Source of the DNA: Candidatus Zhuqueibacterota bacterium
GTDB lineage: Bacteria; Zhuqueibacterota; Zhuqueibacteria; Thermofontimicrobiales; Thermofontimicrobiaceae
Reading direction: 5' to 3'
Length of the DNA: 24,251 nucleotides
Assembly (NCBI GenBank): GCA_049322915.1
Contig: JBMOPW010000002.1
Coordinates: 137,483-161,733 of the forward strand
Shown here: positions 1 through 24,251 of the stretch, piece after piece
Position numbering within the stretch: the stretch's first letter is position 1
Layout of the letters: the number at the start of each line of letters is the position of its first letter
Position numbers and translations under genes: made by a program
The notes under the pieces: model-generated
What the model was told of the DNA's origin: nothing
The model's database searches: none
The model's input: only the letters and a program-made list of their open reading frames with translations

Positions 1-12
1 CAACTTTTAATA

Positions 13-48
13 CCTCCCCCCCGCCCGCCCCCCCCCCCCCCCCCCCCC
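13..48. repeat. Poly-C low-complexity tract, probably a sequencing or assembly artefact at the contig edge
   Basis: Near-homopolymeric C run in the first 50 nt, followed by a very AT-rich stretch. Confidence 0.7.
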
Positions 49-477
49 ACTACGCGTATGTCCAATAATATATTGGCGCTAAATTATTAAGTAGTCATTC
101 ATTTTTATTCCAAATGAAAGAGTGGATGGCTGAACGCTCAATTCAAAAAGTAGTTAACCTGAATTATTCATGAATTTTCCAATGACCCAACTTAACATTA
201 TGTTTTCATAATATGTGAATGTATACGCAAAATCAAACTCAGTTTTATTTGCGAATTTTAAATTAATGCACCATTCAGGTTATCCCGCTTCCTTTAAAAA
301 TACAATGAATAAAGCGTGTTAAATCCTCAACAGGAAAAATACATTGCTCTGAAGATGCGAGGCGAATAGACGACAGTTATGTCGCGCGCAGAACGTTATT
401 TTATAGCCAGGCCGAACAAAGGATTTTCGTAAAATTGCCGAAGATATATGTATTCATGATTATCGGAGATTAATACT

Positions 478-3039
478 ATGCAACCCATACGTTCATTTAT
501 CATCAGTCCTAAATTACCGGAAAACCTGAAGCCGTTGCTCCAGATCGCCTACAATTTATTCTGGAGTTGGGATCACGATGCGCAGGATATGTTTCGCCGG
601 CTGGATCGCGATTTGTGGGAAGAGACCCATCACAATCCGGTGAAAATGCTGGGCCAGGTTCGACAGGAGCGGCTGGAGGCCATGTCGGAAGATGATGGCT
701 ATCTGGCGCACGTCAATCGCGTGGCTGAGACGCTTGAGAGCTACATGAAAGAGACGACCTGGTATCAGAAAACCTATGGCCTGAATGAAAAAGCGACCAT
801 CGCCTATTTCTCGGCTGAATTTGGATTGACTGAATGTCTGCCCATCTATTCCGGCGGTCTTGGCATATTGGCCGGCGATCACCTCAAATCCGCGAGCGAG
901 ATGGGGCTTCCGCTGGTGGGCGTTGGCTTATTGTATCAGAAAGGCTATTTCCGCCAGTACCTGAATACCGATGGCTGGCAGGGAGAAGAATATCCCAAAA
1001 ACGATTTTTACACGATGCCCATTTCCCTGGTCACCAAAAATGACAGCTCGCCGATCATGATCGAAGTCGAGATGGCCGGGCGCAAGGTGACTGCTCAGAT
1101 CTGGCGCATACAGGTCGGTCGAATTGATTTGTATTTACTCGATACCAATCTCCCTCAGAACAATCAATCGGATAAAGGCATTACGGATGAACTGTACGGC
1201 GGCGACGATGAAATGCGCATTCAGCAGGAGATCATGCTGGGCATTGGCGGCGTGCGCGCGCTCAAGGCGCTGGGCCTGTCCCCGACCGTGTTTCACATGA
1301 ACGAAGGCCATTCCGCCTTTTTGGCGCTGGAACGAATCCGACAGACAATGGAAGAGAAGAAATACTCGTTTCAACAGGCGATGGAACTCACCAAGTCCGG
1401 CAATATTTTCACCACTCATACGCCAGTGCCGGCCGGGATTGACCAGTTCCGACCCCAGTTGATGGATAAATATTTTTCAAATTACTATCCTCATTTGAAC
1501 ATCGCGCGAAATGATTTCCTGGCGTTAGGGCGACACGAATCGTCCGATCAGAATGAGAATTTTTCCATGGCAGTCCTGGCTATCAAACTGGCCTCCCATA
1601 TCAATGGCGTGAGCAAGCTTCACGGCGTCATTTCGAGGAACATGTGGAGCGACATGTGGAAGGACATCCCGGAAAAGGAGATACCGATTACGTCCGTGAC
1701 TAATGGCATTCATCCCAGCACGTGGATTTCCAAAGATATGGCTGGCCTGTACGATCGGTATCTGGGTCCATCGTGGCGGAAGAAACCTGCGGACCTGACA
1801 ATCTGGAAACGGGTGGAGCAAATTCCCGGGGAAGAATTGTGGCAGACGCATCAGCGACGCAGAGAGCGTTTGGTTTCCTTCGCCCGAATTCGGCTGCGAC
1901 ACCAGTTGGAAAAACAGGGCGCGCTGCCATCCGATCTGGACAAAGCGGACGAGGTGCTGAATCCGGAAACACTCACCATCGGTTTCGCGCGACGATTTGC
2001 CACGTACAAACGGGCCACGCTACTGTTCCACGACCCGGTTCGATTGGCGCAAATCATGCGGAACAAGGAATATCCGATTCAAATTATCATCGCCGGCAAA
2101 GCGCATCCCAAGGATACGCCGGGCAAAGAATTGATCCGCAAGATCATTCACCTGGCGCGCATGGAGGACTTCCGTCAGAATATCGTCTTCCTGGAAGATT
2201 ATGACATGATCGTCTCCCGCTACATGGTTGAGGGCGTCGATGTGTGGCTGAACACACCGCGACGCTACATGGAAGCCAGCGGCACCAGCGGCATGAAGGC
2301 GTCAGTCAATGGCGTGATAAATATGAGCATCCTGGACGGCTGGTGGGACGAGGCCTATTCGCCGCAAACTGGCTGGGCCATTGGACACGGCGAGGATTAC
2401 GAGGATTTCGAGTATCAGGACGATGTGGAATCTCAGGCCATCTACAATCTGCTCGAGAAGGAAATCATCCCCCTGTTTTACGAGCGCGGCGGCAGCGGCG
2501 TACCCCGTCGCTGGGTCAATTTGATGAAAAGCTCCATGATGGCGATTTGCCCTGTATTCAATACCAACCGCATGATTCGGGAGTATACAGAACGGTTTTA
2601 CCTGCCGGCCCTGATGCAATTTCAGAAACTGAATGAGGATTCCCAGAAACGGGCGATTGAGTTATCGGCCTGGAAACAGAAAATGAATAAGAACTGGTCG
2701 AAAATCCGATACGTGAACGTCGAAGAAAATGGCAATCGCATGCATCAGGTGGGCAGCGAGATTGAGGTCAAAGCCAAAATCTTCCTCGGCTCGTTATCGC
2801 CGGACGATGTCAATGTAGAAATCTATCACGGCTACATTGATCCGTACAATCGCATTGTCGAATCCCTCATCGAAACCATGACCTGCAAGGAAACCCACGA
2901 GGACAGCATTTACACCTTCGAAGGCAAAATTGCCTGCCGCACCAGCGGACTTTATGGGTACACGGTGCGTATTCTTCCGAAGCACGAATACCTGAGCAGC
3001 CCCCATGAGACAGGTTTGATCCTGTGGGCCAATAGCTGA
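478..3039 (+). CDS. glgP: Alpha-glucan (glycogen/maltodextrin) phosphorylase, GT35
   Basis: 853 aa; [27 protein letters not shown] and the PLP-lysine motif [14 protein letters not shown] Shine-Dalgarno (SD) upstream. Confidence 0.96.
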
Positions 3040-3072
3040 TTTTCCGACGCTATCTTTTTTTGAGTGAAATAG

Positions 3073-3109
3073 AAAACGCAGTGGCGAGTTTTTCCCCTGC
3101 GTTTTTTTT
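3073..3109 (+). terminator. Putative intrinsic terminator after glgP
   Basis: AAAACGCAG...CTGCGTTTT stem followed by a T run, about 35 nt after the stop codon. Confidence 0.6.
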
Positions 3110-3151
3110 ATGGTCGGCATCGGCTGTCGCGCCGGACAGCCAAAAAATCTA

Positions 3152-3180
3152 TTGGAAAAAATGGAGAATTTGTTTATATT
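3152..3180 (+). promoter_or_regulatory. Putative sigma70-type promoter of the que operon
   Basis: TTGGAA (3152-3157), 17 nt spacer, TATATT (3175-3180), 38 nt before the queD ATG. Confidence 0.55.
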
Positions 3181-3218
3181 AACCCGACTTCAATCAACCG
3201 TTTCACGAGGAAAATACC

Positions 3219-3584
3219 ATGTATAAAGTATCCATAAAAACGAGTTTCGCCGCGGCGCACCGGCTTCGGGAGTATGAGGGAGCATGCGAGAATTTGCACG
3301 GACATAATTGGTCGGTAATTGCACAGGTCAGCGCCGGCCAATTGGACCATCTGGGCATTGCCTATGATTTTAAACAATTGAAACAGGATGTGAAGAGCAT
3401 CGTGGATCGGCTGGACCATCAAATGCTGAATGATATTGATCCGTTCACACAGATCAATCCCACGTCGGAGAATGTCGCCAAATTCATTTTCGATTCGTTG
3501 CAGACGAAGCTGCCGCCCCATTTGAAGGTGGTGTCTGTTGCTGTTGGCGAGTCCGAGAATTATACGGCGACGTACGAGGCATGA
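3219..3584 (+). CDS. queD: 6-carboxy-5,6,7,8-tetrahydropterin synthase
   Basis: FAAAHRL, CENLHGHNW, LDHQMLND and PTSEN motifs; first gene of the que cluster; GAGG SD. Confidence 0.93.
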   Translation: MYKVSIKTSFAAAHRLREYEGACENLHGHNWSVIAQVSAGQLDHLGIAYDFKQLKQDVKSIVDRLDHQMLNDIDPFTQINPTSENVAKFIFDSLQTKLPPHLKVVSVAVGESENYTATYEA

Positions 3585-4216
3585 AAATAAATGAAATTTT
3601 TTACAGCATTCAGGGCGAATCCACTTTTGCAGGGCTTCCCTGCGCGTTCGTCCGATTGAGCGGCTGCAACCTGCGCTGCCGCTATTGCGACACGGCCTAC
3701 GCCTATGACGAGGGGCAGGAAATGTCCGTTCAGTCCGTGCTGGATGAAGTGCGTCATTTTCAGTGCGGTATGGTGGAAATTACCGGGGGAGAGCCGCTGT
3801 TGCAAACGGAGACGTCGGAATTGGCTCAGCGCCTGCTCGTTGCCGGCAACCAGGTGTTGGTCGAAACCAATGGCAGCCTGGATATTTCCGCGTTGCCAGC
3901 GGGAGTCAGCCGAATCGTGGATGTGAAATGTCCCGGAAGCGGCGAATCGCAGCGGATGCATTGGCCCAATCTTCAGCCATTGAATTTCAATGATAATGTG
4001 AAATTTGTCGTATCCGGCAAAGCAGATTTTGACTGGGCTGTTGAAATCGTTCAGCGATACGATCTGACAGCGAAAACGCATGTTTTGATTTCACCCTGCT
4101 TTGGAATCGTCGCTCCGGTAATGCTGGCGGAATGGATTTTACAAACGCATCTGCCGTTGCGGATGCAATTGCAGTTGCATAAATTGATCTGGGATGCGAG
4201 TCAGCGAGGCGTGTAA
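3581..4216 (+). CDS. queE: 7-carboxy-7-deazaguanine synthase (radical SAM)
   Basis: [19 protein letters not shown] (CxxxCxxC), ITGGEP, VETNG and QLHK; ATGA overlap with queD. Confidence 0.94.
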
Positions 4217-4217
4217 C

Positions 4218-4901
4218 ATGGCAGAGAAAGCAGTCGTTTTGTTGAGCGGTGGCGTGGATTCTTCCACGGCTCTGGCCATTGCCCGAGACCGGGGATTTGA
4301 GGTGTATGCCATCAGTTTCCGGTACGGGCAGCGCCATTCATTTGAATTGATAGCTGCAAAGAAAATAGCGACGGCGCTGGGTGCAAAAGCGCAACTGATC
4401 ATTGATGTGAGCCTTGATAAAATAGGCGGTTCATCGCTGACAGCGGATATCGATGTGCCCAAACACCGCGATATGAGCGAAACAGATGAAATTCCAGTCA
4501 CCTACGTTCCGGCGCGGAATACGATCTTTTTATCGCTGGCCCTGGGCTGGGCCGAGAGCCTGGGCGCGTATCATATCTTCATTGGCGCCACGGCGGTCGA
4601 TTATTCCGGCTATCCGGATTGCCGGCCAGAATTCATCCGCGCGTTCGAGCAGGTCGCCAACCTGGGCACAAAGATCGGGGTTCAGGGCGGACAGATACAC
4701 ATTCACGCGCCGCTGATTCACTTGAGCAAAGCAGAAATTATCCGAAAAGGGACGCAACTGGGGGTGGACTATTCGCTCACATTGAGCTGCTACGATCCAT
4801 CGCCGGACGGAAAAGCCTGCGGCGCCTGCGATAGCTGTCTGCTGCGGAAGAAGGGATTCGAGGAGGCCGGTTTGCCGGATCCGACTCGATATATCAACTG
4901 A
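4218..4901 (+). CDS. queC: 7-cyano-7-deazaguanine synthase
   Basis: PP-loop [28 protein letters not shown] and Zn site SCY...CGACDSC; start moved to ATG 4218, just after the queE stop. Confidence 0.96.
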
Positions 4902-4911
4902 AGGAGTGACC

Positions 4912-5337
4912 ATGTCCACAGAACACGATCGGTATAAAAATTTAACCCTGCTGAAAGAGAACGAGAGCCGCTACCCGGAGAATCCGGACGAAGCGAGGCT
5001 GGAGGTTTTTGAGAACCGATATTCGCATCGGGATTATTGGATCAGCTTTGACTGCCCGGAATTCACCGCCCGATGTCCCATCACCAATCAGCCGGATTTC
5101 GGAAAAATAATCATCCGCTACGTGCCGGACCGATTGTGCATTGAAAGCAAGTCGCTGAAGCTCTACCTGTTTTCTTTCCGCAACCACGGCACGTTTCACG
5201 AAGAGGCGGTGAACCGGATTCTGGACGACGTCGTGAAAGCCTGCCAGCCACGCGAGGCCATTGTCAGCGGCGACTTCAACCCGCGTGGCGGCATCGCCAT
5301 CAAAGTCGATGCAAGCTATCAGGCAGCTCAGAAGTAA
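4912..5337 (+). CDS. queF: NADPH-dependent preQ0 reductase, unimodular (type I)
   Basis: EFTARCPITNQPDF (catalytic Cys and Asp), QueF motif ESKSLKLYL, FHE and PRGGI; AGGAG SD before ATG 4912. Confidence 0.93.
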   Translation: MSTEHDRYKNLTLLKENESRYPENPDEARLEVFENRYSHRDYWISFDCPEFTARCPITNQPDFGKIIIRYVPDRLCIESKSLKLYLFSFRNHGTFHEEAVNRILDDVVKACQPREAIVSGDFNPRGGIAIKVDASYQAAQK

Positions 5338-5576
5338 AATGAAAGCCCGGCGACGAGGAAGCCCGGGTTTGGGCGCCTTCCGCACGATCACTCGATTTTC
5401 TTTCCTTCACCGTCCTCTTCTTCGATAGTCAGCTTAGTTATTTTTAGAACACAAAGACGATCATCCTATCGCTCCGGATATTTGTCCCGAACGGTGCGTC
5501 TATTGGGGGGCAGACATCCCAGCTATTGCCCGCGCTGGATAAATAGCCAGCTCGATCAGGAGTGGATAGTTTAATC

Positions 5577-6845
5577 CTAAAACCGGTGATTCACAATATT
5601 ATTGTAAATTGAACCGAACGTATACACAATTCCCAGTTGAAAACTGATATCGTAATTTGTGGCCAGCCGCCGGCGCTTGAGCAGAATATCTTCCAGCGCC
5701 GCATCGCCTTTGGGGAGATAAAGCTGATCGTGTATACTTTCGAAATTCGACTCCACATAGAACGATAGCCCTTTGGTAATGCGAAATGACACATCGAACT
5801 CGCTTTCCACCCGATAAAAATTTGGCTGATGAAAATATTGGAGAAAATTGACCATCACATCCAGCTCTCCCCACGGCTGTATGAACTCGACCTGCGTTTC
5901 AAGATAATGAAGCAGCGATTGCTCGGAAAATTTGTCGTACAGCGTCTCATTGATGTAATCGATGTAGCGATATCCCAGATAGTAGGCGACGGTGAATACC
6001 TTGCGATTGGACAGTTTCCAGGGATAAAAATTGTATTCGACGGCCGGGGCAAGGGAAAATTGCCGATCCAGGTTGGTATAAGTGGAGTGCATGTATTCAC
6101 TGTGAAATCCCAGTGACCAATGGCTGGACAGGCTTTTCACAAGTAAAGCGGTCAGTTCCGAGTTGTTCAATGAACTTTCAATTTTTTCGCCATCGTCGGT
6201 GAATGATTGCTGCTCAAATTGGTAGTCGAAATCGGACTCGAATTTCCAGTCCTCTGTAATGCGCTCGGCGCTCACGCTGCTATATAAAACAAACTCATTT
6301 TGACTTTTTTCAGCCTGCACATCTCCGGACAGGCTGATATGAAACACCCAGAAATCCCAGGGATCACCTGTCCGCGACTGAAGATTAGGGCTTTTTTCAT
6401 CGTCGTACGAGATTTTTATATTGGGTGAAACCGGCGTCTGGGCCACATAGGGCATCAACCCCATCTTCAGCGTGTGCGTCAATCCTTTTCGTCGAAGATC
6501 GTCCGTATCGGATTGCTCAGAGACATAGGTCAACTTGTGATCCATGCCGGTGAAATTTTCCCGGCCAATGAAGTCCAGCGTGTAGCGATGGCCGCCGCTC
6601 GCGGTTGACTGACTGGTGATGAGAATATGAATCTGGGCCTGCCGCGCGTCGCGCGTGAAATTTACAAAAGGAATATTGGTTTTGATGTACGAGTGGTCGC
6701 AGAAATCGCAGTCCAGAAAAATTCGGACCAGCCCGTTGCCGGACGTGGTGTCAACGCTCGCGGGAGTGCTCTCCTGAGCAAAGAGCAGGGAGGCAGCAGC
6801 CAGAAATGTCATGAATAGCAAACTCGTCAATGGGAAATGTTTCAT
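5577..6845 (-). CDS. Hypothetical secreted protein, probable outer-membrane beta-barrel with an N-terminal periplasmic domain
   Basis: Sec signal peptide (MKHF...LLFA-Q); aromatic-rich alternating strands in the C-terminal half; terminal Phe; CDFC motif; AAGGA SD. Confidence 0.7.
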   Translation of the reverse strand: MKHFPLTSLLFMTFLAAASLLFAQESTPASVDTTSGNGLVRIFLDCDFCDHSYIKTNIPFVNFTRDARQAQIHILITSQSTASGGHRYTLDFIGRENFTGMDHKLTYVSEQSDTDDLRRKGLTHTLKMGLMPYVAQTPVSPNIKISYDDEKSPNLQSRTGDPWDFWVFHISLSGDVQAEKSQNEFVLYSSVSAERITEDWKFESDFDYQFEQQSFTDDGEKIESSLNNSELTALLVKSLSSHWSLGFHSEYMHSTYTNLDRQFSLAPAVEYNFYPWKLSNRKVFTVAYYLGYRYIDYINETLYDKFSEQSLLHYLETQVEFIQPWGELDVMVNFLQYFHQPNFYRVESEFDVSFRITKGLSFYVESNFESIHDQLYLPKGDAALEDILLKRRRLATNYDISFQLGIVYTFGSIYNNIVNHRF

Positions 6846-6943
6846 GCAGAAATTCCTTCGTTAATGTGTGATTATTCTTCTATCGAAGCCTTGCTGTAGT
6901 GAGGGTGGTGCAAACTCCTAGCGCGCCGCATGGTTTCCCCGCG

Positions 6944-7840
6944 TCAATGTTTGTCTGAAAACAACAGCGCCGCAGCGCCGAGCAATCCGGCATTGTCGCC
7001 CAGCGAAGCGTGCACGATGGACAGATTGTTTCGGGGCGCAGGGTTGATATTGCCGTGCAGGTTTTCCACCAGCGACGGTGAAAAAAACTGCCAGGCATTG
7101 CTCACCGAACCACCGATGACAATGATATCCGGATCCAGAATATTGACAATGATGGCCAGAATGCGCCCCAGGTGACTTCCGAATTCGGCCCATGTGGTTC
7201 GTGCCGCCGCATCGCCCTGTACAGCGAGTTCGAAGACATCCCGGGATTTTTTGCTTATCCCGGTCAGGCTTTCATAAATGCGATTGACAGCGCGCGCGGA
7301 ACCATATTCCTCAAAATTCCGATCAGCGTAGGGCGAACACCAGACCTCAGCGGCTGTGCCTGTGGCGCCGGAATATATTTTCTGATCGATGACAATGCCG
7401 CAGCCAAACCCTGTTCCGAGGGTTACGCCGCAGACGATGGAGGCGGACCTGGCGCTGCCGAAATAGGCTTCGCCCAGGGCGAAACAGTTGCCGTCATTGT
7501 TGATTTTCACCGGCAGATGAAAATGGTTCTCCAGCGCCGCTTTCATGGGAAAATTGTGAAGCGTGGGCAGATTGGGCGGATTCAACAGCGTCCCGCTTTT
7601 CAAATCCAGGGGGCCGGGCGAACCAATGCCGATGCCGCCAATCTCATCGCGTCGTCGCCCGGATTGGTGGATTGCCCGCTCAATCCCTCCAATGATCGTG
7701 TCGATGATCTGCGTCCGCGGGCGATGGCTCAATGTCGGCAGGCTGAACTCTTTCCCTGTCAACTCGCCCGATGCGGTGACCGCCCCGAATTTGATCTTAG
7801 TGCCGCCGAAATCCACGCCAATGACCGTCTGTTGATTCAT
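6944..7840 (-). CDS. ROK-family sugar kinase (glucokinase-like)
   Basis: IGVDFGGTK, GIGSPGP, NNDGNCFALGE, TLGTGFGCG and AGLLGAA; no N-terminal HTH; start is 7840 or 7861. Confidence 0.9.
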   Translation of the reverse strand: MNQQTVIGVDFGGTKIKFGAVTASGELTGKEFSLPTLSHRPRTQIIDTIIGGIERAIHQSGRRRDEIGGIGIGSPGPLDLKSGTLLNPPNLPTLHNFPMKAALENHFHLPVKINNDGNCFALGEAYFGSARSASIVCGVTLGTGFGCGIVIDQKIYSGATGTAAEVWCSPYADRNFEEYGSARAVNRIYESLTGISKKSRDVFELAVQGDAAARTTWAEFGSHLGRILAIIVNILDPDIIVIGGSVSNAWQFFSPSLVENLHGNINPAPRNNLSIVHASLGDNAGLLGAAALLFSDKH

Positions 7841-7884
7841 CTGTCTGTGTCTTTCCTTCATGAAGTTTGATGAAATTCATCGGT

Positions 7885-9051
7885 TTAAATCATCTTTTTG
7901 AATTGCTCCACCGCCTTTTCAATGGTGCGGTCGTCCACACAATAGGAAATTCGCATGTAGCCGGGCCTGCCGAAGCCAACGCCAGGAACGACGAGCACGC
8001 GATTCTCCTGAGCTTTGCGGATGAAGGCGATGTCATCCCCGCCGGGGACTTTTGGAAAGATGTAAAATGTACCCTCCGGTTTCACAATATCATAACCGGC
8101 TTCTGTGAGGTTGTCGTAAATGAAATCCCGTTTCGGCTGATAATAGTCAACTGCCACCGTCGTGTACAGCATCTCGCCCACAACGATTTGCATGATGGCC
8201 GGTGCGTTGATGAATCCCAGGATCCGCGTGCTGAAAATCAGACCCTCGGCGACTTTGTTAATGTCGTTCATCTCGGCGTTCAGGGCGATGTAGCCGATGC
8301 GATCGCCCGGCACAGCCAACGACTTGGACCAGGAATAGGCCATGAAGCTATTTGCGTACATGGCGGAGACGGATGGAACCGATTTGCCGTCAAAAACCAC
8401 TTCGCGATAAGGCTCATCGGAGATGAGATAAATGTCCTTCCGATAGCTTTTCTGCCGCTCTTTCAGCAGCGCGATCAATTGCTCCAATGCCTGTTGACTG
8501 TAAATGCGGCCGGTGGGATTGTTCGGGGAATTGATGAGAATGGCCTTTGTCCTGGGGGTGATTTTCTGCTCCAGCTCCCCGATGTCCAGATCGAAATCTT
8601 CCGAGGTCTCTGCAATCACCACTTTTCCCTGCTGATTATGAACATAAAAAATGTACTCTGAAAAATAGGGCGCCATGATGATCACTTCATCGCCGGGGTC
8701 CATGACGGTTTTCAGAATCACATTGATGCCGCCGCCAGCGCCGCACGCCATAATCACATGCTGCCACCTGGAGTTGAGCAGCTTTTTTTCGTTCAAATAA
8801 ACAGCGATCTTCTCGCGCACATCTTCGAAACCGGCGTTGGACATGTAGCGATGTTTCCCCTTGAATTCCGCTTTGGAAAATTTGCACAACACATCGAACA
8901 GTTGCGACGGCGGTTCCAGGATGGGATTGCCCAGGCTCAGATCGAACACATTGTCAGCGCCGTATTTCATTCTCATTTCCCGGCCCGCTTCAAACATGCG
9001 GCGAATCCATGAGCTTTGTTCCATCGCCTGATTCACATATTTTGAAATCAT
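7885..9051 (-). CDS. Class I/II PLP-dependent aminotransferase (aspartate aminotransferase-like)
   Basis: SLGNP, INSPNNPTG, ISDEPY, SWSKSLAVPGDRIG (PLP Lys) and MRISY; AGGAG SD places the start at 9051 (MISKY). Confidence 0.92.
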   Translation of the reverse strand: MISKYVNQAMEQSSWIRRMFEAGREMRMKYGADNVFDLSLGNPILEPPSQLFDVLCKFSKAEFKGKHRYMSNAGFEDVREKIAVYLNEKKLLNSRWQHVIMACGAGGGINVILKTVMDPGDEVIIMAPYFSEYIFYVHNQQGKVVIAETSEDFDLDIGELEQKITPRTKAILINSPNNPTGRIYSQQALEQLIALLKERQKSYRKDIYLISDEPYREVVFDGKSVPSVSAMYANSFMAYSWSKSLAVPGDRIGYIALNAEMNDINKVAEGLIFSTRILGFINAPAIMQIVVGEMLYTTVAVDYYQPKRDFIYDNLTEAGYDIVKPEGTFYIFPKVPGGDDIAFIRKAQENRVLVVPGVGFGRPGYMRISYCVDDRTIEKAVEQFKKMI

Positions 9052-9191
9052 CCAGTGCTCCTGATTTTTGAAAACAAGGGTCAATTCAAACGCAGTCCCG
9101 GCGGTTATCGGTGAGGTCAATCCGCGCGATGGACGCTTTCGTGCAGCCTGGCAATTCAGCGGGAGAGAGTCTTTTCGAATACCAGCCCTGA

Positions 9192-10238
9192 TTACATCTT
9201 GCAAATTTCATCGTACAACTCGTCAGCAATCAACTCTTCAGCCACCGTGCGAAGCACTTTTCCTTTTTTGAACAGCACCCCTTTTTTATTGCCGCAGGCA
9301 ACGCCAATATCGGCTTCGCGCGCCTCGCCCGGCCCGTTGACAACGCAGCCCATGATGGCCACTTTCAAATTCTTCTTTATGGTGCGGACCTTCTCTTCAA
9401 CTTCATTGACGATTTTAAACAGATTCACGTCGAGTCGGCCGCAGGTGGGGCAGGAAATAATGGTCACTTTATCCTGACTCATATTCAGAGCCTGCAGAAT
9501 ATCCTGGCCGGCTTCGATTTCTTTCAGCGGATCGGCAGTCAGGGAGACGCGAATGCTGTCCCCGATGCCCTGGCTCAGCAGCGCGCCAATGCCGATAGCC
9601 GACTTGATCAGGCCGAGTCGCGGCGTGCCAGCCTCTGTCACGCCCAGATGCAGGGGGTAGTCGATTTTTTCCGCGATGATTTGATACGCCTGAATCATCG
9701 TGGTGACGTCCGATGCTTTCATGGAAATGACGATATTGCTGAATCCATATTGCTCGCATAGCCGAACATGGCGAAGCGCGCTCTCCACCATGGCCTCGGC
9801 CGTTGCGCCGCCGTAGTTTCGAGCCACGTCCTTCTCGATGGAGCCGGCATTCACGCCGATCCGCACTGCGACCTGCTTCTCGCTGGCCTTTTCCAGCACC
9901 TGTCTCACTTTTTCGGCGTCGCCGATGTTGCCGGGATTGATGCGAATTTTATCAACGCCGGCGTCGATGGCCATGATCGCCAGCTTGTGGCTGAAGTGAA
10001 TATCAGCGACCAGCGGAATATGGATCCGGCGCCTGATGGCGGGCAGCGCTTCGGCGGCAGGCTCGTCCGGCACAGCGACTCGGATGATATCGCAGCCGGC
10101 GATTTCTAATTCCAGTATCTGATTGACAGTGGCTTCGATGTTCGATGTTTTTGTCTTGGTCATCGATTGGATGGAGATGGGCGAATCGCCGCCGATCGCC
10201 CTATCGCCCACAGTTATTTTTCGGGTCAAATGACGCAC
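9192..10238 (-). CDS. ispG: 4-hydroxy-3-methylbut-2-en-1-yl diphosphate synthase
   Basis: IQSMT, VADIHF, RINPGNIG, RIGVNAGS, PLHLGVTEAG and the Fe-S motifs SCPTCGR and MGCVVNGPGE; GTG start. Confidence 0.97.
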   Translation of the reverse strand: MRHLTRKITVGDRAIGGDSPISIQSMTKTKTSNIEATVNQILELEIAGCDIIRVAVPDEPAAEALPAIRRRIHIPLVADIHFSHKLAIMAIDAGVDKIRINPGNIGDAEKVRQVLEKASEKQVAVRIGVNAGSIEKDVARNYGGATAEAMVESALRHVRLCEQYGFSNIVISMKASDVTTMIQAYQIIAEKIDYPLHLGVTEAGTPRLGLIKSAIGIGALLSQGIGDSIRVSLTADPLKEIEAGQDILQALNMSQDKVTIISCPTCGRLDVNLFKIVNEVEEKVRTIKKNLKVAIMGCVVNGPGEAREADIGVACGNKKGVLFKKGKVLRTVAEELIADELYDEICKM

Positions 10239-10446
10239 CTTTGGTATCCCGTGATTAAATCATCGGATGGCTGTCTGTCACAAAGACGTCCAGCATTGGG
10301 GTGAAATTACTGTTGCATTTGTTTAGCCAATTGTCGTACACAAGGAATGCCAACCGATCGTTCGGGATAAACGCTCCACACATAACACGGGCTGGAAGAA
10401 TATCCAGCGCGATCTTGTGGCTAAACAGGTACTTAATTTTTGTGTA

Positions 10447-10475
10447 AATATAATAAATATGGAAAAAAGAATCAA
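10447..10475 (-). promoter_or_regulatory. Putative sigma70-type promoter upstream of ispG
   Basis: Minus strand TTGATT (10475-10470), 17 nt spacer, TATATT (10452-10447). Confidence 0.55.
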
Positions 10476-10687
10476 TGATTATTCTATCGTTTCATGGGAA
10501 TGCCTAATTTTATTCCTTGATTTTTGTGACGGGCAAATAGCATCAGATAGTACGTCAGACATTATTGAATGGCTCGATTTAGTCAGAGAAACGGACGGCT
10601 CACGGAGCCGGGCTATGCGAGAGAAAAATTATCCGAGTGCACCGGAAAGAAAAGGGGAGAGGCGTGTTAAGGGAAATGGGCCGCGGT

Positions 10688-11929
10688 TCACTCCGGGGGT
10701 GAGGCCAATTTTCGGCGCAGGCGGTTCAATCGAAACATGAGGCTATCGCGACATTCAACCAGTTGACAGTCGCTCCGAAGCTGCTCCACAATATCGAGTT
10801 TCGCCAAAGCCTGAAGCACGATTTTCTCCGCCTGTTCCAGATCTCGGGCGCGATGCTCGAAATATTTTGCCCTTTCCTCGTACGGTTCCAATCGGAACGG
10901 ACCCAGTGCAGAGAGCCCTTCCCACAGTTTCAGCGCTTCTTCCCAGCGCTCCAGCCGTTTCAGACAATACCCCAACCGGATGCCACTGTCCTGTTTGTGC
11001 TGCGGCAGCGCAGCGCTGCTGAATACCTGCTGGTAGATGCGGACATTCTGTTCCCACTGTTCAATATGGTCGTAATGATTGGCCAATGAAAGCAATTCCG
11101 CCGGTCTGTTCAGGTGCGCCAATGGTTTTTCGTGGACATCGTGCAGCAGAATCGTGAGCGTCACCATCGAGAGAATGTCCATTTCGTTGTGATAAAAAAC
11201 AGGCCTCAGGGGAATCGCATTTTTCGTTCGCAGATAGTCGAAGTACATCTGCGGAATGAAAGAGGAAGGGATGTCCCCCTGGCGTTGAACGCTCAGGACG
11301 TGACGCTCCAGCGAACCCAGACTGCAATCCGGCAGGCTATTTTTCCAGATGCGCCGGGCAGCGTGGAGCAGGTCAAAATGACCCGGTTCGGCATTTCGTA
11401 TTTTCATCCGGTGATAAGTGAATCGCGTGATTAACAGCGGCCAATCATAACTCTTGCCATTGAATGAGATGATGAAATCGAATTTTTCCATCATCGCCAT
11501 GATTTCTTGCAGCATGGCTGGTTCGTCCGGAAAGTCGCGGAGGAAAAATTGCTTCACGCGGAAGACATCGTCCTCGAAATGGCCAAGCCCGGCTAAAAAG
11601 ATGTAGGTTCCGCTTCCGCCGGCCAGTCCTGTGGTCTCCGTATCGAAGAAGACAGCGCGGCGCAGGTCGAGGTTCATGAGTTTTTCATCGCTGCCGGCTA
11701 ACCTCAAAAATTGCGGCGAGATCGAATCGATGCGGCGCAGTGGGAATAATCCGTGTTCGTGGTTCAGGCTGTAGTCCCGGGACACGAGCAGCGTCGCCCC
11801 GGCCGGATTTGCCACAAATTTGCCATTGAGAACCGATTCAATGGCATCGGTCGATGGCAGCGATGCCGGTTCTGATTTTCGTGGCTGCTGGATCGCTTCG
11901 AGAAAGCGAAGTCGCTTGCGTATGTTCAT
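10688..11929 (-). CDS. YprB/MrfB-like DEDDh exonuclease (RNase_H_2) with C-terminal TPR-like helices
   Basis: FFDTETTGL, SFNGKSYD, HFDLLH and YHNEMD motifs; C-terminal helical repeats; 413 aa. Confidence 0.85.
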   Translation of the reverse strand: MNIRKRLRFLEAIQQPRKSEPASLPSTDAIESVLNGKFVANPAGATLLVSRDYSLNHEHGLFPLRRIDSISPQFLRLAGSDEKLMNLDLRRAVFFDTETTGLAGGSGTYIFLAGLGHFEDDVFRVKQFFLRDFPDEPAMLQEIMAMMEKFDFIISFNGKSYDWPLLITRFTYHRMKIRNAEPGHFDLLHAARRIWKNSLPDCSLGSLERHVLSVQRQGDIPSSFIPQMYFDYLRTKNAIPLRPVFYHNEMDILSMVTLTILLHDVHEKPLAHLNRPAELLSLANHYDHIEQWEQNVRIYQQVFSSAALPQHKQDSGIRLGYCLKRLERWEEALKLWEGLSALGPFRLEPYEERAKYFEHRARDLEQAEKIVLQALAKLDIVEQLRSDCQLVECRDSLMFRLNRLRRKLASPPE

Positions 11930-12164
11930 GGATTGGCGGCTCGATGGGTAAGGTTTGAACGTGCGCTGCTTTTTATAAGCATGAAAATTAAAGACATGCT
12001 ATTACACTTCACTCCGAATTCATAGTTCCCTGAAGAAATTTCATGGCCGGCGCTGGCGGCGTATTTTATCATTGATTATTACAGAATTTCTTTTATCTTT
12101 ACACACATATTTTCCAGCCGAATGACGGAAAATGAACTACTCACTCAAACGTCCCGGAGGAAGG

Positions 12165-13328
12165 ATGCAAAAAAAAATAATCTATCTGGATAATGCAGCG
12201 ACTACCTACCCGAAACCTCAAGAAGTTTATGATTTTATGTATGAATTCTACCAGAAACACGGCGTCAATCCCGGCCGCTCCGGCTATGACATGACGCTGG
12301 AAACCGAAGAAGTGGTTCATGGTACGCGAAAAATGCTGACGGAATTCTTCAACGGGACGGATCCCAACCGACTCACCTTCAGCTACAATGCCAGCGATTC
12401 TTTGAATATGATCATCCAGGGTATGGCTGAAAAAGGCGATCATATTATCACCAGCAATGTGGAACATAATTCAGTGCTGCGTCCATTGTATCATCTGGCA
12501 AATGATGGGGTGATCGACCTGAGTTACATTCCATTTGATGAACATGGCTTCATCGATCCGGATGATGTGAAAAAAACGATCCGGAAAAATACAAAAATGG
12601 TGATCATCAATCACGGTTCCAATGTGATCGGAACGGTGCAACCGATCGCTGAGATTGGAAAGATTTGCAAGCAGGCCGGCGTTTATTTTGCGGTGGATGC
12701 CAGCCAGACAGCCGGCGCCCGGAAAGTGGATGTCAAAGCCATGAATATCGATCTGTTGGCGTTCACCGGTCACAAATGCCTGATGGGACCGACCGGCATC
12801 GGCGGGTCCTACATTGGCGAGGATGTTCCGATCCGCGGCACGCGTTTCGGCGGCACCGGCGTGCGTTCAGCGCATCGGTTTCACCTTGAAGAATTTCCGT
12901 ACCGGATGGAATGCGGCACGCTGAATATCGTCGGCGTGGCCGGACTTCACGCCGGGCAGAAATGGATCGCCTCGATGGGCCTGGAAAATATTCATGCCCA
13001 GGAAATGAAGCTGTGGAATCGACTGAGAACCGGGCTGCAAAAGATCGATCGGGTGATCACCTATTGCGCTGACACCGACGCCAATCATAATGCGGTACTG
13101 AGTTTCAATATTGAAGGCTGGGAAGCCGGCGACGTCGGCACCATTCTGGATGTGGATTACAATATTGCCTGCCGCACCGGACTGCAATGTGCACCGCTGG
13201 TTCACGAACAAATTGGCACGGACAAAATTCACGGCACTGTGCGACTGAGCCTTGGCCCTTTCAATACCGAAGCCCACATCGATGCCGCCATCCACGCCGT
13301 GGAAGAAATCGTTGCGATCCAACGATAG
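12165..13328 (+). CDS. Cysteine desulfurase-like class V PLP enzyme
   Basis: IYLDNAATT, EHNSV, DASQ, FTGHK (PLP Lys) and RTGLQCAP catalytic Cys loop; GGAGG SD before ATG 12165. Confidence 0.9.
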   Translation: MQKKIIYLDNAATTYPKPQEVYDFMYEFYQKHGVNPGRSGYDMTLETEEVVHGTRKMLTEFFNGTDPNRLTFSYNASDSLNMIIQGMAEKGDHIITSNVEHNSVLRPLYHLANDGVIDLSYIPFDEHGFIDPDDVKKTIRKNTKMVIINHGSNVIGTVQPIAEIGKICKQAGVYFAVDASQTAGARKVDVKAMNIDLLAFTGHKCLMGPTGIGGSYIGEDVPIRGTRFGGTGVRSAHRFHLEEFPYRMECGTLNIVGVAGLHAGQKWIASMGLENIHAQEMKLWNRLRTGLQKIDRVITYCADTDANHNAVLSFNIEGWEAGDVGTILDVDYNIACRTGLQCAPLVHEQIGTDKIHGTVRLSLGPFNTEAHIDAAIHAVEEIVAIQR

Positions 13329-13351
13329 CGCGTCGTTACAGTTTTGAAGAG

Positions 13352-13390
13352 AACCCATCCGTTTCCTATGAGGAATCTGATGGGTTTTTT
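13352..13390 (+). terminator. Putative intrinsic terminator
   Basis: AACCCATC...GATGGGTT stem followed by a T run, 23 nt after the desulfurase stop. Confidence 0.65.
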
Positions 13391-13510
13391 ATTTTCAACC
13401 AATGACTTTCAACGTGTGGCCTGAAGCGAGAGAGCGACGAATGGGCAAATTCGGATTGGAAATGGCCTGGCCAAACGTCCCGGACAGTCTGTATTCTGCT
13501 TCGACGGATT

Positions 13511-14809
13511 TCATTGCAGCACAAGCGCATCGGCGACCAGTTCAGCCACGGTCTTAATTTCAACGCCCAGTTTGTATTCCTGATTCAATTCCATGAGCTG
13601 ATCGATGCAATTGTGGCAGGGCGTGGCGACGATTTTAGCGCCAGTCCTTCGAATCTGCTCCGCCTTAATTTTGCCGGACTCGATTCTTCGCTCTTTGTAT
13701 TCGCCCATGGAGAGCTGTCCGCCACCGCCGCCGCAGCAATAGTTGTTTTCACGATTGGGCGTCATTTCGATGAACGTGGACACAGCGTGTTTGAGCACGA
13801 AACGCTGTTCCTCGATAACGCCGCCGGTTCGCACCATGTTGCACGGGTCGTGCAGCGTCACAGGCAGGGAATTTCTGGCAGGATCGAGTTGAATTCTGCC
13901 GCTGCGAATATAGTCCGCGATGAGTTCAATCACCGAGATCACTTCGAACGGGTAAGGCTTTCTGATCCAGTTGGGGCCTTCCCAGCGAATCGCCCTGAAG
14001 CCATGGCCGCATTCCGCCAGCACAAGGGTTTTCGCGCGCAGCTTCATCGTCTCGTTGTACAAACGGTCGATCAGCTCCCGCGCCGATTCGTCGTCGCCGG
14101 AGAAATAGGCGTAATTCGTCACATCGTATGTCTGCGTGGAGATTGTCCAGCTCTCTTTGGCTGCGTAATAAATTTTAGCCATGGCGCTGATGGAGAGAGG
14201 GAAGAACTTCGGCTCGCGCGGATTCAATGTGTAAAGGATACGAGCGTCCGGCATGTCCCGGGGAATAGCCGCGGACGGATCGTTCACCTCCATCTGCAGA
14301 TCTTCCTCCAGCCATGTCAGCGTGTCGATAAAATCATCGGTCGGAATTCCCATATTATTCCCGGTTTCGATGGCCGCATTCACCGTGGACTGTAAGCCGG
14401 GGGAGACGCGGCCCATTTTCACCAGCATGGAGCGCGCTGTGCGAACCAGCAGGGGAATATCGATGCCGACGGTGCAATGGGTCGCGCATCGACCGCACAT
14501 CGTGCAGCCGCCGAAGATAATATCGACCATTTCCTCGACTGTCCCGGCATCGAGGTCGCGGGCGCCGACCCATCCCGGAAAAATAGCGCCCAGCACGGTG
14601 TGGTGACGCCGATAGAGCCGCGATAATTGCCGTACCTTGTTGGCCGGCAAATAGCGCGAATCATTGGTGGCCAGGTAATAATGGCAGGTCTCGCCGCACA
14701 GGCCACAGCTCACGCAACTGTTGAGATAGCTTCTCAATCTGGCATCCAGATTGCGCTGGAAAAAATCCAGGGCTTTTTCAAATCGGTCATTCAGTCTGTC
14801 GTACGTCAT
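13511..14809 (-). CDS. HdrD/DsrK/TmcB/HmcF-family Fe-S oxidoreductase (two [4Fe-4S] motifs plus CCG domain)
   Basis: CVSCGLCGETC, CTMCGRCATHC, ECGH, HDPC, CCGGGGG and PCHNC; likely start MTYDRL at 14809 with ATGA overlap. Confidence 0.9.
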   Translation of the reverse strand: MTYDRLNDRFEKALDFFQRNLDARLRSYLNSCVSCGLCGETCHYYLATNDSRYLPANKVRQLSRLYRRHHTVLGAIFPGWVGARDLDAGTVEEMVDIIFGGCTMCGRCATHCTVGIDIPLLVRTARSMLVKMGRVSPGLQSTVNAAIETGNNMGIPTDDFIDTLTWLEEDLQMEVNDPSAAIPRDMPDARILYTLNPREPKFFPLSISAMAKIYYAAKESWTISTQTYDVTNYAYFSGDDESARELIDRLYNETMKLRAKTLVLAECGHGFRAIRWEGPNWIRKPYPFEVISVIELIADYIRSGRIQLDPARNSLPVTLHDPCNMVRTGGVIEEQRFVLKHAVSTFIEMTPNRENNYCCGGGGGQLSMGEYKERRIESGKIKAEQIRRTGAKIVATPCHNCIDQLMELNQEYKLGVEIKTVAELVADALVLQ

Positions 14810-15432
14810 ACATTCCGCCTTTTCATTGGCCAGATGCCGCGGCTGCCAAACAGGATCCCGAGATGAATTCGGGATGTGAAGAAATACAGGAGATGACTGA
14901 GTTTTCCCAGAGGGATGTATAAAAAGATGACGCTGGCGTAAATCAACAGCGCGCGGATCGGAACCTCTTTCACAACAGTCAGCGCTGAAACGATGTGAAA
15001 ACCGGTGACGAGCAGGTTGCTGAAGTAGTCGTCCGGCGTGGAAATCGATTTCAGTCGTGAGGAAAAGAGCCGCTTGAAAAATATCGATGCGCCGCACACT
15101 GCGGAAATGAAGAGAATCGAGACCGCTGCCTTACTCGTTATATCGGGAATGGTGAAGTTCGCGAAATGAACGAGCAGCAGAGCAAAGCTCAAAAATGTGC
15201 CAATGTGATAAATGATCCCGGCGGCGTAGGTCGGCAGGTGAAGATAGGCGGTTTCTTTTTTCAGTGGAGACATGGCCCCTGAAAATGAGTACAGAATAGC
15301 GGATAGAATGGAGCCTCGCCGTTGCGCGAAGTCCTGAGTGCGATGTAGAAACAGCACCTGAAATAGTTTGGCAATGCAGATTGTACCACAGATAGAAAAT
15401 GCGAGCAAAAGGATCCAATGGTATAAGGTCAT
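14806..15432 (-). CDS. NarI/DsrM/TmcC/HdrE-like membrane (cytochrome b-type) subunit
   Basis: About 5 hydrophobic helices; YHIG, KRL...ISTPDDY and LYIPLGKLSH motifs typical of NarI-like proteins; translationally coupled to the Fe-S gene. Confidence 0.8.
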   Translation of the reverse strand: MTLYHWILLLAFSICGTICIAKLFQVLFLHRTQDFAQRRGSILSAILYSFSGAMSPLKKETAYLHLPTYAAGIIYHIGTFLSFALLLVHFANFTIPDITSKAAVSILFISAVCGASIFFKRLFSSRLKSISTPDDYFSNLLVTGFHIVSALTVVKEVPIRALLIYASVIFLYIPLGKLSHLLYFFTSRIHLGILFGSRGIWPMKRRNV

Positions 15433-15444
15433 GAATTTCCTCGA

Positions 15445-15762
15445 TTAGACACAGCCATCCGGTTTGGGAAGGCCGGCAATTTTGCAGGCGCCTTTTGCCG
15501 GTCCCAGCGGGAACAACTCGTAGATTTCTCTCAGGCGGATGCCGGTTGACTGGCAGATTTTTCTGACCATGGGGGCCATGTTATGTTCTTTCCAGTGTTC
15601 GCGGATGTGGTTGATAACGGCCCAATGTTTTTCAGATAACTCCCCGGTCCCGTCGTTTTTGGCAAATAGAATAGCAACATCTTCGTTCCAGATTTCTGGT
15701 TGCTGCAGAAAGCCATCGCCATCGACATGAAACGTCTGTCCATCAATGACAAGTTCAGGCAT
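15445..15762 (-). CDS. dsrC: DsrC/TusE/DsvC-family sulfur carrier with both C-terminal cysteines
   Basis: VDGDGFL, HWAVI, YELFPLGP and C-terminal ACKIAGLPKPDGCV (Cx10C); AAGGAG SD. Confidence 0.88.
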   Translation of the reverse strand: MPELVIDGQTFHVDGDGFLQQPEIWNEDVAILFAKNDGTGELSEKHWAVINHIREHWKEHNMAPMVRKICQSTGIRLREIYELFPLGPAKGACKIAGLPKPDGCV

Positions 15763-15800
15763 AGTGGTGATCTCCTTAGTTAATGGTGAAAAGTCAGAAA

Positions 15801-15829
15801 AATATACAAAAAAAATTGGGTCATTGCAA
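15801..15829 (-). promoter_or_regulatory. Putative promoter of the dsrC-like operon
   Basis: Minus strand TTGCAA (15829-15824), 17 nt spacer, TATATT (15806-15801). Confidence 0.55.
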
Positions 15830-16002
15830 ATTATTTTTCACCGAATATTATGCGGCGCAAAATTTCTTGCGGCCTGGCCCGATGAAGCCCGATCCGATTG
15901 CGAGATGATGAATCGCCCCAGAACGGAAACATCGGCCGGGATGTTCAACTCACGGGTGCGTTCATGCATGAAAAAGACATGAACCGCACCAGTGAGAGAA
16001 TC

Positions 16003-16797
16003 TCAGCCATTGCGTTTTAGTTTGCCCGTTCGTTTGGCATAGACCTCCGCGCGGCTGAACACCCACAATCCGAAGGGGATCAGAAAGAGTCCAATGCCAA
16101 TCAGGATGGCGATATCGCCGGCCAGGTCTGCAATCGAGGCATTTTCCAGCATGGACTTCCGAATCGCGCGCAAGGTATATGTCCCCGGCGAAATCATCGA
16201 CAGCGGGCGCAGCCATTCTGGCAGCACCGACACTTCGTAATACACGCCGGAGATGAGCAGAATGATCGCCTGAAAAATGTGCGTTGCCTGAGCCCCTTTT
16301 TCCGGGGACAAGAGCGGCATGACCGCGCCAATGAGTCCCATGCCTAAAAATGAAAAGCTTGAAATCAGAAGCACGACGAACGTCGCCGGGATATTCGCCT
16401 GGGCGAAACTGATTTTGAAAAATATCGCCACCAGCGCCATGATGAGAATCGACCGGAAAATGGCGTAGAGGACGGCAAAAGTACATTGTCCAAGCAGATA
16501 GGTAAGCCGGTAAATAGGCGCCATAAACGTGTACTCGATGGTTCCTTCCCAGCGCTCCCAGGCCACTGCCTCGGCCACATCGTGGAACAAAATGGAGAGA
16601 AATCCCCAGAGCAGCGAGCCAATGATGAGATAGAGAATCTTGTCCGGATCGCCCCAGCCAATGAACCCAATGGTGACGGTATTCACGACATTGTAAACCA
16701 GAAATACGCTCTCCCACGCGGCGTATCGTCTCACGAGATTGAAATTTCGCGCTACAAAAGCGAGCGATGCTTTGGATTCAGATAGGATAATATTCAC
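16003..16797 (-). CDS. ABC-2 type exporter permease
   Basis: About 6 TM helices; ERWEGTIEY and SGVYY..SVLPEWL..P.TY motifs; GTG start with AAGGAG SD. Confidence 0.9.
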   Translation of the reverse strand: MNIILSESKASLAFVARNFNLVRRYAAWESVFLVYNVVNTVTIGFIGWGDPDKILYLIIGSLLWGFLSILFHDVAEAVAWERWEGTIEYTFMAPIYRLTYLLGQCTFAVLYAIFRSILIMALVAIFFKISFAQANIPATFVVLLISSFSFLGMGLIGAVMPLLSPEKGAQATHIFQAIILLISGVYYEVSVLPEWLRPLSMISPGTYTLRAIRKSMLENASIADLAGDIAILIGIGLFLIPFGLWVFSRAEVYAKRTGKLKRNG

Positions 16798-16930
16798 AAT
16801 TGACTCCTTTCAGAAAACCTGTATTCGGCGTTCACGGGTCGATTCGATCCCTGATTAATCTCCCGGCTAAACGCACCTGTTCGTTTCAATATGTCGATCG
16901 GATAATTCGGTTAATCCGCGGAAAATCGAA

Positions 16931-17764
16931 TTAGTCTTCCTCGTCGACGCGCAAATCAGTGCCGGTCACATGGACGAACACATCCTCGATAGTCACCGGT
17001 TTTCCGTTGCCGGGAACGAGGCGTTTCAAATTTTCCGCAGTGTCACAGGCGACGAACTTGCCATTGTGGATGATGGCAATTCGGTCGCAAATGCGCTCCA
17101 CCTCTTCCAGATCATGAGACGTGAGCAGCACCGTCGTGTCATGGGACTTGCGGATTTTCAAAACGAAATCCTGCACCTGCCGTTTGGAAACCGGGTCGAG
17201 CCCGGTGGTTGGTTCATCCAGCAGCAGCAGGGCCGGGGATGTGAACAATGCCCGCGCAATGGCGATCTTCTGCTGCATGCCGCGCGAGAGATTTTCCAGC
17301 GGTTCATCGATTTTATTCCGGGAGAAAAGCAGCTCTTCGAGAATGGCGATCGCCCGCTCCTTCGCCTCTTTCAGCGGCAGTCCATACAATCTCGCTGCGT
17401 AACTCAGGTTCTCCCAGGCCGAGAGCCGTTTGAAAAATGCAGCATCCACCGAAACGCGATTGATGAGCCGGCGCACGCGCATTGGATTTTTTACGACATC
17501 CGTGCCGAAAACGTGAAGTGTGCCACTATCGGGCAGTATCAGCGTGGAAAGCATGCGGATGAGCGTGGATTTGCCCGAGCCGTTCGGCCCCAGGATCCCG
17601 AATATTTCACCCTGTGGGATGGTGAACGTCACGTCGTCGACGGCCATCAATTTTATCTTTTTGCCCGGCAAAATTCGACCCAGCAGTTTCCGAGAGCCGT
17701 TTGATTTTTTCTTTGAACGGGAATAAAAATATTTTGTGGCAGCATAGCTTTCAATCGCATTCAT
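16931..17764 (-). CDS. ABC exporter ATP-binding protein (DrrA/NodI-like)
   Basis: Walker A GPNGSGKST, signature LSRGMQQ, Walker B LLLLDEPTTGLD and H-loop TSH. Confidence 0.95.
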   Translation of the reverse strand: MNAIESYAATKYFYSRSKKKSNGSRKLLGRILPGKKIKLMAVDDVTFTIPQGEIFGILGPNGSGKSTLIRMLSTLILPDSGTLHVFGTDVVKNPMRVRRLINRVSVDAAFFKRLSAWENLSYAARLYGLPLKEAKERAIAILEELLFSRNKIDEPLENLSRGMQQKIAIARALFTSPALLLLDEPTTGLDPVSKRQVQDFVLKIRKSHDTTVLLTSHDLEEVERICDRIAIIHNGKFVACDTAENLKRLVPGNGKPVTIEDVFVHVTGTDLRVDEED

Positions 17765-17787
17765 GGTATTTCCTTTCAGTTACAGGC

Positions 17788-17822
17788 AAAAAAAAAGACC
17801 GTGAGGATATTCACGGTCTTTT
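17788..17822 (-). terminator. Intrinsic terminator inside the 5' leader of the ABC operon (attenuator candidate)
   Basis: Minus strand AAAAGACCGTGA-atatcc-TCACGGTCTTTT perfect stem ending in a 9-U run, 23 nt upstream of the ATPase ATG. Confidence 0.75.
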
Positions 17823-17853
17823 CATGATAAGTCATTTTATGATGATCAAATAA

Positions 17854-17949
17854 TCATGTCGTGGCTTCCTCTGCAATGGATAGACGGACTTCACCCACTG
17901 GAATTGGGAACATGAAATCCTGTGTTAAGATTTGTTTTGTTTGCCGCAT
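17854..17949 (-). CDS. Putative 31-aa leader peptide (MRQTKQILTQDFMFPIPVGEVRLSIAEEATT)
   Basis: Short ORF read by hand between the promoter and the terminator; weak SD; alternative internal ATG preceded by AGGA. Confidence 0.35.
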   Translation of the reverse strand: MRQTKQILTQDFMFPIPVGEVRLSIAEEATT

Positions 17950-17999
17950 GATTATTTTTCTTTCTGATTTGTAAGACTATTTTTAGAAAAACTGAGGCC

Positions 18000-18028
18000 A
18001 ATATACTCAAATTCAAACTCTTTGTCAA
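18000..18028 (-). promoter_or_regulatory. Near-consensus sigma70 promoter of the ABC operon
   Basis: Minus strand TTGACA (18028-18023), 17 nt spacer, TATATT (18005-18000). Confidence 0.7.
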
Positions 18029-18235
18029 GACATATTTTTTCTTTACAGAAAGAAAATGACGATTCGGACGCTGAATCGGCGGACTCAAAACGAGCAGTAC
18101 CTGTGAGTTTTGCACATGTCTGGGAAAAATCGAGTCTCGGGTAACGCACGAAATGGGGGATTGATGGATAGCCTCTGCCAGTCGAGCAGTATCAACGTTC
18201 GCATGAGCTGACAAATAGGCTGTGACAAAAAAAAC

Positions 18236-18264
18236 TTGAATTTTGCATTGAATTGAACTATATT
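18236..18264 (+). promoter_or_regulatory. Putative promoter of the lipoprotein / class V enzyme pair
   Basis: TTGAAT (18236-18241), 17 nt spacer, TATATT (18259-18264). Confidence 0.55.
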
Positions 18265-18297
18265 TGAACGGCAAAAAAAACAAACAAAAGGATGCCC

Positions 18298-18666
18298 ATG
18301 TTCAAAGTCGTAACGATGAAAAGCCTGCTGTTGATGGGGAGCTTGTTCCTGCTGAGTTGCCGCCATGGCAATGATATTCAGCCCATCGATGAGAAGCAGT
18401 TTGTGCAAATTTATTGTGATGTGGTTGTGTACGCCGATCTGATTGATGTTCAACTGCGACAGGCGTTTGTGGACAGCGTTCTGCAGAGTCACCAGGTGAC
18501 CCGTGAAAAATTTCAGCAGTCAATCGATGACTATTCCCGCGATAAAAGGAAATGGAAACAGATTTTTCAGAGCATCGTGTCGGAATTGGAGGCGAGGGAG
18601 AAATTGCTTGCGCCCATGAGCGATTCGCTGAAGACCCAAAGCCTGATAAATACCGACACTGAATAA
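18298..18666 (+). CDS. Lipoprotein, DUF4296-like
   Basis: Lipobox LLSC after a hydrophobic stretch; pattern I..KQF..IY.D...VL..H.VT.E.F..S..Y resembles DUF4296; start uncertain (18292, 18298 or 18316). Confidence 0.65.
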   Translation: MFKVVTMKSLLLMGSLFLLSCRHGNDIQPIDEKQFVQIYCDVVVYADLIDVQLRQAFVDSVLQSHQVTREKFQQSIDDYSRDKRKWKQIFQSIVSELEAREKLLAPMSDSLKTQSLINTDTE

Positions 18667-18691
18667 AAAACGGATAAATAGAGGACAGGTT

Positions 18692-20161
18692 ATGAATTCT
18701 CTGGAAGGCTATTTTGATACGTTTCGGAAAAACATCATTGGCATTGATCAGACATTTCGTTCGCCGTACGGTGAGCAGCGGATTCTGTACGCGGATTGGA
18801 TCGCCAGCGGTCGGTTATACAGACCCATCGAAGAGAGAGTATCCGATTTCTTCGGGCCGTTCGTGGGCAATACGCACACGGAGACAAGCGTCACCGGCAC
18901 ATCCATGACGCGGAGTTACCATCGCGCTCAGGAAATCATCAAGCGCCATGTCAATGCCGGGCCGGAGGACGTGATCATCAATTTTGGCTTTGGCATGACA
19001 GCGGCCATCATTAAATTTCAGCGAATTCTGGGGCTCAAAATTCCGGAGCAATTGAAATCCTGCACCAACCTGTCCGAAGAATTGCGGCCGGTCGTTTTTA
19101 TCACGCACATGGAACATCATTCGAATCAGACGTCATGGCTGGAAACGCTAGCAGAGGTAGTCGTGATTCCGCCGGATGAAAACGGTTTGGTGGATCCCCG
19201 GCTGCTGGAGCCGCTGCTCGTTAAATATCAAAATCGCCAGACGAAAATCGGTTCATTCTCCGCCTGCTCCAATGTCACAGGGATCGAAACGCCGTACCAC
19301 GAGTTGGCCCGAATCATGCATGAACACGGCGGCTATTGTTTCGTCGATTTTGCCGCATCCGCGCCCTACGTGAGCATGAATATGCATCCTGAGAATCCGC
19401 TGGAAAAACTGGATGCAATTTTCTTTTCGCCGCACAAATTTCTGGGGGGACCCGGTTCGTCCGGAGTGCTCATTTTTGATTCGAAATTGTACCAGAGCAA
19501 AGTCCCTGATCAACCCGGCGGCGGCACTGTGGACTGGACCAATCCCTGGGGACAGCATCGGTACGTCTCGAACATCGAAGCGCGGGAAGATGGCGGAACG
19601 CCCGGCTTTTTACAGGCGATTCGATCCGCCCTGTCCGTTCTGCTCAAGGAACAGATGAGTGTGGAAAAATTAAATGCGAGGGAGAGGCAGCTAACGGCTG
19701 CCGCGTTTGCCGGACTTCGAAAAATTCCCGGTCTTCATCTCCTGGCCGACCAAATCGAAAAGCGGCTGGGCGTCCTTTCGTTTTATGTCGACGGGATTCA
19801 TTACAACCTGCTTGTCAAGCTGCTGAACGATCGCTTCGGCATTCAGGTGCGCGGTGGATGTTCCTGCGCCGGAACTTACGGCCACTACCTGCTGCATGTG
19901 GACCGCGATACATCCCGTAAAATCACCGAGAAAATCGACCACGGTGATCTGTCCGAAAAACCCGGCTGGGTGCGCCTTTCGCTGCATCCGACCATGACCG
20001 ATGAGGAGATGAACTTCATTGTCTCCGCCATTGCGGATATTGTCGAGAACATTTCGAACTGGCGCCGCGACTATGAGTACAATCCATCAACGAATGAGTT
20101 CATCCATCGCGACCACGGTTTTCATTATGGCGCCGAGATCGATCCCTGGTTTACTCTTTGA
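18692..20161 (+). CDS. Class V PLP enzyme, long cysteine desulfurase/selenocysteine lyase-like subfamily
   Basis: YADWIASG, EHHSN, DFAA, FSPHKFLGGPG (PLP Lys), EDGGTP and RGGCSCAG; GAGG SD. Confidence 0.88.
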   Translation: MNSLEGYFDTFRKNIIGIDQTFRSPYGEQRILYADWIASGRLYRPIEERVSDFFGPFVGNTHTETSVTGTSMTRSYHRAQEIIKRHVNAGPEDVIINFGFGMTAAIIKFQRILGLKIPEQLKSCTNLSEELRPVVFITHMEHHSNQTSWLETLAEVVVIPPDENGLVDPRLLEPLLVKYQNRQTKIGSFSACSNVTGIETPYHELARIMHEHGGYCFVDFAASAPYVSMNMHPENPLEKLDAIFFSPHKFLGGPGSSGVLIFDSKLYQSKVPDQPGGGTVDWTNPWGQHRYVSNIEAREDGGTPGFLQAIRSALSVLLKEQMSVEKLNARERQLTAAAFAGLRKIPGLHLLADQIEKRLGVLSFYVDGIHYNLLVKLLNDRFGIQVRGGCSCAGTYGHYLLHVDRDTSRKITEKIDHGDLSEKPGWVRLSLHPTMTDEEMNFIVSAIADIVENISNWRRDYEYNPSTNEFIHRDHGFHYGAEIDPWFTL

Positions 20162-20188
20162 ACAGATTCGTTTTGACTTTTTGAATAA

Positions 20189-20346
20189 GTGTCTGTCCGA
20201 AAATTGCAAATATTGACCTCACCCCAACCCTCTCCTAAAAGGAGAGGGGCCCGTAGGGTAAGAAGGAGTTTAGGGGATGAGGTCTGATGTAATGAAGTTT
20301 GAAAATATCAACGCCATAGCTAATTTAGGTATTTTCGGACAGACAC
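20189..20346. mobile_element. 158-bp MITE-like non-coding element with REP-like internal hairpins
   Basis: Perfect 16-bp terminal inverted repeats (TIRs) GTGTCTGTCCGAAAAT (20189-20204) and ATTTTCGGACAGACAC (20331-20346); nested internal inverted repeats at 20215-20284. Confidence 0.65.
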
Positions 20347-20432
20347 GATTTAGTATGTAGCCACTGCATTTTCTGCCACTCCTGCCACACACGATCGGCA
20401 TGTTGCGTCGACATGATTGCAACCCAACCGGC

Positions 20433-20984
20433 TCATTGAGAGAGCTGGGCTAAAGCGTTGGTATACTGGCTCATCAGCTCTTTTTCAAAACTAATGACAT
20501 CTCCAACCAGGATGGAATAGCCCCGAAGAAAATCATTGAAATCCGAAGCGCTCAACGTGAACATTTTCGAATAGATCAACTGGCCGATGACTGCGATATT
20601 CTGTTTGTAGGTCAACTGCATTTCGTGTATTTCCGAGATTATCACGAGGTCACTGTATTTCAAATGGGGAGACGCGCCGGATGCTTCAATGATCTCCAAC
20701 GCCGTATCCCGCAGGATTGGTACATTCAACCCGATATTGCCGATTTTCTTCTCCTGAATGGACGTATACAATTGCTCGTGCATGGGTAGCTTTTTCTCAA
20801 TTTCGATTTTGTTGGTTGAAATTTCATCGCGAATGGTCTTCACGGCCTGGGCCACAAGGGCTTTGTTTTTAATATTCTGACGCCATTCGTTAATCAACAG
20901 GGCCAGTAACACGCTGAATGTAACCAGCGCCACTTGGAACAGATAGGACTTCCAGGTTTTGGATTTCGGAAATGAATCGGACAT
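20433..20984 (-). CDS. Hypothetical protein with a single N-terminal TM helix followed by a coiled coil
   Basis: QVALVTFSVLLALLINEW helix followed by IRDEISTN; AAAGGA SD before ATG 20984. Confidence 0.75.
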   Translation of the reverse strand: MSDSFPKSKTWKSYLFQVALVTFSVLLALLINEWRQNIKNKALVAQAVKTIRDEISTNKIEIEKKLPMHEQLYTSIQEKKIGNIGLNVPILRDTALEIIEASGASPHLKYSDLVIISEIHEMQLTYKQNIAVIGQLIYSKMFTLSASDFNDFLRGYSILVGDVISFEKELMSQYTNALAQLSQ

Positions 20985-21132
20985 GAAGTTCCTTTTGACT
21001 GATTGAAAATTTGAGAGAATGGCCTCCGTCTTCAACGGAGAGCGTGAGTTTGAAATGCCGAGCTTTAATATTTCACTCTGACAATCTTAATTTGCCATTG
21101 TGCTATGAAATAAATATGAGTTGCTGCCAATA

Positions 21133-23571
21133 TCAATTTTTGCTCTGCTTCAAATAAGCATCGAGCCAGGTGATTGTCTCCCACCAGACATGCAGCACAG
21201 ACTCTCTCGCCTGATAGCCGTGACTTTCATTGGGAAGAAGCACAAGCCGCGCCGTTGCTCCATGCCCTTTCAGCGCGTTGTAAAAACGCTCGCTCTGAAT
21301 GGGGAATGTGCCGGAGTTGTTATCAGCCTGACCGTGAATGAGCAGTATCGGCTCGTTGATTTTGTCGGCGTGCATGAAGGGCGACATGGTGTTGTAAATC
21401 GCCGGCGCCTCCCAGTACGTTCGCTCCTCGGACTGGAATCCGAACGGAGTCAACGTCCGATTGTACGCGCCGCTGCGGGCAACCCCTGTCCGGAATAAAT
21501 CGGAGTGAGCCAGCAAATTCGCTGTCATAAATGCGCCGTAGGAATGGCCGGAAATGGCGATGCGATCCGGCGACGTCACGCCGCGTCGGACGACTTCATC
21601 AATCGCAGCTTTGGCGCTGGCGACCAGTTGCCCCACAAAGGTGTCGTTGGGCTCGGCTTCGCCCTGTCCGATGATGGGCATGGTCGGTCCATCCAGAACA
21701 GCGTAGCCCTGGGTCAGCAGCAGCATCGGCGAACTCCAGCCAATGCGGATGAACTGGTAGGGAGAGCCGCTCATCTGGCCGGCCGCCTGAGCGCTTTTAA
21801 ATTCCTGAGGATACGCCCACATCAGCATGGGCAGCGGGCCGTCTTCCGGTTTGTAATTCGCCGGCAAATAAAGCGTGGCGGTCAAATCCACGCCATCATC
21901 GCGTTTGTAGCGAATGATCTCCTTTTGCACATCCATCAATTGCGGCGTGGGATGCGGAAAGTGCGTGAGTTGAATCATGGCCTGCTTCTCGATGTCGTAC
22001 ACGTAGTAGTTGGGCGGTTCTTTGACGGACTCCCGTCGCAGCAACAGCCGCATTTTCTTCGCGTCGAGAAGTGCAGACGCCGATTCGAAATAGGGGGCAT
22101 GCGATTGCCAGAGCCGCTTCGTTTTCCCTGTGGTCACATCGAACATGTCGAAGAATGGAAAATCACCTTCAGGAGACGCACCGTTGCCGGTGAGGAATAT
22201 GTTCTTGCCGCTTTTATCCGTCTGAAGGACATAGACGCCGTAAGAATTCTGCGTGCGAACCGGGTCGCCCGGGTCAGAATAACGATCTTCGTAAGAGCGG
22301 TCAACGAGCAGTTTCGGGCTGGACTTCGGATTATCCGGCTGAATCAGCCAGGTAATTGTGCGACGCGTTTTCCACCACGATTCCGAAGCCAGCGCCAGTT
22401 TGCCTGTCCCCCAGGCAATGCCGTCAAACCGGAAGTTCAGGGAAATCAGTGCAGCAGGTGCGGCATCGAATGGAGCCGAAACCATGAACACCTTATCGCG
22501 AATTTCAGCCTGGCTGCGGGGATCACCGCCGTCCTGGGCCTCGGTCCAGACAAGAGTCGCCGGCGCATCAGCGCGCCAATCAAAGGAGCGCGGCCCTGTC
22601 CTCACTGCATCGAAACCGGAGGGCAATTCCTCCGCCAGTGGAATTTCAGCTATGGTGCGAATGAGGCGTCCCTCAATATCCAAAATCTCCACGGTCATCG
22701 GGAAATGATAGGCCGGCACCAGATAGGAATAAGGCCGATGAATTTTCTCGACAAGGATATACCTGCCATCCGGCGAAGGCTCTGCGCGCGAGTAGACCGC
22801 GCTTTGGCCCAGCCGGATCGATGACCCGTCCAGCGAGACTTTGATCAATTCGGATTGCACATAGTAGTCGAAGAGTTGCTCGTCGTACGGATTTTTCAAC
22901 AGGTCCTGAAACGTCCAGGCCGGCGCTTTTTTTCCGATATTCTCCTGGATGACAGGCCCGGTTGGAACAGCCACCGGCGCGGGCACCGGGGTTCGGGGCT
23001 GAGGAACTGTTTTGCAGAGAATCGTCTTGCTGTCCGAAACCCAGTAGAACGGGGCGCCGTAGGCGTCGTTGATGGGATTTGTCGCAAGCTGCGTCGCGTG
23101 GCCTGTTCGAACGTCAGCGATCCAGAGATCGATGCGCTCCTTTCCAGTGAGCGTGAAAGCGATGCGCTTGCTGTCCGGCGACCAGGTGAGATTATCTATT
23201 TTCGCGTCGGCCGGCAACGCCAACCGCGTCTCCTCGCCCGTGGCAATGCGTTTTAAAATCAGTCCGCTGTAACATCGGGCGCGACTGGGCCCGTTGGTGT
23301 TTGGATCGATGCGGATGCCGGCAAGCCTCAATTCCGGCCGGGACAATTCTTCAATCGTGGGCAATCCCGGCTGCTCCAGAATCAGGAGCCAGTTCTTGTC
23401 CGGGCTGATGCGGACAGCCGGCGTCGGTTGCGCGTCGATGATGTCGACAATCGCTTTGGCCGGCAATTGATACCGGAGTGTAGCGTCTGTTTGTGAAAAG
23501 AGCGACACCGAAGTACAGAATAATACAACGACAAGCGCGGTTATAAAAATGGCTGATTGTCTGATTTTCAT
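21133..23571 (-). CDS. Secreted S9 (prolyl oligopeptidase family) peptidase, glutamyl-peptidase (S9D)-like
   Basis: Signal peptide; propeller repeats (WSPD, PSPDG); nucleophile GHSYG, HGQADNNSGT and ESHGY triad; RSGAYNRTLTPFGFQSE; AAGGAG SD. Confidence 0.92.
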   Translation of the reverse strand: MKIRQSAIFITALVVVLFCTSVSLFSQTDATLRYQLPAKAIVDIIDAQPTPAVRISPDKNWLLILEQPGLPTIEELSRPELRLAGIRIDPNTNGPSRARCYSGLILKRIATGEETRLALPADAKIDNLTWSPDSKRIAFTLTGKERIDLWIADVRTGHATQLATNPINDAYGAPFYWVSDSKTILCKTVPQPRTPVPAPVAVPTGPVIQENIGKKAPAWTFQDLLKNPYDEQLFDYYVQSELIKVSLDGSSIRLGQSAVYSRAEPSPDGRYILVEKIHRPYSYLVPAYHFPMTVEILDIEGRLIRTIAEIPLAEELPSGFDAVRTGPRSFDWRADAPATLVWTEAQDGGDPRSQAEIRDKVFMVSAPFDAAPAALISLNFRFDGIAWGTGKLALASESWWKTRRTITWLIQPDNPKSSPKLLVDRSYEDRYSDPGDPVRTQNSYGVYVLQTDKSGKNIFLTGNGASPEGDFPFFDMFDVTTGKTKRLWQSHAPYFESASALLDAKKMRLLLRRESVKEPPNYYVYDIEKQAMIQLTHFPHPTPQLMDVQKEIIRYKRDDGVDLTATLYLPANYKPEDGPLPMLMWAYPQEFKSAQAAGQMSGSPYQFIRIGWSSPMLLLTQGYAVLDGPTMPIIGQGEAEPNDTFVGQLVASAKAAIDEVVRRGVTSPDRIAISGHSYGAFMTANLLAHSDLFRTGVARSGAYNRTLTPFGFQSEERTYWEAPAIYNTMSPFMHADKINEPILLIHGQADNNSGTFPIQSERFYNALKGHGATARLVLLPNESHGYQARESVLHVWWETITWLDAYLKQSKN

Positions 23572-23802
23572 CTCCCGGACTCCTTTGTATTTGATGGTTG
23601 ATGCGAAGTTTAGCGACTAAGATTTTTCCCCGGCAGCGCCATTCAGACATGCGTCCGAGGAGACTGCCCGGCGTTGAATTTGATTTGATTCGATCATTTT
23701 GAACGAACGCGGATGTCGCGCTAAAATGGCCGAGCGATGGCGTGCCCTGCCCTGGATCGATGCAGAACTGACGTGATTTGCATTTGAAATACGCATTACC
23801 GA

Positions 23803-23830
23803 AAGATAATAAAAAATAGAAATATGTCAA
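23803..23830 (-). promoter_or_regulatory. Putative promoter upstream of the S9 peptidase
   Basis: Minus strand TTGACA (23830-23825), 16 nt spacer, TATCTT (23808-23803). Confidence 0.45.
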
Positions 23831-24024
23831 GCAGAAGTTTGGAAATTTTCAGGATGGGTGATTTTATTTTCGACACACGTGGGTCCGGTTCGGTTCGACA
23901 GAATTCTGAGCAATCCGGGTGGATATAAATGCAGCCTTGAAAAGGGCGCATTCCACTCTATTTCAACAGGCTGTTGAATGTCGCTCAAATAAAGTGAGCA
24001 GTAACACCCATGGATGCCAGTTCT

Positions 24025-24251
24025 ATTTCAATCCTACAATAGTCCGATTAAAACTGCGGATAAATATAATTATACATTTCAAAAAGCTGATTTCAATCCT
24101 ACAATAGTCCGATTAAAACAAAAATTGCCATGAGTGACGAGACGGGCAACGTTGATTTCAATCCTACAATAGTCCGATTAAAACTCGATAAAAAAGTTGA
24201 TAACAGCCTATCACTGAATGCATTTCAATCCTACAATAGTCCGATTAAAAC
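24025..24251 (-). CRISPR. CRISPR array truncated by the window end: 4 identical 30-nt repeats and 3 spacers
   Basis: ATTTCAATCCTACAATAGTCCGATTAAAAC at 24025, 24090, 24155 and 24222; spacers of 35, 35 and 37 nt; reverse complement GTTTTAATCGGACTATTGTAGGATTGAAAT ends in the ATTGAAAN handle typical of Cas6-processed type I-B/III repeats. Confidence 0.97.

Follow-up and report, generated by a model that had tools for sequence, protein, structure and literature searches.

DsrC and the membrane reductase that works with it usually count as a sign of dissimilatory sulfur metabolism that depends on DsrAB. DsrMKJOP has been shown to be a menadiol:DsrC-trisulfide oxidoreductase (Barbosa et al., 2024; PMC10861901), and its DsrMK part joins a NarI-type membrane subunit to a cytoplasmic subunit with two [4Fe-4S] clusters, one CCG domain and the cysteine of an ECGH motif. 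The same authors describe the ECGH cysteine and the CCG motif as common to DsrK, TmcB and HmcF, the last two belonging to TmcABCD and HmcABCDEF of Desulfovibrio, complexes that include a periplasmic multihaem cytochrome c (TmcA, HmcA). HdrED of Methanosarcina is likewise a two-subunit complex of a membrane cytochrome b and a CCG protein, which reduces the disulfide CoM-S-S-CoB via a membrane carrier, methanophenazine (quoted in PMC10861901). Mycobacterial EtfD (9ojn), whose structure is solved, unites both halves in a quinone-linked fusion with a single heme (PMC13083937); this one polypeptide passes ETF electrons to menaquinone, has two CCG domains, one with a linear [3Fe-4S] cluster, and has no DsrC partner. 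Finally, in the SufS-SufE/SufU, CsdA-CsdE and IscS-TusA...TusE systems a type II cysteine desulfurase is encoded with a small cysteine-bearing acceptor.

Here we describe a locus of a Candidatus Zhuqueibacterota bacterium (GCA_049322915.1) in which a DsrC and a two-subunit membrane complex are accompanied by a cysteine desulfurase. We hypothesise, at a probability of roughly one half, that the desulfurase, a two-cysteine DsrC, a small membrane cytochrome b and a CCG Fe-S protein form a four-gene module that acts without DsrAB and would turn cysteine sulfur into sulfide with menaquinol as the reductant. A full-text literature search, with subscription journals and supplements outside its scope, found no paper describing this module.

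Layout of the locus and its genomic setting

The window, by which we mean the whole stretch of 24,251 nucleotides that was analysed (contig JBMOPW010000002.1), holds the features listed in Table 1. On the minus strand dsrC is followed after a 12-nt gap by the membrane gene, which overlaps the Fe-S gene by ATGA, and the compact trio proposed by the sequence-only reading is thus borne out by the open reading frames and the sequence. The trio itself is real, but the unit has four genes, the convergent cysteine desulfurase having been missed. The open reading frame of the desulfurase opens at 12132, the start in Table 1 being the likely one, and its stop is 182 nt from that of the Fe-S gene; since the two are convergent, the desulfurase is not co-transcribed with the trio in this window.

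Table 1. Features of the module and its upstream region, in positions of the window
Feature	Position	Strand	Remarks
dsrC, two-cysteine DsrC-type sulfur carrier, 105 aa	15445..15762	-	PF04358, TIGR03342; Cys93, Cys104, invariant Cys70
NarI/HmcE/TmcC-like membrane subunit, 208 aa	14806..15432	-	presumed b-type cytochrome and quinol site
Cytoplasmic TmcB/HmcF/DsrK-like Fe-S subunit, 432 aa	13511..14809	-	CCG and Fer4 Pfam domains
Module-specific type II cysteine desulfurase, 387 aa	12165..13328	+	TIGR01977 family
Promoter-like hexamers 5' of dsrC, weak evidence	15801..15830	-	9/12 consensus positions

AAGGAG is found 9 nt upstream of the dsrC ATG. The trio had also been credited with a putative promoter of its own, and a consensus match does exist (TTGCAA-17-TATATT at 15829-15801), but the four such sites found in the region are no excess over shuffled sequence (2.3 +/- 1.7). 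A terminator scan found no minus-strand terminator 3' of the Fe-S gene, and an Rfam scan of 13000-16200 gave no match at E <= 0.1. A profile scan of the 21 open reading frames of the window found no dsrAB, dsrJOP or dsrEFH/tusBCD, and neither a CxxCH motif (0/21) nor a match to a cytochrome family, so that the claimed absence of these genes and of c-type cytochromes from the window stands.

Elsewhere in the window a second class V enzyme is encoded at 18692-20161, and such an enzyme lies beside the module in two related loci as well (L007, L014). The ABC transporter between dsrC and this second enzyme is not conserved beside the module in related loci.

The sequence-only reading had called for a genome-wide search for dsrAB, and in this assembly, which is 96.3% complete, neither dsrA (TIGR02064) nor NIR_SIR (PF01077) has a match at E <= 0.001. 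A split dsr pathway of the ordinary kind, whose dsrAB would lie somewhere else in the genome, could appeal to the fact that the assembly is not closed and to the presence of sat; we nevertheless reject it as scarcely credible, since beyond those two missing families the search for aprA gave only a 24.9-bit match, which we count as no aprA, dsrA exceeds its cut-off in none of 401 Bacteroidales genomes (45 carriers of the module included) and none of five further carriers, and the DsrK clade does not include the Fe-S subunit (see below). Within the window's own phylum a single genome (G007) passes the dsrA cut-off, and it is without a module-type Fe-S gene at E <= 1e-100. The genome of the window has one copy of DsrC, and it encodes MenA, which makes a menaquinone pool plausible.

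The DsrC carrier and its membrane complex

The carrier ends in KGACKIAGLPKPDGCV, in which Cys93 is followed by ten residues, Cys104 and Val105, and the earlier observation that both C-terminal cysteines are kept (Cx10C-V) is therefore correct. It scores 116.6 bits against PF04358 (cut-off 24.9) and 101.8 bits against TIGR03342 (cut-off 53.5), while against the TusE equivalog NF008562 it reaches 73.5 bits, with a cut-off of 191. The closest solved relatives are the DsrC chains of DsrAB complexes (2xsj_C, E 2.2e-29; 2v4j_C, 4e-28), and the weakest of the eight PDB chains listed is 7syb_A ('Sulfurtransferase'), at 3.2e-5. The carrier is, judged by sequence, of the true DsrC type, as its matches to the DsrC chains of DsrAB complexes far exceed that to 7syb_A; true DsrC is also expected to work with DsrAB in the same genome, and here TIGR02064 and PF01077 have no match.

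All 36 DsrC proteins from related loci are 105 aa long and end in GAC[KR][IVL]AGLPKPDGCV, and Cys93 and Cys104 are invariant in an alignment of 37 rows. DiSCo gives a DsrC-specific C-terminal motif, AGLPKPTG.C, with one difference allowed (PMC8477390), and AGLPKPDGCV agrees with it save for one difference, Thr to Asp. This Asp of PKPDGCV is invariant in the window and all 36 related loci, while Thr occupies the position in the DsrC of DsrAB complexes, which indicates that the DsrC of the module has diverged, and its partner could be something that we have not considered. A Rosetta-stone search found no fusion of DsrC to a class V aminotransferase (PF00266 in 0 of 15 longer DsrC relatives), a weak result as only 41 candidates were scored; the fusions among these 15 involve ThiF, DsrD, DsrE and other domains.

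The Fe-S subunit contains two CxxCxxCxxxC motifs for [4Fe-4S] clusters (C32/35/38/42 and C102/105/108/112), the ECGH cysteine (C267) and one CCG domain (C323, C358, C359, C398, C401), and all 14 cysteines are invariant in 35 rows. E266-C267-G268-H269 is still invariant when HmcF and Moorella-type rows are added. Two [4Fe-4S] motifs, a CxnCCGxmCxxC domain and the ECGH cysteine place the protein in the DsrK/TmcB/HmcF superfamily, and yet it is below the curated cut-off of each member (TmcB, NF045724, 317.9 bits, cut-off 735; HmcF, NF045711, 313, cut-off 750; DsrK 243.5, cut-off 400), true DsrK proteins scoring 719-735 bits on the same DsrK model (NF045796). The Fe-S proteins of the module fall together with TmcB/HmcF in a clade of 25 rows (SH-aLRT 95), and a second method, FastTree, gives a clade of 24 rows with support of 88; the DsrK clade (27 rows, SH-aLRT 99) excludes the module protein, and FastTree agrees. 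The AF2 model, with a pLDDT of 92.2, has a predicted fold closest in Foldseek to EtfD (9ojn, E 1.5e-13, TM 0.74), followed by HdrB chains at about 3e-5.

It is less straightforward to place the membrane subunit, for which there is no Pfam match and for which PDB sequence searches, singly and as a profile, gave no meaningful match. It matches HmcE (30.4 bits, cut-off 275) and TmcC (27.3 bits) weakly and below their cut-offs, so that neither module subunit can be assigned to DsrK, TmcB, HmcF, HmcE or TmcC by curated cut-off. Profile comparison with hhalign favours HmcE (probability 94.8) over DsrM (23.1), and the protein is predicted to have the NarI fold. Two haems b in a cytochrome of this type would call for four histidine ligands. 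Among 36 rows H76 and H180 are found in all and H65 in 34, whereas H190 is His in 16, Tyr in 12 and Gln in six; with H190 variable and only three near-invariant histidines, a di-heme arrangement is not established. With the Fe-S subunit next to TmcB/HmcF, the membrane subunit HmcE-like and no dsrA match in the genome, the original proposal withstands the refutation named for it, namely dsrAB elsewhere in the genome and subunits that branch inside canonical DsrM/DsrK clades.

In comparison with DsrMK, the module shares the two-cysteine DsrC with its C-terminal arm, the NarI-type membrane subunit, the cluster set of the cytoplasmic subunit and the presumed reaction, that is quinol reduction of oxidised or sulfurated DsrC. 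It differs in having no DsrAB in the genome, in lacking DsrJOP, in its smaller membrane subunit (DsrM is about 330 aa) and in a sulfur donor that is apparently a cysteine desulfurase. Among labelled proteins, TmcBC and HmcEF are closest to both subunits, but beside the scores far below the equivalog cut-offs the module has no periplasmic multihaem cytochrome c, its operon is headed by dsrC and a desulfurase travels along with it. In comparison with HdrED, the Fe-S fold matches HdrB, only one full CCG domain is detected, and the proposed substrate is the protein DsrC and the proposed carrier menaquinone; unlike EtfD, the module has separate subunits. Moorella-type homologues of the Fe-S subunit (48-57% identity) were considered as the same system and rejected, as they lack DsrC and the membrane gene; they adjoin a 1067-aa HdrA/MvhD-like protein.

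A cysteine desulfurase that accompanies the module

The desulfurase belongs to the TIGR01977 (EF2568-type) family (434.6 bits, cut-off 377), its best PDB match is 5b7s_A (4e-63), followed by SufS chains, and all 28 aligned rows keep the PLP lysine (HK motif) and loop cysteine (RTGLQCA). The other cysteine desulfurase paralogues of the genome are at about 30% identity, and the module enzyme is thus an extra copy.

Of 39 related loci, 36 have an adjacent DsrC, all 39 an adjacent membrane gene and 32 a desulfurase no more than 3 kb away. The available sequence of the other seven shows no desulfurase, and five of these have less than 1.1 kb of downstream flank; one locus (L021) has none despite 3.9 kb and 6 kb of flank. 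The four module families are the only real gene families present in at least 29 of the 39 loci, the next most widespread clusters being antisense shadow open reading frames and then a small open reading frame in 10 loci. In the 401 Bacteroidales genomes the Fe-S gene occurs in 45 and the desulfurase orthologue in 46, with both in 44 and neither in 354, and in seven of the 44 co-carriers the two genes are on different contigs. Within the window's own phylum all 13 module genomes have a desulfurase orthologue at 70% identity or more, the next best match being at 51%, while the orthologue occurs in 17 of 167 genomes overall. One partner is found without the other in three Bacteroidales and four phylum genomes. 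The module itself is patchy, being present in 45 of 401 Bacteroidales and 13-14 of 167 phylum genomes, and a cluster look-up for three of the proteins gave no named cultured carrier, its entries all being from MAGs or without a name. This almost perfect co-occurrence suggests that the desulfurase supplies the missing sulfur donor.

The same hardware might instead be served by another sulfur source (polysulfide, thiosulfate, organic persulfides or cystine), the desulfurase-family enzyme having another substrate or an accessory role. This reading, which we think unlikely, draws on the TIGR01977 family being functionally uncharacterised apart from the related SclA selenocysteine lyase model, on two loci without a desulfurase nearby (L021 and L029) and on the second class V enzyme seen beside the module in L007 and L014. 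It has to contend with a co-occurrence of desulfurase and Fe-S gene that is near-perfect even where they are unlinked, with the conserved PLP lysine and catalytic cysteine, and with the fact that the best solved relatives are cysteine desulfurases.

If the enzyme were a selenocysteine lyase, DsrC could carry selenium. The enzyme does resemble the SclA model and the genome uses selenium, with two selD genes, one of which has an in-frame TGA; even so, the SclA score (307.6 bits) is below the cut-off of 525, a separate desulfurase-like region, immediately adjoining selD within a single open frame of 736 aa (contig C14), would already serve selenium, and nothing ties DsrC to this element. We regard this route as highly improbable.

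A biosynthetic relay of the TusE type also has to be considered, in which the desulfurase would load a DsrC/TusE protein for tRNA thiolation or cofactors and the membrane pair would keep the carrier reduced. DsrC and TusE are one family (TIGR03342), and IscS-Tus relays begin with a cysteine desulfurase. We consider this very unlikely, given the low score on the TusE model, the invariance of both cysteines and of the DsrC-type arm, and the patchiness of the module in Bacteroidales and in its own phylum, 2-thiouridine being near-universal. Moreover, contig C1 of the genome holds a separate TusA, beside a different desulfurase paralogue and a DsrE-like gene. As to TusBCD, the usual partners of TusE, the genome has two DsrE-family matches outside the window (43.7 and 22.9 bits). 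The arrangement of desulfurase and small acceptor does recall the Suf, Csd and Isc-Tus systems, but in the module a two-cysteine DsrC with a link to a membrane redox complex takes the place of the acceptor, which points to reductive release of sulfide and not to biosynthetic delivery.

Proposed reaction and its meaning

The earlier proposal of a minimal, quinone-linked, membrane-bound DsrC reductase, possibly in a host that does not reduce sulfite, is supported as far as sequence goes, but was incomplete in omitting the desulfurase. For the four-gene module we infer the chemical steps, which way the electrons flow and any conservation of energy as follows. The desulfurase would convert L-cysteine to alanine and keep the sulfur as a persulfide, from which the sulfane sulfur would move to DsrC, at Cys104 of its flexible C-terminal arm. 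Cys93 would then resolve the sulfur on Cys104, giving sulfide and a Cys93-Cys104 disulfide, a trisulfide being the alternative. Electrons from menaquinol would pass through heme b and the two [4Fe-4S] clusters to a noncubane CCG cluster and Cys267, and there re-reduce DsrC. The net reaction would be cysteine + menaquinol -> alanine + H2S + menaquinone, and its role may be that of a quinone-linked electron sink or of respiration on cysteine sulfur.

Thauer-type free energies of formation put the cysteine/(alanine + H2S) couple near -100 mV, and menaquinone is at about -70 mV. These values are close, which leaves little driving force and no obvious direction. With so small a margin either way, the membrane complex might also run in reverse, oxidising persulfurated DsrC and passing electrons to menaquinone, with cysteine sulfur as the donor. 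DsrMK(JOP) is described as oxidising persulfurated DsrC in sulfur oxidisers (DiSCo, PMC8477390), but rDsrAB, the consumer of DsrC trisulfide, was not found in the genome itself or in the 401 Bacteroidales genomes, and the Fe-S subunit groups with reductive Tmc/Hmc-type proteins; we hold reverse flow to be distinctly unlikely.

The reductive reading suggests an undescribed route from cysteine sulfur to sulfide that draws on electrons of the respiratory quinone pool. A wider version, which we offer tentatively and as possible rather than probable, is that cysteine sulfur is a respiratory acceptor for a desulfurase-fed quinol:DsrC oxidoreductase, cysteine giving alanine and H2S, in about one in ten Bacteroidales species and here and there among Ignavibacteriota, Acidobacteriota and other anaerobes. 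What are usually read as markers of the DsrAB pathway occur here as a conserved set together with a cysteine desulfurase, and the genomes concerned have no sulfite reductase; if our reading is true, dsrC and dsrMK-like genes in metagenomes cannot be taken as sulfate or sulfite reduction. As the module subunits are nearest to TmcBC and HmcEF, the wider version would also make DsrC the long-sought cytoplasmic substrate of Tmc and Hmc, and these complexes of sulfate reducers may have arisen from a minimal DsrC reductase of this kind. The module would also offer a simple two-subunit system for the reduction of DsrC and for probing the action of TmcB and HmcF on it, and it would add a new quinone-linked biological source of sulfide, from organic sulfur, in common anaerobic heterotrophs.

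Gene layout and the DsrC carrier

The module comprises genes for DsrC, a NarI-like membrane protein, an iron-sulfur (Fe-S) protein and a cysteine desulfurase. The sequence-only reading had described the first three as a compact unit with a 12-nt gap and an ATGA overlap, which the ORF coordinates bear out, but it overlooked the desulfurase gene, which converges on the Fe-S gene with a stop-to-stop distance of 182 nt and whose likely start was chosen from homologues of ~386 amino acids. The unit had also been credited with its own putative promoter; a suitable site does lie upstream of dsrC, but such matches (four in the region) are no commoner than in shuffled sequence (2.3 +/- 1.7), so that this promoter is plausible only. 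AAGGAG occurs 9 nt before the dsrC start.

Coordinates of the module and of neighbouring features in the window
Feature	Position	Strand	Remarks
queD-queE-queC-queF cluster	3219-5337	+	ordinary cluster; preQ1 synthesis
RNase_H_2/PolB-exonuclease-like protein	10688-11929	-	413 aa; PF13482, E 4e-38; beside desulfurase; 65%-identical copy in same position in related locus L007
Cysteine desulfurase, TIGR01977 subfamily	ORF 12132-13328, likely start 12165	+	434.6 bits against 377
Iron-sulfur protein gene	13511-14809	-	432 aa; ATGA overlap with membrane protein gene
Membrane protein gene	14806-15432	-	208 aa; 12-nt gap after dsrC
dsrC	15445-15762	-	105 aa
Promoter-like TTGCAA-17-TATATT	15829-15801	-	consensus match upstream of dsrC
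ABC-2 transporter pair	16003-17764		with two small ORFs, separates the next enzyme from dsrC
Second, divergent class V PLP enzyme	18692-20161	+	489 aa; Aminotran_5 E 1.7e-41; SufS subfamily 128.6 bits, below cut-off; orthologues directly upstream of dsrC in related loci L007 (78% identity) and L014 (66%)

DsrC ends in KGACKIAGLPKPDGCV, with ten residues between Cys93 and Cys104 and with Val105 last, and thus keeps both C-terminal cysteines, as first read. In all 36 DsrC proteins of related loci the length is 105 amino acids and the end is GAC[KR][IVL]AGLPKPDGCV; the Asp of PKPDGCV is invariant, and two aligned DsrC chains of solved structures have Thr at the same site. The protein scores above the cut-offs of PF04358 (116.6 bits) and TIGR03342 (101.8 bits) and below that of the TusE equivalog (73.5 bits against 191). 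The closest solved structures are 2xsj_C (E 2.2e-29), 1ji8_A (3.1e-28) and 2v4j_C (4e-28), all DsrC chains from crystal structures of DsrAB, and 7syb_A (‘Sulfurtransferase’) is the weakest of the eight chains listed (E 3.2e-5). One TusA and two small DsrE-family matches do occur in the assembly, away from the module, and DsrC is single-copy there; that it acts as a TusE-like biosynthetic relay is, in our view, very unlikely. A separate sulfur-relay-like neighbourhood (C1:40208-48246) holds a desulfurase paralogue (C1:40208-41281), TusA (42425-42625) and a DsrE-family gene (47977-48246).

Affinities of the Fe-S and membrane subunits

In the Fe-S protein, two CxxCxxCxxxC motifs are accompanied by a single Pfam CCG domain and by an AECGH motif. 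A T/GECGH cysteine together with one CCG motif is exactly the set that the available text of Barbosa et al. (2024; PMC10861901) ascribes to DsrK, TmcB and HmcF in common; the same text shows DsrMKJOP to be a menadiol:DsrC-trisulfide oxidoreductase. Against NCBIfam models it scored 317.9 bits for TmcB (cut-off 735), 313 for HmcF (750) and 243.5 for DsrK (400), compared with 719-735 bits for true DsrK from three dsrAB-type genomes and 856-890 bits for true HmcF. Membership in TmcBC/HmcEF or in DsrMK was rejected, as the scores lie below the curated thresholds.

Placement was assessed in a tree of 93 Fe-S proteins (IQ-TREE quick search, LG+C20 PMSF, SH-aLRT support, NCBIfam labels), which included the window, 14 of 39 related loci spread over identity, five of eight Moorella-type loci (the nearest non-module homologues), two Myxococcota, four HmcF and three DsrK loci, and 64 representatives of an exhaustive search; from the 150 proteins listed by that search, 67 with lengths outside 380-700 amino acids were removed, and 19 more by eye, their match spanning just part of the query. 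The window lies outside the DsrK-type clade (27 rows, support 99) and within a 45-row clade (support 96), where a nested 25-row clade (support 95) unites all 15 module rows with seven TmcB/HmcF-type rows (themselves at support 100) and three unlabelled rows. FastTree agrees, in that the smallest clade with module and Hmc/Tmc rows (24 leaves, support 88) has no DsrK-labelled row and proteins over the DsrK cut-off form a separate 16-leaf clade (support 99).

The membrane protein has no Pfam match and only weak HmcE (30.4 bits) and TmcC (27.3 bits) scores. Its family profile aligned to a verified HmcE (303.7 bits with the HmcE model) at an hhalign probability of 94.8 (E 5e-8), and to a verified DsrM (519.6 bits) at just 23.1. 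H76, K177 and H180 do not vary, and H65 is present in 34 of 36 rows; at H190, the position of the fourth candidate haem ligand, only 16 of 36 rows have His. Judged from the trees, the scores and the profile comparison, the module subunits are nearer to TmcBC/HmcEF than to DsrMK.

Structurally, the AlphaFold model of the membrane protein (35-sequence alignment, pLDDT 90.5) has E. coli NarI as all of its best eight Foldseek matches (E 0.016-0.057). The Fe-S model (pLDDT 92.2) is closest to EtfD (9ojn, E 1.5e-13, TM 0.74 on the query), followed by LutA and several HdrB chains (HdrB E ~3e-5), and EtfD was the sole match in a sequence search of the PDB. The available text on EtfD (PMC13083937) describes five transmembrane helices along with haem b and a site for menaquinone; it also counts two [4Fe-4S] and two CCG domains and reports that EtfD overlays an HdrDE model. 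On this match and this architecture, the membrane and Fe-S genes are counterparts of the two halves of a quinone-linked electron wire of solved structure.

In the Moorella-type loci L042-L048, which come from Moorella/Neomoorella and from a Clostridia MAG, the Fe-S homologue (48-57% identity) has no dsrC and no membrane gene nearby. In the two inspected, L042 and L043, it is followed by a protein of ~1070 amino acids, which in L043 scans as an HdrA2/MvhD-like flavoprotein, so that these loci look like a soluble Hdr-like system.

Linkage, co-occurrence and the sulfite reduction genes

Searching with the Fe-S protein gave 55 loci, 39 of them with a module-type Fe-S gene (24 Bacteroidota; one each from Ignavibacteriota, Acidobacteriota and Bacillota; 12 without an assigned phylum, KSB1 and B38 among them). 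The trio proved syntenic: the membrane gene adjoins the Fe-S gene in all 39 and dsrC lies alongside in 36; it does not in L034 (contig begins inside the membrane gene), L039 (degenerate) and L052 (unrelated gene upstream). A desulfurase gene lies within 3 kb in 32 loci (16 convergent, 11 co-oriented downstream, five co-oriented upstream); five of the other seven have <1.1 kb of downstream flank. In all-against-all ORF clustering the only four real gene families common to at least 29 of the 39 loci are the module genes, other widespread clusters being rejected as antisense shadow ORFs.

Directly upstream of dsrC in ten loci (L021, L024, L026, L027, L032, L033, L035, L038, L050, L051; e.g. L026:4744-4992) is a cysteine-rich ORF of ~80 amino acids (CPNY..C...YC...W..C.R...FCPDFVLPD) with no Pfam or NCBIfam match, which occurs neither in the window nor in its genome. 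Some Fe-S gene copies have one in-frame stop (TAA in genome G176, TAG in G441, TGA in G192), L034 is frameshifted and L039 retains only fragments of module genes, all of which may reflect gene decay or faulty assembly.

Among 167 species genomes of the window's phylum (G158 counted only as negative), the Fe-S gene finds a match at E <= 1e-100 in 14; that in G060 (41% identity) is probably a different paralogue. The desulfurase orthologue (>=70% identity; next best match 51%) occurs in 17 genomes, which include all 13 with the module. In an even sample of 401 Bacteroidales species genomes (the order of G170, source of locus L008), 45 have the Fe-S gene and 46 the desulfurase orthologue (E <= 1e-110): both in 44, a fragment of the Fe-S gene only in one, the desulfurase only in two and neither in 354. 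Of these 44 genomes, 37 have the pair <=1.2 kb apart on one contig and seven have it on different contigs. As related genomes are not independent, no statistic is attached to these counts; however, without a functional tie such a pattern in several phyla would be difficult to account for. The idea that a different sulfane-sulfur source feeds DsrC seems unlikely.

The sequence-only reading had suggested that the organism may not reduce sulfite, and had allowed that dsrAB elsewhere, with subunits in the DsrM/DsrK clades, would make this an ordinary pathway. As it had noted for the window, family models found no DsrAB, DsrJOP, DsrEFH or cytochrome c in 21 scanned ORFs, nor was there a CxxCH motif. 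In the whole assembly (6.25 Mb, 45 contigs, 96.3% complete, 2.5% contaminated) there was no dsrA match at E <= 0.001, no NIR_SIR domain (detected in 11 of 14 control genomes) and only a 24.9-bit aprA match; DsrJ had no match either, a weak result as its model detected none in any control genome. The module Fe-S gene, outside the DsrK clade, is the best of five DsrK-model matches. A hidden dsrAB is hardly conceivable. Over the cut-off, dsrA occurs in none of the 401 Bacteroidales or five further carriers from other lineages and, in the window's phylum, in G007 only, a genome without any Fe-S match at E <= 1e-100; among carriers there, a fragment of dsrA occurs only in G023 (78% complete, 6% contaminated). 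Despite the lack of a sulfite reductase domain or aprA, sat (sulfate adenylyltransferase) is present (C1:163318-164448, 426.9 bits) and may serve APS/PAPS formation for sulfation.

Proposed working of the module

The best solved relatives of the module desulfurase are cysteine desulfurases (5b7s_A, 4e-63; SufS chains 1e-49 to 1e-52), and neither its PLP lysine nor its loop cysteine varies over 28 rows. It is an extra copy, as the genome holds several further class V paralogues (~30% identity). A selenium route through the module is highly improbable. As to selenium genes, the assembly has two selD genes (C14:561047-563146 and C2:57472-58398): one immediately follows a cysteine-desulfurase-like region within a single 736-aa open frame, a possible NifS-SelD fusion, and the other, with one in-frame TGA, is probably a selenoprotein SelD.

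We consider it most likely that the desulfurase would strip sulfur from cysteine, leaving alanine, and pass the persulfide sulfur to Cys104 of DsrC; Cys93 would then resolve it, giving sulfide and an intramolecular disulfide, or a trisulfide would form; and DsrC would be re-reduced by the membrane complex, from menaquinol through haem b and two cubane clusters to the CCG cluster with Cys267. MenA is found in the assembly (113.6 bits). From free energies of formation, the cysteine/(alanine + H2S) couple is estimated near -100 mV, close to menaquinone, so that the reaction would be near equilibrium and concentration-driven. The available text of PMC10861901 voices this uncertainty for the DsrC trisulfide as well. 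Electron flow in reverse appears quite unlikely.

No account of a DsrC that comes with both a cysteine desulfurase and a TmcBC-like pair was found in the main texts of the full-text literature searched, which lies largely outside subscription journals. The available parts of DiSCo (PMC8477390), of a paper on Dsr evolution (PMC10504309; neighbourhood analysis confined to organisms with DsrABCMK) and of a subsurface metagenome paper (PMC7509429) describe no such module. New here are the placement of the Fe-S protein with TmcB/HmcF rather than DsrK, the EtfD structural match of both subunits, the invariant PKPDGCV signature and the two genome-wide co-occurrence tables. On these comparisons the module is a real, conserved and apparently so far undescribed variant of the DsrC/quinol reductase theme, without sulfite reductase, coupled to a cysteine desulfurase and putative in function.
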